64,000 nucleotides of DNA, from assembly GCA_049287005.1 (NCBI GenBank), contig JBAQEZ010000002.1:19268-83267 (forward strand). The letters are read 5' to 3'. The notes beneath the pieces were generated by a model. It was not told where the DNA came from and ran no database searches. It saw nothing but the letters and a program-made list of their open reading frames with translations. Source of the stretch: Candidatus Moraniibacteriota bacterium. Its GTDB lineage: Bacteria; Patescibacteriota; Minisyncoccia; Moranbacterales; UBA1568. The position numbers were made by a program, and so were the translations under genes. Below are positions 1-64,000 of this stretch, piece by piece (position 1 is the stretch's first letter; every line of letters starts with the position of its first letter).

Positions 1-878
1 AAATACTCGGCATCAATTCCGTGACGCCAGACAGCCTTGCTAAGCTCGAAAAGCGTCAGAGTACTCGTATCTATGACATCAATATCCCGCGTGTTTTTGC
101 TGTTTTTTTCAATATGACCAAGAGCGTCGCGCTGGCCAGCGATGAAGTGCGGGCCGCTCTGTCCTATGCTACTGATCGGGATGCGATCATAGCGGAAGTG
201 CTCTCTGGCAAGGGCCAACCTGCCTTGAGCGCTTTTCTTCCGTTCATGGCTGGCTATGATAGCAGTCTCGCGCGCCCCTCTTTTGATCAGGAAAAAGCGA
301 ATGCGCTGCTTGATAATAGCGGATGGACGCGCGGCGCAGATGGCGTGCGCACCAAGGGAAATGCGGCTTTGGAAATCACGCTGACCGTGCCGGATTGGCC
401 GGAGTTGAGCCGCACGGCGCATCTTTTGCAAGAACAATGGGAACGAATAGGCGCGCGGGTCACAGTGAATGTCATAGGCGCCGCAGACCTGCAGCAGAAT
501 GTGATCCGCCCTCGTGAATATCAAGCGCTTCTTTTCGGTGAGGCAGCGATGCTTTCTTCCGATCCGTATTCTTTCTGGCATTCCAGTCAGAAACGCGATC
601 CAGGACTCAATCTCGCTCTTTTCGATAACAAGGACGCTGATGATATTCTGGTGTCGCTGCGCGAAGAACCCGACTTCGAAAAGCAACTGGAAAAATATCG
701 AGCTTTTCAGATCATCTTATCCAAAGAAAATCCAGCGGTGTTTTTATATACCCCTACCTATCTGTATGTTGTCAGTGACGTCGTAAAGGGGGTGGATGTA
801 CAGAATATTGATGCGGCACACTTTCGTTTGAGCAATATCAGAGACTGGTATATGAATACCCAGAGAATTAAGAAATAA
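1..878 (+). CDS. ABC transporter substrate-binding protein, family 5 (Opp/Dpp type), C-terminal fragment; 5' end lies upstream of the window
   Basis: ORF runs from the window edge in frame. Fold pattern and length are typical of the C-terminal lobe of SBP_bac_5 proteins (…FWHSSQKRDPGLNLALF… region). Stop at 876-878. Confidence 0.6.
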   Translation, partial: ILGINSVTPDSLAKLEKRQSTRIYDINIPRVFAVFFNMTKSVALASDEVRAALSYATDRDAIIAEVLSGKGQPALSAFLPFMAGYDSSLARPSFDQEKANALLDNSGWTRGADGVRTKGNAALEITLTVPDWPELSRTAHLLQEQWERIGARVTVNVIGAADLQQNVIRPREYQALLFGEAAMLSSDPYSFWHSSQKRDPGLNLALFDNKDADDILVSLREEPDFEKQLEKYRAFQIILSKENPAVFLYTPTYLYVVSDVVKGVDVQNIDAAHFRLSNIRDWYMNTQRIKK

Positions 879-898
879 TAAAAATAATCGATAAAAAT

Positions 899-1921
899 AT
901 GCCACATCCGCTCGATGTATCCAATTTTCGTCAAATGATTATTGACAGTCCGCGGCAGTTCCGTACGGGCATGGAGCTGGCCGATGGCGTGCGCCTCGAA
1001 GGGGATTTCGACAAAATAATGATTTCCGGTATGGGCGGATCCGCTTTGCCGGGGAACCTTTTCCGCGTCTACCTGAACGATCTTTTCCGGCATGGCGGCA
1101 GTCGGCCGCTCGCCGTGTACCAGAACCGATTTTACGGCTTGCCTCCTGAGGCTCATGATCATTGTCTCAATTTCATCTGCTCCTATTCCGGCAATACCGA
1201 AGAAACCGTTGCTTCGTTTGAGGACGCACTGGCGAATGATCTCCCTTGTATCGGACTCTCGAGCGGTGGCAAGGTCGAAGAGCTTTGCAAGGCGCACGGC
1301 ATCCCTCATATCAAACTCCCTGTTCCGACGCCCGGCTTCCAGCCGCGGGTCGGTACCGGATATTTTTTCGGAGCCCTTTTCCAGGTACTGGTAAATCAGG
1401 GGCTCGTGTCCAATGGACGGCAGGAGATGCTTGCCGTGGCCGACGAGTTGCAATTACACCTCGTTGACTTGGAGGAACAAGGCAAGGCGTTGGCGAAGAA
1501 GCTCGTCGGAAAAACACCGGTCATCTATGGATCGACCAAGTACAAGTCCGTTGCAATGGTCTGGAAGATAAAATTGAATGAAAACGCCAAGACCCCGGCG
1601 TTCTGGAATTATTTCCCGGAACTCAATCATAATGAGATGGTCGGGTTTACCAACCCGCAGGGAAAATTCATCATTCTCATGCTGCGCGATCTCGGCGATT
1701 ATTCCAAGGATCTGAAGCGGTTCGAAGTGACGGCGGAATTGCTCCGCAGCAAGGGGATTGAGGCCGAAATAATAGACATGGTAGGCGAGAGCGTATTCGC
1801 CAAAATATTCACGAGCATCGCCTTGGGTGATTTCACCTCCTACTATCTCGCGCTCGAATATGGTCAAGATCCGACTCCTGTGGATATGGTCGAAGAACTG
1901 AAAGCGCTTTTGGTAGCTTAA
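899..1921 (+). CDS. bifunctional phosphoglucose/phosphomannose isomerase (SIS-domain, archaeal-type PGI/PMI)
   Basis: 340 aa. ISGMGGSALPG SIS motif near N-terminus, second SIS-like half, and a size matching the PGI/PMI family. ATG at 899. Confidence 0.65.
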   Translation: MPHPLDVSNFRQMIIDSPRQFRTGMELADGVRLEGDFDKIMISGMGGSALPGNLFRVYLNDLFRHGGSRPLAVYQNRFYGLPPEAHDHCLNFICSYSGNTEETVASFEDALANDLPCIGLSSGGKVEELCKAHGIPHIKLPVPTPGFQPRVGTGYFFGALFQVLVNQGLVSNGRQEMLAVADELQLHLVDLEEQGKALAKKLVGKTPVIYGSTKYKSVAMVWKIKLNENAKTPAFWNYFPELNHNEMVGFTNPQGKFIILMLRDLGDYSKDLKRFEVTAELLRSKGIEAEIIDMVGESVFAKIFTSIALGDFTSYYLALEYGQDPTPVDMVEELKALLVA

Positions 1922-2071
1922 ATAAAGGGATAGAATGGTAGCCCGGTGGCGAAACTTCGAAAGTGTTGGTAGAGTAATGATGCGTTGTCGTATTGCTATC
2001 ACGTGGGCTGTGTTGAAGCAAAAGTATAATTTTTTTAAAAACTTCGTTTATTCGAAGTTCTACTACCGGGT

Positions 2072-3103
2072 ATGTATAGCGTCATTTTGTGCGGCGGATC
2101 AGGAACGCGTCTGTGGCCGATGAGTCGGAAAAACCTGCCGAAGCAGTTTTTGAAACTCTACGGAGATCAGTCGCTCCTGCAGGAGACATATCTGCGGAGT
2201 CGAGCCATATTGCCCGCAGACCACATTTTTTTTGTGACGAACAAGAAAAATTGCCGGCATGTTTTGGAGCAGATTCGCGGCATTGAGAAGGCGTTTCCGG
2301 CAGCACAGGTGATCATCGAACCGGTGGCACGCAACACGGCACCAGCTATCGCGCTGGCCATGAAGTATCTCGCCGAAAAAATAGGGATAGCGGAGGCAGA
2401 AACGGTGCTTTTCCTTCCATCTGATCACTACATCGGAAACAAGGCGGCATATCTGAAGACCATAGAAAAAGTCATGAGTATCACGGGGGACTGTATCGGT
2501 ACGATTGGCGTTGTTCCCACGAAGGCCGAGACGGGGTACGGGTATCTTCGCAAAGGAGACAAGAGGGCTGACGGTTCTTTTTCCGTACTGGAGTTCAAGG
2601 AGAAGCCGGATAAGGCGACTGCGGAGCAGTATCTGTCATCGGAGGAGTATCTCTGGAATTCCGGTATGTATTTTTTCAATACGCGGACGTTTTTTCAAGA
2701 GCTCGTGGCGTATGCGCCGGAGATAGCTCGTTTTTTTGAAGATGACTTCGCGACGGTTTTGACAAAGTATCTTTCTGCACCAGCAGTGTCTATCGATTAT
2801 GCTCTATCGGAGAAGTCGAAGCGCGTCGTAGTATGCGCGGGGGAGTTTGGCTGGAGCGATATCGGATCCTTCGATAGTCTGGCGGATATTGTCGGGCACA
2901 ATCCGACCGCGAGACACATTGGTATCGATTCCAAGAACGTATATACCTATAGTACGGAGAATCGGCTGATCGCGACTATCGGAGTGGAAGATCTGATCAT
3001 CGTTGAGACGAAGGGGAGCATCCTGATTTGTAAGCGCGGACGTTCCGAAGATGTGAAGAAAGTCGTCGAAAAGCTGAAGGAAAGTGAACCGGATGAGCTA
3101 TAG
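2072..3103 (+). CDS. manC: mannose-1-phosphate guanylyltransferase (GDP-mannose pyrophosphorylase)
   Basis: N-terminal LCGGSGTRLWP nucleotidyltransferase G-loop. 343 aa with C-terminal left-handed beta-helix-like region. Confidence 0.8.
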   Translation: MYSVILCGGSGTRLWPMSRKNLPKQFLKLYGDQSLLQETYLRSRAILPADHIFFVTNKKNCRHVLEQIRGIEKAFPAAQVIIEPVARNTAPAIALAMKYLAEKIGIAEAETVLFLPSDHYIGNKAAYLKTIEKVMSITGDCIGTIGVVPTKAETGYGYLRKGDKRADGSFSVLEFKEKPDKATAEQYLSSEEYLWNSGMYFFNTRTFFQELVAYAPEIARFFEDDFATVLTKYLSAPAVSIDYALSEKSKRVVVCAGEFGWSDIGSFDSLADIVGHNPTARHIGIDSKNVYTYSTENRLIATIGVEDLIIVETKGSILICKRGRSEDVKKVVEKLKESEPDEL

Positions 3104-3212
3104 GAGCTGATTTTACCTTACTGAGCGGTTTAACCGCTCAGTGGAGAAAATTGGCGTGAATAAGGTAAAAAAGTGCCGAAAACTAGGTTGTTTATGGGAT
3201 AGAAGAGGGGTT

Positions 3213-3239
3213 GACCGCCGTCGTTCGCGAACGACGTGG
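3213..3239. promoter_or_regulatory. near-perfect palindrome (core CGTCGTTCG·CGAACGACG, extended CCGCCGTCGTTCG/CGAACGACGTGG) immediately upstream of a -35 box; candidate operator/regulator site
   Basis: Perfect 18-bp inverted repeat read directly from the sequence. It abuts TTGACA at 3240. No U-tract follows, so it is unlikely to be a terminator. Confidence 0.35.
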
Positions 3240-3268
3240 TTGACAGGATTATTTTGGCGTGGTAGAAT
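3240..3268 (+). promoter_or_regulatory. sigma70-type promoter TTGACA-17 bp-TAGAAT driving tRNA-Leu with a leader of about 115 nt
   Basis: Exact -35 consensus, 17-bp spacer and 5/6 -10, located 120 bp upstream of the tRNA-Leu 5' end. Confidence 0.55.
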
Positions 3269-3390
3269 GAAAAATCGAGAAACCAGAGTCATGCGCTCTC
3301 GTTTTACAGACCCTTCTTCATCTTGATACGCAATCTTCCTCGAGGCACGGGGAGTTCTTCAGTTGTTTGTAGAAGTCGATAGAAAAAGAG

Positions 3391-3474
3391 GCCTTGGTGG
3401 CGGAATTGGTAGACGCACTAGCTTCAGGTGCTAGCGCTCGCAAGAGCATGGGAGTTCGAGTCTCCCCTAAGGCA
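3391..3474 (+). tRNA. tRNA-Leu (anticodon CAG), type II with long variable arm
   Basis: Cloverleaf with acceptor GCCTTGG/CTAAGGC, anticodon loop TTCAGGT, T-arm GGGAG-TTCGAGT-CTCCC and a long variable arm. Confidence 0.85.
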
Positions 3475-3653
3475 CAACGTAAAAATAATCCTCCTCTGAT
3501 TTCAAGGGAAGGTTCATCTTTCGTGATAATTCATTTTTGTTGGTGGCTAAAAAATACCCCGACAAAAAAAACTAATCAATTCTGCGAGCATCTCTCACCC
3601 CCCGGTCTTATGGTAGATGAGGGGGAGAGGGCGTTCGAGAATAAGTAAACAGT

Positions 3654-5693
3654 ATGCAAACGAACAATTCGTTTCAGAAAAGCCAAAGTGCGAGCAGGCC
3701 TCGCAGCGCTTTTGGCAGTGGAAGCTCGAGTGCTTCCGTCGCAGGGGGTCAAAAAAGTACCATCGGTGCCTTTGAAGGCGTCGTGGCTCATGCGCAGGCA
3801 CCGCGTGCCTTGCACAAGAAGCCTGAGTACACACAGGCAAGGTCTGTCATCAAGTCCGGGGAAAAGCCTCAGGGAAGCAAAGTGAATCCTGTTGTCAAGG
3901 GACAGCAGGCAAAGAAACCGGCAGGAAAAAAGAGCGGACGCCGTGATAACCGCCGTTTTCCGATGGCGACCACGAGCCGCTTGGAGTCCAAGCACAACGG
4001 TATCAGCGTCCCATTGGTCGGCGCGAAGCGTTTGCGCATCGTCCCGCTTGGCGGGCAGGAAGAAGTCGGCCGCAACATGACGGTTTTCGAATATGGCAAT
4101 GATATCGTCATTGTCGATATCGGACTGCAATTTCCGGAAGAAGATATGCCGGGAATCGACTATATCATTCCGAATGTCAGTTACCTGAAAGGGAAGGAAA
4201 AAAATATCCGTGGCGTTATTTTCACGCACGGACACCTCGATCATATTGGCGCCGCGCCGCTTCTTTTGAAGCAGCTCGGATATCCGCCAGTCATCGCTCG
4301 CGATCTGACGCTGGCACTCATCAAGCACAAAGTGGAGGACCAAGAAAAAGGTGCTGCCAGCCGCTTGAAAATGGTGCGAGTGAAAGAACTCAATGATCGG
4401 ATCAAACTGGGTATATTTGAGGCGCGTTTTTTCGAAGTCGAACATTCCATCATGGATGCTATCGGCATCGTACTTCTTACGCCGGTCGCCTCGGTCGTCC
4501 ATATGGGTGACTGGACGATTTCCAATGATCCCATCGAAGAGAAAGAAATTTCCTACAAGCATCTGGCCGACCTGCCGCGCCCGACGATCCTCATGTTGGA
4601 GAGTTTGGGAGCCTTGAAGAAAGGCTTGCCGCCATCAGAGCAGGAAGTGCATCAGAACCTGAAGAATCTGATCCGGAGCGTTCCGGGTCGCCTGATTATC
4701 GGTACCTTCGCTTCGCAGATCCGCCGGATCAGCTATCTCATCGAGTACGCGGAGCAGCTTGGGAAGAAAGTCGCGCTCGAGGGCTACAGCATGAAGATGA
4801 ACATCGAAGTTGCCAAAGAGCTCGGGTATATCAAAGTCAAGAAAGACACGCTGATCACCGTCAATGATATTCACAAGTATCCCGATAATCAAGTCGTGGT
4901 CATCTGTACCGGTGCCCAGGGTGAGCTGAATGCCGCACTTTCGCGCATCGTGACGGACAATCATCGCTTCATCAAGCTGCAGAAGAACGATACGATCGTT
5001 TTCTCCTCCTCGGTCATTCCTGGCAATGAACGGACGATTCAGCGTCTGAAGGACAACCTGTATCGCAAGTGCGATAACATCATTCATAGCGATATCATGG
5101 AAATCCATATCGGCGGTCACTCCACGGCGCAGGGGATGGAGGAAATGCTTCGCCAGGTGAAGCCGACCTATTTCTTGCCGGTTTATGCCAATCATTATTT
5201 CCTCAAGGAAGCGGCCAAAATCGCTTTTCGGATGGGCTTTCCGGTGCAGAACGTGTTCGTTCTGGATAACGGCGGAGTCTTCGAAGTGGATGAGAAAGGT
5301 ATGGCGACCGTACTGAAAGAGAAAGCCGACACGAGCTATGTCTTCATCGATGGCTTGGGTATCGGCGATATCGGGCACGTCGTGCTCCGCGATCGTCAGG
5401 TGCTCGCGCAAGATGGCATGATCGTTATCACGGCCATCATCGATTCCAAAACCAAGAATATCGTCGGCAATATCCAGATTACCTCGCGCGGCTTCATTCA
5501 TGTGAAAGAAAACTTCGATCTCGTGAATGAAACCAAACGCAAAGTGGAGAAGGTCGTGAAGGAGAATACGTCCAAGGGCACTTCGATCGATTGGGACCTC
5601 GTCCGCAATCAGATCCGCGAAGTCGTGGGCCAATTCCTCTTTACCAAGACGGAACGCCGGCCGATGGTGCTGCCAGTAGTCATTGAAGTCTAA
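3654..5693 (+). CDS. rnj: ribonuclease J (metallo-beta-lactamase/beta-CASP RNase) with an N-terminal basic low-complexity extension of about 125 aa
   Basis: HGHLDHIG zinc-binding motif, beta-CASP and C-terminal domain. A canonical RNase J start (…RIVPLGGQEEVGRNMTV…) appears only after the extension. An alternative start exists at the Met near 3963. Confidence 0.85.
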   Translation: MQTNNSFQKSQSASRPRSAFGSGSSSASVAGGQKSTIGAFEGVVAHAQAPRALHKKPEYTQARSVIKSGEKPQGSKVNPVVKGQQAKKPAGKKSGRRDNRRFPMATTSRLESKHNGISVPLVGAKRLRIVPLGGQEEVGRNMTVFEYGNDIVIVDIGLQFPEEDMPGIDYIIPNVSYLKGKEKNIRGVIFTHGHLDHIGAAPLLLKQLGYPPVIARDLTLALIKHKVEDQEKGAASRLKMVRVKELNDRIKLGIFEARFFEVEHSIMDAIGIVLLTPVASVVHMGDWTISNDPIEEKEISYKHLADLPRPTILMLESLGALKKGLPPSEQEVHQNLKNLIRSVPGRLIIGTFASQIRRISYLIEYAEQLGKKVALEGYSMKMNIEVAKELGYIKVKKDTLITVNDIHKYPDNQVVVICTGAQGELNAALSRIVTDNHRFIKLQKNDTIVFSSSVIPGNERTIQRLKDNLYRKCDNIIHSDIMEIHIGGHSTAQGMEEMLRQVKPTYFLPVYANHYFLKEAAKIAFRMGFPVQNVFVLDNGGVFEVDEKGMATVLKEKADTSYVFIDGLGIGDIGHVVLRDRQVLAQDGMIVITAIIDSKTKNIVGNIQITSRGFIHVKENFDLVNETKRKVEKVVKENTSKGTSIDWDLVRNQIREVVGQFLFTKTERRPMVLPVVIEV

Positions 5694-5718
5694 TCTGAAG
5701 AAATTACAGGTGATAAAA

Positions 5719-5744
5719 AACTTCCCGATTTGGGGAGTTTTTTT
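5719..5744 (+). terminator. rho-independent terminator after rnj (AACTTCCC-gattt-GGGGAGTT + T7)
   Basis: 8-bp stem including one G·U pair, a 5-nt loop and a T-tract. Confidence 0.5.
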
Positions 5745-5986
5745 GCATATTAATAGTAATCCTTTTTCTCGCAAGCAACCTTCTCAGAGGTCGTTCGTCC
5801 GCCAGCGACGGACTTCTCTTATAAAATTTTTTTGATCCGCCGAAATCGGCGGCACCATGCTCAAAAAAACTTTAACTCCTCCTGGAAGATTCTTGCGACA
5901 AAAAGTATATCCCAAAAGCGCTGTCATTTCAGCTCCTTTTTTGAATATGGTACAATAAAGGCACTAACCGTTAGGATGTTTCGTAT

Positions 5987-7060
5987 ATGTCAAAAAGGCT
6001 TTTTTCGGGGATCCAGCCGTCGGGCAACCTGCACTTGGGGAACTATCTCGGGGCTATCAAACAGTGGGTAGAGCTTCAGGAGAGCAATGAGGCCATCTTT
6101 TGTATCGTCGATCTGCACGCTATCACGGTGCCGCAGGATCCGGCAGAACTACGGAAGAAGATATTGGAGATCGCCAAAGTCTATCTCGCCGCCGGTATCG
6201 ATCCGCAGAAGGCGACTTTGTTCATCCAGTCGCACGTCAAAGAACACGCTGAGCTCGGATGGATTCTGAACACGATTACCAAGAATGGCGATCTGACAAA
6301 AATGACACAATTTAAGGACAAATCAGGCATCTCTGAAATCGAGGTTGACGCAAAAGATGAAGTTGGGAAAGAAAGAGGTGAAGCTGCTGAAATGTATAAC
6401 CGTGAAAATCGGCAGTGGAAAGAGAGATTTAATTCTGTCGGAGTCGGGCTTTTCGATTATCCTGTGCTTATGGCGGCGGACATCTTGCTTTACGATACAG
6501 AGCTTGTTCCCGTAGGAAAGGATCAGATGCAACATATCGAATTGGCGCGTGATTTGGCGAAACGTTTCAACAAACGTTTCGGAGAAACATTCGTGATTCC
6601 GGAAGGCAAGCTTTCCAAAGAAGGCGCGCTTATTATGGGGCTCGATGATCCGATGAAAAAAATGTCGAAGTCTGCTCCGAGTGAATATAACTATATTGCG
6701 CTTACTGACAATGCCGAGACGGTACGGAAAAAGATAAAAAAAGCGGTTACCGATAGTGGTTCGGAAATTGTGTATAGTGACGAGAAGCCTGCTTTGAAAA
6801 ATCTTATCAATATTTACATGCTTCTTTCTGGAAAATCTACTGGAGATATCCAGGTAATGTACCGGGGTAAAGGGTATGGTGATTTTAAAAATGACTTGGC
6901 GGAAGTTATCGTGAATTTTCTCACGCCATTTCAAGAACGTTTGAGCGGTATTCCTGATGAAGAGGTTTTGGCGGTTCTCAAATCTGGTGCTGAAAAAGCC
7001 CGTTCTTTAGCAGGGGTAAAAATGAAACAAGTGAGCGAACGAGTCGGACTCCTTGTCTAA
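5987..7060 (+). CDS. trpS: tryptophan--tRNA ligase (class I; HIGH-like GNLHLGNY and KMSKS motifs) with an insertion of about 30 aa after the KDKS motif
   Basis: N-terminal …GIQPSGNLHLGNYLGA…, KMSKS at the C-terminal third, and the conserved GLFDYPVLMAADILLY block. Confidence 0.9.
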   Translation: MSKRLFSGIQPSGNLHLGNYLGAIKQWVELQESNEAIFCIVDLHAITVPQDPAELRKKILEIAKVYLAAGIDPQKATLFIQSHVKEHAELGWILNTITKNGDLTKMTQFKDKSGISEIEVDAKDEVGKERGEAAEMYNRENRQWKERFNSVGVGLFDYPVLMAADILLYDTELVPVGKDQMQHIELARDLAKRFNKRFGETFVIPEGKLSKEGALIMGLDDPMKKMSKSAPSEYNYIALTDNAETVRKKIKKAVTDSGSEIVYSDEKPALKNLINIYMLLSGKSTGDIQVMYRGKGYGDFKNDLAEVIVNFLTPFQERLSGIPDEEVLAVLKSGAEKARSLAGVKMKQVSERVGLLV

Positions 7061-7076
7061 AAGATTGCAGAAAAAA

Positions 7077-7109
7077 AGCTTGCCCAAGGGGAATGGGCAA
7101 GCTTTTTTG
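7077..7109 (+). terminator. rho-independent terminator after trpS (AAGCTTGCCCA-aggggaa-TGGGCAAGCTT + TTTT)
   Basis: Perfect 11-bp stem followed by a T-tract. Confidence 0.6.
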
Positions 7110-7243
7110 TGACGCGTTGCGCGCGGGAGAGCTAGACGCTGAGTTTTGCCAAGAACAAGGGCATACCCTCTTTGGATGCCTGAGGAGAGGAAAATGTAGT
7201 ATACTAGGAGGGGAGGAGGAGATAATCAATAACCAAGAAGAGT

Positions 7244-7714
7244 ATGTTGGGATTTGAAATATCGAAAATTGAACAAGAAGCATCTGCCAAGCCGTTCCGC
7301 AAACGGACAGTGGTGTGGGAAAGCATAGTGGAGGAAGGTGTCGAGCTTGAGCTCGTAGATGCCATCATCGAACGGGTCGCTTCAGAGGAGCATCCGCTCT
7401 ATGCGTACAGTCGGCAGTCCGAATTCCGCGATAAGATACGGGCGGCGGCGGTCAAGGCGATTCACGAGCTCATTCAGGGCGATCAGAAGAATTTTTCCGA
7501 TCCGATCGATGAGAAAACGAAAACATGGGATAGCGAAATTGCGCATAGCGGCAACGATCCCGATGTAGATATCAAGAAATATGGACGAACGCTTGTCGGA
7601 AGTCTGACGACTCTGGCTGGAGGGAGGGAGAATCTGATCGAGAGGGTCGTCGCGTTGATGATCGCGGACGAGAAGAGGCGACAAGGAGAGCAGGACGCTA
7701 CCGCGCGGCAATAG
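7244..7714 (+). CDS. hypothetical protein (156 aa, acidic)
   Basis: Intact ORF with a protein-like composition. The GGAGGGGAGGAGGAG purine run lies 23 nt upstream. No recognisable motif. Confidence 0.4.
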   Translation: MLGFEISKIEQEASAKPFRKRTVVWESIVEEGVELELVDAIIERVASEEHPLYAYSRQSEFRDKIRAAAVKAIHELIQGDQKNFSDPIDEKTKTWDSEIAHSGNDPDVDIKKYGRTLVGSLTTLAGGRENLIERVVALMIADEKRRQGEQDATARQ

Positions 7715-7762
7715 GATATGCGGAAACAAAGAAGACGTATCGTGGTTCCGATGCGTCTTTTG

Positions 7763-8125
7763 CTAGGATGGGATTCCCCGCGCGTAGAGGTGCTGGCGGC
7801 AATGGATTTCCAAAGCGATAAAGAAGAGGATTTTCTGACGCGTTTCCGGCATATCGGCGATGACGATTTGCAGGTGGGCCAGTTTTTCTTGGGAGCGTAG
7901 GAAGAGGTGGTCCAACAATCGTCTGTATGGCAGGATTTTCCCAGGACGGAATCTCTTGATTTTCTCGAACAGGCGCTGATATTCTCCTACGCGCCAGGGG
8001 ATATCCGAATCCGGATCGATCAGGTAACCCTCGAGGAGCAATCGTTCCCCCCGGCGGATAACCTGGTGATCGTCGAGCGCTTCCATCAGAGCGCCGACTT
8101 GCTTGAGGGCGCTTTCTGTCGTCAT
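7763..8125 (-). CDS. hypothetical protein (120 aa), convergent with the preceding ORF
   Basis: This frame has a balanced composition. The overlapping 146-aa ORF at 7698..8138 is R/P-rich and looks like an antisense artefact. Confidence 0.3.
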   Translation of the reverse strand: MTTESALKQVGALMEALDDHQVIRRGERLLLEGYLIDPDSDIPWRVGEYQRLFEKIKRFRPGKILPYRRLLDHLFLRSQEKLAHLQIVIADMPETRQKILFFIALEIHCRQHLYARGIPS

Positions 8126-8188
8126 GGTATTCCTCCAAGAGTCAAAGAACAGGCAAGTATTATCTCTTTTCCTGAAAATGTCAAGAGC

Positions 8189-9523
8189 TTAGCTGCGGAT
8201 CAGGGCAAGAAGTTCGTTTCGCTTGATTGCCATCATTTCCGGATCTTTCGCTTCGAGATTGAGGCGGAGCAGGGGTTCGGTATTGGAGGGGCGGACGTTG
8301 AACCACCAGTCGGGGTAGTCCACTTTCAATCCATCGAGCTCGTGTTGCTTGCCGTCAGCGTATTTTTCTCTGAGCTTGGCGAGGATAGCGTTCTTGTCGG
8401 CGACCTCACTGTTGATTTCGCCGGAATGGGAATAGCGCTTCAACCCATGCACCAGTTCGGAAATTTTTTGTCCCGTTTTTACCATCAGATTCAAGAGAAG
8501 GAGTGCTGGCAGCGTGCCGGCCTCGGCAAATGAATTTTCTTCGAAATAATAGTGGCCGGAAAGCTCACCGGCAAAGATAGCACCGTCTTCGCGCATTTGT
8601 TTTTTGATGTTGGCATGACCGACCTTGCATTCTATCGCAACGCCGCCGTTTTCCTCGATGATTTCTTTGACCGCGCGAGAGGAACGGAGATCATAGAGGA
8701 TAGTTGCGCCAGGACGCTTCTCGAGAATGATTTTGGCGAGGAGTCCGGTAACAAGATCCATCGGCATGATTTCTCCTGTCTCGTCGACGAAGCCAATACG
8801 ATCCGCGTCGCCGTCGTACGCGATGCCGAGATCGGCCCGTGATTCTTTCACTTTCGCGCGGAGTTCATCGAGAGTATCAAGCTTGAGCGGGTTGGCTTCA
8901 TGGCATTCGAATGGATGATCGAGGTCATTGTACAGATTGACGATGGAAAGATTTTCGGGGAATTGCTCGTAGATGGGCAGTTCGAACACGCCCATGGCGT
9001 TGGCGGTATCGATAACGAGAGTGAAACGCTTGTCTTGGAACTCCGCGAACGAAGTGAAATAGCCATAATAGGCGGGACAAATATCCTCGGTAGTTATGGC
9101 TCCCTTCTGCGCAACGTTCTTCCAGACACCGCGCAAGGCGAGATCACGGATGGAGTGGAGGCCAGAATTTTCACCCACCGGTATGGCACCGCGCAAGGCG
9201 ATTTTCAAGCCGTTATACTGCGGGGGATTGTGCGAAGCGGTGAGGGAAATAGCCGCATCGATATCCAGGCGTCCGGCAGCGAAATACACCATCGGCGTCG
9301 TGATGACGCCGAGATCTATGACATCGCAACCGGCATCCATCACGCCCCGCGCGAAACTGGCGAAAAGAGACGGGCTTGAGGCGCGGATATCGCGACCGAT
9401 ACCGAGGCATTTCGGTTCGAGATGCTCGACGACCGCACGACCGATAGCATAGGCAGCATCTTCATCGATGTCATCAGGGTAAATACCGCGGATATCATAG
9501 GCCTTGAAAATGTTCGGATTCAT
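8189..9523 (-). CDS. phosphomannomutase/phosphoglucomutase (alpha-D-phosphohexomutase)
   Basis: Active-site TASHNPPQYNG motif and four-domain length of 444 aa. Confidence 0.85.
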   Translation of the reverse strand: MNPNIFKAYDIRGIYPDDIDEDAAYAIGRAVVEHLEPKCLGIGRDIRASSPSLFASFARGVMDAGCDVIDLGVITTPMVYFAAGRLDIDAAISLTASHNPPQYNGLKIALRGAIPVGENSGLHSIRDLALRGVWKNVAQKGAITTEDICPAYYGYFTSFAEFQDKRFTLVIDTANAMGVFELPIYEQFPENLSIVNLYNDLDHPFECHEANPLKLDTLDELRAKVKESRADLGIAYDGDADRIGFVDETGEIMPMDLVTGLLAKIILEKRPGATILYDLRSSRAVKEIIEENGGVAIECKVGHANIKKQMREDGAIFAGELSGHYYFEENSFAEAGTLPALLLLNLMVKTGQKISELVHGLKRYSHSGEINSEVADKNAILAKLREKYADGKQHELDGLKVDYPDWWFNVRPSNTEPLLRLNLEAKDPEMMAIKRNELLALIRS

Positions 9524-9706
9524 AGGTGAATGATCAAAAGTAACGCTTCTATTATAGCATAGTACAGATTATGCCAAGCGTGTTGACGCACACGGTTTTT
9601 CTTGCGAGAATAAGGGGTGTTACGCGTTACTTTATTCGGAAATCGCCAGCCTCAGGCTGGGTCCGCCTCGGTCGGAGATTTCGGTTATCGGTTATTTACT
9701 CGTAGT

Positions 9707-10756
9707 ATGGCTCTCAAAGTCGGCATCGTCGGATTGCCCAACGTCGGAAAATCGACTCTTTTCAAGGCGCTCACGCGGAAAGCGGTAGACATCAACAATT
9801 ATCCGTTCTGTACTATTGAACCCAATGTCGGCATCGTCGAGGTACCCGATGAACGCCTGGCGAAACTGGCGATACTTTCCGGAACCAAGAAAATCATCCC
9901 GGCAGTGATCGAATTCGTTGATATCGCCGGTTTGGTGAAGGGGGCAAGCGTTGGGGAGGGGCTGGGCAATAAATTTCTCGCCAATATCCGCGAGGTGGAC
10001 GCTATCGTGGAAGTGGTGCGCATTTTCGAGAACCCGGATATCATTCATGTCCACAATCGCGTGGAGCCGGCAGAGGATATCGAGATTATCAACACGGAAC
10101 TTGTTTTGGCCGATATGGAAACGGTTGCCAAGCGTAAACTGAAAACCATCAAAGAGGCGCGTGCCGGGAAGAAAGAAGCTTTGGCCGAAATGGCGGTGCT
10201 CGACGGGATCGAGACAGAGCTGCACGCCGGACGTCTGGCCTACGATGCCGTGCAAAAGCTTTCCGCTGAAGAAAAAAGGATCGCGCGAGAATTGCAGCTC
10301 CTCACCGCCAAGCCGTTTTTGTATGTATACAATGTGTCCGATATCGACCGCGCCCTGAGTCCGGAACTGGAAAGCCGGCCGCACGTGAAACTGGATGTCA
10401 AAATTGAGGAAGAGTTGCTAGAAATGTCAGTCGCAGAAATACAGGAGATGGAGTTGGAGTCTCATATCGGAGATTTGGCGAAAAAGGCCTACGCGCTCCT
10501 GGGACTCATGACATATTTCACGACCGGGGTAGAGGAGACGCGCGCCTGGACCATTCCCCAAGGCTCGACCGCACCGCAAGCGGGTGCTGCCATTCATGGT
10601 GATTTTGAAGAAAAGTTCATCCGAGCCGAAATTATCCATTGGATCAAGTTGCTGGAGGCTGGCTCGTGGAGCGCCGCGCGTGAGAGCGGTTCGCTCCGTC
10701 TCGAAGGCAAAGACTATATCGTACAAGACGGAGATGTCATCGTGTTCAAGATCTAG
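9707..10756 (+). CDS. ychF: ribosome-binding ATPase YchF (Obg-like GTPase family)
   Basis: [15 protein letters not shown]-loop, TGS-like C-terminal domain. Start trimmed to ATG 9707 (MALKVGIVG…); the track ORF begins at an upstream GTG. Confidence 0.85.
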
Positions 10757-10770
10757 CGTTGCGAGCGGGG

Positions 10771-10799
10771 TTGACACTCGTTTTTTGGCAATCTATAAT
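10771..10799 (+). promoter_or_regulatory. perfect sigma70 consensus promoter TTGACA-17 bp-TATAAT upstream of groEL
   Basis: Exact hexamers and spacer read from the sequence, about 115 nt upstream of the groEL ATG. Confidence 0.55.
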
Positions 10800-10802
10800 A
10801 GA

Positions 10803-10811
10803 GAGTGCTAA
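10803..10811 (+). promoter_or_regulatory. CIRCE-like half-site GAGTGCTAA just downstream of the -10; the left arm is degenerate (TTGACACTC overlaps the -35) and the spacing is non-canonical (23 instead of 9)
   Basis: Matches the right arm of the HrcA operator consensus TTAGCACTC-N9-GAGTGCTAA. A partner CACTC lies upstream. Confidence 0.3.
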
Positions 10812-10908
10812 TAGGGGGAATAGTTAAATGGTTAAATGGTGAAATTGTTCGATAGTTTCATTGTTATGTATTCTGTAACAATGGAACAATAAAACAATGG
10901 AGCAATAA

Positions 10909-12564
<1,656 letters not shown>

Positions 12565-12602
12565 AGGTAAGGAGAAAGAACGCGGCAAGAGGGATCGGCA
12601 AA

Positions 12603-12626
12603 AAGAGGCGCATGCGCCTCTTTTTG
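12603..12626 (+). terminator. rho-independent terminator after groEL (AGAGGCG-catg-CGCCTCT + TTTTT)
   Basis: Hairpin followed by a T-tract. Confidence 0.55.
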
Positions 12627-12646
12627 TGTTATAATAAAAAAGAGAA

Positions 12647-14416
12647 GTGAAATACATACAAAAAATTATGCGTATCGAACTCGATCAGTTGAAAAGTTTT
12701 TTACTCGATTCCAATATTGTTCCCAAGGAAACCATCGAGCAAGTAGCAGCGGAAGCCAAGCAGAATAACAAGAATCTCGGTACGCTGCTCTTGGAAAAAA
12801 AATTGATTGAAGAGGCAGAACTTCAGAAGGTGTACGCTTATATTCTGGGTATTCCCTTTGTGGATCTTTCCAAGGAGACTATAGCTATCGAGGTTTTGCA
12901 AATCGTACCTGAACTGATCGCCAAAAAATATAACATCGTTTCTTTCGAGAAAAGCGGTGCCAATCTGAAGGTGGCGATGCTCAATCCTGAAGACCTGCAG
13001 ACGATTGATTTCATCAAGAAAAAAACCGGATTGAAAATAGTGCCGTGCCTGACTACGCGTGAGAGCATCCAGGTCGTGCTTCGCCAGTACGAGAAGAGCC
13101 TCAAGGCGGAATTCGGCGATATCCTGACTGGCGATATCAAGCCGGACGGCGAGAGTAACGATGATGAGGATTTGGAACAAGTGGCTGCCGGACTGCCGAT
13201 TATCCGTATCGTGGATACGCTGCTCAAACACGCTATTCTCGAATCGGCGAGTGATATCCATATTGAACCGGATGAGAAAGAGGTACATGTCCGGTATCGT
13301 ATCGACGGTGTGCTCCATGATGCCATGACCCTGCCCAAGGATGTGGCGGCTGGTCTCGTGGCGCGCATCAAGGTGCTTTCCAATCTGAAGCTTGATGAAC
13401 ATCGTCTGCCGCAGGACGGGCGCTTCAAAATCCAAAATGACGAATACAAGATTTCTTTCCGTGTCAGTATGCTGCCGGTTTTTGACGGGGAGAAAATCGT
13501 CATGCGTCTTTTGGATGAGACCTCCAAAGGGTTGACGCTGGAAAAGATGGGGCTGGGCGGATCGGCGTTGGAAGCGGTGCATCGCGAAATCAACAAACCG
13601 AACGGGATGATTCTCGTCACCGGCCCGACCGGATCCGGCAAGACCACCACCCTCTATACGGTGATGGATATCCTGAATACGCCGGAAGTCAATATCAGCA
13701 CCGTCGAGGATCCGGTCGAATATCGTATGCCGCGCGTGAATCAGACCCAGATCAACCCGAAGGTGGGCATGACGTTCGCTGCCGCCCTGCGGTCGCTCTT
13801 GCGCCAGGATCCGGATATCATCATGGTGGGTGAAATTCGTGATCAGGAAACGCTGGAGATCGCTATGCACGCGGCTATGACGGGGCATCTCGTGCTCTCG
13901 ACGCTGCATACCAACAACGCGGCCGCGACGCTGCCCCGTATGATCGATATGGGTGCGGAACCGTTTCTGATCGCCTCCACGGTCAATGTTATTATCGCGC
14001 AGCGCCTCATCCGTCGTTTGTGTGTCGAATGTCGAAAATCCTACACACTGGATAAAAAAGAGATCGAATCGCTTGCCAAATCGTATGATATCGAAAGTAT
14101 CTTCCAATTTCTCAAAAATGACCCAGTGGGTAAAAAATTCGTTGAAAAAGCGACCAGCTGGGACAATGTGACACTCTACAAGCCGACAGGCTGTGATCAG
14201 TGTGGCGGGGAAGGGTATCGTGGCCGTAATGGCATTTATGAAGTCCTTCCGATGGATACGAATATCCGCAAGCTGATTACGCAGTCAGCAACCACGGAAG
14301 AGCTGGAAAACGAAGCCAAGAAAAACGGTATGGCCACCATGGTAGAAGACGGCTTTCTTAAAATAGTGCAGGGGATTACTTCGCTGGAAGAAGTGATGCG
14401 CGCAACTAAAGAATAA
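12647..14416 (+). CDS. type II secretion / type IV pilus assembly ATPase (GspE/PilB family) with N-terminal GSPII_E_N domain
   Basis: Walker A GPTGSGKTTT, Asp box, His box, and the tetracysteine CVEC…CDQC zinc motif. Track start is GTG 12647; an in-frame ATG (MRIELDQ…) lies about 21 nt downstream. Confidence 0.85.
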   Translation: MKYIQKIMRIELDQLKSFLLDSNIVPKETIEQVAAEAKQNNKNLGTLLLEKKLIEEAELQKVYAYILGIPFVDLSKETIAIEVLQIVPELIAKKYNIVSFEKSGANLKVAMLNPEDLQTIDFIKKKTGLKIVPCLTTRESIQVVLRQYEKSLKAEFGDILTGDIKPDGESNDDEDLEQVAAGLPIIRIVDTLLKHAILESASDIHIEPDEKEVHVRYRIDGVLHDAMTLPKDVAAGLVARIKVLSNLKLDEHRLPQDGRFKIQNDEYKISFRVSMLPVFDGEKIVMRLLDETSKGLTLEKMGLGGSALEAVHREINKPNGMILVTGPTGSGKTTTLYTVMDILNTPEVNISTVEDPVEYRMPRVNQTQINPKVGMTFAAALRSLLRQDPDIIMVGEIRDQETLEIAMHAAMTGHLVLSTLHTNNAAATLPRMIDMGAEPFLIASTVNVIIAQRLIRRLCVECRKSYTLDKKEIESLAKSYDIESIFQFLKNDPVGKKFVEKATSWDNVTLYKPTGCDQCGGEGYRGRNGIYEVLPMDTNIRKLITQSATTEELENEAKKNGMATMVEDGFLKIVQGITSLEEVMRATKE

Positions 14417-14423
14417 TTGCGAA

Positions 14424-14450
14424 AAACGGGGATCAAACCCCGTTTCTTTT
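14424..14450. terminator. bidirectional rho-independent terminator between convergent gspE-like and rel genes (AAACGGGG-atcaaa-CCCCGTTT, T-rich on both strands)
   Basis: Symmetric hairpin with U-tracts in both orientations. Confidence 0.55.
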
Positions 14451-14471
14451 CATGAGAGGCGACAACAGCAC

Positions 14472-15995
14472 CTATTCTTTCATCCTGAATTCGCTGTTGC
14501 GCAATTCTCGCCGGATGTTGGATTTGGCGGTAGAGGTTTTGACGAAGTTGAGCCAGTCGCGGCTGGGCTTCTTTTTTTCTTTGACCGTCAGGATTTCGAT
14601 AACTTGCCCATTTTCTATATGGTAGTCGATGGGGACCATTCTTCGATCAGCCTTGGCGCCCACGGCTCGATTGCCGATTTCACTGTGGATAGCATAGGCG
14701 AAATCAATCGGCGTCGCTCCTTCCGGAAGCTCAATAATGTCGCCTTTCGGCGTAAAGGCGAAAATATGATTTTTGAAAAATTCTATGCGGAGTCCCTCAA
14801 TGAATTCCTTGTCATCGCGGCCGATTTCCTTTTGCCATTCTTTGAGCTGTTTCACCCAGGTCAATTCTCTGGGCAGGCTCGTGGGTCCGACGTTCTTGCG
14901 GAAGAAGAGATTGCGCCAACTCGGGCGCACTTTTTCCGTGTACATCCAGTGAGCCGCGATACCGTATTCGGATTCGTCATGCATTTTTTGGGTGCGGATC
15001 TGGATTTCGAGGATCCGACCATCCGGACCGAAGACGGTCGTATGGAGCGATTGGTAGCCGTTGGGTTTCGGTAAGGAAATGTAGTCTTTGATGCGACCGA
15101 CCATCGGGCGGTATTCGCGGTGAATGATACCGAGTGCCTCGTAGCAGTCGGCGATCGTGGGGACGACGATGCGGATAGCGATGAAATCATAGATTTGGGT
15201 GACGTCCATGTCGTGTCGCTTGAGTTTCTGGTAGAGCCGGTACAGATGTTTGGTGCGGCCGCTCATATCCAGTATTTGGATCTTTTCTTTTTCTAGGACG
15301 GTACTGAAAAGCTTGATGACCCGATTCATATATGCCGTTCCTTCGTGCAGATAGGTTTCCTCGATCCTTCTGGTTTCCGCGTAGTGTTCGGGTTCCAAGT
15401 ATTTGAAGCACAAGTCTTCGAGTTCGCCTTTGATTTCACCGATGCCGAGGCGATTGGCGATAGGGGCGTAGACTTCCATTGTTTCTCTGGCGATGCGTTC
15501 CTGTTTTTCGGGAGGAAGATGCTGGAGGGTGCGCATATTGTGCAGCCGGTCGGCAAGCTTGATAATCACGACACGGATGTCCTGTGCCATGGCGAGGAAC
15601 ATCTTGCGGAGATTTTCGAGATAATATTCTTCTCTCGTACCGCGTAGTTTTATTTTTCCGAGTTTGGTGATGCCGTCGATGAGATACGTGACTTCGGAGC
15701 CGAACTTTTTCTCTATTGCCGCGAGAGTGACCTCAGTATCTTCGGGCACGTCATGCAGGATGGAGGCGACGATCGTTTTCGTGTCCATGCCGATTTCGGC
15801 GAGCGTCTTGGCCACATGCAGGCAGTGTAGGATATAATCTTGGCCGGATTTTCGTTTTTGTCCCCGGTGTGCATTGTCCGCAAAGCGATATGCTTCCATG
15901 ATGAGCTTCTGATCATCGCTCGAGAGAGGACGAACCGTGGCCTGCAGGACATCGTTGATAATAATGGGGGCGGGCATATTTTTTTGGAGAAACAT
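14472..15995 (-). CDS. bifunctional (p)ppGpp synthetase/hydrolase, short form (HD hydrolase + synthetase + TGS; about 507 aa, lacking the long C-terminal regulatory region)
   Basis: HD domain (…ASILHDVPEDT…), RelA/SpoT synthetase motifs and a TGS-like segment. Confidence 0.85.
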   Translation of the reverse strand: MFLQKNMPAPIIINDVLQATVRPLSSDDQKLIMEAYRFADNAHRGQKRKSGQDYILHCLHVAKTLAEIGMDTKTIVASILHDVPEDTEVTLAAIEKKFGSEVTYLIDGITKLGKIKLRGTREEYYLENLRKMFLAMAQDIRVVIIKLADRLHNMRTLQHLPPEKQERIARETMEVYAPIANRLGIGEIKGELEDLCFKYLEPEHYAETRRIEETYLHEGTAYMNRVIKLFSTVLEKEKIQILDMSGRTKHLYRLYQKLKRHDMDVTQIYDFIAIRIVVPTIADCYEALGIIHREYRPMVGRIKDYISLPKPNGYQSLHTTVFGPDGRILEIQIRTQKMHDESEYGIAAHWMYTEKVRPSWRNLFFRKNVGPTSLPRELTWVKQLKEWQKEIGRDDKEFIEGLRIEFFKNHIFAFTPKGDIIELPEGATPIDFAYAIHSEIGNRAVGAKADRRMVPIDYHIENGQVIEILTVKEKKKPSRDWLNFVKTSTAKSNIRRELRNSEFRMKE

Positions 15996-16057
15996 ATGAG
16001 ATACGAGCGTACCTATACAGTATATACAGTATTAAGCTAAATCCAAAGGAGGTGTTG

Positions 16058-16087
16058 TTGACAAACGCAACTGAGTTGCGTTAGTAT
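16058..16087 (+). promoter_or_regulatory. promoter TTGACA-17-TTAGTAT with a perfect palindrome AACGCAAC-TGA-GTTGCGTT (16064..16082) filling the spacer; candidate Zur/Fur autoregulatory operator
   Basis: The inverted repeat lies exactly between the -35 and -10 of the promoter of the Fur-family gene. Confidence 0.45.
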
Positions 16088-16093
16088 GGAAAC

Positions 16094-16528
16094 ATGCAAT
16101 ACACAGAAGAAATCCTGACAGTGCTGAAAGCGCATCACTTGCGTCTCACGAAGACGCGCAAGGCTTTGCTGCAGGTTTTTTTTCGGTATGAGACGCCGCT
16201 TTCGGCACAGGATATTTTACATGAGTTACCCAAGACGTACAGAGTGGTGAACAAGACAACCGTGTACCGAGAACTGGAGCGGTTACAAAAAATAGGCATT
16301 ATTAGCGTAGTACAGCTGGGAGACAGACGACAGTATTATGAACTGGCTTCACGCGAACATCACCACCATCTCGTCTGTTTGCGTTGCGAGCAAGTGGAAG
16401 ATGTCGATATGGATGAAGCAAAGCTGTTGGCAGAGGAAAAAAAAGTGAGTCGCGAGAAAAACTTCGCTGTTTTGCGGCATTCGTTGGAATTTTTCGGGTT
16501 CTGCGAACACTGTCAGTCGCTGGGATGA
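16094..16528 (+). CDS. zur: Fur-family metalloregulator, probably Zur (first gene of the znu operon)
   Basis: Winged-helix N-terminus, HHHH…C..C…C..C metal sites, followed after a 4-bp gap by znuA. Confidence 0.7.
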   Translation: MQYTEEILTVLKAHHLRLTKTRKALLQVFFRYETPLSAQDILHELPKTYRVVNKTTVYRELERLQKIGIISVVQLGDRRQYYELASREHHHHLVCLRCEQVEDVDMDEAKLLAEEKKVSREKNFAVLRHSLEFFGFCEHCQSLG

Positions 16529-16531
16529 ATT

Positions 16532-17476
16532 ATGAATCATGAACAGGTAAAAAAAAGAGTATATTGCATGGTGCTGGCCATCATTATTGGTGGGGGGGTT
16601 TTTATTTGGATACGCAATCAAACGCCGAGCACTGTTTTTCAGGGAGGGGAAAAGAAGCTTTCCGTGACGACCAGTTTTTATCCGCTCTATTTTTTTGCGA
16701 CACAAATAGCTGGTGAGAGAGCGGATATCGTGAATGTCACGCCGGCCGGGGTTGAGCCGCACGATTATGAACCGACATCGCGAGACAGAGCGCGTATCGA
16801 GGAGAGTCAATTGCTCATTTTGAACGGCGGAGGTTTGGAAGCATGGGGAGAGAATATTAGGAAAAATATCGATCCGCAGCGCACGCATATCGTTGTCGCC
16901 GGAGAGGGATTGATTACCGACCAGAGGGTGGAAGACGGGAAAACGGTTGTCGATCCGCATGTGTGGCTGAGTCCGATACTCGCTGCACAGATGGTGGAGA
17001 AAATTACCCAAGGCTTTGCGCAAGTTGACCCGGCCAATAGTCGTTTGTATCGATCCAATGCCGATCTCCTCCAATCGAAACTGAGCGCTCTGGATGGTGC
17101 TTATAGGCAAGGACTCGCTCGCTGCGTGCAAAAAAATATCATTACTTCGCATGCGGCCTTCGGATACTTGGCGCAAACCTATGGATTGCGGCTGCTGTCC
17201 ATCGCAGGACTATCGCCCGATGCTGAACCATCGACCCAAGAGTTGGGCAATATCGCAGTGTTCGCGCGGGCCCACGATGTCCATGTCATATTTTTTGAAA
17301 GTCTCGCCAGTCCCAAATTGGCGGAGACGATTGCCACGGAAATCGGCGCCACGACGCTCGTATTGAATCCTCTGGAAGGTCTCAGTGAGAGCGAAATAGC
17401 CGCTGGAGAAAATTATCTGTCGGTCATGGAAGACAATCTCATTCATTTAGAAACAGCACTGCAATGCGATCAGTAG
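16532..17476 (+). CDS. znuA: metal (Zn/Mn) ABC transporter substrate-binding protein, TroA/ZnuA family
   Basis: TroA-like fold signature with N-terminal membrane anchor/signal. Sits in the operon with the ATPase and permease. Confidence 0.7.
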   Translation: MNHEQVKKRVYCMVLAIIIGGGVFIWIRNQTPSTVFQGGEKKLSVTTSFYPLYFFATQIAGERADIVNVTPAGVEPHDYEPTSRDRARIEESQLLILNGGGLEAWGENIRKNIDPQRTHIVVAGEGLITDQRVEDGKTVVDPHVWLSPILAAQMVEKITQGFAQVDPANSRLYRSNADLLQSKLSALDGAYRQGLARCVQKNIITSHAAFGYLAQTYGLRLLSIAGLSPDAEPSTQELGNIAVFARAHDVHVIFFESLASPKLAETIATEIGATTLVLNPLEGLSESEIAAGENYLSVMEDNLIHLETALQCDQ

Positions 17477-18201
17477 ATCACACTAAAAATATCATTGAGG
17501 CACAAGGCATCTCTTTCTCCTATGATGGGAAGGCGGATGTTTTGCACGGTATCACGTTGGCTATTCACCAAGGGGATTACGTGGGCCTGATCGGTCCCAA
17601 TGGAGCTGGGAAAACCACGCTGCTCAAGATCATGGTAGGTCTGCTCGTGCCGACCCGGGGAGAAGTCAGATTATTCGGACAGAAAATCAGCGATTTCAAA
17701 GCTTGGCACAAAGTCGGATATGTACCGCAAAAAGCGACGCATTTCGATGCGGGCTTCCCAGCGACTGTCGAGGAGGTGGTGCTGATGGGAAGATACGCCA
17801 GACGAGGTCTCTTTGCCAGGACTACCCAGGAAGACAGGAGGTTGGTCAAGGAGGCTTTGCAGCACGTCGATATGTGGGCATACAAAAAACGGCTTATCGG
17901 AGATCTTTCGGGAGGGCAGCAGCAGCGTGTTTTTATCGCTCGCGCTATCGTGAGCTTGCCTGAAGTTATTTTTTTGGACGAGCCGACGACCGGTATTGAT
18001 AAGCAGGCTCAGGATGATTTTTACACGCTCCTGAGGAAGCTCAACTCTGAACTCGGATTGACTTTGGTGCTCATAACGCATGATATAGAACGAGTGACGC
18101 GTGAAGCGATGCACATAGCCTGGATCGACCGGACGTTAGAGAGTTATTCTTCGCCTGAAGAGTATTTGAGAATGAGGAAAAGAGAACAGACATTACTATG
18201 A
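17464..18201 (+). CDS. znuC: metal ABC transporter ATP-binding protein
   Basis: Walker A GPNGAGKTT, LSGGQQQR signature, Walker B. Confidence 0.8.
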   Translation: MRSVDHTKNIIEAQGISFSYDGKADVLHGITLAIHQGDYVGLIGPNGAGKTTLLKIMVGLLVPTRGEVRLFGQKISDFKAWHKVGYVPQKATHFDAGFPATVEEVVLMGRYARRGLFARTTQEDRRLVKEALQHVDMWAYKKRLIGDLSGGQQQRVFIARAIVSLPEVIFLDEPTTGIDKQAQDDFYTLLRKLNSELGLTLVLITHDIERVTREAMHIAWIDRTLESYSSPEEYLRMRKREQTLL

Positions 18202-19019
18202 TGCCAGATATTTTTCAGTACAGTTTCATCATACGCGGCATGGAGGCCGGCATGATCGTGGCATTCATCGCGCCACTGATCGGGATTTTCCTGGTGCTGC
18301 GGCGATATTCGCTGATTGCGGATACTCTTTCGCACGTCTCTCTCGCGGGTATCGCTATCGGTCTCTTCCTGGGCATCAACCCGGTTCTCACGGCTTTGGT
18401 GACGACCGTTCTCGCTTCACTGGGTATCGAGCGGTTGAGAGATTCGAAAAGGGTCTATGGCGAGTCGGCATTGGCACTTTTTCTATCGGGGAGTCTGGCA
18501 CTCGCTATCGTATTGCTCAGCTTGGCGCATGGGTTCAATACCAATCTGTTCAATTATCTCTTCGGGAGCATTGTCACCGTTACGAGGCAGGACGTATATA
18601 CGATCGCTGTTCTCGCTGTTATTGTCGTGATTCTGCTCCTGGCATTCTATAAAGAGCTGGTGTATGTGACATTCGATGAGGAAGCGGCGCAAGTCAGCGG
18701 CATCCCGACGCGTCTCATCAATATTATCCTGATTGTTTTGGCAGCGCTGACGGTTTCTCTAGCGATCCCTATCGTCGGAGTGCTCCTTATCGCGGCACTT
18801 ATTGTGATTCCTGTCGTGACAGCGCTCCAGTTGCGGAAAAGTTTCATGCAGACGATTCTGTATGCCGAAGCGGTTTCATTTTTTTCTGTTCTGTCCGGTA
18901 TCATGGTTTCTTTCTATCTCAATCTCTCCACCGGCGGGACGATCGTGCTCATCATGCTCGCCATTTTTGTCTCGGTGTTGGCCGGCAAGTCTCAGCGCGC
19001 GTCCAAATGGTTTGCGTGA
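18198..19019 (+). CDS. znuB: metal ABC transporter permease (ABC-3 family)
   Basis: Eight-TM hydrophobic profile typical of ZnuB/MntB. Start overlaps the znuC stop. Confidence 0.8.
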   Translation: MMPDIFQYSFIIRGMEAGMIVAFIAPLIGIFLVLRRYSLIADTLSHVSLAGIAIGLFLGINPVLTALVTTVLASLGIERLRDSKRVYGESALALFLSGSLALAIVLLSLAHGFNTNLFNYLFGSIVTVTRQDVYTIAVLAVIVVILLLAFYKELVYVTFDEEAAQVSGIPTRLINIILIVLAALTVSLAIPIVGVLLIAALIVIPVVTALQLRKSFMQTILYAEAVSFFSVLSGIMVSFYLNLSTGGTIVLIMLAIFVSVLAGKSQRASKWFA

Positions 19020-19087
19020 ACGGATGGTTTTCTTTTGTTTTCATGCATAAAAAATGATATACTGAGAAAAATGATTATCTCTCCCAT

Positions 19088-19588
19088 ATGAATCTCAAAG
19101 GGTCGTCTCTCGTGTTTTCTTTGGTGGTGCTGTCCGTACTTCTGATCAGCGCCCTTTCCGTGGCGACTGTTGCGGTGACGACGAGTCGGTCTTCTCTCTC
19201 GTCGAAAAGTTCCAACATTTCTTTTCAGGTAGCCGATAGTGCCGTGGAAATAATGTTGCGAGAGATTTATCAAGTCAATGACAAACACATAACGCTGCCT
19301 GACCCCCCGACTGGTTCGCTGGCGGAACCGAGCGATCTGGCCAGCAGCATCAAGGACAGTACGCAGGATTCGACCGTGAGGTGCGCCTCGGGGCAGATTA
19401 CTGGGAAGGTCGGCGTGGGTGATTATACGGCCGTCCTGTATGAGAGTGATACGAATACCCCTCCCAACTTTACGCCGCTTGCCTGTGATGATGCTGATTG
19501 GCGCACCAAAGTCATCAAAATAAAATTTCAAGGCGTCTATCAAGGAGCGTCACGCGCCGTAGAAGTCGGTATCAAGCCATTGTTGTAG
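19088..19588 (+). CDS. PilX-N-like / minor-pilin-like exported protein (tentative)
   Basis: N-terminus MNLKGSSLVFSLVVLSVLLISALSVATVA resembles the PilX_N hydrophobic segment. It lacks the +5 Glu of true prepilins. Confidence 0.3.
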   Translation: MNLKGSSLVFSLVVLSVLLISALSVATVAVTTSRSSLSSKSSNISFQVADSAVEIMLREIYQVNDKHITLPDPPTGSLAEPSDLASSIKDSTQDSTVRCASGQITGKVGVGDYTAVLYESDTNTPPNFTPLACDDADWRTKVIKIKFQGVYQGASRAVEVGIKPLL

Positions 19589-19643
19589 ACTGCTCAAGAA
19601 AAAAAGAGCACGAGCATTTTTTGGGTGACAATATTCTTTCATA

Positions 19644-19669
19644 AAAACAGGGGTTCGCCCCCTGTTTTT
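19644..19669. terminator. bidirectional terminator between the pilin-like gene and convergent topA (AAAACAGGGG-ttcgc-CCCCTGTTTT)
   Basis: 10-bp stem flanked by A/T runs on both sides. Confidence 0.5.
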
Positions 19670-19759
19670 ATGTCTGTTCTAACCCGTTTCCTCTTGTTTG
19701 TGCGGTTTGTAGTCGGAATTTTCCTTCGCTCTTCTGAGCTACGGATGAGCAGGAGCTCT

Positions 19760-21922
19760 TCATCCCTTTTTGAGTTTATGAGGGTTGTGGTTGGGACATT
19801 CTTTTTTGCTGCAGCGTTCCGGGATGGTTTTCGTTCCCTCCATCATTAAAGAGCCACAAAGTTTACATATATTGCCGGTTGGCTTGGCCTTGATGGCGTT
19901 TTTGCAATCGGGATAATCGGAGCAGCTGTAGAAGATGCCGAAGCGGCCGCGGCGCTCGGTCATTTTTCCTTTGCCGCAGGTCGGGCAGGTGATATCGGTC
20001 GAAGGGAGAGCATTCTCATCTTTCTTGATGAATTTGCATTTCGGATAATTGGAACAGGCGATAAATTTTCCGAATTTCCCGGTCCGTTCCATTAATTTCC
20101 CGTCCTTGCACTTGGGGCAGGCTTCGCCGGTTTCTTTGGGCGGCTCGACGATTTTACCTTCGAGGGTGAGCGCGCCGGTGCATTCCGGAAAGCGTGCACA
20201 ACTGAAGAATTTTCCCGAGCGGGCGAGCTTTATGACCATCGGGCCTCCGCAGACAGGGCAGAGCGTGTCCTCCGGCGCGTCGCCCATATTGGTCACTTTG
20301 TCGATCTTGTCCTTGCTCTTCACTTCTTTGGCGAACGGCGTATAGAAGTCGCGGAGCGTCTTTTCATATTCGCGTTCGCCGGCCGCGATCTCATCGAGTT
20401 TGTTTTCCATATCAGCGGTAAAAGTTTCAGATACGATATTTTCGAAATGGGCGAAGAGGAAATCATCGACAACAAGCCCTGTATCGGTAACTTGGAGCGC
20501 TTTGCCAACTTTTTCGACATAGCCGCGATCCTGAATAGTTTTCACGATTGAGGCATAGGTGCTCGGCCGGCCGATGCCGCGCTTCTCAAGCTCTTTGACG
20601 AGACCGGCTTCGGTATAACGCTTGGGCGGTTCCGTCTGTTTCTCTTCGGACTCTATTTTTTCCAAGGCGAGCGGATCCGAAGCGACGACTTGTGGCACTT
20701 CGACATCGTCGCCGCGGGCGGCTGTATCGAGCGCCAACCATCCGGCGAAGAGGAGATGAGAACCGCTCACGGAAAAATTCGGCAGGGCGCAGTCGGTCGT
20801 ATTGGCGATGATTTTCGTGCGCAAAATTTCCGCGTCAGCCATCTGGGAAGCCAGCGTCCTGATCCGAATGAGCGCATAGAGCTTCTTCTCATCCTCAGTG
20901 GAGCCGGCAGTTTTCTTGGTCGAATCCGTCGGTCGGATGGCTTCGTGGGCTTCCTGGGCATTCTTACTCTTTGTTTTGTAGCGGCGGACAGAGAGATATT
21001 TGTCGCCGAATTCTTTCGTCACGGCAGCGATGATTTCCGGCAGAGCCGTTTCGGAGAGTGAGATACTGTCGGTACGCATATAGGTGATGAATCCCTGCTC
21101 ATAGAGTTTTTGCGCGGCGCGCATCGTGCGGGAGGGGGACATGCCGAGACGTGAGCTCCCGGCTTGCTGGAGCGTGGATGTCGTAAAGGGCGCGTACGGA
21201 CGACGGAGTGCTTCCGTGGCCGTCACTTCGACGATTTCCCAGGGTTTTGTTTTCGCGATCTTTAGGATATTTTCCGCTTCCTGCAGCTCTCCTGGCTGTT
21301 TTGTGCAGGTGAAGACGATTTTCTCGTTTTTCTTGGTTGCACATTCGGCCGTGAGGATGTAGTAGGTGACAGGGATGAAGGTCTGGATTTCTTTTTCGCG
21401 CAAGGCCAGAATGTGGAGCGCTGGCGATTGGACGCGTCCGGCCGAGAGGCCATAGCGTACCTTTTTCCATATGAGTCCGGACAGATCGTAGCCGACGAGA
21501 CGATCGAGCACGCGTCTCGCTTCCTGGGCCTTGCGCAGATTCGTGTCGAGTTCGCGAGGGTGAGCGACGGCCTCCTGCACGGCTTTCTCGGTAATTTCGT
21601 AGAAGAGAACGCGTTTGGGGTTTTTGATGTTGCAGGTTTCGGCGACATGCCAAGAAATCGCCTCACCTTCACGGTCGGGGTCGGTAGCGAGGAGAACAGT
21701 ATCGCTTTTTTTCACAAGTGCTTTGATTTCCTTCACGACGGATTCTTTGCCCGGGGAGATGATATAGTGCGGGATGAAACCGCCTGCGATATCGATGGCG
21801 TCTTTGTTCGATTTGGGCAGATCGCGGACGTGGCCGACGGAGGCGACAACTTTGTATTCGCCGTTCAGATATTTTTCGATGGTTTTGGCTTTGGAAGGAG
21901 ACTCTACTATAAGTAACTTCAT
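19760..21922 (-). CDS. topA: DNA topoisomerase I with C-terminal zinc-ribbon repeats
   Basis: TOPRIM start MKLLIVESPSKAKTIEKYL, active-site Tyr region, and four C-x2-C…C-x2-C zinc ribbons at the C-terminus. Start trimmed to the canonical Met. Confidence 0.9.
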   Translation of the reverse strand: MKLLIVESPSKAKTIEKYLNGEYKVVASVGHVRDLPKSNKDAIDIAGGFIPHYIISPGKESVVKEIKALVKKSDTVLLATDPDREGEAISWHVAETCNIKNPKRVLFYEITEKAVQEAVAHPRELDTNLRKAQEARRVLDRLVGYDLSGLIWKKVRYGLSAGRVQSPALHILALREKEIQTFIPVTYYILTAECATKKNEKIVFTCTKQPGELQEAENILKIAKTKPWEIVEVTATEALRRPYAPFTTSTLQQAGSSRLGMSPSRTMRAAQKLYEQGFITYMRTDSISLSETALPEIIAAVTKEFGDKYLSVRRYKTKSKNAQEAHEAIRPTDSTKKTAGSTEDEKKLYALIRIRTLASQMADAEILRTKIIANTTDCALPNFSVSGSHLLFAGWLALDTAARGDDVEVPQVVASDPLALEKIESEEKQTEPPKRYTEAGLVKELEKRGIGRPSTYASIVKTIQDRGYVEKVGKALQVTDTGLVVDDFLFAHFENIVSETFTADMENKLDEIAAGEREYEKTLRDFYTPFAKEVKSKDKIDKVTNMGDAPEDTLCPVCGGPMVIKLARSGKFFSCARFPECTGALTLEGKIVEPPKETGEACPKCKDGKLMERTGKFGKFIACSNYPKCKFIKKDENALPSTDITCPTCGKGKMTERRGRFGIFYSCSDYPDCKNAIKAKPTGNICKLCGSLMMEGTKTIPERCSKKECPNHNPHKLKKG

Positions 21923-22003
21923 AGGGGGCTGATGGAGAATCATTGATGCATGATGCAACAATTTCTTCTTTTATATCACTTATCAATTATCGGGTATCTG
22001 TAC

Positions 22004-23104
22004 TTATAGCTTTATATAATGCATGCCGCCGACGTTCCGTATGAATCCTTTTATCTCGAGCAGTGCCAGCAGGGAACTGACAGACGATGTTTCCAGTCTA
22101 GTCGCTTTGATAATCTTGTCAACGTGAGTGGGCTCATGTGAGAGAAACGTGAGGATATTTTCTTCTTCCCGCGAGCAGGATATATTTTTTAGGAGAGTGG
22201 TGCTTTCGGATGAAGCAAGCGGCTTTGCCGGCAGAGGAAATTCTTCGAGAATATCCTGCACGGAGGTGACTATTTTGGCTCCCGCCCGGATGAGTCGATG
22301 GGTGCCGAGAGAGAGTGGGGAGAAGATAGACCCCGGTACGGCGAACACCTCCCGGTTGTCATCCAGAGCGAGGCTTGCCGTGATGAGGGCGCCGCTTGTT
22401 TCCGGCGCTTCGATTACCAGTGTGCCGAGGGTCATGCCGGCCACAATCCGGTTGCGGGCGGGGAAGGTGCCTTCGTTTACCGGTGTGCCGGGAGGGTATT
22501 CGGAGAGGAGGGCGCCGGCATGCATGACGGCTCTGGCCAGGGACAGGTGCGATTGGGGAGCGATGGACGCGTCATCGATACCGCCGCCCAGTACCGCCAG
22601 TGTTTCGGATCCTGCTTCCAGCGCTGCCTTGTGAGCGATCGAGTCGATACCGAATGCCAACCCGGAAACCACGATGTATCCGGCAGCGGCAAGGTCGGCA
22701 GCGAGACGGTGAGCGGCTTGTCTGCCATAGCTGGTACATTTGCGCGAACCGACGATGGCGATGAGCGGTTTTTCTTCCCAGCCATACGTGCCACGCGTGT
22801 AAAGAATCATCGGAGCATCGGGAATTTCTTTCAAAAGACGCGGATAAGCTGCATCGGTGAATGTGAGTATGTTGATGTTTTGATTGGTGATATTCTCCCA
22901 TTCTTGGTCGGGACGGAGGGAGTCTCTTCCTGAGCTGAGAGCGGCGACCGTTTTCGGGCCGAGTCCTTTTACGGCGAGCAACGCTACCGCATCGGCTTCC
23001 CAGATAGCCTCGGCGCTACCGAAGCGTTCGAGAAGATTGCGCAACGTTTTGTTGCCGATGCCGGGGATGAGACTGAGCGCGTGGAGCAGGGCGGATGAGT
23101 GCAT
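22004..23104 (-). CDS. dprA: DNA processing protein DprA (Smf), Rossmann-fold DNA-binding protein
   Basis: SAM-like N-terminus (LIPGIGNKTLRNLLERFGS), central Rossmann core (GLAFGIDSIAHKAAL…TLAVLGGG), C-terminal winged helix. Located directly upstream of topA, the conserved smf-topA arrangement. Confidence 0.8.
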   Translation of the reverse strand: MHSSALLHALSLIPGIGNKTLRNLLERFGSAEAIWEADAVALLAVKGLGPKTVAALSSGRDSLRPDQEWENITNQNINILTFTDAAYPRLLKEIPDAPMILYTRGTYGWEEKPLIAIVGSRKCTSYGRQAAHRLAADLAAAGYIVVSGLAFGIDSIAHKAALEAGSETLAVLGGGIDDASIAPQSHLSLARAVMHAGALLSEYPPGTPVNEGTFPARNRIVAGMTLGTLVIEAPETSGALITASLALDDNREVFAVPGSIFSPLSLGTHRLIRAGAKIVTSVQDILEEFPLPAKPLASSESTTLLKNISCSREEENILTFLSHEPTHVDKIIKATRLETSSVSSLLALLEIKGFIRNVGGMHYIKL

Positions 23105-23201
23105 ATTCCTTGCATTTTGTTTTTTCTGAGAGAGGTCGGTACCGTTATTGTAACGAGGTTTTTTCTCGTGAGCAAATACGGCCGTAGTAAGGGATTGGAA
23201 G

Positions 23202-23230
23202 TTGACTCCGCGTGTTCTTCTTGGTACAAT
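23202..23230 (+). promoter_or_regulatory. promoter TTGACT-17 bp-TACAAT upstream of the tRNA cluster
   Basis: Near-consensus hexamers with a 17-bp spacer, about 70 nt before tRNA-Ala. Confidence 0.5.
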
Positions 23231-23299
23231 CATTTTACGTTTTGGATCCGTAAAAACGTTTTTTTGTTTGAGCGGGTGCTCCCGTTTTTTTGACGCAAT

Positions 23300-23372
23300 G
23301 GGCCGTTAGCTCATCTGGTAGAGCACCGCATTTGCAATGCGGGGGTGGCAGGTTCGAGTCCTGTACGGTCCA
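23300..23372 (+). tRNA. tRNA-Ala (anticodon TGC)
   Basis: Cloverleaf with anticodon loop TTTGCAA and the G3·U70 alanine identity pair. Confidence 0.85.
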
Positions 23373-23453
23373 CAATTCCCTTCCTTGATTCTTTCTCGCA
23401 TTCGTGTTAGCATGCGAGATGTTATTTTGCAAGGGGATGGGGATATCCAATGG

Positions 23454-23527
23454 GGGTGATTAGCTCAGTTGGTTAGAGCGCTACACTGATAATGTAGAGG
23501 TCCCAAGTTCGAATCTTGGATCACCCA
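23454..23527 (+). tRNA. tRNA-Ile (anticodon GAT)
   Basis: Cloverleaf with anticodon loop CTGATAA. Confidence 0.85.
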
Positions 23528-23640
23528 CAAAACTGCTCAAGGCAGCAATAATCAATAATCAAATTCCAAGAAATAAAAAAACGTGCTATCTTTGGTTGGT
23601 GATTGGATTTTGGCGATTAGCATTTCAAGTGAAGCGATAG

Positions 23641-23695
23641 AGCGGGATAGAGCAGGCTTGGTAAGTCAGCTCGTCTGGTTTGTAACGAAGAGAAG
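23641..23695 (+). pseudogene. decayed partial copy of the 5' half of the downstream initiator tRNA-Met (AGCGGGATAGAGCAGGCTTGGTAAGTCAGCTCGTCTGG…)
   Basis: Strong similarity to positions 1-35 of the tRNA at 23724, but the anticodon and T arms no longer fold. Confidence 0.4.
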
Positions 23696-23723
23696 GGATG
23701 CAGATAAAGTAAGAATCATATAT

Positions 23724-23797
23724 AGCGGGGTAGAGCAGTCTGGCAGCTCGTCTGGCTCATAACCAGAAGGTCGGTGGTTCGAATCCACCCCCCGCAA
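23724..23797 (+). tRNA. initiator tRNA-fMet (anticodon CAT)
   Basis: Near-identical to E. coli tRNA-fMet over most of its length, with A11:U24 and a 1:72 mismatch (A1·A72). Confidence 0.75.
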
Positions 23798-23908
23798 CAA
23801 GCGATAGCGAAGAGAGGAGGGAGCAAACAAACGGTTTTGCTTGCGATGGATGAGAGGGGATTTTTTCAGTTATTTTTATTTTTGATATTTTCACTTTGAA
23901 CTATCTAT

Positions 23909-23982
23909 GCCAGGGTAGCTCAGTTGGTTAGAGCATAGCCTTCATAAGGCTGGGGTCGCGAGTTCGAATCTCGCCCCTGGTA
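23909..23982 (+). tRNA. tRNA with anticodon CAT: elongator tRNA-Met or lysidine-modified tRNA-Ile2 (not resolvable from sequence)
   Basis: Cloverleaf with anticodon loop TTCATAA, a G1·U72 wobble, and three G-C pairs in the anticodon stem. Confidence 0.7.
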
Positions 23983-23999
23983 CAAGCAATTCAAGACAC

Positions 24000-24076
24000 G
24001 GGGGCGTAGCTCAGCTGGTTAGAGCGACTGCCTGTCACGCAGTAGGTCGCCGGTTCGAGTCCGGTCGCTCCCGCCA
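24000..24076 (+). tRNA. tRNA-Asp (anticodon GTC), CCA encoded
   Basis: Cloverleaf with anticodon loop CTGTCAC, ending …CGCTCCCGCCA. Confidence 0.85.
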
Positions 24077-24282
24077 AGAAAATATCTACACTCTGTCGGT
24101 GTGGATATTTTTATGAGATGACTGGGCGAGAAGTTTATTCTTCGGAGGGGTAAATCCGTCCCTCCTTGCCAAGAAAAAAGGGGATTTCCAAGTTCTCTTT
24201 TTTGTTATGGACAGAAACAGGAAATCGTGCTATTATGTACAGTTCATTTGTGAGCATCCCGCTCATACCAACCTGGAGGGAA

Positions 24283-24705
24283 ATGAACATGATCAAGGAA
24301 TTGCATCTGGTGGCGCGTGTGATCTACACTGTTCTCGTCACTCTGTTCTTTTCAAGTATCAGTGGCTTCAGCTTCTCGGCGTCCTTCATGGGCATCGGCT
24401 GGGTCATCTTCCTGATGAGCTTCATGTTTCAGTACTACGTGTTGCATTTCGTGCTCAAACGGAGTGCTAAAACGCCACGAGACAGACTCTACATCCTGAT
24501 TGGGTGGTTCATCGTGTCGGTGGCAGGGATGTTGATTACTGCGTACATGATTCCGTCCTTGACGGAGCTGAGCCAGTACGAAAGTGACAACGCATTCCTT
24601 CACAAGGTGGCGTTGTGGGGCAGCATCTTTGCCGCCTTCGGGTCGGCCTTTGTCGCGATGACCTGCGCTCGTCGCGCATTCACTCGTCATGGAGGCCTTG
24701 GCTGA
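24283..24705 (+). CDS. hypothetical integral membrane protein (about 140 aa, 4 TM)
   Basis: GGAGGG Shine-Dalgarno sequence 3 nt upstream of ATG 24283. Hydrophobic helices. The track ORF extends further upstream. Confidence 0.45.
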   Translation: MNMIKELHLVARVIYTVLVTLFFSSISGFSFSASFMGIGWVIFLMSFMFQYYVLHFVLKRSAKTPRDRLYILIGWFIVSVAGMLITAYMIPSLTELSQYESDNAFLHKVALWGSIFAAFGSAFVAMTCARRAFTRHGGLG

Positions 24706-24744
24706 GGGGTAACACCTCCTCCGCGGGATTCCCGCACCCGATTG

Positions 24745-24782
24745 GCTACTAGGTTTCGACCTGGTAGCCTTTCTTCTTTTTT
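24745..24782 (+). terminator. rho-independent terminator (GCTACTAGG-tttcga-CCTGGTAGC + CTTTCTTCTTTT)
   Basis: 9-bp stem (one G·U pair) followed by a T-rich tract. Confidence 0.5.
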
Positions 24783-24996
24783 ATTGTGCTACGAGCTTTT
24801 CGATTCGTCTGAGTAGCAAGTTGAACTTATCGCTGTTTTCCAGCCATTTCCCGAGAATGATAAGGTAGTAATCGTTCCTTACTGTGTCTCGTCCTCCCCG
24901 CCAAAATAAAAAATACACCCATGGAGCGCGTTTCTTTGTTTTTGGAGAGGATTTTTTTTGGTGCTAGACTGGAAACCATGACACTCTCTTTTCCTT

Positions 24997-25599
24997 ATGC
25001 CACAACAACCTGCTTTTCAGTCGTCAGATCGGATGCATGCGGAGCCTGCTTTGCAGGAACGTTTTCTTTTGCATGTCTGTTGCGCTCCGTGCAGTATCGC
25101 GGTAATTGATGATCTTCGCGTCCAATATGATCTTCGCGTTCTCTTTTACAATCCCAACATCCATCCGGAAGAGGAATATCTGAAACGGAAAAAAGAAGTC
25201 ATCCGTATCTGCGAGGAATGGCAGGTGCCGATGCTTGATTACGATTATGATCCGAGCGCATGGGATGAACAGGTACGCGGACTCGAGGATGAACCGGAAG
25301 GAGGTCTCCGTTGTGCCGCCTGTATCACGATGCGTCTTCTCCGGACGGCGGAGATTGCGAAGGAACAAGGGGTGAGGCTGTTCGGCACGACGCTTACCAT
25401 GGGGCGCAACAAAAGAGCCGTGATGATCACGCCGATCGGTGAAGCGGCTGCGCGCGAGCACGACATCCGGTACTACGCCGAAGATTGGAAGAAAAAGGGG
25501 CGCGAAACGAAAGCGCGAGCCATGGTGAAAGAGCGCGGTATCTATCGTCAGGCGTATTGTGGCTGCCGCTATTCTCTCCGCAACCAGAGGGAAGAATAG
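24997..25599 (+). CDS. queH: epoxyqueuosine reductase QueH (DUF208)
   Basis: Signature LLHVCCAPCS near the N-terminus and additional conserved Cys. About 200 aa. An alternative start exists at the Met 12 codons in. Confidence 0.75.
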   Translation: MPQQPAFQSSDRMHAEPALQERFLLHVCCAPCSIAVIDDLRVQYDLRVLFYNPNIHPEEEYLKRKKEVIRICEEWQVPMLDYDYDPSAWDEQVRGLEDEPEGGLRCAACITMRLLRTAEIAKEQGVRLFGTTLTMGRNKRAVMITPIGEAAAREHDIRYYAEDWKKKGRETKARAMVKERGIYRQAYCGCRYSLRNQREE

Positions 25600-25673
25600 C
25601 GTATATTTTTTCGCCCTTGGCATATCGGCCTAGGACTGGTAAAATCGGGTCAGTATCCATTATCAGAAAATAT

Positions 25674-25931
25674 ATGAGTCTGTTCGAAAAGTTTTTTTCA
25701 TCTAAAAAAGAAGAGGATTTTGTGGAACACCTGCCCGAAGCTCCGGATGTCCAGCCGGGACTGGAAGAAACCCCGATCATTCTGGAAATCGATCATAATA
25801 AGTGGCAAGAGAGTAACCCCGGAGGAGTGAAAGAGATTATCGGCCGTATCAGCGAGGAAGAGGCCGCTGAGAGAGAGCGGCAGAGGATCATCGACAAGAT
25901 CATCGAAGAAAGAGATAACAAAACGAATTAA
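25674..25931 (+). CDS. hypothetical small acidic protein (85 aa)
   Basis: The ORF remaining after trimming the track ORF, whose 5' part overlaps queH. Confidence 0.3.
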   Translation: MSLFEKFFSSKKEEDFVEHLPEAPDVQPGLEETPIILEIDHNKWQESNPGGVKEIIGRISEEEAAERERQRIIDKIIEERDNKTN

Positions 25932-25952
25932 CCTGTGTATTCTGATGCGCCA

Positions 25953-25985
25953 GAACCTGTCATTAAGACAGGTTCTTTACTTTCG
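25953..25985 (+). terminator. rho-independent terminator (GAACCTGTC-attaa-GACAGGTTC + TTTACTTT)
   Basis: Perfect 9-bp stem. Confidence 0.5.
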
Positions 25986-26227
25986 AGGCGTAGCTTGCCT
26001 TTTCGCAAGGAAAGCGTATGCTGGAGCCAGTAAAGGGAGGGATCACCGCAGACAGTGGTCCTTTTACAATTTTGAACCAAGAGAAGGAGAATACCGTGGT
26101 CAAGTCGACGGCAGCGCCGCAACAAAGAAGAAGGAAAATTCCAGTCAGTCCGGCTGCGAAAAAGCCGTCCAGTCTGGTCAGGGGACTGCTGAAACAAGTG
26201 GATCATCTCAGGCCGACCAAGCCGAAA

Positions 26228-27640
26228 ATGACCAAGCTGTTCGTCCTAGATACCAATGTGCTCATGCATGATCCGATGAGCCTCTTCCGGTTTGAGGAGC
26301 ATGACATCTGCATTCCGCTGATGACGCTCGAAGAGCTCGACAACAACAAGCAAGGGCAGTCGGAGGTGGCGCGCAATGCGAGGCAGGCGAGCCGCATGAT
26401 TGATGAGATCCTTGTCGGCTGTGAGCATGCCATCAATGAAGGTATCGGACTTGCCGTCCGATCTCAGGGTGAGGCGACCGGACGGCTCTTTCTCCAGACC
26501 GAGGAGATCGCTGGTGATCTGCTGCAAGGTCTACCGAGTAGGAAGGCTGACAACCAGATTATCGGTGTCACGATGCATCTATCGGAGAAATTTCCGAAGC
26601 GGGAAGTGATCCTGGTGACGAAAGACATCAACATGCGCATCAAGGCTCGCGCGCTGGGACTGGAGGTACAGGACTATTTCAATGACAAGGTCATGGAGGA
26701 CACCGACCTGCTCTACACCGGCGCACGAGAACTGCCAGCCGACTTCTGGGACACTCATGCCAAGGATATGCAGTCCTGGAAACAGGATGGCCACTCCTTC
26801 TACCGCATCCAGGGACCGCTTTGCTCCGACCTGCTCGTCAACGAGTTTGTTTGTCAGGCTGGCGGCGAGCATCCGCTCCACGCTCGGGTGCGTGAGACCA
26901 GCGGCAAGAGTGTCGTTTTGGAAACGCTGACCGATTACCGCAACCACAAGAACGCTGTTTGGGGCATCATGGCGAAGAACCGCGAGCAGAATTTCGCGCT
27001 CAACCTTCTGATGAATCCCGACATCGATTTCGTCACCCTGCTCGGTCAGGCCGGCACCGGCAAGACACTCCTTTCATTGGCGGCTGGACTGGTGCAGGTG
27101 TTTGAACAGAAGCGTTATAGCGAGATCATTTTTACTCGCGTAACGATACCTACCGGTCCCGACATCGGCTTTTTGCCCGGTACCGAGGAAGAAAAGATGC
27201 TTCCGTGGATGGGCGCGATGGAAGATAACCTCGAAGTGCTCGGTGTAGGCGGCAGTTACGATGGCCAGAAAGACGGTGAAAGCAGGCGTTCGGATGATTG
27301 GACCAAAGGGGTAACGATGGATCTGATCCGTCAGCGTCTGAAGGTGAAGTCGCTCAATTTCATGCGCGGCCGCACCTTCCTCGAAAAACTCCTCATCATC
27401 GACGAGGCGCAGAACCTGACGCCCAAGCAGATGAAGACGCTTATCACCCGTGCCGGCCCTGGTACGAAAGTCGTTTGTCTCGGCAACATCGCACAGATCG
27501 ACACGCCTTACCTTACGGAAGGCAGCTCCGGTTTGACGTACGTCGTGGAGCGTTTCAGGGGGTGGCCGCATTCGGGCCATATCACGTTGCAACGCGGCGA
27601 ACGCTCGCGCCTGGCTGATTACGCCGTACTCGTGTTGTAA
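26228..27640 (+). CDS. PhoH2-type protein: N-terminal PIN nuclease domain fused to PhoH-like P-loop ATPase
   Basis: PIN acidic residues (VLDTNVLMHDP…, …EELD…), then Walker A GQAGTGKT and Walker B LIIDEAQN. Start trimmed to ATG 26228. Confidence 0.8.
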   Translation: MTKLFVLDTNVLMHDPMSLFRFEEHDICIPLMTLEELDNNKQGQSEVARNARQASRMIDEILVGCEHAINEGIGLAVRSQGEATGRLFLQTEEIAGDLLQGLPSRKADNQIIGVTMHLSEKFPKREVILVTKDINMRIKARALGLEVQDYFNDKVMEDTDLLYTGARELPADFWDTHAKDMQSWKQDGHSFYRIQGPLCSDLLVNEFVCQAGGEHPLHARVRETSGKSVVLETLTDYRNHKNAVWGIMAKNREQNFALNLLMNPDIDFVTLLGQAGTGKTLLSLAAGLVQVFEQKRYSEIIFTRVTIPTGPDIGFLPGTEEEKMLPWMGAMEDNLEVLGVGGSYDGQKDGESRRSDDWTKGVTMDLIRQRLKVKSLNFMRGRTFLEKLLIIDEAQNLTPKQMKTLITRAGPGTKVVCLGNIAQIDTPYLTEGSSGLTYVVERFRGWPHSGHITLQRGERSRLADYAVLVL

Positions 27641-27734
27641 CCATCGTTTCGTCTTGAGCCCGCTGGAGAATCTTTCCGGTTGGGCTCGTTTTTTTTGTAT
27701 GCTAGGATAGGAACATATATTTTCCTCATATTGT

Positions 27735-29285
27735 ATGACTCAAAAGGAAGCGCTCTCTCTCATCAAAACCGGCGTCAGTGTTTTTTTGACCGGCGAAGCG
27801 GGATCCGGGAAGACGCATATCATCAACCGGTACACGGAGTACTTGCGCGAGCACGAGATCGATTTCGCCGTGACGGCCTCAACCGGTATCGCCGCCACCC
27901 ATATCCACGGGATGACGATCCATTCATGGAGCGGGATCGGTGTCCATCAGGCATTGAATGATGATGATCTGCAACATATCGCCGAAAATCGGTACGTCGC
28001 GAAGCGGATCAAGAAAGCCAAAGTGCTTATCATTGATGAGATTTCCATGCTGGACGGTAATACGCTTACGTTGGTCGAAAGGGTATGCCGCAAAATCCGC
28101 AAATTGCAGCTGCCGTTCGGCGGCCTGCAGGTCGTGCTGGTGGGAGATTTTTTTCAGTTGCCGCCGGTGGCCGCGCAAGGCAGAGGAGTGGAATTCGCTT
28201 TCGATTCGGATGCGTGGCAGGGACTGATGCCGACGGTGTGCTATCTCACCGAGCAGCACCGCCAGGAAGACAGCGTGTTTCTGGGCATCCTCTCCGCCAT
28301 CCGGAACAATACCTTTGATGAGATGCATTTCGAAAGTCTGAGCGGACGGATCATTTCCCCGGCAGAATTGCCGGACGACATGCCGCGTTTGTTTTCGCAC
28401 AATGCGAATGTGGACACAATCAACTCGGCGGAATTGCGCAAGCTGCCCGGGAAAACCCGGCTGTTCGTCATGGCGGTGCGCGGGCCGGAAGCGCTGACGG
28501 ACGCCCTAATCCGTGGCTGTCTCTCGCCGGAACGCCTGGAGCTGAAAGAGGGAGCCACGGTCATGTTTACGAAAAACAATGCTAGTGAGGGTTTCGTGAA
28601 TGGCACGCTCGGTACCGTAGTCAGTTTTGACTCAGAAAAACACTATCCCATCGTGAAGACTTCGGATGGCGCGCGCATCGCGACGGAACCGATGGAATGG
28701 ATGATAGCGGAAGGTGATGAAGTCTTCGCCAAGATCACCCAGCTGCCGCTCCGGCTGGCGTGGGCGATGACCATTCACAAGAGTCAGGGTGTCAGCCTGG
28801 ATTCCGCCGTGATGGATCTCTCGCAGACCTTCGAGTATGGCCAGGGGTATGTCGCGCTCTCGCGGGTGCGCAATTTATCGGGTGTCCATCTGCTTGGGGT
28901 GAATGCGCGCGCCTTCCAAGTGCATCCGCTGGTTTCAGACAAAGATGAACAGTTTCGCGTCGCCTCACTGGTCGCGGAGCATGAGCAGGAAGATCTTTCG
29001 GAAGCAAGACAGAAGGAACTGGAGAAAAATTTCATCACGCTCTCTGGAGGACGCCAGAAAAAAGAGAAAACGGCGAAAAGAAAAAAAGCATCGCTGGACG
29101 GTCAGCCGTTGGAAAAAAATCGTGCCGTGCATCCGCAGGCCTATCAGCGGTGGACTCCGGAAGAAGATGAAAAATTGAGAAAATGCTGGAGCCAGGGCGT
29201 GCAGATCCGCGCCATAGCGGAAACCTTCGGCCGCAAGCGGGGTGCCATCTCTTCCCGTCTCAAGAAGCTGGGATTGTCCCAATAA
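27735..29285 (+). CDS. Pif1/RecD-family SF1 helicase with C-terminal Myb/SANT-like helix-turn-helix
   Basis: Walker A GEAGSGKTH, motif II LIIDEISM, AAA_30/UvrD_C-like core. C-terminus: WTPEEDEKLRKCWSQG…IAETFGRKRGAISSRLKKLGL. Confidence 0.75.
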   Translation: MTQKEALSLIKTGVSVFLTGEAGSGKTHIINRYTEYLREHEIDFAVTASTGIAATHIHGMTIHSWSGIGVHQALNDDDLQHIAENRYVAKRIKKAKVLIIDEISMLDGNTLTLVERVCRKIRKLQLPFGGLQVVLVGDFFQLPPVAAQGRGVEFAFDSDAWQGLMPTVCYLTEQHRQEDSVFLGILSAIRNNTFDEMHFESLSGRIISPAELPDDMPRLFSHNANVDTINSAELRKLPGKTRLFVMAVRGPEALTDALIRGCLSPERLELKEGATVMFTKNNASEGFVNGTLGTVVSFDSEKHYPIVKTSDGARIATEPMEWMIAEGDEVFAKITQLPLRLAWAMTIHKSQGVSLDSAVMDLSQTFEYGQGYVALSRVRNLSGVHLLGVNARAFQVHPLVSDKDEQFRVASLVAEHEQEDLSEARQKELEKNFITLSGGRQKKEKTAKRKKASLDGQPLEKNRAVHPQAYQRWTPEEDEKLRKCWSQGVQIRAIAETFGRKRGAISSRLKKLGLSQ

Positions 29286-29352
29286 ATATTTTCTGATCAC
29301 GCCGCTTGCTTCCATCTGCTATAATGGAGAGGTAATCTATTAAGTCACGCCT

Positions 29353-30534
29353 ATGGATAGGGACATGAATTCTCTTTCGGAATATGTCGCAGGACGTATT
29401 CGTGCCGGTGTTTCCAAAGCGCTCATCGAGGAAGAACTGCTTACCGTCGGTTGGTCGGAAGAAGAGGCGGATGCCGCCTATCGGGCGGGTCTGGTCGCGT
29501 ACGGAGCGCCGGTACCGAGCGAGGGCAATCGTCCGACATTGTCTCGCAAGTCTTCGGCGGTAGACGTCGTCATCAATTTTTTCTCATTTATCCTGCTCGG
29601 TATCATCGCGACCGCTCTCGGGACGCTCTTCTTCCAGATCATCAACAAATATTTCCCTGATCCGCTCGACGTGACGAACGGGTATGTCGCGTCTCTGTCG
29701 AGCACTATCCATTATGCGATCGCCGCTCTCGTCATCGGGTTTCCTCTGTATTTTGTCGCGCTGCGGATATGGTTCCGCAAGTTCCGGGAAGATGAGGGGC
29801 GCACCGAGTCGCGTCTCTCTAAGTGGCTCACCTATGTCGTCCTCCTGATAAGCGCTGTGACCATCGTCGGCGATCTCATCACCCTGGTCTTCACGTTCTT
29901 GCAGGGCGAGATTACGGCACGTTTCTTCTTGAAGGCGCTGACCATCCTGGCCGTGGCCGGGATCATTTTCGGCTTCTACTATCTGGAGCGCCGCAAGATC
30001 CAATATCATCTGGATATCCCGCGCGCCATCTTCCAGTCTTTCGGCCGCGGAGTGGCTACCTTGGTCGTCGTGGCGGTCGTTCTGGGCTTCATGGCTTCCG
30101 GATCGCCGGCGACCGAACGCAACCGGACGTTCGATCGCACGCGCGCCGATCACCTCAGTTCGCTCTCGGGCTGTGTCGAGAGTTATGCTCGGACACTCGG
30201 ACAGCTGCCTGCTTCCCTGTCCGATCTTAGGCAATCGAGCCAATGGAGCTATTGCAGTGACTTCATGCAGGATCCCGAAACTCAAGCCCTCTATAGTTAC
30301 CGCGTCGTGACCCCGTCTCGGACGGAGGGAGCGGCGCACGTGGGAGAATTTGAACTCTGTGCGACGTTCGCGTTCGCTTCTCAGAATGGGACGACAGACA
30401 CGGCTCCGTATGGCAAGAACGTCTGGAGCGACCATGCGGCCGGGAAAAGCTGCGATACGGTGACGGCTCAACTTCTCGTGCCGACTTATCCTGTCCAGCA
30501 GCAGGGGGACACGCTTCAGAATCCTATCAAATAG
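29353..30534 (+). CDS. hypothetical membrane protein (soluble N-terminal domain, 5-6 TM, C-terminal extracytoplasmic domain)
   Basis: Hydrophobicity pattern. The opposite-strand ORF 29584..30537 is Arg-rich antisense. Confidence 0.45.
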   Translation: MDRDMNSLSEYVAGRIRAGVSKALIEEELLTVGWSEEEADAAYRAGLVAYGAPVPSEGNRPTLSRKSSAVDVVINFFSFILLGIIATALGTLFFQIINKYFPDPLDVTNGYVASLSSTIHYAIAALVIGFPLYFVALRIWFRKFREDEGRTESRLSKWLTYVVLLISAVTIVGDLITLVFTFLQGEITARFFLKALTILAVAGIIFGFYYLERRKIQYHLDIPRAIFQSFGRGVATLVVVAVVLGFMASGSPATERNRTFDRTRADHLSSLSGCVESYARTLGQLPASLSDLRQSSQWSYCSDFMQDPETQALYSYRVVTPSRTEGAAHVGEFELCATFAFASQNGTTDTAPYGKNVWSDHAAGKSCDTVTAQLLVPTYPVQQQGDTLQNPIK

Positions 30535-30608
30535 CACGGCGGGAGAGGGAGAGTGTCCCGTTTTCCGGAGAAAAGACGCCTGGTACTGAAGAAAGAAAAA
30601 ATCTTTTT

Positions 30609-31220
30609 ATGAATGATAAAAGATACGATATTGCTATCATTCCGCCGAGCGGTATCGCGGAGCAAGCGATCAGTATGAGCCGAGAGCTGCAACGGTTCGG
30701 AGCCTGCTTCGTTCTCGATGGTCAGACCTATCGTCCGCATATCTCTCTCTATCATGTACCTTTGGCTGAAAAAGTATTGAGCACCGTGATAAGCATATTA
30801 GAAAAGATCGCGGCCCAGACGAGGCCGTTTTCCTTGGAGCAAGACACGTACTATCCGGATCAGGGGGTATGGATCGGGGTACGCTATATTGCGGACAAGG
30901 CCATCTTGGATTTGCATACGACGGTCATCGCGGCGACCAAGGAATACCGCTCCGAGCAGGACGATATCCGTTATTTGGAACGCTGGCCGGAGCTCAGTCC
31001 GGCGCGGCGTAAAAATATCGAAGAGTGCGGTTGGTCAGATGCCTTTGCGTATTATTCTCCGCATATCAGTTTCACGAAACTGGAGCGTCCGCAAACGGAT
31101 GTCCTCATCCATCTTCCGCATCGCGACTTTTCTTTTCTCGCCGATCATATCGGCCTGTATGAGCTCGGCAAACACGGAACGTGTGCGGAGCTCGTGGCAG
31201 ATTTCAAACTCACGGAATAA
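30609..31220 (+). CDS. 2H phosphoesterase superfamily protein (LigT-like)
   Basis: Two H-x-S/T motifs (PHISLY and PHISFT) spaced as in 2H enzymes. Confidence 0.5.
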   Translation: MNDKRYDIAIIPPSGIAEQAISMSRELQRFGACFVLDGQTYRPHISLYHVPLAEKVLSTVISILEKIAAQTRPFSLEQDTYYPDQGVWIGVRYIADKAILDLHTTVIAATKEYRSEQDDIRYLERWPELSPARRKNIEECGWSDAFAYYSPHISFTKLERPQTDVLIHLPHRDFSFLADHIGLYELGKHGTCAELVADFKLTE

Positions 31221-31231
31221 TATTTTGCGCT

Positions 31232-31690
31232 ATGCGTATCACCAGTCCCGCCTTTGCGGCAAATGGCATCCTTCCCACCGCCTTTACCTGCGACGGCGCG
31301 GGCGTCAATCCGCCTTTGACGTTCGCGGATGTGCCTCAGGCAGCCCGGAGCCTCGCGCTGATCGTGGATGATCCCGATGTGCCGAAACAGCTCCGCTCAG
31401 ACGGGCTCTTCGTGCATTGGACGTTGTGGAACATCAACCCACTGGTCTCGGATATTGAGAAGGACAGTGTGCCGCAAGGCGCGGTCGAGGGTGTCACGAC
31501 GCGGGGCGTGCCGGGTTTTGTCGGCGCCTGTCCGCCGGACCGCGAGCATCGTTATTTCTTCAAGCTCTACGCCTTGGATGCACAGCTCGTCCTTCCGGTG
31601 ACAGCGGGCAAGGATGATCTCGAGCGAGCGATGGCTGGCCATATCTTGGCCGCGGCCACGCTGATGGTCCGCTATGATCGTCCTCGTTGA
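31232..31690 (+). CDS. YbhB/YbcL-family phosphatidylethanolamine-binding protein (PEBP/RKIP-like)
   Basis: …LIVDDPDVP… and …GACPPDREHRYFFKLYALD… PEBP signature. Start trimmed to ATG 31232. Confidence 0.7.
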   Translation: MRITSPAFAANGILPTAFTCDGAGVNPPLTFADVPQAARSLALIVDDPDVPKQLRSDGLFVHWTLWNINPLVSDIEKDSVPQGAVEGVTTRGVPGFVGACPPDREHRYFFKLYALDAQLVLPVTAGKDDLERAMAGHILAAATLMVRYDRPR

Positions 31691-31711
31691 ACCTCCTGGA
31701 AAAGCGAGTTG

Positions 31712-32923
31712 CTATTGAACGCCTTTTTTTCTTTGGTTGAAGGTAGTGAACACTTCCGCATAGAGACTCTGCCACTCATGCGCGATTTTGGCGCGGGAAA
31801 ATTGCTTGACGGTGGAGACGCCGCCCGCGCCCAGCCGCTTGCTTTCTTCCGGGTGCTGATAGAGGAACAGGATTTTAGCGGCGAGCGTTCGGTAATCGCC
31901 GGGCTCCACGAGAAGGCCGTTCTCATCGGGTCGGATATATTCTGCCAATCCCCGGGCCCGGGCTCCGATGACGGGGATACCGGTCGCCATCGCCTTCATC
32001 ATGCTCAAGCTTTGCGTTTCAGCGGTACTCATGATGGCGAAGACATCGGCTGCCCGATAGATCCTAGCATGATCTTCTGGGCTGACTGTGCCGAAAAATT
32101 TCACCCGGGCTTCGATGCCGAGTTCTCGGGTGAGCGTCCGGAGTGCCGCTTCGGCTTCGCCATGCCCGGTGATAGCCAAACACACTTCTGGAAAGCTGTC
32201 TTTAATGAGTGCCATGGCTCTGATGATATCATCGATGTGCTTTTCCGGAGCCAGGCGGCCGGTATAGAGGAGGGTAAATGACGTGAGTCCAAATTCTTTT
32301 TTGAGGCTCGTCCGCTCTTCCGGAGAGGCGGGAAAGAAATGGTCCAGGTCGATCGGGTTGGAGATGACACGGCTCGGTTTGTGAAATCCATTCTGTCGCA
32401 TCTCGTCGAGGATACCCTGAGAGGGGGCGGTGACAAAATCACAATGATTGTAATACCAAGAAACGAAACGGAGAGCAAAACGCGTGAGGAAAGGTGCACG
32501 GAGCGGGCTGTATTGCAAAAATTCGGTGAGAGGCGTATGGCTGGTTCCGACGAGAGGGCGCCGCAAGAAAAAACTGGCAGCCAGGCCTTCGAAGCCGGCT
32601 CCGAAAAAAAGATGGGTATGGATGATGTCCGGCTTGTCTTTCCGCAGAGAGAGCCAATGAAGGAAAAAAGGAATGACCATGCGGCCCTGCTTGGTCGGTG
32701 CCGGGTAGGGCAGAGAGAAGAGCCGCTTGACGGATACTCCCTCGCCGATGCGTATTTCCTCATAGGGGAGATGCGAGACGGCAAAGTCTTGCCGCGAATA
32801 ACGCGGCACGGAAAAAGTGATCTTGTCGCCGAGACCGCAGAGTTCGCTCGCCTGCTCCACGAGCGAATCGGAAATCCCGGAAAGTTCCGGATAAAAATTA
32901 TCTGAAAAAACGGCTATTTTCAT
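31712..32923 (-). CDS. glycosyltransferase family 4 (GT-B)
   Basis: MKIAVFSDNFYPE N-terminus, EGFG/EAMA-like C-terminal motifs (…TGIPVIGARARGLAEYI…). Confidence 0.8.
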   Translation of the reverse strand: MKIAVFSDNFYPELSGISDSLVEQASELCGLGDKITFSVPRYSRQDFAVSHLPYEEIRIGEGVSVKRLFSLPYPAPTKQGRMVIPFFLHWLSLRKDKPDIIHTHLFFGAGFEGLAASFFLRRPLVGTSHTPLTEFLQYSPLRAPFLTRFALRFVSWYYNHCDFVTAPSQGILDEMRQNGFHKPSRVISNPIDLDHFFPASPEERTSLKKEFGLTSFTLLYTGRLAPEKHIDDIIRAMALIKDSFPEVCLAITGHGEAEAALRTLTRELGIEARVKFFGTVSPEDHARIYRAADVFAIMSTAETQSLSMMKAMATGIPVIGARARGLAEYIRPDENGLLVEPGDYRTLAAKILFLYQHPEESKRLGAGGVSTVKQFSRAKIAHEWQSLYAEVFTTFNQRKKGVQ

Positions 32924-33024
32924 ATATGGGCAGGAAGAGAGATTACCGGTTGGCCTCTTCTGTCTCAAAGAATAGAAGAGAAAGCGGTTTCTGTCCATAT
33001 GGACTTGTGTTAGAATAGGGTCAT

Positions 33025-33765
33025 ATGAAACTCTCTATTATCATTCCGGCCTACAACGAAGAGGCCTATATCGGGAAGTGCCTCGAATCCATAGTGGAGG
33101 AACAGGCACGTCATCATTTTGACGTGGAAATCATCGTCGTCAACAATGCTAGCACCGATCGGACGGCGGAGGTGGCGCGATCTTTTTCTGTTGCCCGTGT
33201 GATAGATGAGCCGAGGAAAGGCTTGGTGCGCGCCCGCCAAACGGGATATGAAGCCTCCGGCGGTGAATTGGTCGCGAATGTCGATGCGGATACGCTGGTG
33301 CCCGAGGGCTGGATGAAACAAATATTCGAGGAATTTGTCGCCGATCCAGAGTTGGTCGCGCTCTCCGGTCCCTATATCTATTATGATTTGTCGCCGGTAC
33401 TCAACGGGTGCGTGCGTCTCTTCTACGGTTTGGGGAAATTCGTGAATGTTCTCAACGCCTGGGTGACGGGACGGAGCGGTACCATGCTCCAGGGCGGAAA
33501 TTTCATTGTGCGCCGCAGCGCCTTGGCAGCAGCCGGAGGCTTCGATCTCAATTTTGATTTCTATGGCGAGGATACCGCGATTGCCAAACAGATGAGCCGT
33601 CGGGGCAAGGTGAAATTTACGTTTCGTCTCCCGATGTATACGTCCGGCCGCCGCTTGCGAGCGGAAGGCATCTTCACTATGACCGTGAGGTATGGGATGA
33701 ATTTTTTGTGGACCATTCTTTTCGACAAGGCTTATTCCAAACAATATAAAGATATTCGCTTATGA
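33025..33765 (+). CDS. glycosyltransferase family 2 (GT-A)
   Basis: LSIIIPAYNEE start, DxD (VDADT) motif. Confidence 0.8.
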   Translation: MKLSIIIPAYNEEAYIGKCLESIVEEQARHHFDVEIIVVNNASTDRTAEVARSFSVARVIDEPRKGLVRARQTGYEASGGELVANVDADTLVPEGWMKQIFEEFVADPELVALSGPYIYYDLSPVLNGCVRLFYGLGKFVNVLNAWVTGRSGTMLQGGNFIVRRSALAAAGGFDLNFDFYGEDTAIAKQMSRRGKVKFTFRLPMYTSGRRLRAEGIFTMTVRYGMNFLWTILFDKAYSKQYKDIRL

Positions 33766-36158
33766 AAGCACGGTCTTGGTGGAGCCGATATGAAAAAGAA
33801 GCGCGCGATCTCGGTTATATCGTCGCTCGCAATGTTTTCTTGCTCACCAATGGCATCATCGCGCTCGTGGTCGGGCTGCTTATCGTGTTCGGAGATATCC
33901 AAGCGGGCATTTTCCTTGGTCTCGTGCTGGTCATCAATATGACGTTGGGTCTGGGGCAGGATATCCGTGCCTGGTATGCGCTCCGTCGCCTGCAATTGTT
34001 GACGGCTCCGCGCGTTGTCCGCGTGCTGCCTGACGGTACGGAAGAATCCGTCTTGACTGAAGTCATAGAGAAAGGAGATCGACTCAAGCTGAAGACAGGA
34101 GATGAAATTCCATGCGATGGGACACTGCTCGAGGCGCATGCGCTCGAGCTGAATGAAGGACTGATCACGGGAGAGGCTGCTTCCTTTTCGCGTCGGGCGG
34201 GCGAGCATGTCTTGGCGGGGAGCATCATCACGGCCGGGACCGGCCTCTTGTCGACGGATACCGTTTTCAAGGAGAGCCGGATCGCGCGTATGACCGAAGG
34301 CATCCAGAGCTATAGCGTGAACGCCAGTCCGATTCAGAAAGCCGTGAGCCGCGTTATCCAATATTCCGGTTATATCCTGGTAGTGGCTATCGGCTTCGTC
34401 GTCTTGCGCGGCTTCGTGGTGCATACATCGAATCTGATCGTGATCAAAAATATCGGTGCCTTGGCCAGTTCCATCGTTCCGCAGGGATTGATATTCGCGA
34501 TGACGCTCCTGTTCGCTTATGGCGCGGCGCATCTCTATCGGCGCAATGTCTTGCTCCAGGAAGTGAACGCGACGGAAAAGCTGGGTCGTATCCAAAACCT
34601 CTGCATGGATAAGACCGGCACCTTGACGGAGAATAAGCCGACGGTAGAAAAGATGGAGACACCTCCAGGAGGAGAGAGTGAGACCGCCAAACGCTTGGCG
34701 GCGGACTACGTTCTCGGTTCCGGTGATGCCTCGCAGACGATGCTGGCGCTGCGCGAATACGTCGGGGATGCGCAAACCGCGGGCCAGGTCATCAATACTT
34801 CCGCCTTTTCCTCGTGGCATCCTTACGGTGCGATCGAAATCATTCGGCCGACGGGGGAAGCGGATGTGCTCATCGTCGGGGCGGGGGAATACCTGGTGCC
34901 GCACCTGATGAACGCATCGGAGCAAGCGTGGTTTGCGGAGATTGAAAAACGGGAAGCGGCGCAAGGGAAACGCATCATCTGTCTGGCGCGCGCGGAGACA
35001 GCGCATCTGCCGAAAGATTTATCGCTCGCCAAACTCTCTCTTGTGGCCGTTTTCATCTTATCCAGCAAGCTCCGTCCGGGCATCCGGGAGGCCATCGCAT
35101 TTTTTCAGGATCGGGGCGTGCATATCCGCATCATTTCCGGCGATCATCCGGAAACCGTCCGGGCCGTGGCAGCTATGGCCGGGATACGGCACTGCGACCA
35201 GGTGATTACCGGACGAGAAATGAGCCAGTGGACGGAAGCGGATTTCGCCAAGCGGGCTCGGACGTACTCGATTTTCGCCCGCACGGTTCCCGAGCAGAAG
35301 GAGAAAATTATCGCTGCCCTGAAAGAGGACGGCTTCACGGCGATGGTCGGGGATGGCGCCAATGATGCGCTCGCGATCAAGAAAGCGGATCTGGGCATCG
35401 CCATGTTCGAAGGGGCGCCGGCCACCAGGCAGCTCGCCTCGGTCGTGCTCATGAACAATAGTTTTACGGCGCTGCCGGGCGGCGCCGCGCTCGCCGACAG
35501 CATCATCAAGAACGCGGAAATTTTTGCCAGCCTGTTTTTCGGAGCGGCTCTGATGGGGCTGTTTCTTTTTTTCGGAGTGAGCGTGCTTGGGTATCCGTTC
35601 CCCCTCACTCCGCTCAACATCACCCTGACCAATTATTTCATGGTAGGTTTTCCCGGCATCCTGGTATCTTATTGGACGATTTGGCCGGCAGAAAAAGTAC
35701 AAACTCCGAGCACGGGCGCTTTTCTCCGCATCATCTCTCCCTTCATCATCGGATCGGCGTTCCTCCAGGCCGCGACGCTCCTCGTTGTTTTCGTCCTGAG
35801 TCCGGAGACCATGAAGGCGGGCGGATCCAATCTCTGGGTCGTCCTGGCTTCCATCGTGACCGGATACATTTTTTTCCTGTCTGCTCCCGGCATGTATCGG
35901 GGCGTATTGCTGGCCAGCCAACGGCGAGATATCATCATCCTCACCATCGTGGAAATGTTGTTTCTCCTGTTCGTCTCCCGCACTCCTTTTCTGCTGAAGT
36001 TTTTCGAGATTACGGGAGCCTGGCCTGATCGCGCCGCGTTGACTGTGCCGCTTCTGTCCCTGGGCCTGTACGGGTTGCTGCAATTTGGCTTGGTCCTTCT
36101 GCTCAGGCGGTTCGTTAGAGTCTCTGTCGAGAAGACGGCACCTGCGTCGGCCGGCTGA
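33762..36158 (+). CDS. cation-transporting P-type ATPase (specificity unresolved)
   Basis: DKTGTLT phosphorylation motif, GDGANDALAIKKADLGIAM hinge, about 10 TM. ATGA overlap with the GT2 stop. Confidence 0.8.
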   Translation: MKARSWWSRYEKEARDLGYIVARNVFLLTNGIIALVVGLLIVFGDIQAGIFLGLVLVINMTLGLGQDIRAWYALRRLQLLTAPRVVRVLPDGTEESVLTEVIEKGDRLKLKTGDEIPCDGTLLEAHALELNEGLITGEAASFSRRAGEHVLAGSIITAGTGLLSTDTVFKESRIARMTEGIQSYSVNASPIQKAVSRVIQYSGYILVVAIGFVVLRGFVVHTSNLIVIKNIGALASSIVPQGLIFAMTLLFAYGAAHLYRRNVLLQEVNATEKLGRIQNLCMDKTGTLTENKPTVEKMETPPGGESETAKRLAADYVLGSGDASQTMLALREYVGDAQTAGQVINTSAFSSWHPYGAIEIIRPTGEADVLIVGAGEYLVPHLMNASEQAWFAEIEKREAAQGKRIICLARAETAHLPKDLSLAKLSLVAVFILSSKLRPGIREAIAFFQDRGVHIRIISGDHPETVRAVAAMAGIRHCDQVITGREMSQWTEADFAKRARTYSIFARTVPEQKEKIIAALKEDGFTAMVGDGANDALAIKKADLGIAMFEGAPATRQLASVVLMNNSFTALPGGAALADSIIKNAEIFASLFFGAALMGLFLFFGVSVLGYPFPLTPLNITLTNYFMVGFPGILVSYWTIWPAEKVQTPSTGAFLRIISPFIIGSAFLQAATLLVVFVLSPETMKAGGSNLWVVLASIVTGYIFFLSAPGMYRGVLLASQRRDIIILTIVEMLFLLFVSRTPFLLKFFEITGAWPDRAALTVPLLSLGLYGLLQFGLVLLLRRFVRVSVEKTAPASAG

Positions 36159-36217
36159 TTGCTTTCTTTCCTGGATTTGAGTACTATGGAATTGATTTTG
36201 AACCGCATCCTTCCTTT

Positions 36218-36907
36218 ATGAACGCGTTCCTCTCCCGTCACAGACAGTACTGGTCGCAAAAGCGATACCTCCACTCCTCTCTGGTAGGCCTGTTTCTGTT
36301 TGTCGTGAGTCTCGTCGCCAATCGGTATTCCAGTTTCTATGCCACGGCGCAAGCGAGCAATCCGGTCACGGATCTGCTTTTGGATAATTTGCCGGTCATG
36401 CGAGTGGAGTGGATCGTGAATGATGTGGCCGCCCTTTTCGGTTTCTCTATGCTCTTTCTTATCCTGTGGCAGCCGCGCCGCATTCCGTTCATCCTGAAAG
36501 CCGTCGCCTTGTTCGTTTTTATCCGTTCTGGCTTCATTGTTTTCACGCATCTCGCTCCTTTTCCGGAGCGCATCTATCTGGATCCGAATGATCTGTTTCG
36601 CACCCTGACCTACGGAGGAGATTATTTCTTCTCCGGGCACACGGGGATGTCGTTCCTCATGGCTCTCATCTATTGGCAGGAAAAACGGGTGCGCTATTTC
36701 TGTCTGGCCGCGTCGGCGCTCCTCAGCGTCGGAGTGATTCTGGGCCATCTGCACTATTCGATCGATGTGTTCGCCGCTTTCTTCATCACCTATGGCGTTT
36801 TCGTCATGGCCCAGCGGTTTTTCCCCTATGCCTACAACGTCTTTTCCGAGGGCCGCAGCATGCCCAAACTCGAGAAAACTTCCGATTTCGAAAAAGCGGT
36901 GAGCTGA
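36218..36907 (+). CDS. PAP2-like membrane protein (AUR1/sphingolipid-synthase-like variant motifs)
   Basis: FSGHTG and GHLHYSIDV resemble PAP2 motifs C2/C3. About 6 TM. Confidence 0.4.
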   Translation: MNAFLSRHRQYWSQKRYLHSSLVGLFLFVVSLVANRYSSFYATAQASNPVTDLLLDNLPVMRVEWIVNDVAALFGFSMLFLILWQPRRIPFILKAVALFVFIRSGFIVFTHLAPFPERIYLDPNDLFRTLTYGGDYFFSGHTGMSFLMALIYWQEKRVRYFCLAASALLSVGVILGHLHYSIDVFAAFFITYGVFVMAQRFFPYAYNVFSEGRSMPKLEKTSDFEKAVS

Positions 36908-36961
36908 CCCGCCACGCCCGTTGGAATGACGAGCACGCGGTTTTAATTGTATCGGGAAATC

Positions 36962-37501
36962 ATGGGGAATAAGGCACGGGAGCAAAAATTCTTTTTACTG
37001 TATGAGAGCCAAGCGGATGCTCTTTTTCGTTTTGTCTTTTTTCGGGTGAGCGATCGTGAAGCGGCCAAAGATATCGTCCAGGAAGCCTTCCTCAAGATGT
37101 GGGAAACGCTCTGTTCTGACAAAGATATCCAGAACGAGCGGGCGTTCCTCTTCCGCATCGCCTCAAATCTCGTGATTGATCGCTATCGGAAAACCAAGGA
37201 GTATTCTTTGGACAGTTTGGCCGAGCAGGGTTTCGACGCCCCGGATGATCCGGGGATACCGATCGAAACTCGAATCGATGTCGGTACGGCCCTCGAACTG
37301 CTTCAGCGTCTTCCCGAAAAATATCACGAAGCAGTCTGGCTCAGGGCGGTGGAAGAGTGGTCAGTGAAAGATATCGCCGCCCTTTTTGATGAGACGGAAA
37401 ACGTGATCTCTGTTCGTATCCATCGCGGGCTCAAGCTGTGGCGAAAGCAGATCAGCGAAGATGCCGGTAAGAAATCAGGGGCTGAAACGTCAAAAGAGTA
37501 A
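36962..37501 (+). CDS. ECF-type RNA polymerase sigma factor (sigma-70 regions 2 and 4)
   Basis: Region 2 (…FRFVFFRVSDREAAKDIVQEAFLKMW…) and a region 4 HTH. Start set at the ATG after the track TTG start. Confidence 0.75.
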   Translation: MGNKAREQKFFLLYESQADALFRFVFFRVSDREAAKDIVQEAFLKMWETLCSDKDIQNERAFLFRIASNLVIDRYRKTKEYSLDSLAEQGFDAPDDPGIPIETRIDVGTALELLQRLPEKYHEAVWLRAVEEWSVKDIAALFDETENVISVRIHRGLKLWRKQISEDAGKKSGAETSKE

Positions 37502-37509
37502 AGAATCCT

Positions 37510-38364
37510 ATGCAGAGAAATATGTACAATAGGGAGGATGGACAAGGTGAGCGCGCGGCGTTTGCTTCGCTGCATGCGCGCATTCTTTCGACTGAAGAGA
37601 AAAGTACGATGCGCCAAGCGTTGCAAGCGGCAGTATCGCGGTCCCAGTCGGCTGCCTTGCGACCAGAACGCCAGCCAGTCGGATTTTTCTCGTTTTTCTT
37701 CGGGCGCACGTTTGCGGTCTCAGCGCTTTCTCTCGTCCTGGTTGTGGGTGGCGGCTTCGGTGTCGCTAGGGCTGCGGAACAGTCGCTCCCGGGACAGCCC
37801 CTCTATCCGATGAAAACCCAATTCAATGAACCGCTCGTGGCGAGTCTCAAAAATTCTGATGCGGCGCGCATAGAATGGGAGCATCAATTGGTACAGCGGA
37901 GAATGGCAGAAGCTGAAACGCTCGCGGAAGCAGGGAAGCTCGGCGATAACGAGAAGCATGACATCGAACGCCAGCTCTCTGTGCATCGGAAAACATTGGA
38001 ACAGCTCAAGGGACGGAGCATCACCGATGATGAATTTGTTCCGGCTCAACTCGAAACCGAATCCAAGAAAATTCAGGTGCGTTTCGAGTATCAGGAAAAC
38101 AAAGCTTCTCTCCATATCGAGGAGAAAAATACGGAGAGCAAGCGTGATGATGAAAAGGGGAACGGAGAGAGCTCGGTGCATCGAGAGCGCCAAGACTCCT
38201 CCATGGAAAAGCGTACCGATGCAGAGGTTCGATCACAGAAGCGAGAGGGTGAGGAAACCAAATCACGCTCGAAGACGGAAGCGGATGGCCGGTCGGGTCT
38301 GGAGCAGAAAGTCGACCAAAAAAATGGCACGCTGGGCTCTGTGCAGAGTGAGAACGCCGTGTAA
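37510..38364 (+). CDS. single-pass membrane protein downstream of the ECF sigma factor; putative anti-sigma/partner (DUF5667-like)
   Basis: One TM (FAVSALSLVLVVGGGFGVA), a helical extracytoplasmic domain and a charged C-terminus. Confidence 0.35.
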   Translation: MQRNMYNREDGQGERAAFASLHARILSTEEKSTMRQALQAAVSRSQSAALRPERQPVGFFSFFFGRTFAVSALSLVLVVGGGFGVARAAEQSLPGQPLYPMKTQFNEPLVASLKNSDAARIEWEHQLVQRRMAEAETLAEAGKLGDNEKHDIERQLSVHRKTLEQLKGRSITDDEFVPAQLETESKKIQVRFEYQENKASLHIEEKNTESKRDDEKGNGESSVHRERQDSSMEKRTDAEVRSQKREGEETKSRSKTEADGRSGLEQKVDQKNGTLGSVQSENAV

Positions 38365-38415
38365 GATTCCTCTCCGAGCGTCGTCTTAAGGAGTGTAACC
38401 AGTAAAAATAATACT

Positions 38416-38865
38416 ATGAAGATGCACAAAAGCATTTTTGGGTTGGCACTCGCCGTCGCAGGAGTAGCGGCCGTGTCCCAAGCCCCGGCGGTGTTCGCAC
38501 GGCAGGGAGGCAGTGAACATGGTCCGGTTGCGACAGCTTCCGTGGCTGTCAGTCAGGCGAAGGCGATTGAGATCGCTCAGGGGAAGCTCGCTGGCGCTAT
38601 GACGAGAGCCCATCTCGATACATATAACGGCAAAGCCACGTGGAAGATCCGTATCTTGTCGACTGATGGATTGCAGCGCGGTGATTTTCGGATCGATGCC
38701 ACTACCGGCGTTATCCTGAATTTCAATATCCGGACGATCAAGAGCCACCAGATTGATCGCGCGGCCGCGCTCGCGACCAAAATTGAAAAGAAAAAACTGC
38801 ATCTTGCAGAAAGAGCGCACAAGCTGGAGCTGAAGAGAAATCACTTGGATCAAAACGGACGGTAA
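38416..38865 (+). CDS. secreted PepSY-domain protein
   Basis: Signal peptide and a PepSY-like pattern (…AKAIEIAQGKLAGAMTRAHLDTYNGKATWKIRILSTDG…). Confidence 0.5.
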   Translation: MKMHKSIFGLALAVAGVAAVSQAPAVFARQGGSEHGPVATASVAVSQAKAIEIAQGKLAGAMTRAHLDTYNGKATWKIRILSTDGLQRGDFRIDATTGVILNFNIRTIKSHQIDRAAALATKIEKKKLHLAERAHKLELKRNHLDQNGR

Positions 38866-38891
38866 ACGTCAGGGGAAATGCAGGGAAGAAG

Positions 38892-38922
38892 AAACCCCGG
38901 AAATGTTCCGGGGTTTTCGTTC
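38892..38922 (+). terminator. rho-independent terminator (AAACCCCGGAA-atg-TTCCGGGGTTT + TCGTT)
   Basis: 11-bp stem. Confidence 0.5.
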
Positions 38923-39206
38923 TGTGTCCTGACCGGTCCTGCACGCTGCCGAGATCCTGCCCAGGACGGCGACGCTTGCTCGCGGGGGGATACGTGGTAA
39001 AATGGCAATATCTAACACTCTACGCATATGGCTACGCTGAAAGAGCAAGATGGAAGCAAGCGCGGCAAGCGGAATCCCGGTTTGCTGTCGCACAAGGAGA
39101 TTGCACCATCGACCTACGAGGCCTCTCGTCTCGAGGGCAAGGTGCAGAATCTCGGCATCAAGAATCTCGGACATCAGAAAAAAAAGAAGTCCCAAGCTTA
39201 GCGATC

Positions 39207-39236
39207 GAAAAACCTGCCCTCAAGGCAGGTTTTTTG
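39207..39236. terminator. bidirectional terminator (AACCTGCC-ctcaa-GGCAGGTT + TTTT) at the 3' end of the minus-strand DUF1003 gene
   Basis: Hairpin with A/T runs on both sides. Confidence 0.55.
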
Positions 39237-39263
39237 TCGCTGAATTCAGGCCGGCGCTCCGGA

Positions 39264-39812
39264 TCACTCCTCTTTCTTGATGGTCTTGATCTCGCGAAGC
39301 AGTTCTTCCAGGGCGCTCTGGATGTGTTCGATTTTCTGGGTATCATGCGTGCGATCGGCGGTGTATTCCTGATCATCCTTCTCGATCTCCTCGCCGAGAC
39401 CTTCCACGTCCTCCGAGATTTCCTCCACATCCTCGCTGATTTCTTTGACGTCCTCCTGGATATCATCGATATCCTTGGACATCTCCTCGACATCTTCTGA
39501 AATATCCTCCACGTCCTCCGAGATTTCCTCCACGTCTTCGCTCACTTTGGCGAGCTTGTGCACCTGATGGTTGACGGTCATCTGGATGAAGATGGAGAGA
39601 TAGATCGCTTCGAGCGAGACGACAGTGGTCAGGATGAGCATGATCTGGTCGAAACCGAAGCCGATCCACTGCAGCGCAAAAATCCCCACGAAAAAGACGG
39701 AGTGGAGGATGAGGGAGAGGGGAGAGCCGATATGGCGCGGAGCATCGAGCGCGATCCGTTCGAGGAATGGCGCCGCCGGCGCTGGAGTATTTTTTTCTGC
39801 CGGTGTTTTCAT
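39264..39812 (-). CDS. DUF1003-family membrane protein with a C-terminal acidic tandem-repeat tail
   Basis: Core GSPLSLILHSVFFVGIFALQWIGFGFDQIMLILTTVVSLEAIYLSIFIQMTVNHQ matches the DUF1003 pattern. The tail is (S/EDVEEI)n. Start trimmed to ATG 39812. Confidence 0.55.
   Translation of the reverse strand: MKTPAEKNTPAPAAPFLERIALDAPRHIGSPLSLILHSVFFVGIFALQWIGFGFDQIMLILTTVVSLEAIYLSIFIQMTVNHQVHKLAKVSEDVEEISEDVEDISEDVEEMSKDIDDIQEDVKEISEDVEEISEDVEGLGEEIEKDDQEYTADRTHDTQKIEHIQSALEELLREIKTIKKEE
39400..39560 (-). repeat. in-frame 18-bp tandem repeats encoding (SEDVEEI) units inside the DUF1003 gene
   Basis: At least 7 imperfect head-to-tail copies of ctccacgtcctccgagatttc-like units, read directly from the sequence. 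Confidence 0.6.
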
Positions 39813-39895
39813 AGTCCCAGTGTAGTTTCTTTTGGCCGTATTGAAAAGGGCGGGTTTCGGTGTTAGGGTAGAGGTACAGGATAACAACAACTGCT

Positions 39896-40153
39896 ATGAA
39901 GGCATTTACAGACCAAGTGCTCTCGGTCGTGGCGCGGATCCCGCGCGGCAAGACGCTCAGCTATGCTCAGGTGGCGCGCCAGGCCGGCAGCCCGGGAGCG
40001 GCCCGCGCGGTCGGTTCCATCATGCGGAAAAACGTCGATCCCGCCATTCCCTGCCACCGGGTCATCCGGAGCGACGGCTCTTTGGGACAGTACAATCGCG
40101 GCGGTACGGCAGCCAAAGCCCGCATCCTCCGCGCCGAGGGCGCGCCCTGCTAG
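39896..40153 (+). CDS. ogt: methylated-DNA--protein-cysteine methyltransferase, stand-alone C-terminal (DNA-binding/active-site) domain, 85 aa
   Basis: PCHRVI active-site motif, HTH (…LSYAQVARQAG…) and RAVG… conserved block. Confidence 0.7.
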   Translation: MKAFTDQVLSVVARIPRGKTLSYAQVARQAGSPGAARAVGSIMRKNVDPAIPCHRVIRSDGSLGQYNRGGTAAKARILRAEGAPC

Positions 40154-40183
40154 GATGGAATAAACCCTGAAAGAACACCGATT

Positions 40184-40630
40184 ATGCAGATTCATGAATT
40201 GGGGCATGTCGTGCTGTATGTATCGAGCCTCGCGCGCTCGGCGGATTTTTATCGTGATACGTTGGGGTTCCATGAGATTGCGCGCGATAGGCAAATGGCG
40301 CTTTTCTTTTCCGGCCGCACGCACCATGAATTGCTCCTGATTGAAATAGGCGGCAGCCCGATACCGAAACACGCACCGGCTCCCGGACTGTACCACATCG
40401 GATTCAAGATCGGAGACGGTCCGGAAGCGCTGCAAGCGGCCTATCGCGAATTGCAAGACCGGGGAGTGACCATCATCGGAGCCACGGATCATCACGTGAC
40501 TCACAGCCTCTACATTCTCGATCCCGACGGCAACGAACTCGAACTCTACGCCGACGTCTCGGACGCATGGAAAACCGATCCCCGGGCCGTGCTCAAGCCG
40601 GGCACGTATCTTCCGCTGGAGGATAAATAG
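40184..40630 (+). CDS. VOC-family (glyoxalase/bleomycin-resistance/dioxygenase fold) protein
   Basis: Paired beta-alpha-beta-beta-beta modules (…HVVLYVSSLARSADFYRDTLGF… / …YHIGFKIGD…). Confidence 0.7.
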   Translation: MQIHELGHVVLYVSSLARSADFYRDTLGFHEIARDRQMALFFSGRTHHELLLIEIGGSPIPKHAPAPGLYHIGFKIGDGPEALQAAYRELQDRGVTIIGATDHHVTHSLYILDPDGNELELYADVSDAWKTDPRAVLKPGTYLPLEDK

Positions 40631-40635
40631 ACACG

Positions 40636-40660
40636 AACCTGCTACGAGGCAGGTTTTTTT
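40636..40660 (+). terminator. rho-independent terminator (AACCTGC-tacgag-GCAGGTT + T7) marking the left edge of the AT-rich island
   Basis: Hairpin followed by a T7 tract. Confidence 0.55.
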
Positions 40661-40741
40661 GTGGGGAATAAGTGAATTTTAACTATATTTCAAAAATAAT
40701 TAAATTTAGATTTTTAATAAAAATGGCTTAAATAAAGATAC

Positions 40742-40770
40742 TTGACATGAACATAGAGTCATATTATTAT
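40742..40770 (+). promoter_or_regulatory. candidate promoter TTGACA-17 bp-TATTAT; the predicted transcription start coincides with the lexA ATG (possible leaderless mRNA)
   Basis: Hexamers read from the sequence. The first in-frame ATG of the LexA winged helix (40777) lies 7 nt after the -10. Confidence 0.35.
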
Positions 40771-40776
40771 TTAATT

Positions 40777-41418
40777 ATGAAAAAATATCTTACTCTAAAA
40801 CAAAAAACTGTTCTCGAATTGATTTACGACTCTATCCGTTCTTCCGGTTTCCCGCCCACCCTAGCCGATCTAAAAGAGGAATTAGGAGTGTCTTCCAATC
40901 AGTCGGTTTTGAATTTTTTAGAAATATTAGGGAAAAAGGAATGTATAAAACGTGAAGAAGGGCAGGCACGGAGCATTACAATTTTGCCTTTAGGATATAG
41001 AGAAATAGGGAAAGAACCTCTGGTGCGGGTAACTGGTTATTCAGCAGCTGGACCCTACATTGAATCTTTTACAGAAACTTTGAATTGGTTGCCGCTTGAT
41101 GGGCAGGTCTTGGAGAACGAACAAATAAACCAAGCGCGAGACAAGGTGTTTATTATCCAAGTTATTGGTGATTCTATGATTAATGTGGGAATTAATGATG
41201 GTGATAATTTATTAGTCAAAGAATCCAGGGAGTATAAAAGTGGAGATATTGTTCTCGCGCGAACTGATGATGGCGTAACGGTAAAGCGTTTTATTGCTGA
41301 GGGAGGCAAAAGATATTTAAAGCCGGAAAATCCTACCTATGAAAAAATGGTAATTATCCCCGGCGAAGTACAATTTCAGGGCAAGATAATTCTAAACCTT
41401 TCTAAAATAAACCAATAA
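40777..41418 (+). CDS. lexA: LexA-family repressor (LexA winged-HTH + S24 autopeptidase)
   Basis: N-terminal LexA_DNA_bind pattern (LTLKQKTVLELIYDSIRSSGFPPTLADLKEEL…), S24 catalytic Ser (GDSM) and Lys (VKRF). AT-rich codon usage like the rest of the island. Confidence 0.75.
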   Translation: MKKYLTLKQKTVLELIYDSIRSSGFPPTLADLKEELGVSSNQSVLNFLEILGKKECIKREEGQARSITILPLGYREIGKEPLVRVTGYSAAGPYIESFTETLNWLPLDGQVLENEQINQARDKVFIIQVIGDSMINVGINDGDNLLVKESREYKSGDIVLARTDDGVTVKRFIAEGGKRYLKPENPTYEKMVIIPGEVQFQGKIILNLSKINQ

Positions 41419-41419
41419 T

Positions 41420-43336
41420 ATGGTGGATCAAAAAAAGACCAGTGAAATTTTTGGAAAAATATTTCGGAATCCGGATATGCAATTTGGGCTTTCCGTATTC
41501 GAGGGAATTATTCCGGAACAAGTGCTGAACCTTTTCGAAAAAGAGGGTAAATATTATTTGGAATGTTTAAAAAGAAAGAAAAGTATTCAAGCCAAGCCGG
41601 AAGAAATTGTGCGTCAACTTATGATCCATAAACTGGTTAATTTTTACAAATACCCGCTTGATCGAATGGATGTGGAGGTGGATGTGCAATTCGGTCGAGA
41701 AATCGGATCTAAGAGAGCAGACATTGTTATTTATCGCGAAGATGGTCGGACGCCGTATCTCGTGGTGGAAGTCAAGAAACCAGATGTCAAAGACGGTCTG
41801 GGCCAGCTCAAAAGCTATGCCAATGCGACTGGCGCTCCGATTCTGATACTTACTGATGGGAAAATACAAAATAATATTTTGCGAACTGACCCGAATCTTT
41901 TTGAGGATCTCCCGGAAATTCCGAAGTTTAATGAAACCGTGGAAGACGTGCGATCCAAAAAACTGACTTACAATGATCTTGATGAGATTCCCAATTTGCA
42001 ACAGCTTGTTTATGATTTGCAGGAAGTTGTGCTGGCAAACAGCGGCGTGGACTCCTTCGATGAAATTTTCAAGTTGATCTATGCCAAATTGTATGATGAA
42101 ATTGAAACTCCCAGAAATGAAAACAGGAGGTTCAGGGTAATTGCGGGCGTAACCAACAAAGAGAATCTCAATAATATTCAGCGCCTTTTTGAAGATGCTA
42201 AAAATCAGTGGCGCGATGTGTTCAAGGCGAATGATGAGATAGAGATTCCGGAAAATACGATTGTACCGGCAGTGTCGCTTCTGCAAAAATATCGACTTTT
42301 TGGTTCCAACCTTCAAATTATTGACGACGCTTTTGAATATCTCATCAATTTGGATGCCAAGGGAGAAAAGGGGCAATATTTCACACCACGCCACGTGATC
42401 GATATGGCGGTAAAAATGTTTCACCCCACTTCCAAAGATTTTATTATTGACACCGCCGCGGGCAGTTGCGGATTTTTGCTCCACGCGATGCAATATGTTT
42501 GGAATAATGAGCTTAATAAAGAAAAGTGGGGAGAAAGTTATGGTGTGAAGCAGAAAGATTATGCGGAAAAACGTTTGTTTGGTATAGATTTTGATCCGCG
42601 TTCAGTAAAAATCGGAAAAGCGATGATGCTTATTGCCGGAGACGGGAAAACAAATGTTTCTTATGCCGACTCTCTTGATAGCGAAGTATGGAATGAGGAC
42701 GTGAAGGCGAGGTTCAGGCCGTTTCTTAGAAATTTTAAAGACCATGAAGAAAATAGAAGAAATCAGGAAAAGATGGCTGATTTTAATTTTGATATCGTAC
42801 TTACTAATCCGCCGTTTGCTGGAGAGAAAAAAGGCGTGATTCTCAATCGGTATGATCTTGGGTTCAAGTGGGACAAAGATTTTCAAAAAACATCCAAACA
42901 TCAAAACAAAGTTTCACGCGATGTACTTTTTATCGAACGGGATTTGAATTTCTTGAAGCCAGGCGGGCGAATGGCCATTGTTTTGCCGCAAGGAGTTTTG
43001 AATAATACGCAGATGGAGTATGTCCGCAAGTTTGTCATGAATAAAGCAAAAATTTTGGCGGTGGTGGGGCTTCACGGAAATACTTTCAAACCGCACACGG
43101 GCACAAAAACATCCGTTTTGTTTTTGCAAAAATGGGGTGGTGAAGCTGGCGAGCCACAAGTGGATTACCCGATTTTTATGGCTGTATCCAAAAAGGGCGG
43201 CAAAGATACTTCTGGCGAATATGTTTATAGAAAAGATAGCGAGGGGAATGTGATGTATGACGATTGGGGGAAAAAAATCATTGACCATGATCTAGATGAA
43301 ATCGCGGAGGAGTTTTTGAATTTTATGAAAAAATAA
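41420..43336 (+). CDS. restriction-modification protein: N-terminal PD-(D/E)xK/HSDR_N-like nuclease domain fused to gamma-class N6-adenine DNA methyltransferase (BcgI-A-like, or HsdM with N-terminal nuclease-like domain)
   Basis: Residues about 95-150 (RADIVIYREDGRTPYLVVEVKKPD…ILILTDGK) match the D…EVK nuclease core. Motif I (IIDTAAGSCGFLL) precedes motif IV (NPPF). 638 aa. Starts 1 bp after the lexA stop. Confidence 0.75.
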   Translation: MVDQKKTSEIFGKIFRNPDMQFGLSVFEGIIPEQVLNLFEKEGKYYLECLKRKKSIQAKPEEIVRQLMIHKLVNFYKYPLDRMDVEVDVQFGREIGSKRADIVIYREDGRTPYLVVEVKKPDVKDGLGQLKSYANATGAPILILTDGKIQNNILRTDPNLFEDLPEIPKFNETVEDVRSKKLTYNDLDEIPNLQQLVYDLQEVVLANSGVDSFDEIFKLIYAKLYDEIETPRNENRRFRVIAGVTNKENLNNIQRLFEDAKNQWRDVFKANDEIEIPENTIVPAVSLLQKYRLFGSNLQIIDDAFEYLINLDAKGEKGQYFTPRHVIDMAVKMFHPTSKDFIIDTAAGSCGFLLHAMQYVWNNELNKEKWGESYGVKQKDYAEKRLFGIDFDPRSVKIGKAMMLIAGDGKTNVSYADSLDSEVWNEDVKARFRPFLRNFKDHEENRRNQEKMADFNFDIVLTNPPFAGEKKGVILNRYDLGFKWDKDFQKTSKHQNKVSRDVLFIERDLNFLKPGGRMAIVLPQGVLNNTQMEYVRKFVMNKAKILAVVGLHGNTFKPHTGTKTSVLFLQKWGGEAGEPQVDYPIFMAVSKKGGKDTSGEYVYRKDSEGNVMYDDWGKKIIDHDLDEIAEEFLNFMKK

Positions 43337-43349
43337 TTATTAAAATCAT

Positions 43350-43943
43350 ATGTTTAATCAAAGTAAAGACGGAATAAAGAGTGAAAAGATAATTTATATT
43401 TTTATTGATGCTTCAAATCTTTGGCAAGCACAGAAAGCTAAGGGGAAACTTTTTGATTACGAGAAGCTTAGAAATTTTTTGAAAAGCAAGTTTGAAGGAT
43501 CAGAAATAAAAGTTTTTTACTATACTGCATATCCTGCTGATGGGACGAGAAGTTACAGTACTGATGGGAGACATAAATTTTATACTTTTCTAAAGAAAGG
43601 GCTAGGTTTTGTTGTTAGAAAAAAGGAGTTAAAACGTATATCAGTAATTACTGACGAAGGACAAGCTATTGAGGAAAAGGGAAATATGGACGTGGAAATG
43701 ACCATTGATGTTATACACTATATGAAAAAATATGGTGTAGCTATTTTGTTCACAGGTGATTCAGACTTTTTAGCACTAGTGACTTATTTAAGAAACGGCG
43801 GTAAAAAGGTTTATATTTTTTCATCGGAAAATAATGTTTCTAGAGAGTTAAAAACTGGAGGGGATGGATACTTTGATGTGCTGAAAATCAAAGAAGACAT
43901 CTGGGGCAAGGAGTTAAAATATAGGTCTGAAAAAGCCGAATAA
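43350..43943 (+). CDS. NYN-domain (LabA/PIN-like) putative ribonuclease
   Basis: IFIDASNL, NMDVEMTIDVI and LFTGDSDFLALV acidic motifs of NYN/PIN-like RNases. 13 bp after the M gene stop. Confidence 0.7.
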   Translation: MFNQSKDGIKSEKIIYIFIDASNLWQAQKAKGKLFDYEKLRNFLKSKFEGSEIKVFYYTAYPADGTRSYSTDGRHKFYTFLKKGLGFVVRKKELKRISVITDEGQAIEEKGNMDVEMTIDVIHYMKKYGVAILFTGDSDFLALVTYLRNGGKKVYIFSSENNVSRELKTGGDGYFDVLKIKEDIWGKELKYRSEKAE

Positions 43944-43947
43944 AAAC

Positions 43948-43973
43948 AACCCTCCTCGCGGAGGGTTGCTCTT
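43948..43973 (+). terminator. weak terminator-like hairpin (AACCCTCC-tcgc-GGAGGGTT) with a poor U-tract
   Basis: 8-bp stem read from the sequence. Confidence 0.3.
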
Positions 43974-44097
43974 GGATGTAATACCCTTTCAGTTATGGCT
44001 AACCGAAAGACATTACAAATATAGCAGATTATAATGGTTTGTCAAGGGGTTTACGCTTTCATCAACTAATACACTTATTATTTATATAAATAACAAT

Positions 44098-44451
44098 ATG
44101 GAAAATCAAGACCAGGACAAACTGATGAGACTATATACGAGATTGAGTGCTCTTAAAAATAATTTATCAAAAGATCATGGTATTTTGGACACTTTTGTCA
44201 AAGAATATTACACAATCGTTAATGAGCTAGTCGAGCTAACAGGTTTAAATTTAGACGAATTTAAAATTCCAATGTCTGAGGTTAAACCATATCTAATTGG
44301 TAGAGACTATGATGGACAAAAGACTTATACGGAAGAAATATTTTGTAACGGTTCATTATTTTTTAGTAAATTTGATGCCTTGATGACATATTTTCAAATA
44401 AAATATTTATCAAAAGAAAATATGAAAATTGGCTTTAATACCAAAGAGTAA
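44098..44451 (+). CDS. hypothetical protein (117 aa), immediately upstream of hsdS (3-bp gap)
   Basis: Intact ORF with island-like AT-rich codon usage. No recognisable motif. Confidence 0.4.
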   Translation: MENQDQDKLMRLYTRLSALKNNLSKDHGILDTFVKEYYTIVNELVELTGLNLDEFKIPMSEVKPYLIGRDYDGQKTYTEEIFCNGSLFFSKFDALMTYFQIKYLSKENMKIGFNTKE

Positions 44452-44454
44452 TTT

Positions 44455-45816
44455 ATGAATTTTTCAATAATTCAAAAATCTCAACTCGAAGGCGCTTCGC
44501 GGCTTGATGCTGAATATTATCAGCCGGAGTTTCTAATGTTTGTAAACAATTTAAAGGGGTTTGAATTGCAATTATTGGAAGAAATATCTTCAAAGATAGA
44601 TGTTGGTTTTGTGTCTTCTATGGTAAGACATTTTTGCAATAATGGGGTACCGTTGCTAAGAACACAAAATGTTGATGAGTTTGTTACAGATTTTGAAAAC
44701 GGTATTGTTTATATTGACGAAAAGTTTCATAAACAATTAAAAAAGAGCCAAGTTTATCCCGGGTATGTTTTATTGGCGAGAAGCGGGTCAATTGGCAACG
44801 CGAGTGTTGTAACGGAAAATAATCCGATTGCAAATTCTGCAGATATTATTTTGATAAAACCAAAAGAAAACATCTTGCCAGAGTATTTGGCAGCCTTTTT
44901 AAATTCAAAATACGGTAGGTTTCAGATTGAGAGAGGATCAAGCGGGGGTCTTCAGGGGCATATGAATTTATTTAGTCTCGAAAAAATAATCCTTCCTGTT
45001 GTAAGTATTGATATCCAACAGACGATTAGAATGATAGTTTTGCATGGTCTAGATGCATTCGAAAATTCAAAATTATTATATCAGCAAGCCGAAAATTTAC
45101 TTTTAGAAGCATTGGGATTAAAGGGTTTTGATAATGAGGAAAAATTATCATCAATTGTGAATCTTTCTGAAATAGAGTCAGCTTGTCGTATAGATGCTGA
45201 ATATTATCAGCCAAAGTATAAAATCATTGAAGATAAAGTTAAAAATTATAATGTGCATAAATTAGGTGATTTGGTTTCAATGAAAAAAGGGATTGAAGTC
45301 GGGGCGGAAAAATATCAAGAAGAGGGAAAAGTTTTTATTCGGGTGAGCAGTATGACAAAATTTGGAATTGAGGAGAGTGATCAAAAATACCTGAGCGATA
45401 AATTGTATGAAAAATTGAAAGATGACTTTGAACCAAAAAAAGGTGAAATTTTACTGACCAAGGATGCAACTCCGGGGATTGCTTTTGTTTTGAAAAAAGA
45501 TATTCAAGGGATCGTGTCAGGTGGCACTCTTCGGTTGAAATTGAAAAATGTAGGAGTTGAGCCTGAATATTTGGCACTTTGTCTAAATTCCATTATTGGG
45601 CAAATGCAAGCCGAGCGAGATGCTGGCGGATCAGTCATCGCCCACTGGAAACCGGAACAAATTAAAAATGTTCTTATCCCGATTTTATCCAAGGAAATAC
45701 AACAAAAAATTGCTGATTTTGTTCGACAATCTCACGAAGCACGAAAAAAAGCAAAGGAATTGCTTGAGGAGGCAAAAAGAAAAGTTGAAGAAATGATTGA
45801 GAAAGGGGGTGAATAA
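44455..45816 (+). CDS. hsdS: restriction-modification specificity subunit (HsdS/BcgI-B-like) with two target-recognition domains
   Basis: Duplicated conserved segments (…RLDAEYYQP… and …RIDAEYYQPKY…) flanking two variable TRDs. C-terminal coiled-coil. Confidence 0.85.
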   Translation: MNFSIIQKSQLEGASRLDAEYYQPEFLMFVNNLKGFELQLLEEISSKIDVGFVSSMVRHFCNNGVPLLRTQNVDEFVTDFENGIVYIDEKFHKQLKKSQVYPGYVLLARSGSIGNASVVTENNPIANSADIILIKPKENILPEYLAAFLNSKYGRFQIERGSSGGLQGHMNLFSLEKIILPVVSIDIQQTIRMIVLHGLDAFENSKLLYQQAENLLLEALGLKGFDNEEKLSSIVNLSEIESACRIDAEYYQPKYKIIEDKVKNYNVHKLGDLVSMKKGIEVGAEKYQEEGKVFIRVSSMTKFGIEESDQKYLSDKLYEKLKDDFEPKKGEILLTKDATPGIAFVLKKDIQGIVSGGTLRLKLKNVGVEPEYLALCLNSIIGQMQAERDAGGSVIAHWKPEQIKNVLIPILSKEIQQKIADFVRQSHEARKKAKELLEEAKRKVEEMIEKGGE

Positions 45817-45817
45817 T

Positions 45818-46024
45818 ATGGCAAAATACAATCGGAATTCAGGGAAGCCGTGGACAGGGAAAGAGGTTGAGAAACTTGAAAAACTAGCGAAAGGAAATAC
45901 ACCTACGCGAGTTATCGGTCTTGATCTCGGTCGTACGGAAAATGCAGTTCGAAAGAAAGCATCACAAAATGACATTACTTTAAATCCGCCAAATCAAAAA
46001 CCGTATAATCGGAGGAAAAAATAA
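45818..46024 (+). CDS. small Myb/SANT-like HTH protein (68 aa)
   Basis: KPWTGKEVEKLEKLAKGNTPTRVIGLDLGRTENAVRKKAS fits the W-x2-EE-x-L…G…I…GR-x3-A tri-helical pattern. Same domain as the helicase C-terminus at 29.1 kb. ATG 1 nt after the hsdS stop. Confidence 0.4.
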   Translation: MAKYNRNSGKPWTGKEVEKLEKLAKGNTPTRVIGLDLGRTENAVRKKASQNDITLNPPNQKPYNRRKK

Positions 46025-46215
46025 AGTCATAAATAAAACCAGTGTGTCGATTCAGCTTTTCCGCTCTCCCTGTGAGATATCCGGAAAACAGCATAACGGC
46101 GTGACATTTTTCCAGCTCGAAAGAGTTGGTTTTTGTTTGGGTGTATAATTGGAAAAGAAAAGGGGTCAGGTACCTTTTTGAAAATTACGTAACCGGTTAC
46201 GTACAAGATGAAGCT

Positions 46216-46479
46216 ATGTATTACCTCTATATCCTCAAGTGTGCGGATGGGACGCTGTATACAGGGATCACGGTTGATCTGAAGCGGAGGATCACGGAGC
46301 ATAATAGTTTGGCGCTCGGGGCGAAATATACCCGGGGGCGCCGGCCAGTCATTCTTGTTTTTTCTCAGAAATTTCGCACCCGTTCCACCGCCTCCCAGGT
46401 CGAATCCCGCATCAAGAAACTCTCTCGCATTCAGAAGCTTGAGCTCATTGCCTCTGTTTATGAGGCCAAGAAAGTATAA
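46216..46479 (+). CDS. GIY-YIG nuclease family protein (short stand-alone, YhbQ/UPF0213-like), copy 1
   Basis: YYLYILKCADGTLYTGITVDLKRRITEHN… contains the GIY…YTG and RR…EHN motifs. Start trimmed to ATG 46216. Confidence 0.7.
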   Translation: MYYLYILKCADGTLYTGITVDLKRRITEHNSLALGAKYTRGRRPVILVFSQKFRTRSTASQVESRIKKLSRIQKLELIASVYEAKKV

Positions 46480-46529
46480 AAGAAGCATCCCTCTGCAAAG
46501 CGGGACTTCACAGGGTGTATGATTAAGCC

Positions 46530-47051
46530 ATGAAAAAACGAGTGATCATTGTAATCGGTATCGTCTGTGTCGGCCTCATCGGTATGGTCGGTTTTGCAGT
46601 TTTTAAGAGGCAGTCGCCGGAGCCGGTCGGGTGCACGATGGAGGCGAAGCTCTGCCCGGATGGGTCGGCAGTCGGACGGAGCGGGCCGGAGTGCACATTC
46701 GCTCCGTGCCCGAGTGTCCCGATCGCGAACGAAAATATCCGCGTCACGCTGCCTTTGCCCGATGACGTCGTCAAGAGTCCGCTCAAGATACAAGGCGAAG
46801 CGAGAGGTCTATGGTATTTCGAAGGGAGCTTCCCGGTCTCCATTATCGGCGAGAATGGGATGACGCTCGGGCAAGGAATCGCACAGGCCCAAGGGGATTG
46901 GATGACTACGGACTGGGTGCCGTTCGAGGCAACAATTTCTTTTACCGTGCCCGAAACTGCGACTGGAACACTCATCCTGGAAAAGGACAATTCATCCGGT
47001 CTCCCCGAAAACGCTGACGAGCTCCGCGTCCCCGTGCGTTTCGCTCCTTAA
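46530..47051 (+). CDS. membrane-anchored exported protein with a 4-Cys knob motif and Gmad2-like Ig-fold domain
   Basis: TM anchor, then GCTMEAKLCPDGSAVGRSGPECTFAPCP, then a beta-rich domain resembling Gmad2. Confidence 0.45.
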   Translation: MKKRVIIVIGIVCVGLIGMVGFAVFKRQSPEPVGCTMEAKLCPDGSAVGRSGPECTFAPCPSVPIANENIRVTLPLPDDVVKSPLKIQGEARGLWYFEGSFPVSIIGENGMTLGQGIAQAQGDWMTTDWVPFEATISFTVPETATGTLILEKDNSSGLPENADELRVPVRFAP

Positions 47052-47068
47052 CCCGATATCTCGAAGCC

Positions 47069-47395
47069 ATGGAAAAGATGCACATCAACGAACGGGGCGC
47101 GCATACGACGGTCATCGAGGGCGCTCGGGATATCCTGAAGGCTCTCCGGAAGATCGGGGTCGAAACGGCTCCCGGCGTCATCGAAGGGAACGTGAAGGCG
47201 CACGGGAAAAGCGTGAAGTTGAAGCTGCTCAATTCCAAGACGTTCGAGATGGTCGTCGTCGTGAACGGCTCCAAGCAGACGTTCAAGGTCTATGGCAAGG
47301 ATCAGGCCGGTATCGCGGGCATCATGCAGGACATGAAGCAAGATGGTTGGAATGCCCAGGAAACGCTGGACATTTCCCCGGAGCGTGATATCTGA
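47069..47395 (+). CDS. hypothetical protein (108 aa)
   Basis: Intact ORF with protein-like composition. No motif. Confidence 0.35.
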   Translation: MEKMHINERGAHTTVIEGARDILKALRKIGVETAPGVIEGNVKAHGKSVKLKLLNSKTFEMVVVVNGSKQTFKVYGKDQAGIAGIMQDMKQDGWNAQETLDISPERDI

Positions 47396-47422
47396 TCACA
47401 TACATCATTCATCGATAAGCGT

Positions 47423-47503
47423 ATGCTCCTGATAGTCGTCATAGTGGTCGCGGTCCTCATCTTCGGAGCGGCTTTCATCGCGGTCTCCGAGAAGAAAAAA
47501 TGA
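47423..47503 (+). CDS. possible 26-aa hydrophobic micro-protein (MLLIVVIVVAVLIFGAAFIAVSEKKK)
   Basis: ATG…TGA ORF whose stop overlaps (ATGA) the start of the next ORF. A single TM-like segment. Below the size cut-off of the ORF track. Confidence 0.2.
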   Translation: MLLIVVIVVAVLIFGAAFIAVSEKKK

Positions 47504-47547
47504 AGAAAAAAATAAAAAAAATAGAAAAGATGGAAAGGATGGGAAAA

Positions 47548-47808
47548 ATGAAAAAAAATCTGTATGCTCTCTATATGCTCAGATGCGCGGATGGGACCCT
47601 GTATACGGGGATCACGGTCGATGTGCGCAGGCGGATCAGCGAGCATAACTCTTCGTCGCTGGGGGCGAAATATACCCGCGGGCGGCGACCGGTGAAACTG
47701 GTTTTTTCCAAGTTGTTTCGCAATCGCTCCGAGGCATCCGGAGAAGAGGCTCGCATCAAAAAATTGTCTCGCGCAGAGAAGCTCGCCATGATCAAGAAAA
47801 AAATATGA
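47548..47808 (+). CDS. GIY-YIG nuclease family protein, copy 2 (paralog of 46216..46479)
   Basis: LYALYMLRCADGTLYTGITVDVRRRISEHN…: same motifs. About 75-80 % nucleotide identity to copy 1 over about 230 bp. The track ORF starts at 47500 with a Lys-rich leader. Confidence 0.65.
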   Translation: MKKNLYALYMLRCADGTLYTGITVDVRRRISEHNSSSLGAKYTRGRRPVKLVFSKLFRNRSEASGEEARIKKLSRAEKLAMIKKKI

Positions 47809-47815
47809 AAGCATC

Positions 47816-48115
47816 ATGATGGATCGGTTGCCTCCTGTAGTGGTTTTTTTCCTGGCTGCCAATCTCGCGGCGTTTTTGGTTATGCTTTGGGACAAGACGC
47901 GTTCGCGGCAGGCAGGCGCGGAGCGCATCTCGGAGGGGCTGCTCTTTTTCATGGCCACCATGTTTGGGAGCGTCGGGGTCTACGCGGGCATGTTCGCCTT
48001 CCGGCACAAGACGCGCAAGTGGTATTTCCTCATCGGCATCCCCATGCTGATCGTGGAAAATAGCGCTCTCTTGTATCTGGTATACGGTATCCGTAATCTT
48101 TTGCTGTGGGAATAG
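47816..48115 (+). CDS. DUF1294-family small membrane protein
   Basis: …WDKTRSRQAGAERISEGLLFFMATMFGSVGVYAGMFAFRHKTRKWYF… matches the DUF1294 pattern. Confidence 0.6.
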   Translation: MMDRLPPVVVFFLAANLAAFLVMLWDKTRSRQAGAERISEGLLFFMATMFGSVGVYAGMFAFRHKTRKWYFLIGIPMLIVENSALLYLVYGIRNLLLWE

Positions 48116-48198
48116 TTCGGAGATACCAAGAATACGTTTTTTATAAAAAAATCCGGCAGCCCTAGGATCAGGGTTGCCGGTTTTGTCGAGCGCCGCGT

Positions 48199-48993
48199 TC
48201 AGGCGTGCAGCAGTTCATGGCTATTGGTCTTGGCGCGCATCTCTGCATCGACGCGTCTGATGATGATCGTGCAGGAGAGACTGTATTTGCCATTGACCGG
48301 AGGGAGGTCGCTTGCCATTACCACTGAGCCTTCGGGCGCGCGACCATAGGCGATTTCGCGCACAATCTCGTTCTCGTGCGTCCGGTGGTAGAGGAAAATC
48401 GCCTTCGTGAGCCACTGATGTGCGGCCCAACGGTCGGTGTGGTTCTCGCGAGCGCCGGGAAGATCGGAAGCGGTAGCAACGAGCTGTTGTTTTCCAGCAT
48501 CACGGAAATTGCCGGCATCGAGTTGAGTGAGACCCCATTCGAGCACCTCCTGGAACAGCGGATTTTTCGTATCTGGAGATATGCTCGCTCGCTGTTTCCA
48601 GAGTTCGTCGATGAACCCGTTGACAGGCTGGATAGTGATGCTTCCGCCGAGGGTAAGATAGCGGCGTATCAGGTCGATGATAGGATGCTTGCCGGTGCCG
48701 GGCGCATCGTCCCATAGCTCGGCATAGGCACGCTTGATCAGTTCTTCGTGCATCTGGGTAATGCTTCGGAAGATGCAGTGACTCCACCAGTCGAGGAGCA
48801 TAGCCGAGGCATACTGATGGGGTCGTGAACCGACGAACATCGTCTGGGCTGGCTCGGAAAGCGCTTGTCCGGTGATGACAAATCCGAGAGTCATGTCCTC
48901 CGGATTCCGACCAGCATAGCGATTGATACTGATGATGTCCATGTTGGCGGAAAAGTTCCGCGGATCGAATTGCTGGGAGGTAGTGGGGGTCAT
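48199..48993 (-). CDS. hypothetical protein (264 aa)
   Basis: GGAGAT Shine-Dalgarno sequence 7 nt upstream of ATG 48993. No recognisable family motif. Confidence 0.45.
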   Translation of the reverse strand: MTPTTSQQFDPRNFSANMDIISINRYAGRNPEDMTLGFVITGQALSEPAQTMFVGSRPHQYASAMLLDWWSHCIFRSITQMHEELIKRAYAELWDDAPGTGKHPIIDLIRRYLTLGGSITIQPVNGFIDELWKQRASISPDTKNPLFQEVLEWGLTQLDAGNFRDAGKQQLVATASDLPGARENHTDRWAAHQWLTKAIFLYHRTHENEIVREIAYGRAPEGSVVMASDLPPVNGKYSLSCTIIIRRVDAEMRAKTNSHELLHA

Positions 48994-49143
48994 GAGATCT
49001 CCTGGTTGGTAAAGAAGGGCTTCTATCCGGAAAGGACAGAAGCTATATTGTACGTGAGGAAGCGCTTTTGTCAAGAGAAATGACGAGCGGCAGACAACAG
49101 GGTCCTCCTATATCTGGTATACTGGTATCTGTAATCTGTTGCT

Positions 49144-49905
49144 GTGAGCATATCTCGTATGAAGACAACCGATCTGATATTTTTGGATACGGAGACGACA
49201 GGGATGGGACCGGAGGATCGCTTGTGCCAGGTGGCGTATGTGTTCGCCGGAGAAGAATATGAGTCGCTCTTCAAGCCGCCGCTCCCGATTACCATCGATG
49301 CGATGGCAGTGACGCATATCACGAACAAAGCGGTGGCAGACAAGGAATCCTTTGCGGGTTCTGAAATGGAGAAGCATCTCGCGGGGATTTTCGCGGTCGG
49401 CACTGTCTTGGTCGCGCACAATGCGAAGTTCGACGCGGAAATGCTTCGGCGCGAGGGACTCGATATCGGAGAGACTATCGATACGTTCAAGGTGGCGTAT
49501 CATCTGGACACAGCGGGAGTGGTGCCGAAATATGGTCTGCAGTATCTGCGGTATTATCATGATTTGGAAGCGGAAGATGCCTCAGCGCATGACGCGCTGG
49601 GAGATGTCCGGGTGCTGCAGAAACTTTTTGATTTTTATTTCGCGCAGATGCTGGCGGTGTCAGGCGACGAAGAATCGGTTTTACGAGAGATGCTCGAGAT
49701 TTCGGCGCGCCCGGTCTTGTTCAGGAAATTCACTTTTGGAAAATATACCGGAAGAGACGTGAGCGCCGTGGCGCAGGAAGACGCTGACTATCTGAGCTGG
49801 CTCCTCAATCAGAAAATCATGACAAGGGAAAGAGGTGAAGAAGATGATGAAAATTGGATCTACACGCTGGATTACTACTTGAAGCCGAAAGACGCTCCGC
49901 GGTAA
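49144..49905 (+). CDS. DnaQ-like 3'-5' exonuclease (DEDDh; Pol III epsilon-like) with a C-terminal extension of about 90 aa
   Basis: Exo I (FLDTETTG), Exo II (VAHNAKFD), Exo III (HDALGD) motifs. Confidence 0.75.
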   Translation: MSISRMKTTDLIFLDTETTGMGPEDRLCQVAYVFAGEEYESLFKPPLPITIDAMAVTHITNKAVADKESFAGSEMEKHLAGIFAVGTVLVAHNAKFDAEMLRREGLDIGETIDTFKVAYHLDTAGVVPKYGLQYLRYYHDLEAEDASAHDALGDVRVLQKLFDFYFAQMLAVSGDEESVLREMLEISARPVLFRKFTFGKYTGRDVSAVAQEDADYLSWLLNQKIMTRERGEEDDENWIYTLDYYLKPKDAPR

Positions 49906-49975
49906 ATGCTGTGGGTATAAAAAAAGGAAGGGGAGTGGGATGTCCCGCTCGCCCTCCATTGTGGTGGCGCATTGT

Positions 49976-50560
49976 CTATATCGCTGTCATTTTTTTCTTC
50001 GACCGTACGACGGTTTTGACCGGCGGTCTGATGACGATCGTGAGCACCATTTTGGCACGCAGTAGGTCGTCGTCGTCATCCTTGAGAGTGGCGTCGAGAA
50101 AGCGAAAGCCGACGGCCCCTCCGATCAGTCTGCTCCGCGCTAGGCGCTCGTCATCATCCTTGGCTTTGCCGAATATCTTTTCGTATTCGCGCTCGAATGC
50201 AATTTTTTGCGAGCGAGCGAATTTTTTGTCGGTCAGCCGATCGGTATTCGCGATGAGGACGGCCGTCTGTCTTTTCACCATTCGGTCGTATTTTTTCCCT
50301 CCGATGTCTGACATGTATTGGAATGTTTCCAAAAATGCCTGGTAATCAGCCGTTACCATATCGGCTTCCGTCGGCTTCGCGTCTTCGAAGAGGAGCAGAG
50401 TCATATATTGCTGGCGGACACTGTCGTAGAACTCCATGACAGACTGCCATTTGTTGATAGTCTGCTCTGCTCCCCATGCTGATGACGACAGGGTGCCGAA
50501 CAAAAGCAACGAAATGAACAGTGTAGCGGAAACCGCGGTGAGACGCAGACTTTTCGACAT
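49976..50560 (-). CDS. hypothetical secreted protein (signal peptide; charged helical)
   Basis: N-terminal signal peptide (MSKSLRLTAVSATLFISLLLFGTLSSSAWG). Confidence 0.4.
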   Translation of the reverse strand: MSKSLRLTAVSATLFISLLLFGTLSSSAWGAEQTINKWQSVMEFYDSVRQQYMTLLLFEDAKPTEADMVTADYQAFLETFQYMSDIGGKKYDRMVKRQTAVLIANTDRLTDKKFARSQKIAFEREYEKIFGKAKDDDERLARSRLIGGAVGFRFLDATLKDDDDDLLRAKMVLTIVIRPPVKTVVRSKKKMTAI

Positions 50561-50789
50561 GATGATACCTCCAGTTGTTAGTGAACGGCAAGCGGAACCG
50601 GATCGTTCCTTCGTTTGTTTTCCATCGGAATGAAACGCAATCGAAGAAAGAATGACTTTATATTATAGCGGAAAATATGTATTTTGTCAAGAATGAGGGG
50701 GACGAGCAGAGGAGACATTCTTTGTGGCGCTGCCGGGAGCATCTGCCAAGAGAGTGACAGGGGAATGGACAAAATCATTATTATCTGTT

Positions 50790-51257
50790 ATGGTAGCACG
50801 CAAGCAGGGAAGTATTGGTTTGTTTTTTGTGGCGCTCTACAGTGCCGCATCTCATGGAGTGACCACTTATGATAGAGGAGAAATCAACATGGATGTAAGC
50901 GGAGTAGGTGCTGTGCCGACAATCACGGCGTCAGCAGTTCCTGCCACATCGGCGGCAGTGGACTCCGACGGTCTCGATAACTCGACTGGAGGAGATGCGT
51001 CCGACGGAGGGAATCAGCTGCCGGATGCGCCAGGATTCAAGGCTGTATTGGAGGCAGCCAAACTGAAACTGGCTGCCGAAGGCGACCTTATCAGCGCGTT
51101 CAACGACCTGGTCAGCGATTACAACCTACTGATCAAGGACTTCTCGGTACCGTCGGCGAATCCGCTCATGGCTCTCGGACGGTATGCTGCGACAGCATCG
51201 CTTGGCGTGACCGTTACTCTGGCGGTTGTTGGTACGAATATCGACACGACGCAGTGA
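50790..51257 (+). CDS. hypothetical secreted protein (signal peptide, Ser/Ala/Thr/Gly-rich)
   Basis: Start trimmed to the Met preceding the hydrophobic signal (MVARKQGSIGLFFVALYSAAS). Confidence 0.3.
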   Translation: MVARKQGSIGLFFVALYSAASHGVTTYDRGEINMDVSGVGAVPTITASAVPATSAAVDSDGLDNSTGGDASDGGNQLPDAPGFKAVLEAAKLKLAAEGDLISAFNDLVSDYNLLIKDFSVPSANPLMALGRYAATASLGVTVTLAVVGTNIDTTQ

Positions 51258-51301
51258 GGACATACTACCCCTCACGCTCGAGCTTATCACCGAGAGCATC
51301 T

Positions 51302-51340
51302 AGATGCCTACCGTATGAACGTTATACGGAGGCATCTTTT
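51302..51340 (+). terminator. strong rho-independent terminator (GATGCCTACCGTAT-gaacgtt-ATACGGAGGCATC + TTTT)
   Basis: 13-bp stem with one mismatch. Confidence 0.55.
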
Positions 51341-51477
51341 CATTTGTCCAAGAAAGGATGATTTCTGTCATGAGCGATTCAGCGGATATTGATCCGATAT
51401 CACCGATGCGGTATTTATTCACATCCCTATGCGCACCAACCGTGTTATACTGAAAGCGTAACTCGTATCAAATAAAT

Positions 51478-52224
51478 ATGGATACAGGACTCAAAGACAA
51501 AGTTGCGATCGTAACCGGTGCGGGGCAAGGCATCGGCAAGGGAATCGCTTTGGCGCTGGCTCGAGAGGGTTGTCGCGTGGTGGTTTCCGATATGAATGAA
51601 GAATCATGCACCGATACGGCGCATGAGATCGAAGCTCTCGGCGTGAAGGCTCTGCCTGTCCGCTGCGATGTCTCTTCTGCCCAGGCGGTGTCCGCTCTGT
51701 TTGCCCAGACCAAGGAGTATTTCGGCCACCTGGATATTTTGGTCAATAATGCCGGCGTCTATCCGTTCGTACCGTTCGAGTCTCTGGAAGAGTCGGATTG
51801 GGATCACGTGATCGATATCAATCTGAAAGGTGTTTTTCTGTGCTCCAAAGAGGCAGCAAAGATGCTACCGAACGCAGGACGAATCGTCACTGTGTCTTCT
51901 ATCGCTGCATTGGTAGGGTTTGAAGGACTGACCCATTATTGCGCTTCCAAGAGCGGCATCAACGGGTTCACGCGCGCGTTGGCGCTGGAGCTGGCGAAAA
52001 GGGACATTACCGTAAACGTCGTTGCCCCGGGGGCGATCGCCACTCCCGGTGCGTCCGGAGCCATGAGCGAAGAGGCGATGAATCAGACGCTGGCGATGAT
52101 TCCGGCGGCACGCCAAGGCACGCCCGCAGACATCGCCAATGCGGTGGTGTTTCTCGTCTCTGCCGCGTCGAGCTATATTACCGGCCAGGTGATCGTCGTG
52201 GACGGCGGCTGGACGCTCAGATAA
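51478..52224 (+). CDS. short-chain dehydrogenase/reductase (FabG-like 3-oxoacyl-ACP reductase family)
   Basis: TGAGQGIGKG cofactor motif, NNAG, S…YxxxK catalytic triad (YCASK). Confidence 0.8.
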   Translation: MDTGLKDKVAIVTGAGQGIGKGIALALAREGCRVVVSDMNEESCTDTAHEIEALGVKALPVRCDVSSAQAVSALFAQTKEYFGHLDILVNNAGVYPFVPFESLEESDWDHVIDINLKGVFLCSKEAAKMLPNAGRIVTVSSIAALVGFEGLTHYCASKSGINGFTRALALELAKRDITVNVVAPGAIATPGASGAMSEEAMNQTLAMIPAARQGTPADIANAVVFLVSAASSYITGQVIVVDGGWTLR

Positions 52225-52309
52225 GAGAGAGGCAAGCAGCCGATATCTGTCTTGAAAGTTCTTTGCGTCAGGGAAAATCATAAAGTGAAAAAACATAAGG
52301 CTCACTCCA

Positions 52310-52555
52310 TTGGAAATGCTGCTGATCGTCTCCACCGTATTGGAATTCAATCCTTTGTTTCAAGCCGTCAAAAGCATCAGAACGAAAAGCGTCAAAGATG
52401 TCTCTCTCTTCACTTTCCTCTCCATTCTCATCATCGGGTCGCTCTGGCTGTATTATGGCATTACGATTGATAGCATCCCCCTCATCGTGGGCAATACCAT
52501 CAAAGTATTCACTGCCCTCGCTGTCGTGCTGATTTATTTCAGGTATAAGAAATGA
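52310..52555 (+). CDS. SemiSWEET / PQ-loop 3-TM sugar-transporter half-unit (81 aa)
   Basis: Colinear with bacterial SemiSWEETs: …NPLFQAVKSIRTKSVKDVS…LWLYYGI…IPLIVGN…RYKK matches the PQ, TKQTRDIS, WxxYG and YYK motif positions. Confidence 0.7.
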   Translation: MEMLLIVSTVLEFNPLFQAVKSIRTKSVKDVSLFTFLSILIIGSLWLYYGITIDSIPLIVGNTIKVFTALAVVLIYFRYKK

Positions 52556-52583
52556 ATAAGCGGGAAGAAAAAGATATAATAAT

Positions 52584-53777
52584 ATGAATGTTGAACATCC
52601 CAACTTGATTGGCGAACAGCCAGCAGAGTCTTTCCTGGAAGCTCCTCCAGAACATATCCAGAGAATTTTGGATACAGTCAATCTGGAAACAGAAGAGCAA
52701 GAAAAGCCGCGTCTGCATGTTTCCGCGTATGCGGGGGAACAATTTGCAGCGTTAGAAGAAGCGTTCGATGGTTTGACGCCCGAAACGGGGCCGGCGGTGA
52801 TTGCCGTGGTGAGGTGTTGGAATAAAAAAGAAAAAGACCTCCAGGAGTTTTTGGAACGGATCGAGAAATTCAAGCAGCAGATACCGGGTTTGCAGGGCGT
52901 ACTCATGATCATCAATAAGGATGGAGAGAAGGGGAACACCACCGAAGAAAACTTGCAAACCCTTTTGGGCCAGGCGCACGGATCCCTCCCCGTCGTGCCT
53001 CTCCAGGTGGAGCATTATAGCTGGACTGCGGGATTGAACGCCGGCGCATCCGTTCTCAATGAGCTGTGTCTGGAGAAGGGGATCGACCGAAAAAGCCTGC
53101 GCGTGGCGAATATTTCTTTCGACACGGACCTGGACGAGGCAGAGCTGGAAAAATGCAATGCCGCTATTCAGGAAAATGAGTTTGTCATCACGGCTCGCAA
53201 AACATCCGACGGCGCGTCTCCTTTCGTGAAGGGGCATGAGGAGCAAGAACTTTGGAATCGGTTCAAAGAGATGTTGCGCATGCCCAAGGCAGCCAAGCTC
53301 TCTGAGCTAGCCTATACCATGCGCAATACGTTCAATGTGATTGCCCTCGATGATATCATCGCCATGGGCGGGTTCAATCCTCTCTGCAACGGAGAGGCCT
53401 TCACTTCCAACCGTTCCGAGCCCCTTTCGCAGATGAAGCGTCCTGAGGAGGTGGCGATTGCCGGGATGGAGGATATAGAATTTTTTATGCGTCTCATTTT
53501 CCGTGCGCTCCAAAATGACAAGACGAGCACGCTGAAGGAATTGAAGGCGGCTATGGATAATCCTGTATTTTATAGAGATACAGCGTGGGAGAATCTGCAT
53601 GAACTGAAAAAAATAGACAAGATCGGCAATGAAATGGTGGCGCTCTCGCTGATCTTGAGCGAATTGTCAGGGAAGAGGACCATGCCGACCCGTAACGAGG
53701 GAGAAACAAAAACGGTGGGCCTGGTGAAAGATTTCTATGTGCCTCGGATCATGCAGGATTTTGCGCTGCGCAAGTGA
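52584..53777 (+). CDS. hypothetical protein (397 aa)
   Basis: Intact ORF, no recognisable motif. Confidence 0.4.
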   Translation: MNVEHPNLIGEQPAESFLEAPPEHIQRILDTVNLETEEQEKPRLHVSAYAGEQFAALEEAFDGLTPETGPAVIAVVRCWNKKEKDLQEFLERIEKFKQQIPGLQGVLMIINKDGEKGNTTEENLQTLLGQAHGSLPVVPLQVEHYSWTAGLNAGASVLNELCLEKGIDRKSLRVANISFDTDLDEAELEKCNAAIQENEFVITARKTSDGASPFVKGHEEQELWNRFKEMLRMPKAAKLSELAYTMRNTFNVIALDDIIAMGGFNPLCNGEAFTSNRSEPLSQMKRPEEVAIAGMEDIEFFMRLIFRALQNDKTSTLKELKAAMDNPVFYRDTAWENLHELKKIDKIGNEMVALSLILSELSGKRTMPTRNEGETKTVGLVKDFYVPRIMQDFALRK

Positions 53778-53825
53778 GTTTCTCTCAGTGATAGGTACCG
53801 CCTCTAATTCTTTCCCCCCTCCTTT

Positions 53826-54167
53826 ATGAAAATATTCATCGTGATCGTGTTAGTCATCATGGGGCTGACGTTTTTCGTGACTTCCAATACCGGACCGGTG
53901 CCGCTTCATTTCTTCACGCTGACGAGAGAGGTGCCACTCTCGTTTATTCTGGTGTTTCCCATCGGCATCGCGCTCCTCGTTTTCGCGATCTATCACGTGC
54001 GCCAGAGGAGCAAAGCGAACTTCATCATCCGCGATCTGGAGGATAGTCTCGAGAGCGAGCAGGAAAAAGTCTTGGAAATAGTCAAGCGCACGCATGAACT
54101 GGAAATAGAGAACCAGAAGCTCAAAATCCGTTTGGGCGGTACCACGTTTGATGATGACTCCTTATGA
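53826..54167 (+). CDS. LapA-domain-like small membrane protein (2 TM + coiled coil)
   Basis: Two N-terminal TM helices followed by a charged coiled-coil tail (…ELEIENQKLKIRL…). Confidence 0.45.
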   Translation: MKIFIVIVLVIMGLTFFVTSNTGPVPLHFFTLTREVPLSFILVFPIGIALLVFAIYHVRQRSKANFIIRDLEDSLESEQEKVLEIVKRTHELEIENQKLKIRLGGTTFDDDSL

Positions 54168-54685
54168 AAGGACTCCTGATTGCCTTGTGGAAGAAACTCA
54201 ATTTTTCCAAACACCTGCAACTGCGCATCATCCGGATGTTTCAGGATCAGTTCCTCGTCGGCGTGACTGGTCTGATTTTCAATGAAAAAGACGAAGTGCT
54301 GGTGTTCAAGCACACCTACCGGCAGACGGCTTGGAGCTTGCCCGGGGGATATATGAATGGGAAAGAACATCCCAAAGAAGCTCTGATGCGAGAAATCAAG
54401 GAAGAATCTGGGTTTACCGTGAGTATCGATTGGCGGATGAAAGTGCGCACGGACAGGGAAACGGCACGCCTGGATATTTCCTACATCGGCACCTATATCG
54501 GAGGAGCCTTCGTCACTTCACACGAAGTGAGCGAAGCCAAATTCTGCTCGCTCAACAATTTGCCTCCTATCCGCAGGAATCAGCTGTTTCTGATCGAAAG
54601 AGCATTGGAGCAGCGCAAGCGTTTTTTTTCTGACACTACTTATTCGGATGCTCTCTCCGAACAAAAGCATATCGCGTATCTGTGA
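54164..54685 (+). CDS. NUDIX hydrolase
   Basis: Nudix box GGYMNGKEHPKEALMREIKEESGF. Confidence 0.75.
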   Translation: MKGLLIALWKKLNFSKHLQLRIIRMFQDQFLVGVTGLIFNEKDEVLVFKHTYRQTAWSLPGGYMNGKEHPKEALMREIKEESGFTVSIDWRMKVRTDRETARLDISYIGTYIGGAFVTSHEVSEAKFCSLNNLPPIRRNQLFLIERALEQRKRFFSDTTYSDALSEQKHIAYL

Positions 54686-54735
54686 ATAATGAGTGTCCCC
54701 GTGTCTTGAAAAAAAATACGCGGCACTCTTTTGTA

Positions 54736-54764
54736 TTGACAGTTTTTTGCGTGAGGAGTATTAC
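54736..54764 (+). promoter_or_regulatory. candidate promoter TTGACA-17 bp-TATTAC upstream of 54828
   Basis: Exact -35 hexamer. A short hairpin (AGGTC-tgtc-GACCT + TTTTT) lies in the leader. Confidence 0.35.
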
Positions 54765-54827
54765 GAAGACAAGGAGGTCTGTCGACCTTTTTGGTTATTT
54801 CGCAATATCCTATAGGGAGCGGTTCTC

Positions 54828-55328
54828 ATGAACATCAACATCGGATTCGACTTGTCACGCGTCATCATCGCGGGTCAGGTCAAGCGTCAACCGGATTTCG
54901 TCTCGAATGGCAACGTTTTTTTGCCTCGGGCGGTCGATACTCTTTTGGCCATCACGGGTCGGTATGGAGCGGATCATATTTTCATCGTCTCGCATGCCAA
55001 GAGCCAGGATGAAGAAGACCGCATCCGGGAATGGTGCGGGCGACATGGTTTTTACGCTCGTACCGGCATTCTCGCTCAGAATGTTCTCTTGTGCCGGGAA
55101 CGTCTCGAGAAGCGGACCTTCTGTGAGCGGTTTCATTTCGATGTCTTGGTCGATGATCGCCTGGAAATCCTGGGACAGATCGCCGACGTGGTGCCGCAGC
55201 TTTTCCTGTTCCAGGGTCGCAAAAAGGAGATACAGAAGAGGAAGAATCAACCGTACCGGACACTGCTGGACAAACGCATCACGCGTGTCAATTCCTGGGG
55301 CGACCTCGGCAAGTGCTTGCTGTGCTGA
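54828..55328 (+). CDS. hypothetical protein, possibly HAD-like hydrolase
   Basis: Weak HAD-like motifs only (IGFDLS…, …FDVLVDD…). Confidence 0.3.
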   Translation: MNINIGFDLSRVIIAGQVKRQPDFVSNGNVFLPRAVDTLLAITGRYGADHIFIVSHAKSQDEEDRIREWCGRHGFYARTGILAQNVLLCRERLEKRTFCERFHFDVLVDDRLEILGQIADVVPQLFLFQGRKKEIQKRKNQPYRTLLDKRITRVNSWGDLGKCLLC

Positions 55329-55441
55329 GTGTCTGCCCGCATTCATGGTTTTGAGCAAAGACTCAAATCCCCATTCATCTAAGCGTCTGACGAACCGGTC
55401 AGGCGCTATTTTTTATGTGATATACTTTGTGTGTCATGCGT

Positions 55442-56173
55442 ATGAAAAAGTCTCGTATCGGCATTATGGGATCGGTGGCGGCGGGTATCTTACTGGCCGT
55501 TGTGCTGGGCATGTATATATTGCGCTCGCCTCATGATATTCCCCAGGGAGCGTGCACGAAGGAGGCCATGTTTTGCCCCGATGGTTCGGCTGTCGGTCGG
55601 ACTGGTCCAGCGTGCGCCTTTGCTCCGTGTCCTGATCTGCCGAAAGAAATCAGTACGCCGGAACTGGTGCCACCGCTCGATCGAGCGAAGGAGCGGGTGA
55701 CCAAGAAACCTTTCGGCATTTTCATTGATCCTCAGACTTCGCCGGTACAGCCGGAGCGCTTTCGCGGTTATCACACGGGGACGGATTTCGAAACTTTTCC
55801 TGACGAGAGCGCGAGCGACGTTGCGGTGCATGCGGCCTGTGCAGGGACGCTCGGGATGAAGCAGCACGTTTCCGGCTACGGCGGCATCCTCGTGGAGCGC
55901 TGCGTATTGGACGGCAAATCGGTGTCGATTGTTTATGGTCATATAGCGCTCGGGAGCGTGACGGCGCAGGTCGGCGATGCTCTCGAACAGGGGAGCCTGC
56001 TCGGAGTGTTGGGTGCGGCCAGGAGCGCCGATACGGACGGAGAACGCAAGCACCTGCACTTCGGAATATTCAAAGGTGGTGTAGCAGACATCCGTGGATA
56101 CGTCGCTTCGCAACAGGAACTTAAACAGTGGAGCGATCCTTGCCTTTTCGTCTGTACCGGAAAAAATGAATAA
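55442..56173 (+). CDS. membrane-anchored M23 (LytM) peptidase with N-terminal 4-Cys knob motif
   Basis: HxxxD (YHTGTD) and HxH (HLHFGI) M23 motifs. N-terminal TM then ACTKEAMFCPDGSAVGRTGPACAFAPCP. The track ORF starts at an upstream TTG. Confidence 0.7.
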   Translation: MKKSRIGIMGSVAAGILLAVVLGMYILRSPHDIPQGACTKEAMFCPDGSAVGRTGPACAFAPCPDLPKEISTPELVPPLDRAKERVTKKPFGIFIDPQTSPVQPERFRGYHTGTDFETFPDESASDVAVHAACAGTLGMKQHVSGYGGILVERCVLDGKSVSIVYGHIALGSVTAQVGDALEQGSLLGVLGAARSADTDGERKHLHFGIFKGGVADIRGYVASQQELKQWSDPCLFVCTGKNE

Positions 56174-56444
56174 GCAACATATGCCATCGTTCTTGATCGA
56201 CGTACGCACTCCGGAAGAATATGCGGAACATCACGCCGCCGGCGCGGTGAATATTCCTATGGAAGAGATTTTTGACGGGAAGCTGGGCGTACTGGCGGAT
56301 ACCAAAAAAGATACGCCGCTTTGCCTCTACTGCCGTTCCGGTAATCGTTCGGAGCGCGCCAAAGAGATGCTCTCGTCCCTCGGTTACACCGACATCCGCA
56401 ATCTGGGCGGAGTGGAGGATGCGCAACGCTTTTCTATCGAATAA
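56166..56444 (+). CDS. single-domain rhodanese-like sulfurtransferase
   Basis: Active-site loop YCRSGNRS. 8-bp overlap with the preceding gene. Confidence 0.7.
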   Translation: MNKQHMPSFLIDVRTPEEYAEHHAAGAVNIPMEEIFDGKLGVLADTKKDTPLCLYCRSGNRSERAKEMLSSLGYTDIRNLGGVEDAQRFSIE

Positions 56445-56457
56445 AGGGACATCTGTG

Positions 56458-57888
56458 ATGAAGTCAGGCGGTAAAAATTTTTGGCGCTGGTGCGGGATTT
56501 TTTTCAGAGTTTTTTTGTGGACTCTGCTTTTGCTTGCGGCCGTTTTCGCTTTTTTCTCTCTTCGTCAGCGCGGAGGCGGTACCGCGCTGTATCACGCGAA
56601 CCTCTCCCCGCAAGAAGCAGTGTCTATTACGGGCACAGGTTCGATGTTTCCGACTTTTCCCAAAGGCACGAGCGCCAAAATTTCTGATTGGGCCAATGAA
56701 ATCGTCGCGACACCGCTCATGTACCGGTACGCCGATTATCGGCAGCTGGTCGGGCGCGGCGATATCGTTTCGTTTTCCAACGACAAGACGGCGGAGCTCA
56801 TCACGGCGAAGTATGGCGAAGCACAGCGGGGGAGCGGATTCGTGAAACGCGTCATCGGTCTCCCTGGGGATACGCTGGAAATCAAGGATGGTTTCGTGTG
56901 GATCAACGGCGCGATCCTACAGGAGCCGTACACGGCGGCGCGCCGCTCGACGTTCGGCGGTCCGGCCATCAAAGAATGCGAGGCGGTGACGATTCCGGAA
57001 GGGAGTCTGGCGGTTTTGGGTGACAACCGGAAGGGCAGCGATGATTCGCGCTATGAGCTCGGACTGATCCGTCTCGCGGATATCGATCACATCTTGCCGT
57101 TTGCCGAACAGGGCGAGTATCAGGGCTTGTGGCGCACGCTCGCTGCGGAAAATAAGCATGACGCCGATCAGCCGACGCTTGACATCGATCAGTATGTCGG
57201 TTTGCTCAACCAGAAACGCATCGCGGAAAACGTCGGTCCTTTGAAGTACAACGCCAAGCTGGCAGCCTCAGCCCAAAAGAGGGCTGACGTGATTATCCGG
57301 AACGATGACTTCAGTTATGAAGGAGAGAAAAGCGGCGGCTATACCATGAGCGATGCGCTCAAGGAAGTCGGCTACGCGAACGTCATCTGGAATGAAGCTT
57401 TTGCGGAAGGTTATTATACGGCCGATGAACTGCTCGGCTATTATATGGAATCCAAGAGTTGGCAGCAGCTTTTTCTCGATAAGCGATATCAGGACGTCGG
57501 TCTGTCGGTAGAGCTCGGCGTGATCAACCATTGTCCGGTGCAGGTGATCGTTCATCATGTGGGCGGCTATGTGCCGCCGCACTATGCGGCGAGCGACATC
57601 CGGAGTTGGAAAAAATTACTCAAAAACATGGAAAGCATCCGGTCCGGATGGAAAGAGTGGGACGCTGCGCAGGATTTTTATCAGGAGTATAAGGGCGATA
57701 TCAAACGGATCAACGAGATTATCGGCATCCGCATCCAGAATAGCCAGGCGATCATTGCTCGGATGGAAGCCGATCAGTGGCTCACTGCCACAGAGGAGCA
57801 GATGGTCAAAGATGATCGCGCTTTGGGCGAAGAGCTCAATCATCTGATCGAGAAGATCAACAAAAAAGCGAGGCAGTACGGGACTTGA
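56458..57888 (+). CDS. lepB: signal peptidase I (S26) fused to a C-terminal CAP/SCP-like domain and helical tail
   Basis: S26 boxes: SMFPTF (Ser), RVIGLPGD, VLGDNRKGSDDSRY (Lys/Ser-Lys dyad context). C-terminal about 200 aa with a CAP-like …GYANVIWNEAF… / …HCPVQVIVHHVGGY… pattern. Confidence 0.65.
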   Translation: MKSGGKNFWRWCGIFFRVFLWTLLLLAAVFAFFSLRQRGGGTALYHANLSPQEAVSITGTGSMFPTFPKGTSAKISDWANEIVATPLMYRYADYRQLVGRGDIVSFSNDKTAELITAKYGEAQRGSGFVKRVIGLPGDTLEIKDGFVWINGAILQEPYTAARRSTFGGPAIKECEAVTIPEGSLAVLGDNRKGSDDSRYELGLIRLADIDHILPFAEQGEYQGLWRTLAAENKHDADQPTLDIDQYVGLLNQKRIAENVGPLKYNAKLAASAQKRADVIIRNDDFSYEGEKSGGYTMSDALKEVGYANVIWNEAFAEGYYTADELLGYYMESKSWQQLFLDKRYQDVGLSVELGVINHCPVQVIVHHVGGYVPPHYAASDIRSWKKLLKNMESIRSGWKEWDAAQDFYQEYKGDIKRINEIIGIRIQNSQAIIARMEADQWLTATEEQMVKDDRALGEELNHLIEKINKKARQYGT

Positions 57889-57931
57889 CCCGCGGGTGTA
57901 TAATGGAAGTGTAAATAGTAATACTCTTCAT

Positions 57932-58333
57932 ATGAAAAAAGGATACTGCGGCAACATTGAGAAGCTGACGATCGAGAACAAAAATTTCCGTCAGGTGCTT
58001 TACACGGCCGAACACTGCCAGTTGGTGCTGATGTCGCTTCTGCCAGGCGAGGAAATTGGTCTCGAGACGCACGCCGGCAATGATCAATTTCTCCGCTTTG
58101 AGCAAGGGGAGGGAAAGGTTGTCATTAATGAGAGCGAATATACCGTCGGTGACGGTGATAGCGTCATCGTCCCCTCCGGAGCGCGGCACAACGTGATCAA
58201 CACGTCGGCGACCGCTGAGCTGAAACTGTATACGATTTATGCTCCCGCGCATCACCAGGACGGCATGGTGCGCGCGTCGCGCGCGGAAGCGGTAGCGGAT
58301 GACCCGGAGTTTGATGGTCAGACAACCGAATAA
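57932..58333 (+). CDS. cupin-domain protein
   Basis: Two-motif cupin pattern (…ETHAGNDQFLRFEQGEGKVVIN… / …VIVPSGARHNVINTS…). Confidence 0.55.
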   Translation: MKKGYCGNIEKLTIENKNFRQVLYTAEHCQLVLMSLLPGEEIGLETHAGNDQFLRFEQGEGKVVINESEYTVGDGDSVIVPSGARHNVINTSATAELKLYTIYAPAHHQDGMVRASRAEAVADDPEFDGQTTE

Positions 58334-58337
58334 TCTT

Positions 58338-58730
58338 ATGCGGCAGGGAAGAGTGCATCGTTTTTTGAGGGGACGGAGGCGTGTCGACTACTGGTCTGTG
58401 CCGCACTTCCTTTTCGGTACGGTGACGGCTCTCTTCACTATCGTTTTTGTGTTGCCGGCAGGATCCATGTTGCTCGTGACGGCAGCCCTCGCGATTTTTT
58501 GGGAGCTTTTGGAAAAACGCTTGGGGTTGCGCGAGGGGGAGGGGAATAGCGTCACTGATGTGTTGCTTGCGCTGTTCAGTTTTGGTATCACTTTTGCTCT
58601 GATTGATCGGACAGATCCGAATCCGGAACATCACAGCGCTCTCCTGATCGTGACCGTCATCTTGTACCTCTCTGTGAATTTCTTTGCGTGGCGCGCTCGT
58701 TTCGATCACGACCGCGAATTTCAGGGATGA
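58338..58730 (+). CDS. hypothetical membrane protein (3-4 TM)
   Basis: Hydrophobic helices. Start moved downstream of the cupin stop. Confidence 0.35.
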   Translation: MRQGRVHRFLRGRRRVDYWSVPHFLFGTVTALFTIVFVLPAGSMLLVTAALAIFWELLEKRLGLREGEGNSVTDVLLALFSFGITFALIDRTDPNPEHHSALLIVTVILYLSVNFFAWRARFDHDREFQG

Positions 58731-58772
58731 TGACTATCGCGATGCAGTGTGGTGTATACTGTATTCAGACGT

Positions 58773-59159
58773 ATGGAAAAGAATGATATTTGGAGAAAAA
58801 AGAAGGTGTGCATCATCGACGATGACCAGGATATCTGCGAGATATATCTGATGAAGTTTCGGTTGGAAGGATTTGATGTCGCCGTAGCGACCAACGGCGA
58901 GGAGGGCTTGAAAATGATCCGTGAGACAGAGCCGGATGTCATTTTGCTCGACATAGAAATGCCCGTGATGAATGGCATAGAGGTGTTGGCAGCTCTGCGC
59001 AAAGACCCGGTATGCGGCAAGATCCCTGTCATCATGCTGACCAATCAGGACAATGAAGGCGCGTACAAAGAAGTCGGACAATTCAATACGCGTTTCTATA
59101 TCATCAAATCTCTCGCTACTCCGCAAAAAGTCGTGGATCTCGTACGCGAAGTATTGTGA
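58773..59159 (+). CDS. orphan response regulator, receiver (REC) domain only
   Basis: CheY-like DD…D…T…K pattern (VCIIDDDQDI…VILLDIEMP…IMLT…). No output domain. Confidence 0.7.
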   Translation: MEKNDIWRKKKVCIIDDDQDICEIYLMKFRLEGFDVAVATNGEEGLKMIRETEPDVILLDIEMPVMNGIEVLAALRKDPVCGKIPVIMLTNQDNEGAYKEVGQFNTRFYIIKSLATPQKVVDLVREVL

Positions 59160-59251
59160 GCGGTACGGAACATGGTTCTCGGGATGCAGATATTATAAAA
59201 GGCTTAAGGAAGCCATCGATGTGGAGACTGGAACGGAGAGGATGAGGGGGA

Positions 59252-59280
59252 TTGACAGAATACGGAGAATAAGCTATAAT
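59252..59280 (+). promoter_or_regulatory. perfect consensus promoter TTGACA-17 bp-TATAAT upstream of cspA, with a 5'UTR of about 60-70 nt
   Basis: Exact hexamers and spacer read from the sequence. Confidence 0.5.
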
Positions 59281-59349
59281 GGAGCCGTGTAGTAGACACA
59301 GGAAACAGAGTCGAGTTTTCGCGGTATTAAGCAATCGTAAACAAATCGT

Positions 59350-59547
59350 ATGCAAGGAACTATCAAAACCCTTACGGACAGAGGATTTGGATTCATCTCT
59401 CGCGAAGGCGAAGAGAAGGATCTCTTTTTTCACTCCAAGGAATTGGTCGGTGTTACCTATGACGAATTGAAAGTAGGCGACACTGTCTCTTTCGAAGTCG
59501 TGAATGGTGAAAAAGGCCCAGCAGCTACAGGCGTATCTCGCGTGTAA
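59350..59547 (+). CDS. cspA: cold-shock protein (CspA family, S1-like OB fold)
   Basis: RNP1/RNP2 motifs (RGFGFI, FFHS). 65 aa. Confidence 0.9.
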   Translation: MQGTIKTLTDRGFGFISREGEEKDLFFHSKELVGVTYDELKVGDTVSFEVVNGEKGPAATGVSRV

Positions 59548-59565
59548 TTGTGAATCTTTCAAAAG

Positions 59566-59589
59566 CACCCTCTTCGGAGGGTGTTTTTT
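59566..59589 (+). terminator. rho-independent terminator after cspA (GCACCCTC-ttcg-GAGGGTG + T6)
   Basis: Hairpin followed by a T6 tract. Confidence 0.55.
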
Positions 59590-59691
59590 GTTTGGCGTAT
59601 CCTATGAAATCATTTTGTAGAACACAATTCCTGCAGAGCAGGATTGAACCGGGTGTATAATAAAGGCAGAGGCAAGAAGGAATAATTTATT

Positions 59692-60132
59692 TTGCTCAAT
59701 ACGAAAAATATGACTATACCACTCTGGAGCATCGTCACGCTCGTGGCGGAGATCGGCGTGACAGCGGCAGTGTTTCATATCATTTGGAAGGGCGTCGCGG
59801 AGGTGCGCTTCAACCGGCCATTGGCGTTCGGGGTGCTGGCTTATGAGGTGCTGTTCAATATCTCGTACATGCTGGGGCGCACGCTGGAACACGCCAATGA
59901 GAAGCCGGTTGTCGCGGAGAAATCCGGCGTGGCCGCGCTGGCTATCTTTCACGGCGTCTTTTCGCTCGTGATGTTCGTGGCGCTGGTAGCTTTTTTCTTG
60001 GTGGCGGCGAACCGCTATGCCAAGGGCGAGAATTTTTTCCTGCACCATCATCGTCTGACATCGGTCTTCCTCTCTGCTTGGGGGGTATCGGTGCTCTCGG
60101 GCGTTTTCTTCTTCGTCCGGCTCTATCTGTGA
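59692..60132 (+). CDS. hypothetical membrane protein (4 TM)
   Basis: Hydrophobicity pattern only. Confidence 0.4.
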   Translation: MLNTKNMTIPLWSIVTLVAEIGVTAAVFHIIWKGVAEVRFNRPLAFGVLAYEVLFNISYMLGRTLEHANEKPVVAEKSGVAALAIFHGVFSLVMFVALVAFFLVAANRYAKGENFFLHHHRLTSVFLSAWGVSVLSGVFFFVRLYL

Positions 60133-60339
60133 TCTGAAAAGCAAAAAGCCCTCAATGCGGGAGGGCGGCTGAGTCCCTTGAAAAAGATTAACGGAAAAAA
60201 TATATTTTTCCCTGAAATCCAGGTGGGTCTCAATTTTGCGCAGTCCTTTCTGAAGGCTTTTCATCTCGAGTATAGCACATCATGCTGCAAGACCAGTATT
60301 GCCGCGCGGAACGAAAGAGTGTATAATGTACTCACTACT

Positions 60340-60741
60340 ATGAAGTCTTTGAAAAAACTCATTACTGGAAGCTTGATCATAGTCCTCGCATCACTTGTGG
60401 GTAGTTTCTGCATGCACCCGATGGTGGCGCAAGCGGCTCCTGGAGATATGGCGATGAGCGTATCGCCGTATGGCGCTGTCGCGGACACCGGGGGATGTCT
60501 TGTTCCGTCAGGCGATGCCATCTCCCACGCGATCAATACCTGTACTTCTGATTGTGTGACTCAGGTGCCGCAAACGATCAATGCCAAGAAAGTCGCCGTT
60601 GATAATGCGCAGAATTTCACGGTGCCTGTGTCTGGTGATCAGCAGGAGCAATTCTCAGAATTATTTTCAGAAGCGGTGAGTTTCTCTGGGACTCATCCTC
60701 CTTCCCCGGACATCCTTTTTTCCGTTTTCAAGAAAGAATAA
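60340..60741 (+). CDS. hypothetical secreted Cys-containing small protein
   Basis: Signal peptide (MKSLKKLITGSLIIVLASLVGSFC…AQA) then a Cys-bearing domain. Start trimmed within the track ORF. Confidence 0.35.
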   Translation: MKSLKKLITGSLIIVLASLVGSFCMHPMVAQAAPGDMAMSVSPYGAVADTGGCLVPSGDAISHAINTCTSDCVTQVPQTINAKKVAVDNAQNFTVPVSGDQQEQFSELFSEAVSFSGTHPPSPDILFSVFKKE

Positions 60742-60859
60742 AGTTTTTTCATGACGCTCTGCAAAAGATAAGAGGGATTATTATTGTTCTTTTGGGGCGT
60801 CAGGGTACCATTTCTTCGTATTTGAGAAATGGTTTTTTATGTGTAACAATACAAAATAT

Positions 60860-62692
60860 ATGAACAAGACAACTATCGATATCGCCGGGATGCATTGCCG
60901 CTCGTGCGAGATATTGATCGAAGACAAACTGACTCAGATTGCCGGTGTTCAGAGAGCCGTGGTGAATTATAAAAAAGGAACCGCGGAGATTCACTATGGA
61001 GCAAAACAGCTGAATATGAACGCTGTTGACCTTGCCGTGAGGGAGGCGGGATACTCTTTCGGACAGCAGAACGGAACGAAAGGGAAAGGAGCTCTTTTCA
61101 GTAAAAATCCTCAAGATTACAAAGATTTGTTTGTGGCCGCTCTTGTTCTCATCGGCCTCTATCTGATTCTGAAAAATCTCGGACTGACCAGTATCAATGT
61201 AGGCGGATCCGCGTCAAATCCTTCGAGCTTGCCGGTCATTTTTCTGGTCGGATTGACGGCAGGACTTTCGACATGTATGGCGCTGGTTGGCGGTTTGATT
61301 TTGGGTATTTCCGCTCGGCATGCCGAGTTGCATCCCGAGGCGACTCCGATGCAGAAATTCCGACCTCATTTATTTTTCAACGCAGGGCGTGTAGCGTCGT
61401 ATGCGCTCCTGGGCGGCACTCTCGGTTCGCTCGGATCACTCTTCCAGCTTTCTGGCGGTACTTTGGGTGTGTTGACTATCGTCGTGGGAGTGGTGATGCT
61501 GATGCTCGGGATGAAACTGATAGGAATATTTCCGAGAATGGAAAATGGCGGACTGATGCTTCCGAAGGGAATCAGTAGGTTTCTGGGAATCAAAAAGCAT
61601 CATGACAAAGAGTATAGCCACCGGGGCTCGATGATTACGGGTGCACTGACATTCTTCCTTCCCTGCGGATTCACGCAGGCGATGCAGCTCTACGCGATCA
61701 GCACCGGCAGTTTCACGCAGGGTGCGTTGATCATGGGAATATTCGCGCTCGGCACTGCGCCGGGATTGCTCGGTGTCGGTGGTCTGACCTCGGTGATCAA
61801 GGGAGTCTTCGCCCAGCGCTTTTTCAAGTTTGCCGGAATCCTCGTGATTTTCCTGGCAGTGTTCAACATTGCCAATGGATACAATCTGACGGGGTGGCAG
61901 TTGGGATCGGGCTCCGGTACGCAGAGCGCAGACACGCTTGTCGCGAATGATCCGAACGTGAAACTGGAAAATGGTGTGCAGGTTGTGCGTATGACCGAAG
62001 GGGCATCAGGATATGCACCGAACAAATTCACGATTCGCAAAGGCGTACCGGTCAGGTGGATCATCGATGCTCAATCGCCGTATTCGTGTGCCAGCAGCAT
62101 CATGATGTCCAAGTTCGGAATCAAGAAAAGCCTGAAGGCAGGTGAAAACGTCATCGAGTTCACGCCGACCGAGACCGGAGCTATTCCTTTCTCGTGTTCA
62201 ATGGGTATGTATACTGGTGTATTTACGGTTGTCGATAACCAAGGAGTCGGATCGGCAACGAGTACTTCAAATGCTGCAGGATCAGCCCCAACAGCAGGTT
62301 CTTGCGGCGGCGGAACAGGTGGGGGCTGCGGCGGATGTGGCGGTGGAAAGTCCGTGACACCAACAGTAGGATCGGTGCAAAGCGCGCCATCAACTGGTGG
62401 CGCCGTGACGCCAGCGACTGAACAGATCATCAATACGACGTATACCTACGCGAACGATATTCAGCCGAATACGTTCAAGGTAAAAGCCGGACAGCCGGTC
62501 AGGTTTGTCGTTGATGTGAAAGAAGACGGAGCAGGCTGTATGAGTACGATCATGATTCCCGGGCTCTCGAGCCAGCCACAATTGCTGCAAAAAGGCAGCA
62601 AGCTGGAAATGACGTTTACGCCGGAGAAGAAGGGTGTCTACAACATCACGTGCGCTATGGGCGTACCGCGAGGGACGCTGACTGTCGAATAA
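60860..62692 (+). CDS. multidomain copper-handling protein: HMA metal-binding domain + DsbD/CcdA-like (paired-Cys) multi-TM core + Gly/Cys-rich linker + two cupredoxin-like domains with Cys/Met (no His) site
   Basis: GMHCRSC (MxCxxC) HMA motif. TM core with …LSTCMALVGG… and …FFLPCGFTQAM…. Linker SCGGGTGGGCGGCGGGKS. Two beta-sandwich repeats ending SCSMGMYTGVFTVVD and TCAMGVPRGTLTVE. Confidence 0.6.
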   Translation: MNKTTIDIAGMHCRSCEILIEDKLTQIAGVQRAVVNYKKGTAEIHYGAKQLNMNAVDLAVREAGYSFGQQNGTKGKGALFSKNPQDYKDLFVAALVLIGLYLILKNLGLTSINVGGSASNPSSLPVIFLVGLTAGLSTCMALVGGLILGISARHAELHPEATPMQKFRPHLFFNAGRVASYALLGGTLGSLGSLFQLSGGTLGVLTIVVGVVMLMLGMKLIGIFPRMENGGLMLPKGISRFLGIKKHHDKEYSHRGSMITGALTFFLPCGFTQAMQLYAISTGSFTQGALIMGIFALGTAPGLLGVGGLTSVIKGVFAQRFFKFAGILVIFLAVFNIANGYNLTGWQLGSGSGTQSADTLVANDPNVKLENGVQVVRMTEGASGYAPNKFTIRKGVPVRWIIDAQSPYSCASSIMMSKFGIKKSLKAGENVIEFTPTETGAIPFSCSMGMYTGVFTVVDNQGVGSATSTSNAAGSAPTAGSCGGGTGGGCGGCGGGKSVTPTVGSVQSAPSTGGAVTPATEQIINTTYTYANDIQPNTFKVKAGQPVRFVVDVKEDGAGCMSTIMIPGLSSQPQLLQKGSKLEMTFTPEKKGVYNITCAMGVPRGTLTVE

Positions 62693-62709
62693 TCAATGAC
62701 TTCAATACT

Positions 62710-62916
62710 ATGAACGCACAAATCTTCAAAATCGACGGTTTTCATTGTGAGGCATGCGTGAAAGTGTCAACCATGAAAATCAAAAAAATCAGCGATGTAG
62801 AGGATGTCACTATCGCACCAGACGGAACAGCTACAGTATGCGCCAGTCGAAGCATAACACTGGATGAGATATCCGGAGCACTCGATGGATTGGGGTATAC
62901 GGTCGCGGCTCTCTAA
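62710..62916 (+). CDS. copZ: HMA-domain copper chaperone (CopZ-like)
   Basis: GFHCEAC metal-binding motif in a ferredoxin-like fold of about 68 aa. Confidence 0.65.
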   Translation: MNAQIFKIDGFHCEACVKVSTMKIKKISDVEDVTIAPDGTATVCASRSITLDEISGALDGLGYTVAAL

Positions 62917-62946
62917 TCACGTCTAACTCAACTTGAATGAATTCGT

Positions 62947-64000
62947 ATGAAAAAGAAACTAGCTTTGCAGATTACAGGGATGCACTGTGTATCGTGTGAG
63001 ATCTTGACCAAAGAGGAGTTGAGCACCCTGTCCGGTGTCAGTGATATCGCGATCGATGCGAAACTGGGCACAGGGGAACTCGTACTCGAGAACGAGATGA
63101 ATTCCCGGCAAGATGTTATCGATGCCATCAAACGGGCGGGATATGGCGCCACCGTGACCACTGAAGAGGCCGTGGTTTCGGTTGCGTCACCTGCACAGGA
63201 GAATGAGATCGTTGTCACTCACAATGAAGTGAAAAACGACAAGCCGATCAAAATGAAACTGGAAACGAAAATCGAAGCCGAAGGGCGTATATTGGAGGGT
63301 ACGGATGGACACCCGTATTTCGAAGGAAAAATAAAAAATGACCGGAGTGCGGAATTCGATATCCCTTCGGGCGATAATGAGGCAAAAAGTTTTATTGATC
63401 AACTGGTAAAGACGGCCAGCTTGTCTCATCTGTTCGACACGGTTGTCGGCGGCGGAAAAAATGGTGTCCGAGTGGAAGAGCAGCTTGCGGCGAGCGGGAC
63501 AACCTCGACAGCCAGCGTGTCTGCGAAAGCGGGGGATCCGAACAAGCGCGTGAGTCTGTCGCTGTTTGGGATGCATTGTTCTTCGTGCGCGAACATCATC
63601 GAAAAACAGCTGAAGAAGGTTCCTGGGGTCAAGCAGGCCAATGTGAACTTTTCCGCTGAAAAGGCATCTATCCTTTTTGATGAAAGCGTTTCAAGTACGA
63701 AAATGCTTATGGACGCGATCGCCAAAGTCGGATATCGCGGAGAAGAAGTGGATGCCAAGGATACGGAATACGAGACGCGGAAACGTGAGAAGGAAATTTC
63801 TTCCTATTTCAGCAAATTCCTGTTCAGTTTCATTCTGAGTCTTCCGATGCTCTACTTCATGCTGTTGGATTTTTTCACGTGGCTGCCGGGGGAGGCGGCA
63901 TTCGCGCCGTATATCGGTGTATTCTCGTTGCTTTTGACTATCCCGATACAGTTCATTATCGGAGCTGGCTTCTACAAGGGCATGTGGTCGTCACTGAAGA
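62947..64000 (+). CDS. copA: copper-translocating P1B-type ATPase, N-terminal part (two HMA domains separated by an insert of about 110 aa, then first TM helices); continues beyond the window
   Basis: GMHCVSCE and GMHCSSCA HMA motifs. Membrane helices begin near the end of the window. No stop before 64000. Confidence 0.8.
   Translation, partial: MKKKLALQITGMHCVSCEILTKEELSTLSGVSDIAIDAKLGTGELVLENEMNSRQDVIDAIKRAGYGATVTTEEAVVSVASPAQENEIVVTHNEVKNDKPIKMKLETKIEAEGRILEGTDGHPYFEGKIKNDRSAEFDIPSGDNEAKSFIDQLVKTASLSHLFDTVVGGGKNGVRVEEQLAASGTTSTASVSAKAGDPNKRVSLSLFGMHCSSCANIIEKQLKKVPGVKQANVNFSAEKASILFDESVSSTKMLMDAIAKVGYRGEEVDAKDTEYETRKREKEISSYFSKFLFSFILSLPMLYFMLLDFFTWLPGEAAFAPYIGVFSLLLTIPIQFIIGAGFYKGMWSSLK

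Follow-up and report, generated by a model that had tools for sequence, protein, structure and literature searches.

The interval from 43350 to 44451 lies between the nuclease-methylase gene and the hsdS gene of a restriction-modification (RM) operon, within the 64,000-nucleotide stretch analysed here (the window), and it raises the question of what two additional genes do in such a place and whether they act together. In the first-pass annotation, a NYN-domain RNase and a 117-residue protein were taken as a candidate abortive-infection or toxin module, with the RNase restrained either by the RM complex or by its small neighbour. The interval turns out to hold two unrelated things: a cassette made of the NYN gene and a convergent small RNA (sRNA) gene, and a separate protein, p117.

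Island and RM Genes

The GC content of the island (40.7-46.0 kb) is 0.32-0.41 compared with about 0.52 in its surroundings, which bears out the AT-richness reported at first. The ORF positions given then were also correct, with NYN starting 13 nt after the stop codon of the 638-aa gene and p117 ending 3 nt before the start of HsdS. The protein-coding genes are the following:

40747-41418, plus strand: LexA-like repressor (LexA_DNA_bind + Peptidase_S24), first gene of the island operon
41420-43336, plus strand: fused PD-(D/E)xK nuclease (HSDR_N_2) and N6-adenine methyltransferase, 638 aa, BcgI-like architecture
43350-43943, plus strand: NYN ORF, 197 aa, protein half of the cassette
44098-44451, plus strand: p117 ORF, 117 aa, outside the NYN cassette
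44455-45816, plus strand: HsdS-like specificity subunit, 453 aa

The repressor was recognized by its Pfam domains and by NCBIfam lexA (2.6e-39), and most related islands likewise have it conserved ahead of the RM gene. The 638-aa protein matched HSDR_N_2 (3e-24), N6_Mtase (2e-34) and also an Eco57I domain in Pfam, as well as MTase_I of PADLOC over its full length (2.6e-185), and the 453-aa HsdS matched Methylase_S (Pfam, 1.2e-19) and Specificity_I (PADLOC, 3.4e-60). By these domains the system is BcgI-like (type IIB-like), with the nuclease and a gamma-type N6-adenine methyltransferase in one polypeptide and an HsdS-like subunit apart, cleavage being a prediction. Membership in MADS was rejected, since the NCBIfam matches to MAD2 and MAD5 were far under the cut-off (307 vs 720 bits and 182 vs 400, respectively). 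A mad8 match to NYN was not significant (E=0.015).

p117 as a Separate Protein

No significant match to p117 was obtained in Pfam, NCBIfam or PADLOC, and only 8 homologs were found among 5.8 billion clusters. The structure prediction called for in the first-pass annotation gave an AF2 model with a pLDDT of 85, consisting of three helices and a beta-hairpin, but none of its structural matches was informative. Among related islands, the ORF is present in L004, L081, L083, L084 and L085; most NYN-bearing islands carry another small protein. Alongside NYN, it was found in the window, L004 and L081 only. Without NYN, it occurs in L084 (M-p117-S order, with a gap of 20 nt between M and p117), in L083 after an AAA_15 ATPase and in L085 after a DUF3800 gene, and L084 reveals a presence/absence polymorphism of the NYN cassette among related islands. 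In the cargo analysis, six other NYN-bearing islands had a small TM/coiled-coil protein (the 'c40' family) ahead of hsdS instead of p117, and three unrelated genes take its place in the NYN-bearing L014.

The co-occurrence and tight coupling that define a type II toxin-antitoxin (TA) pair are likewise lacking between NYN and p117, which are separated by 154 bp with a convergent RNA gene. A role of p117 as NYN partner or antitoxin was rejected on co-occurrence, since most NYN islands lack it and it also occurs where NYN is missing, and the RNase/antitoxin pair suggested initially is not upheld. p117 is a separate small helical protein, translationally coupled to hsdS and unlinked to NYN.

The NYN Nuclease

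The 197-aa protein is a LabA-like NYN protein (COG1432), matching Pfam PF01936 at residues 15-175 with E=4.2e-22 and 79.7 bits against a cut-off of 24.2. Its acidic residues D20, D114, E116, D120, D137 and D139, and also N23, are invariant in 40 NYN homologs, so the conserved catalytic residues that were to be checked are all in place; as far as active-site residues tell, the protein is a catalytically intact nuclease with predicted ribonuclease activity. The set includes the catalytic D20, D114, D137 and D139 and corresponds to the acidic metal-binding residues expected of a PIN-like active site. Only the NYN domain was detected in Pfam, NCBIfam and PADLOC, with no ATPase or PrrC-like domain.

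The AF2 model of NYN has a mean pLDDT of 58.7, with values of 66-80 in the core beta-alpha units and below 50 in residues 60-112, and was too poor for a fold search. At the sequence level, the closest solved structure is 2QIP (VPA0982; E=2.3e-07), and the Pfam domain is common to the window protein and LabA-like NYN proteins at large (COG1432). Unlike these, the window protein has an sRNA gene attached to it, falls in a tight subclade whose members are ≥65% identical, and contains an extra ~45 residues at positions 60-105, an insert that AF2 was unable to model. Across the ultra-small Patescibacteria, deep lineages included, the subfamily is 67-90% identical; clade members further off, such as P0130, P0131 and P0138, have 45-55% identity. 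Such conservation is unusual for a toxin, and a housekeeping ribonucleoprotein would fit it too.

LabA-like NYN proteins act as the killers in an Arabidopsis poison-antidote locus. In the survey of PIN-like proteins by Matelska et al. (2017, PMC5499597), the NYN.COG1432/LabA-like group is given as 'function unknown', without a link to RM or RNA, and gene neighbourhood ties bacterial NYN proteins to tRNA/rRNA processing. A literature search on NYN with small RNA, antitoxin or Patescibacteria found nothing describing a NYN/sRNA pair.

No promoter or conserved leader proper to NYN was found. Because of this and of the 13-nt gap, NYN is probably co-transcribed with the nuclease-methylase, as had been supposed.

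A Convergent Small RNA Gene

The 154 bp between NYN and p117 (43944-44097), regarded as a mere spacer in the first-pass annotation, contain a conserved sRNA gene on the minus strand. Its elements are:

44018-44045, minus strand: sRNA promoter, sigma-70-type, TTGACA-16-TG-TATATT
43941-44011, minus strand: sRNA gene of about 71 nt, convergent with NYN (covariance model R1)
44009-44000 paired with 43995-43986, minus strand: 5' hairpin P1 of the sRNA
43985-43969, minus strand: invariant single-stranded segment GGGUAUUACAUCCAAG of the sRNA
43947-43968, no single strand assigned: GC-rich terminator hairpin CAACCCTCC-TCGC-GGAGGGTTG, common to the converging NYN and sRNA transcripts

Covariance model R1 matched the window at 43938-44011 on the minus strand with 89.4 bits (E=4e-21). 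Pairing is kept in 97.5% of cells across the 71 distinct sequences aligned, and compensatory changes occur in 12 of the 19 pairs, a level of covariation that was reached by 0 of 500 shuffles. The window sequence folds with an MFE of -34.6 kcal/mol (z=-6.5). About 100 G.U cells in the alignment would be A.C mismatches if read on the opposite strand, and the RNA was assigned to the minus strand because of these many G.U pairs. The outer pairs of the terminator hairpin covary, and the inner CCCUCC/GGAGGG is almost invariant. A plain cis-antisense role leaves the near-invariance of this inner stem and of the single-stranded 16-18 nt unexplained.

The A-run before the hairpin on the plus strand is the U-run after it on the minus strand, which makes the hairpin an intrinsic terminator of the minus strand. 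This U-run overlaps the NYN stop codon. Since no U-run follows the hairpin on the plus strand, NYN transcripts should run into the antisense of the sRNA gene. The sRNA promoter, with 11 of 12 consensus positions and an extended -10, is tied best in the island; an equivalent one (≥9/12) is found at 68 of 77 loci, and the distance from the end of the -10 to the GUCUU of the RNA is exactly 6 nt at 69 of 77.

Rfam at the gathering score gave no match in the window spacer (the best was BTnc231, with 30.6 bits vs 80.4 needed), none at threshold in L083-L085, and tRNAs only across the whole window. A plus-strand small ORF over the conserved element (LDVIPFQ...) was considered and rejected, its length varying from 0 to 76 aa, with TAG at the start in five loci. 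Pairing of the sRNA with the 5' region or body of the NYN mRNA was searched with unrestricted duplexfold, a crude method, and the sites were scattered, none of them conserved. In the window, the sole match to the 16-nt core was the sRNA itself, giving no trans target, and no tandem repeats were found around NYN.

The arrangement could in principle serve regulation alone. NYN would then be a stand-alone accessory or defence nuclease, not self-toxic, and the sRNA a cis-antisense/terminator device tuning NYN and insulating the host operon from read-through. The genes are indeed convergent with an overlapping terminator, the sRNA promoter is strong and NYN promoterless, and downstream genes restart after a gap of mostly about 90-200 nt in nearly all NYN loci. 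However, neither the invariant 16-18 nt single-stranded sequence nor the covarying 5' hairpin is needed by a pure insulator, and the sRNA persists after loss of NYN (L094/L099). This explanation is considered distinctly unlikely.

Linkage of NYN and the sRNA

Each of the 80 genome loci, the window and every NYN-bearing metagenome island has one R1 match immediately behind NYN, so that the invariant partner of NYN in all loci examined is the convergent sRNA, which had escaped the first-pass annotation. NYN without the sRNA was never seen among these loci, whereas the sRNA stands without NYN in L094/L099 (92 bits; the slot is just 178 bp) and as a degenerate copy in L096. This asymmetry is the one predicted by the dependence of a toxin on its antitoxin. 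In L003, a nonsense codon replaces the invariant W25 of NYN and the sRNA is intact, although, with the 2.5x coverage of the MAG in question, the codon may be a sequencing error.

Distribution, Neighbours and Mobility

The survey of NYN neighbourhoods proposed earlier gave a divided result. An RM gene is immediately adjacent to NYN in about 12 of 80 loci (~15%) and within four genes in about 18-19, and this adjacency exceeds the share of RM-type ORFs in the NYN flanks (~2-3%). The RM-adjacent loci span four RM types (I, IIB-like, III and ISP), NYN being placed between mod and res (type III), after type ISP enzymes or before a type I HsdR. No RM gene adjoins NYN in the remaining ~68 of 80. Neighbours are mostly unrelated between loci (RpoC, CTP synthase, TGT, PolA, PPDK, enolase, RM genes, TraG-like genes and serine recombinases), and many are housekeeping genes on the same strand.

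These data bear on the model put forward at first, in which NYN is an RM-dependent suicide RNase like PrrC/EcoprrI, latched by the nuclease-methylase/S complex and freed when a phage disables restriction, with p117 as antitoxin or adaptor. The 13-nt distance to the RM gene, the recurrence of this placement in related islands, the RM adjacency above the ORF share and the cassettes in type III, ISP and type I operons agree with it, as does the Abi- or toxin-like nature of the other cargo found at this position (RhuM, DUF3800, membrane proteins). Against it stand the ~68 loci without an adjacent RM gene, many of them beside housekeeping genes, the absence of p117 from most NYN islands and its presence without NYN, and the fact that the constant partner is the sRNA. 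Because the RM types beside NYN are unrelated, one specific protein-protein latch is unlikely. By its locus contexts NYN does not depend on an RM complex, and control by such a complex is given little chance.

The GC content of NYN is lower than that of its flanks in 76 of 79 loci, and one copy, adjoined by a serine recombinase, is carried by Niastella vici (Bacteroidota; cultured isolate DJ57). In one-genome-per-species contigs from 185,579 species, 163 NYN stretches were confirmed by tblastn, a lower bound since the contigs were scanned for exact query peptides, and at E≤1e-30 there were only 25 representatives. Judged from these matches, the family is small and tight, not universal, and its distribution is patchy. 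IMG/VR viral contigs did not yield the cassette: the 16-mer matches there were due to chance and came without a strong R1 match, tblastn gave no match to the island proteins, and no NYN relatives of the window clade were found.

Patchiness is also relevant to a second alternative, namely that NYN is not toxic and works with the sRNA as a ribonucleoprotein, or as an enzyme with its substrate, in the cellular RNA processing of Patescibacteria, the RM-island position being incidental. Conservation is extreme in the protein as well as in the RNA, the invariant single-stranded segment points to specific recognition, many neighbours are same-strand housekeeping genes, and bacterial NYN proteins are tied by neighbourhood to tRNA/rRNA processing (PMC5499597). 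A cellular function of this kind is less compatible with at least 163 stretches among the contigs of 185,579 species and 25 representatives at E≤1e-30, with a window copy in a clearly foreign AT-rich island and NYN GC consistently under that of the flanks, with the presence or absence of NYN between otherwise syntenic islands, or with the TraG-like and serine recombinase neighbours and the copy in a Bacteroidota isolate. It is regarded as unlikely.

The cassette might instead be a strictly selfish mobile element, with NYN as a homing-type nuclease and the downstream element as an attC-like DNA site of recombination or insertion. A promoterless ORF with a structured 3' element, co-directional in many operons, and a GC content under that of the flanks would suit such an element, as would a duplicated RM 3' end in L091 that points to recombination-driven swapping. 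But an RNA, and not a DNA site, is indicated by the conserved promoter with its constant spacing, by the U-run and by the strong bias to G.U pairs; no conserved left end, inverted repeats or consistently nearby integrase was found, and NYN domains are, as a matter of general knowledge, typically RNases. Nor were a transposase or repeat ends seen that could account for mobility. An attC-like or other DNA site is thus disfavoured by the promoter, the U-run, the G.U bias and the missing left end, and the probability of this alternative is very low.

The RM-hsdS Cargo Slot

The order LexA-RM-NYN-x-HsdS recurs in L001, L002, L004, L005, L014, L081, L090-93, L111 and L124, so the position of NYN between M and S remarked on in the first pass is a repeated arrangement. 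What fills the RM-S gap of related islands is RhuM, membrane proteins, or DUF3800 accompanied by a convergent RNA of its own. The DUF3800 genes in the slot (L085, L091) have a convergent promoter-hairpin-terminator RNA that overlaps their 3' end, and it is beside the neighbouring cassette that the RM 3' end is duplicated in L091. The RM-S gap of this BcgI-like family is a variable slot for toxin- or Abi-like cargo.

Comparison with Known Systems

Convergent type I TA systems with 3' overlap include txpA/RatA and bsrG/SR4 of B. subtilis and RNA I/RNA II of the E. faecalis pAD1 par locus, which share a bidirectional terminator, and type I toxins are hydrophobic peptides of less than about 60 aa. 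The NYN locus resembles them in having an sRNA with a strong promoter of its own aimed at the protein gene, in the overlap of 3' ends and terminator, and in an RNA gene able to outlive the protein gene. At the gene level the RNA is antisense to its neighbour, and overlap of the transcripts would follow from the gene layout. It differs in that NYN is a 197-aa soluble nuclease instead of a small hydrophobic peptide, that the sRNA sequence is conserved far past the need of cis-antisense, and that no 5' interaction site was found.

With type III TA systems (ToxIN, CptIN, TenpIN), the locus shares an endoribonuclease-type protein with a dedicated structured RNA and the character of a mobile module linked to phage defence, and the invariant single-stranded segment is predicted to suit direct protein binding. 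Whereas the RNA of type III systems consists of tandem repeats upstream of the toxin and on its strand, the NYN RNA is single, convergent and downstream, and the fold of ToxN-type toxins differs from NYN.

PrrC/EcoprrI and RloC are anticodon nucleases embedded in type I RM loci. The window is similar in that an RNase gene lies within an RM operon and is possibly co-transcribed with it, but no domain is common to the two: NYN lacks the ABC-ATPase-like N-domain and the anticodon-nuclease C-domain. Nor is residence in RM loci obligate, since the NYN cassette is mostly outside them and otherwise beside four unrelated RM types, and its constant partner is an RNA and not RM proteins. PIN-superfamily nucleases (VapC-type TA) transcriptionally coupled to hsdM/hsdS, some without a visible protein antitoxin, have been described (Matelska et al. 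2017, PMC5499597); NYN, PIN-like by its active-site residues, likewise adjoins RM genes in the window, but those nucleases belong to VapC-like PIN groups.

The DUF3800-associated RNA motifs I-XI, drum and skipping-rope are highly conserved, end in terminators and are strictly tied to one nearby nuclease-like family, with function unknown (Weinberg et al. 2017, PMC5737381). The NYN sRNA is like them in its covariation, its terminator and its link to NYN at every locus examined, and DUF3800 with a convergent sRNA sits in the very same RM-S slot (L085, L091). It differs from these motifs in the protein family and in the RNA, which has no Rfam model at the gathering score.

Proposed Function

Taking the above together, the explanation preferred, with chances for and against it about balanced, is that NYN and its convergent sRNA form an autonomous, mobile two-gene cassette of the TA-like or abortive-infection kind in an RM cargo slot. 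NYN is most likely the toxin and the sRNA most likely its antitoxin, acting by pairing or binding. In this cassette, the sRNA would be transcribed from its own near-consensus promoter and end at the terminator over the NYN stop codon, and NYN would be read from the transcription of any upstream gene, which in the window would be the lexA-RM operon. Abundant sRNA would hold the RNase in check by one or both of two ways: by base-pairing to the NYN transcript at its 3' end, like type I systems with 3' overlap, or by binding the NYN protein directly through the invariant single-stranded segment, like type III systems. If the supply of sRNA were lost, the nuclease would be freed. In this view the cassette spreads horizontally and, in the lineage of the window, landed in the variable slot between the BcgI-like RM gene and hsdS.

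A bolder form of this proposal, put forward tentatively and more probably wrong than right, is a new class of RNA-controlled toxins. A single structured sRNA, and not an array of repeats or a simple antisense RNA, would bind the NYN RNase via its invariant GGGUAUUACAUCCAAG and so silence it; the promoterless toxin gene would ride on host operons, four RM types included, and would fire on disturbed transcription or RNA turnover, for example by a phage, as a back-up layer of abortive infection, with the DUF3800/RNA cassettes as functional analogues.

Whatever its role, a strictly linked, conserved partner RNA is a concrete starting point for the function of bacterial LabA-like NYN proteins, and Niastella vici DJ57, as a cultured carrier, gives experimental access to it. 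The cargo slot between the RM gene and hsdS implies that RM operons can carry secondary defence or selfish genes, and the DUF3800/convergent RNA pair in the same slot connects these observations with the DUF3800, drum and skipping-rope motifs, which await an explanation; for the DUF3800 RNA motifs one would finally be at hand if the RNA-controlled NYN toxin class proved true. If the cassette is a TA or Abi module, RNA-antitoxin systems would gain both a toxin family and an RNA architecture that are new to them, and this in Patescibacteria, whose defence and addiction biology has hardly been explored.

Organization of the island

The main finding is a cassette made of a NYN-domain gene and a small RNA (sRNA) gene, together with the cargo slot in which it lies, between the restriction–modification (RM) gene and hsdS. 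The NYN gene and the 117-aa ORF (p117) were found exactly as the first-pass annotation had placed them, between the methylase and specificity genes:

40747–41418, plus strand: LexA-like repressor gene, first of the island (Pfam LexA_DNA_bind and Peptidase_S24)
41420–43336, plus strand: RM gene, 638 aa (Pfam HSDR_N_2 and N6_Mtase/Eco57I)
43350–43943, plus strand: NYN gene, 197 aa (Pfam NYN, PF01936, E=4.2e-22)
44098–44451, plus strand: p117 ORF, 117 aa
44455–45816, plus strand: hsdS gene, 453 aa (Pfam Methylase_S)

The NYN start lies 13 nt after the RM stop, and p117 ends 3 nt before hsdS. As had been noted, the genes are AT-rich, with a GC content of 0.32–0.41 across the island (40.7–46.0 kb) against about 0.52 in the surroundings. 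The 638-aa protein matched a type I-class methyltransferase model of PADLOC end to end (2.6e-185), and HsdS matched as specificity subunit. A PD-(D/E)xK nuclease is fused to a gamma-methyltransferase with the S subunit encoded separately, a BcgI-like architecture. MADS components were rejected; the NCBIfam matches of island proteins were far under the cut-off.

The LexA-like gene is also first in most related RM islands, and in one of them (L083) it is fused to a C5-methylase. The top plus-strand promoter, TTGACA-17-TATTAT at 40742–40770, overlaps the listed start of this ORF (region 40742–40777), which makes the ATG about 10 codons further in (MKKYLTL...) the probable true start. Its position at the head of the island suggests SOS-type control of the RM operon. 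At the other end, a 75-aa ORF without family match (45797–46024) overlaps the end of hsdS; it is kept after hsdS in islands L081 and L124 (62–64% identity), L091/L092 show a partial match over 25 residues, and it could encode a small island protein with a DNA-binding or regulatory role. Just to the right, two small GIY-YIG nuclease genes (46126–46479 and 47500–47808) have host-like GC, and a GIY-YIG gene of 68% identity likewise lies downstream of the L001 island; such genes may mark a favoured insertion neighbourhood.

The NYN subfamily

The subfamily is very tight, with 71–100% identity among the best 120 database relatives, where all source-named entries are Patescibacteria, Parcubacteria or unclassified "bacterium" MAGs. 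Only 25 sequences were found at E≤1e-30 in a library of representatives at 50% identity, and beyond them come ordinary NYN proteins at 30–40% identity. Scanning one genome per species gave 163 tblastn-confirmed stretches, from which 80 genome loci were retained. All but a few carry Patescibacteria labels; some odd MAG labels (e.g., Gammaproteobacteria, Nanoarchaeota) probably result from errors in binning or naming, and one locus comes from a true isolate, Niastella vici DJ57 (Bacteroidota). The clade was not found among IMG/VR viral contigs.

The catalytic acidic residues on which the proposed RNase role depended are present: D20, D114, E116, D120, D137 and D139 are invariant, as is N23, so the nuclease site is intact. 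The closest solved structure is 2QIP (LabA-like VPA0982, uncharacterised), and the AF2 model was poor (pLDDT 58.7), with residues 60–112 left unmodelled. In locus L003, the codon of the invariant W25 is a stop (TGG>TAG, 8046–8048) with the sRNA intact, reflecting either toxin inactivation or a sequence error, the latter being possible at a MAG coverage of 2.5x.

A convergent small RNA gene at the NYN 3' end

The intergenic distances on the two sides of NYN are asymmetric: usually less than 20 nt or an overlap upstream, and mostly about 90–200 nt downstream in nearly all loci. No conservation was seen 5' of the NYN start; it sets in about five codons before YVFIDASNLW. The element 3' of the stop is conserved in all loci irrespective of the neighbour genes. 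This element has the anatomy of a gene for an RNA of about 71 nt, convergent with NYN:

Minus strand: promoter, conserved form TTGAC(A/T)-N16-18-(TG)nTATACT
44045–44018, minus strand: promoter in the window, TTGACA-16-TATATT plus TG extension, the joint-best match in the island
Minus strand: 5' part, GUCUU, 6 nt past the promoter, opening a 10-bp hairpin
Minus strand: middle, near-invariant single-stranded GGGUAUUACAUCCAAG(G/A)G
Minus strand: GC-rich terminator hairpin, (N3)CCCUCC-tetraloop-GGAGGG(N3)
Minus strand: 3' end, U-run overlapping the NYN stop codon

A sigma-70-like promoter with a match of at least 9/12 was found in 68 of 77 loci, and the distance from the end of the -10 box to GUCUU is exactly 6 nt in 69 of 77. 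Across 71 distinct sequences, 97.5% of pair cells in the helices are canonical, and compensatory double changes occur in 12 of 19 pairs (155 cells), a covariation unmatched by any of 500 shuffles or any slid register. RNAalifold recovered the same two helices. For the copy in the window, whose 5' end is at 44011 and whose U-run extends to about 43941, the folding energy is -34.6 kcal/mol (z=-6.5). About 100 pair cells are G.U or U.G (33 at columns 8/25, 17 at columns 53/64); these would become A.C mismatches on the plus strand and therefore count as evidence for a minus-strand RNA. Together with the promoter and U-run, this bias disfavours the reading of the element as an attC-like DNA site. 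A plus-strand mini-ORF was also excluded, as its length would vary from 0 to 76 aa, with TAG at the start in five loci. Rfam 15 holds no family for the RNA (best match 30.6 bits, 80.4 required).

The inner six terminator pairs (CCCUCC/GGAGGG; 43950–43965 in the window) are almost invariant, with free covariation in the outer three; termination alone would not require such an inner stem. The two strands of this stem resemble anti-SD and SD sequences. A DnaA-box-like 9-mer, TTATCCACA (≤1 mismatch), was seen just upstream of the -35 box, about 80 nt past the sRNA core (e.g., L010, L014, L019, L020, L022), in 29 of 76 NYN loci and in just 2.4% of control windows; its position is nearly fixed in 20 loci, and the window copy lacks it.

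Linkage of NYN and sRNA

A covariance model (R1) was derived from the sRNA alignment. It gave exactly one strong match in the window (43938–44011, minus strand, 89.4 bits) and exactly one in each genome locus (80/80, 60–94 bits). In the genome loci the match and NYN are invariably on opposite strands, and the match begins at the NYN stop or no more than about 50 nt from it, usually within 20 nt. Every NYN-bearing metagenomic island also has a match; no NYN of this clade lacking the sRNA was found in the genome loci or islands scanned. Loss is asymmetric, since the sRNA does occur without NYN, in the gap between the RM gene and hsdS:

L094:5222–5401 (same in L099:1866–2045): orphan sRNA, 92 bits, promoter and flank intact, order RM gene–sRNA–hsdS, gap of just 178 bp
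L096:3800–3900: degenerate orphan sRNA, 44.6 bits

A pure insulator or antisense tuner of NYN does not explain an sRNA that outlasts NYN loss, and leaves the invariant single-stranded segment unaccounted for.

Genomic context of the cassette

The neighbour genes of NYN are mostly unrelated between loci. The genes immediately upstream include BcgI-like RM genes (5 loci), type ISP enzymes (2), type III Mod (2), CTP synthase, RNA polymerase beta', thymidylate kinase and MreC; those immediately downstream include tRNA-guanine transglycosylase (5 loci), type III Res, type I HsdR, PolA, GatB, enolase, PPDK and RhuM. About 12 of 80 loci have an RM gene as the direct neighbour of NYN, and about 18–19 of 80 have one no more than four genes away, against roughly 2–3% of all flank ORFs in RM-type clusters. 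The enrichment in RM operons, of four types, is therefore real and far from exclusive. It had been proposed that the RM complex restrains NYN, as with PrrC. The recurrent RM embedding gives this some support, and NYN stands as plausible toxin-like cargo of the RM operon; however, most contexts are non-RM, the RM types are diverse and p117 is decoupled, so that RM is not its keeper.

Signs of mobility accompany the cassette. NYN has a lower GC content than its flanks in 76 of 79 loci (6 points on average), and it is exceeded in AT richness by only about 13% of the remaining ORFs of these loci. In L003 the gene next upstream encodes a TraG/TrwB-like coupling protein, and in Niastella (L064) the cassette has a large serine recombinase beside it; further members of these two gene clusters occur nearby (TraG-like in L056 and L064, recombinase in L012). 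The N. vici DJ57 locus (NZ_LVYD01000041.1:127168–143719) has a NYN of 70% identity and an sRNA of 90 bits; with its recombinase and a nearby ORF that clusters with the TraG/TrwB-like gene of L003, it suggests that the cassette crossed between phyla on an integrative element, and this cultured carrier is a possible experimental host. A housekeeping ribonucleoprotein of NYN and sRNA would fit the extreme conservation, but not the patchy distribution with presence/absence polymorphism, the residence in a foreign island, the GC offset or the mobile-element neighbours.

The RM–hsdS cargo slot and p117

Forty-one metagenomic loci with RM genes 63–93% identical to that of the window were surveyed, and contents were read from those holding both the RM end and hsdS. 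The RM–hsdS gap is a cargo slot:

Empty, 31–70 bp: L105, L106, L108, L109, L119
NYN, sRNA and a small ORF
sRNA alone
RhuM: L112
DUF4145 protein (weak): L101/L102
PBECR3 RNase-like protein (weak): L097
DUF3800: L085, L091
Assorted transmembrane or coiled-coil proteins

A duplicate of the RM 3' end (...DHDLDEIAEEF..., L091:6265–6332) separates the DUF3800 gene of L091 from the preceding NYN/sRNA cassette and looks like the footprint of cassette exchange by recombination. DUF3800 has its own convergent promoter (TTGACA-N17-TATACT/TAATAT), hairpin and terminator RNA over its 3' end (L085:2050–2228, L091:7100–7285), and the promoter-side flank in L085 is common to NYN loci L001–L007; no Rfam match was found in L083–L085, the L085 copy of this RNA included. 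Two unrelated nuclease-like cargo genes thus share one slot and one design, a protein plus a convergent sRNA. The membrane-protein and other cargo genes that directly abut hsdS (e.g., L086, L087) leave no space for a convergent sRNA.

Eight p117 homologs were found in total, without family match in Pfam, PADLOC or NCBIfam. The AF2 model is confident (pLDDT 85; helices 2–22, 31–48 and 85–104, beta-hairpin 62–83), and no informative structural relative was found. The contexts are:

M–NYN–p117–S: window, L004, L081
M–p117–S, no NYN, M–p117 gap of 20 nt: L084
3' of an AAA_15/AAA_21 ATPase: L083
3' of DUF3800 and its RNA: L085

In all contexts in which the next gene can be seen, that gene is hsdS, which p117 abuts or overlaps; p117 is thus an hsdS-coupled small protein independent of NYN. 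In six NYN-bearing islands, its place before hsdS is taken by a protein of about 100–125 aa with an N-terminal TM helix and a coiled coil, without family match:

L103:7614–7985
L002:6554–6859
L005:9058–9387
L090:6516–6833
L091:7286–7603
L124:1307–1633

The suggested pairing of p117 with NYN does not hold, given these six islands and its occurrence without NYN in L083, L084 and L085.

Proposed mechanism

The NYN/sRNA cassette is most likely an RNA-antitoxin toxin–antitoxin or abortive-infection module. Read-through from the host operon would lead to NYN translation. On the plus strand, the hairpin past the NYN stop has no U-run, so the transcript should run on through the antisense of the sRNA gene, and pairing with the sRNA, made from its near-consensus promoter, would give a perfect duplex of about 70 bp. 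The 3'-overlapping type I systems txpA/RatA, bsrG/SR4 and par of pAD1 follow this logic, and the antisense geometry proposed here is alike. Cis-antisense action needs near-invariance neither of the single-stranded stretch of 16–18 nt nor of the inner terminator stem; this near-invariance points to sequence-specific recognition, most simply by NYN itself, as in type III logic. A crude duplex search gave no conserved trans site for the sRNA in the NYN mRNA.

Bacterial NYN.COG1432 proteins are given as "function unknown", and PIN-like (VapC-type) nucleases coupled to type I RM genes are on record (PMC5499597). Conserved terminator-ended RNAs tied to DUF3800 genes have been described and left unexplained (PMC5737381). 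No description of the NYN/sRNA pair was found in the searchable literature, nor an Rfam family. LabA-like NYN proteins are the killers in an Arabidopsis poison–antidote locus, a precedent for toxicity in this domain family. The pair described here would belong with protein toxins or nucleases that have a small RNA of their own; its protein family and its RNA are new to this kind, and its proposed geometry is a hybrid of types I and III.

Follow-up and report, generated by a model that had tools for sequence, protein, structure and literature searches.

A predicted seven-helix protein linking a cytoplasmic HMA domain to CupA-type cupredoxins beside CopA in Patescibacteria

In a copper operon of a tiny groundwater-type bacterium of the Patescibacteria, we identified a gene whose product joins an HMA domain, a DsbD_2 membrane core and two CupA-type cupredoxins. 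We propose from its sequence that the protein may be a two-sided accessory of the exporter CopA, passing Cu(I) along a relay of thiolates, and we put the probability of this reading at roughly 45%. The family to which it belongs probably has a part in moving or holding copper across the membrane. The usual scheme of copper efflux in single-membrane bacteria runs from CopZ to CopA and leaves the outside empty; this family would add a Cys-based Cu(I) site on the outside, connected across the membrane to a chaperone domain in the cytoplasm. Of the 65 Patescibacteria loci that could be scored, 59 have CopA downstream in the same orientation at a distance of at most 1.5 kb, so the family may be a component that the usual scheme lacks.

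Organisation of the locus

The window is the whole stretch of 64,000 nucleotides that was analysed. Gene 1, the CopZ-like gene and the CopA gene form a tight operon (Table 1), with intergenic gaps of 17 nt (gene 1/CopZ) and 30 nt (CopZ/CopA). The longest reading frame of gene 1 in the ORF list encodes 617 aa (60839..62692, + strand); since the identical NCBI protein has 610 aa, the start was placed at M8, position 60860. CopA starts at 62947, not 62944, and its complete length on the source contig (L001) is 981 aa. The initial annotation had described an HMA-membrane core-two cupredoxin fusion followed by a CopZ-like gene and a P1B ATPase, an arrangement that was confirmed by the reading frames and Pfam. 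All of the motifs that it quoted were present, namely GMHCRSC, LSTCMALVGG, FLPCGFTQ, SCGGGTGGGCGGCGGGKS, SCASSIMMS/SCSMGMY and GCMSTIMIP/TCAMGV. Gene 2 scored 28.9 bits against the Pfam HMA model (cut-off 24.8), and the full-length AF2 model of the gene 1 protein had a mean pLDDT of 77.8.

Table 1. Positions of the genes, domains and motifs of the copper locus in the window
Feature	Position	Strand	Details
Inverted repeat, perfect	60807..60833	+	ACCATTTCT-N9-AGAAATGGT; ends 26 nt 5' of the gene 1 start codon
Gene 1	60860..62692	+	610-aa fusion: HMA, TM0, 6-TM DsbD_2 core, CupA-type cupredoxin, Gly/Cys linker, second CupA-type cupredoxin
HMA domain, predicted cytoplasmic	60872..61054	+	GMHCRSC; Pfam HMA E 1.4e-11, residues 12-72
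TM0, extra transmembrane helix	61124..61186	+	hydropathy, K+R counts
DsbD_2 (PF13386) 6-TM core	61238..61861	+	Pfam E 1.1e-33, residues 134-341
TM1 cysteine C139	61274..61276	+	motif STCM (610-aa numbering)
TM4 cysteine C269	61664..61666	+	motif LPCG
Cupredoxin 1, predicted extracytoplasmic, CupA-type	61961..62236	+	ligands C410, C446, M448, M450 (C...CxMxM)
Linker Cys motif C-x7-C-x2-C	62303..62338	+	inside disordered Gly-rich linker
Cupredoxin 2, predicted extracytoplasmic, CupA-type	62423..62689	+	C560, C598, M600; Pfam Cupredoxin_1 at 529-616
Gene 2	62710..62916	+	free CopZ-like HMA chaperone, 68 aa, motif GFHCEAC
Gene 3	62947..64000	+	P1B-1 type CopA; window end interrupts reading frame
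CopA insert between two HMA domains	63157..63546	+	~130 aa

HMA domain and membrane topology

The HMA domain of gene 1 was recognised by Pfam with 45 bits (threshold 24.8), and its GMxCxxC motif was present. The CxxC pair was kept in 117 of 120 close homologues and in 120/125 of a diverse set (124 cluster representatives, with counts given over 125), and the domain was modelled by AF2 with a pLDDT of 86-90. The best-scoring NCBIfam models were MerTP_fusion and CopZ, both below their cut-offs, which for the CopZ equivalog models is expected of a fused domain.

Hydropathy revealed seven hydrophobic helices, TM0 and the six of the core. With TM0 present, the HMA domain lies inside while the N-terminus of the core stays outside; TM0 is missing in four homologues that start at TM1, without the N-terminal domain. 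Lysine and arginine (K+R) numbered 15.9 in the predicted inside loops against 1.4 in the outside loops across 120 homologues. This bias, together with the loss of TM0 where the N-terminal HMA domain is missing, shows a predicted seven-helix topology with the N-terminus inside and the C-terminus outside. The soluble domains therefore lie on opposite sides, the HMA domain in the cytoplasm and the cupredoxins outside, as had been proposed.

Membrane core and its cysteine pair

The DsbD_2 match of the whole protein reached 117.2 bits (gathering threshold 24.9) and covered model positions 2-198 of 199, while the core alone scored 120.3 bits (E 1.3e-34); its AF2 model had a pLDDT of 79.4 and a pTM of 0.74. 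The core had been likened to CcdA/DsbD or to MerT. Pfam assigned it to DsbD_2, and the membrane part of MerT was not matched: the alignment to the NCBIfam MerTP_fusion model (45.9 bits against 180) was confined to the HMA part, at profile positions 115-184.

The cysteine pair of the core proved practically invariant in homologues, in agreement with the initial annotation. C139 was kept in 119/120 close homologues, 124/125 of the diverse set and 6/6 non-Patescibacteria homologues, and C269 in every member of the same three sets (120/120, 125/125 and 6/6). The P-C-G of TM4 is near-universal (P268 in 124-125/125), and the surroundings of the TM1 cysteine read S-T/S-C-M/A, with no proline. Two polar transmembrane residues, R177 (124/125) and Q276 (123/125), were conserved, as were M213 (91%) and M292 (85%) in the diverse set. 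Histidines of the cytoplasmic loops and several transmembrane methionines give the core the look of a metal path in Patescibacteria; they are unconserved in other phyla, which counts against a relay. An hhalign comparison of the TM1-3 and TM4-6 profiles for an internal 3+3 duplication was not significant (E 0.12, global), with the two cysteines aligned.

The cysteine positions (TM1, TM4 and Pro-Cys in TM4) are those of the CcdA/DsbD redox pair, which makes electron transfer an equally natural task for the fold. The pair might move electrons outward as in CcdA/DsbD and maintain the thiolate ligands of the outer CupA-type domains, as well as the CxxC of the linker, in reduced form; the outer domains would then bind Cu(I) exported by CopA or reduce Cu(II), and the fused HMA domain would be a tethered chaperone of CopA or a copper-sensing regulatory domain. 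We regard this as the main competitor of the relay, somewhat less probable than the relay itself. The placement of the core in DsbD_2 favours it, and the CcdA/DsbD/ScsB proteins (TC 5.A.1; Pfam DsbD, in a clan shared with DsbD_2) likewise have a 6-TM core with one essential cysteine each in TM1 and TM4, core termini on the outside and soluble domains fused there. CcdA and DsbD carry Pro-Cys motifs at both redox cysteines, whereas the gene 1 core, which belongs to PF13386 and not PF02683, has Pro-Cys in TM4 only. Moreover, a profile search of the PDB with the family found no CcdA/DsbD chain, and the core model had no significant Foldseek match, so that neither search linked the core to a solved CcdA/DsbD structure.

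Outer cupredoxins and linker

Pfam Cupredoxin_1 was matched in two stretches of gene 1 (E 4e-18). Cupredoxin 1 matched the sequences of 2mry/4f2e (E 1.6e-12) and 4f2f (E 2.4e-12) in the PDB, and the equivalents of CupA Cys74, Cys111, Met113 and Met115 were all four in register. Its AF2 model was superposed by Foldseek on 4f2f and 4f2e with a TMt of 0.85-0.86 and an rmsd of 1.3 Å over 92-93 columns. Cupredoxin 2 (pLDDT 89-95, AF2) was related by BLASTP to domain 1 (E 2e-12) and to CupA (E 1e-8), again with ligands in register; it has Val at the fourth ligand position in place of the second Met. The Cys/Cys/Met ligands are nearly invariant among the 120 close homologues and the diverse set of 125, and in cupredoxin 1 this extends to all four ligand positions. 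The His-Cys-His-Met set of type-1 copper is absent, with no His at the cupredoxin ligand positions. By sequence and predicted fold, the gene 1 cupredoxins are thus CupA-type Cu(I) domains and not blue-copper domains, and the earlier view that the C-terminal repeats bind metal, with Cys/Met in place of His, was upheld. Among the 120 close homologues, 81-93% retain the linker cysteine motif between them, in a region modelled by AF2 with a pLDDT of 27-47.

Extracellular Cys-based Cu(I) sites need a reductant, for which the Sco/TlpA/CcdA pathway is a precedent, and the conserved C-x2-C of the linker fits outward electron transfer. So do the reported in vitro reduction of Cu(II) by the cysteines of CupA (PMC7558416) and the function of ScsB-type DsbD homologues in copper tolerance, as cited in PMC7785015. 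On the other hand, the outer domains do not have the thioredoxin fold of all known CcdA/DsbD substrates.

In the databases the family is named "sulfite exporter TauE/SafE", and the JGI name is 'sulfite exporter TauE/SafE/plastocyanin domain-containing protein/copper chaperone CopZ'. It is very improbable that these labels are correct, with the protein being a TauE/SafE-type sulfite/organosulfonate exporter and/or carrying blue-copper 'plastocyanin' electron carriers. Beyond the names, the Pfam Cupredoxin_1 match and weak NCBIfam matches of gene 1 to nitrosocyanin (32.4 against a cut-off of 142.9) and plastocyanin (15.5 against 87.9) speak for them. However, DsbD_2 was the sole transporter family in Pfam at E<=1, and no TauE/SafE model was matched in Pfam (E<=1 for the whole protein, E<=10 for the core alone) or NCBIfam (E<=0.1). 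The type-1 His ligands are replaced by the CupA Cys/Met set, CupA and the CopA metal-binding domain (CopA-MBD) were the best sequence and structure matches, and the HMA, CopZ and CopA context contains no sulfur-metabolism gene. Such labels could mislead metabolic reconstructions of Patescibacteria in which cupredoxin matches are read as electron carriers.

Distribution and gene neighbourhoods

More than 4,400 homologues were found in the databases, and the best 120 all have the architecture of gene 1, which is therefore no chance pattern. The family comprises 963 clusters at 50% identity and occurs in several phyla. A small free HMA gene lies between the gene 1 homologue and the ATPase in about half of the related loci. 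Among the Patescibacteria loci, the metal modules increase in number together: 22 loci have two cupredoxins along with a free CopZ and a CopA with two HMA domains, and 21 have a single cupredoxin and a 1-HMA CopA but no CopZ.

In Actinomycetota, Chloroflexota and Deinococcota, the HMA domain is a separate gene adjoining the DsbD_2-cupredoxin gene. Thus, in Mycolicibacterium, Tsukamurella, Streptomyces, Chlorohelix and Deinococcus, the gene directly after an HMA-less DsbD_2-cupredoxin gene encodes a free HMA protein that lacks a signal peptide, and in three of these five loci no P-type ATPase was annotated in the examined stretch. Fusion in some lineages and separate adjacency in others connects the core with a metal-exchange domain by fusion/fission (Rosetta-stone) logic. 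The HMA domain was fused or adjacent in every lineage examined, and thioredoxin, from which CcdA/DsbD usually receive their electrons, did not belong to the conserved module of the examined loci. A conserved cytoplasmic partner that is a metal-binding domain and not a thioredoxin, even at loci without a nearby ATPase, argues against electron transfer through the core. TlpA-family disulfide reductase genes near three of four actinobacterial loci (Mycolicibacterium, Streptomyces and Tsukamurella), in Streptomyces along with ResB and CcsB, hint at thiol redox chemistry; they favour electron transfer and weigh against a relay.

merA adjoins the Tsukamurella homologue, and merB and a MerR regulator lie near that of Deinococcus. 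These genes would suit an inward, Mer-type relay in which Cu(I), or Hg(II)/Ag(I), is bound by the cupredoxins at the surface and handed by the Cys pair to the HMA domain and CopZ for copper supply or surface clearing, with CopA setting the cytoplasmic level. MerP/MerT/MerA is established as running inward with like ligands, and ligand exchange is reversible in principle. We nevertheless consider this direction unlikely. The Patescibacteria gene is nearly always directly upstream of, and co-oriented with, a Cu(I) exporter, so that import would be a futile cycle. The two-component sensor/regulator pair among the neighbours in the Chlorohelix and Deinococcus stretches, if metal-responsive, suits detoxification over uptake, and no cuproenzyme or mercuric reductase was linked to the gene in the Patescibacteria loci inspected.

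Proposed Cu(I) relay and comparison with known systems

In the proposed relay, Cu(I) carried by CopZ or the fused HMA domain would pass to the membrane Cys pair by ligand exchange. The core, alternating its access as its CcdA/DsbD relatives do, would then present the ion to the cupredoxin domain or domains outside and to the linker, which is flexible and rich in Cys. These outer domains may also take Cu(I) released by CopA, holding exported copper at the cell surface without re-entry. Net movement would be outward (detoxification), driven by the outer sink, with proton coupling through R177 and Q276 as a possible added driving force. An ATP-independent exporter beside an ATP-driven one needs an energy source, here only guessed, which counts against the relay.

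MerP/MerT/MerA, a thiolate relay for Hg(II), provides a precedent. Like gene 1, the Mer proteins (with NmerA, and MerTP fusions) combine an HMA domain, membrane cysteines and a thiol acceptor across the membrane, and move metal by ligand exchange. The membrane fold of MerT is unrelated, and the Mer HMA domain is periplasmic while that of gene 1 is inside; given the copper-efflux context, the likely direction is outward, unlike Mer. From CcdA/DsbD, the gene 1 protein differs further in its HMA partner in the cytoplasm and its cupredoxin outer domains in place of thioredoxin folds. Roles in resistance to copper and mercury have been reported for the DsbD family, whose superfamily consists mostly of metal and amino-acid carriers (PMC4608589), and members of the CcdA/DsbD/ScsB family are tied to copper tolerance (PMC4608589; PMC7785015).

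A second precedent is CupA of S. pneumoniae, which is tethered to the membrane and serves CopA as a Cu(I) chaperone (PMC7558416). CupA and CopA-MBD share the fold and the Cys...Cys-x-Met-x-Met set with cupredoxin 1 (34-36% identity, TM-score 0.85, rmsd 1.3 Å); CupA, too, is attached to the membrane and has copA as its genomic neighbour. It consists of one cupredoxin domain carried by a single N-terminal helix and oriented towards the cytoplasm, and according to a 2020 review it is confined to a few streptococcal species (PMC7558416), whereas the gene 1 domain follows the helices of a 7-TM protein at the C-terminal end, is predicted to lie outside, is often duplicated and occurs in at least five phyla. 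The partner CopA also differs, having ordinary HMA domains and no cupredoxin. The CupA fold appears here as a widespread extracytoplasmic module, which changes the picture of this fold.

The HMA-DsbD_2 chassis is shared with the COG2836 proteins of Firmicutes (HMA + DsbD_2 + DUF2318), also uncharacterised, in which the outer module is DUF2318 and not a CupA-type cupredoxin; comparative genomics predicted this group in the copper-responsive CsoR regulon of Firmicutes (PMC4938975). The architecture of gene 1 had been called undescribed: this holds for experiments and papers, as no paper characterising the HMA-DsbD_2-CupA-type cupredoxin family was found in the literature, but not for the databases, where domain-level annotation already exists. 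CusF, CopL and CueP are proposed outer-side acceptors of Cu(I) after CopA export; they are soluble proteins or lipoproteins with mostly Met/His/Trp ligands, and they have neither a Cys pair in the membrane nor an HMA domain in the cytoplasm.

More tentatively than the relay itself, the DsbD_2 core may represent a novel type of Cu(I) carrier that works independently of ATP, a CcdA-type membrane protein with alternating access in which the TM1/TM4 Cys pair loads a metal ion instead of a disulfide and conveys it from the cytoplasmic HMA domain to surface CupA-type cupredoxins, forming with CopA the core copper-efflux system of Patescibacteria and occurring also in several other phyla. The choice between a metal relay and an electron conduit is directly testable on this small, well-defined protein.

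CopA insert and upstream repeat

Pfam identified E1-E2_ATPase, Hydrolase and two HMA domains in CopA. The complete translation (L001) contains all the motifs of a P1B-1 Cu(I)/Ag(I) ATPase: CPC in TM6, YN in TM7, MxxSS in TM8 and DKTGT. The insert that had been noticed between its HMA domains is real, but it is longer than the stated ~110 aa: the CxxC motifs are 197 aa apart, a spacing that recurs in related CopAs, leaving ~130 aa between the HMA boundaries. Within the insert, a conserved core of ~75 aa, in which Cys/His/Met ligands are absent, precedes a low-complexity tail. The insert had zero Pfam matches at E<=10 and was not HMA-like by a home-built HMA profile; its core could be aligned across 19 Patescibacteria CopAs. 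The CxxC-CxxC spacing ranged from 101 to 207 aa across loci.

The inverted repeat upstream of gene 1 overlaps a weak promoter-like site and is a candidate operator or 5' hairpin; a search for a regulator gene to pair with it identified none. In a related locus (L068), CCATTTC...GAAATGG arms also lie 5' of the homologous gene, with a different spacer.

Organisation of the copper operon

The fusion gene (gene 1) is followed by a CopZ-like gene and a CopA gene with intergenic gaps of only 17 and 30 nt, and the three genes were therefore taken as one operon, as proposed in the initial annotation. Every motif quoted there was also found in the translated sequence. The ORF list assigns 617 aa to gene 1, and the identical NCBI protein, from the Candidatus Moraniibacteriota MAG GCA_049304235.1 (contig JBAQNY010000023.1), has 610 aa, which places the start at 60860, where it had first been put. 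Residues are numbered on the 610-aa protein, except for Pfam coordinates, which follow the 617-aa ORF. On the source contig, CopA displays the CPC, DKTGT, YN and MxxSS motifs that make up the P1B-1 Cu(I)/Ag(I) signature.

Features of the copper operon and its upstream region (window numbering)
Feature	Position	Strand	Description
146-aa multi-TM ORF	59692-60132	+	weak DUF420 match, E 0.039
133-aa ORF	60340-60741	+	directly upstream of gene 1
Inverted repeat	60807-60833		perfect; 9-nt arms, 9-nt spacer, then a T run; just before gene 1
Gene 1 ORF	60839-62692	+	617 aa
Gene 2	62710-62916		CopZ-like, 68 aa; directly after gene 1
Gene 3	from 62947, past the window end		P-type ATPase CopA, 981 aa on the source contig
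CopA insert	63157-63546		between the two HMA domains; CopA residues 71-200

Domain architecture of the fusion protein

The Pfam search identified an HMA domain (residues 12-72), a DsbD_2 core (residues 134-341, E 1.1e-33) and two stretches matching Cupredoxin_1. In a PDB sequence search, cupredoxin 1 was aligned with S. pneumoniae CupA (2MRY/4F2E; E 1.6e-12) and with the metal-binding domain of pneumococcal CopA (4F2F; E 2.4e-12), and the four Cu(I) ligands were in register (SC...SCSMGM in cupredoxin 1, PC...ACGMNM in CupA). An AlphaFold2 model, calculated from 64 homologues, had a mean pLDDT of 77.8; it was confident for the HMA domain, for the helices and for both cupredoxins, and the Gly/Cys-rich linker between the cupredoxins was disordered. 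Foldseek returned 4F2F and 4F2E as the top matches (TM-score 0.85-0.86, rmsd 1.3 Å, 34-36% identity). Cupredoxin 2 aligned both with cupredoxin 1 (E 2e-12) and with CupA (E 1e-8), and it retained both Cys ligands and the first Met, with Val in place of the second Met. The C-terminal repeats belong to a Cu(I)-binding type of fold, and sequence and model together indicate CupA-type domains rather than blue-copper ones. The initial annotation had read the replacement of His by Cys/Met as a sign of Cu(I) sites, which these best matches bear out; its observation as a whole was confirmed, and its structural interpretation was both confirmed and narrowed to CupA-type domains.

Despite the NCBI/JGI name 'sulfite exporter TauE/SafE', no TauE/SafE model of Pfam or NCBIfam matched gene 1. 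It is very improbable that the database labels are correct, since the labels' own membership tests came back negative. An hhalign comparison gave no significant signal of an internal 3+3 TM repeat in the DsbD_2 core. PF13386, the family of this core, presumably also takes in predicted nickel permeases of the 'UreH-like' kind, and such a link would point towards a metal carrier.

Conservation and distribution of the family

Scoring covered more than 4,400 homologues, and the architecture of gene 1 was present in all of the best 120. Conservation was counted in 124 diverse representatives (125 alignment rows). The Cys motifs that had been pointed out in the membrane core proved to be a conserved pair: the TM1 Cys (C139) was present in 124/125 rows and the TM4 Pro-Cys-Gly (C269) in 125/125. 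Three further core residues were nearly invariant (R177, 124/125; Q276, 123/125; T299, 124/125), and the Cys/Cys/Met ligands of the cupredoxins were essentially invariant. Those members found with the TM Cys pair and no outer Cys ligands were fragments or rare variants. The linker cysteines (C-x7-C-x2-C) were conserved in 81-93% of 120 close homologues.

A HMMER scan with a profile of TM0, core and cupredoxin 1, clustered at 50% identity, yielded 963 clusters at E<=1e-30 and 2,399 at E<=1e-10, and at least 589 genomes carried the family when one genome per species was scanned. Among the 80 loci retained, informative record titles named Parcubacteria, Microgenomates, Saccharibacteria, Gracilibacteria, WWE3 and Berkelbacteria, all of them Patescibacteria. 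Outside this group, tblastn recovered the core with a cupredoxin from plasmid records of Bacillota, Chloroflexota, Deinococcota and Actinomycetota. The one-cupredoxin form was the commonest architecture among the representatives and three-cupredoxin forms occur; the two-cupredoxin form of the window is a sub-variant.

Two loci, L070 and L072 (Gracilibacteria and a Patescibacteria MAG), gave a full-length tblastn match to the fusion gene and short broken ORFs under table 11. UGA has been reported as a sense codon in Gracilibacteria, and such broken ORFs are expected if UGA is sense there. Because the counts are ORF-based, UGA-recoding lineages are undercounted. In L009, L015, L018, L019, L027, L028 and other CAY*/CAZ* records, the operon is of the Patescibacteria type and the titles read 'uncultured Gammaproteobacteria', 'Pseudomonadales' or 'Bdellovibrionales'; judged by gene content and identity, the taxonomy in these titles is probably a placeholder or wrong.

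Membrane topology

Seven hydrophobic helices were identified in gene 1, namely TM0 and the six of the DsbD_2 core. Across 120 homologues, the predicted inside loops held a mean of 15.9 Lys+Arg, compared with 1.4 in the predicted outside loops. In the homologues of Mycolicibacterium, Tsukamurella, Streptomyces and Deinococcus, TM1 comes first, and both TM0 and an N-terminal domain are missing. HMA and TM0 are both present in the Acetoanaerobium homologue, and that of Chlorohelix combines TM0 with an N-terminal extension that is not an HMA. As TM0 goes with the N-terminal domain across these phyla, the core would have both ends outside, the same orientation as that reported for CcdA/DsbD, and TM0 probably holds the N-terminal domain in the cytoplasm. 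Both the charge bias and the distribution of TM0 agree with the topology first suggested, and the HMA domain is predicted to lie inside and the cupredoxins outside.

Genomic context and proposed function

In 59/65 Patescibacteria loci with enough downstream sequence, the start of a CPC/DKTGT ATPase lies no more than 1.5 kb downstream on the same strand. Two configurations dominate these loci: two cupredoxins with a free CopZ and a two-HMA CopA, as in the window (22 loci), and one cupredoxin with a one-HMA CopA and no free CopZ (21 loci). At all five annotated non-Patescibacteria loci, the DsbD_2-cupredoxin gene lacks its own HMA, and the gene directly after it encodes a small HMA protein that has no signal peptide; at three of the five, no P-type ATPase was found in the stretch examined. 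The HMA, fused in one lineage and adjacent in others, is therefore tied to the membrane core itself and not to CopA alone.

The basis of the functional reading is a Cu(I)-type HMA site in the cytoplasm, a Cys pair in the membrane that is invariant and CupA-type Cu(I) sites on the outside, together with a tight, conserved linkage of gene 1 to CopZ and CopA. We propose, with a probability of roughly 0.45, that Cu(I) would be relayed across the membrane by ligand exchange and/or that Cu(I) exported by CopA would be captured at the cell surface, with a net outward direction. The copper relay claimed in the initial annotation is a plausible hypothesis and faces one serious rival, a CcdA-like conduit of reductant that would keep the outer thiolate ligands reduced. 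Such a conduit, a doubtful but substantial alternative, fits the positions of the TM Cys pair, the chemistry of the extracytoplasmic cysteines and the TlpA-family genes that lie near three actinobacterial loci, but the HMA linkage speaks against it, and so does the finding that no similarity to solved CcdA/DsbD was detectable. What speaks most strongly for metal over electrons is the identity of the conserved partner in the cytoplasm, which is an HMA in every case and never a thioredoxin. An inward, Mer-like relay is unlikely given the exporter context.

On a Tsukamurella plasmid (L087), the homologue adjoins merA and a multicopper oxidase, and on a Deinococcus plasmid (L085), it has merB and a MerR regulator in its vicinity. 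Some family members may handle Hg(II) besides, or in place of, Cu(I).

Comparison with known systems

CupA has as its partner a cupredoxin domain carried by CopA (PMC7558416). The same fold is found in gene 1, but there it is predicted outside and is fused to a 7-TM protein, and the CopA of the window bears HMA domains whereas that of S. pneumoniae bears a cupredoxin domain. The DsbD family is described as one of electron carriers, for which roles in resistance to copper and mercury have been reported, and most of the surrounding superfamily as carriers of metals or amino acids (PMC4608589). The nearest literature match was the CsoR meta-regulon prediction for COG2836, a related group (HMA+DsbD_2+DUF2318) placed in the CsoR regulon of gut Firmicutes (PMC4938975). 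No characterisation of any family member, and no mention in Patescibacteria, was found in a literature search that lay mostly outside subscription journals. The architecture had been called undescribed; this holds for characterising papers within that search, but the family is already in databases under a wrong name. It is built from known parts, misnamed and unstudied.

The insert of CopA

The CxxC-to-CxxC distance in CopA is 197 aa, compared with 101 to 207 aa in related two-HMA CopAs. Among 33 such CopAs in related loci, 19 carry inserts of >100 aa that share a conserved core of ~75 aa, and the others have shorter spacers. The core (consensus …K-x-K-x-E-x-x-x-x-A-E-G…G-x-P-Y-F-E-G-K…A-E-F-x-x-P…L-F-D) contains no clustered Cys, His or Met residues, and a low-complexity tail comes after it. 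The insert had no Pfam match at E<=10, and a word-indexed homologue search with an 89-aa insert core returned none. A degenerate HMA was ruled out, as a home-built HMA profile returned noise only. Our guess is a regulatory or docking module.

Upstream region

The 133-aa ORF has an N-terminal hydrophobic, signal-peptide-like segment ending AQA-AP, a Met/His-rich stretch (CMHPMVAQAAPGDMAMS) and several Cys; its match to Pfam DUF6153 was weak and below cut-off (E 0.009). Two Moraniibacteriota loci, L068 and L073, have homologues with 45-50% identity at this position; the other 78 loci have none. The ORF may encode a small secreted metal-binding protein. The 146-aa ORF shares 72% identity with an ORF at the corresponding position in L068, and a syntenic block in this lineage therefore continues upstream beyond the copper operon.

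The inverted repeat, which a scan also flagged as terminator-like, could be an operator or attenuator; L068 has the same arms with a different spacer, and apart from this match no upstream palindrome was common to the 72 loci. No metal regulator gene came up when the whole window was scanned for a CsoR-like motif. Palindromes 5' of the fusion gene in L035, L040, L056 and L064 (AATACCTACTAC-N5-GTAGTAGGTATT, TACCTAC-N9-GTAGGTA, CTCCCCCT…AGGGGGAG) presumably resemble CsoR-type operators.

Duplicated modules

The whole module is duplicated in tandem in L005, a Parcubacteria MAG locus: a few kb downstream of the first pair lie a divergent second copy of the fusion gene (11828-14202; 38% identity, one cupredoxin) and, after it, another CopA-like gene. 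At 14 loci (L011, L012, L014, L016, L018, L019, L022, L025, L042, L043, L064, L069, L075 and L081), a second P-type ATPase is encoded on one strand or the other no more than a few kb from the module, so many Patescibacteria have two P1B pumps at one locus; these second ATPases are only 38-46% identical to the CopA of the window.
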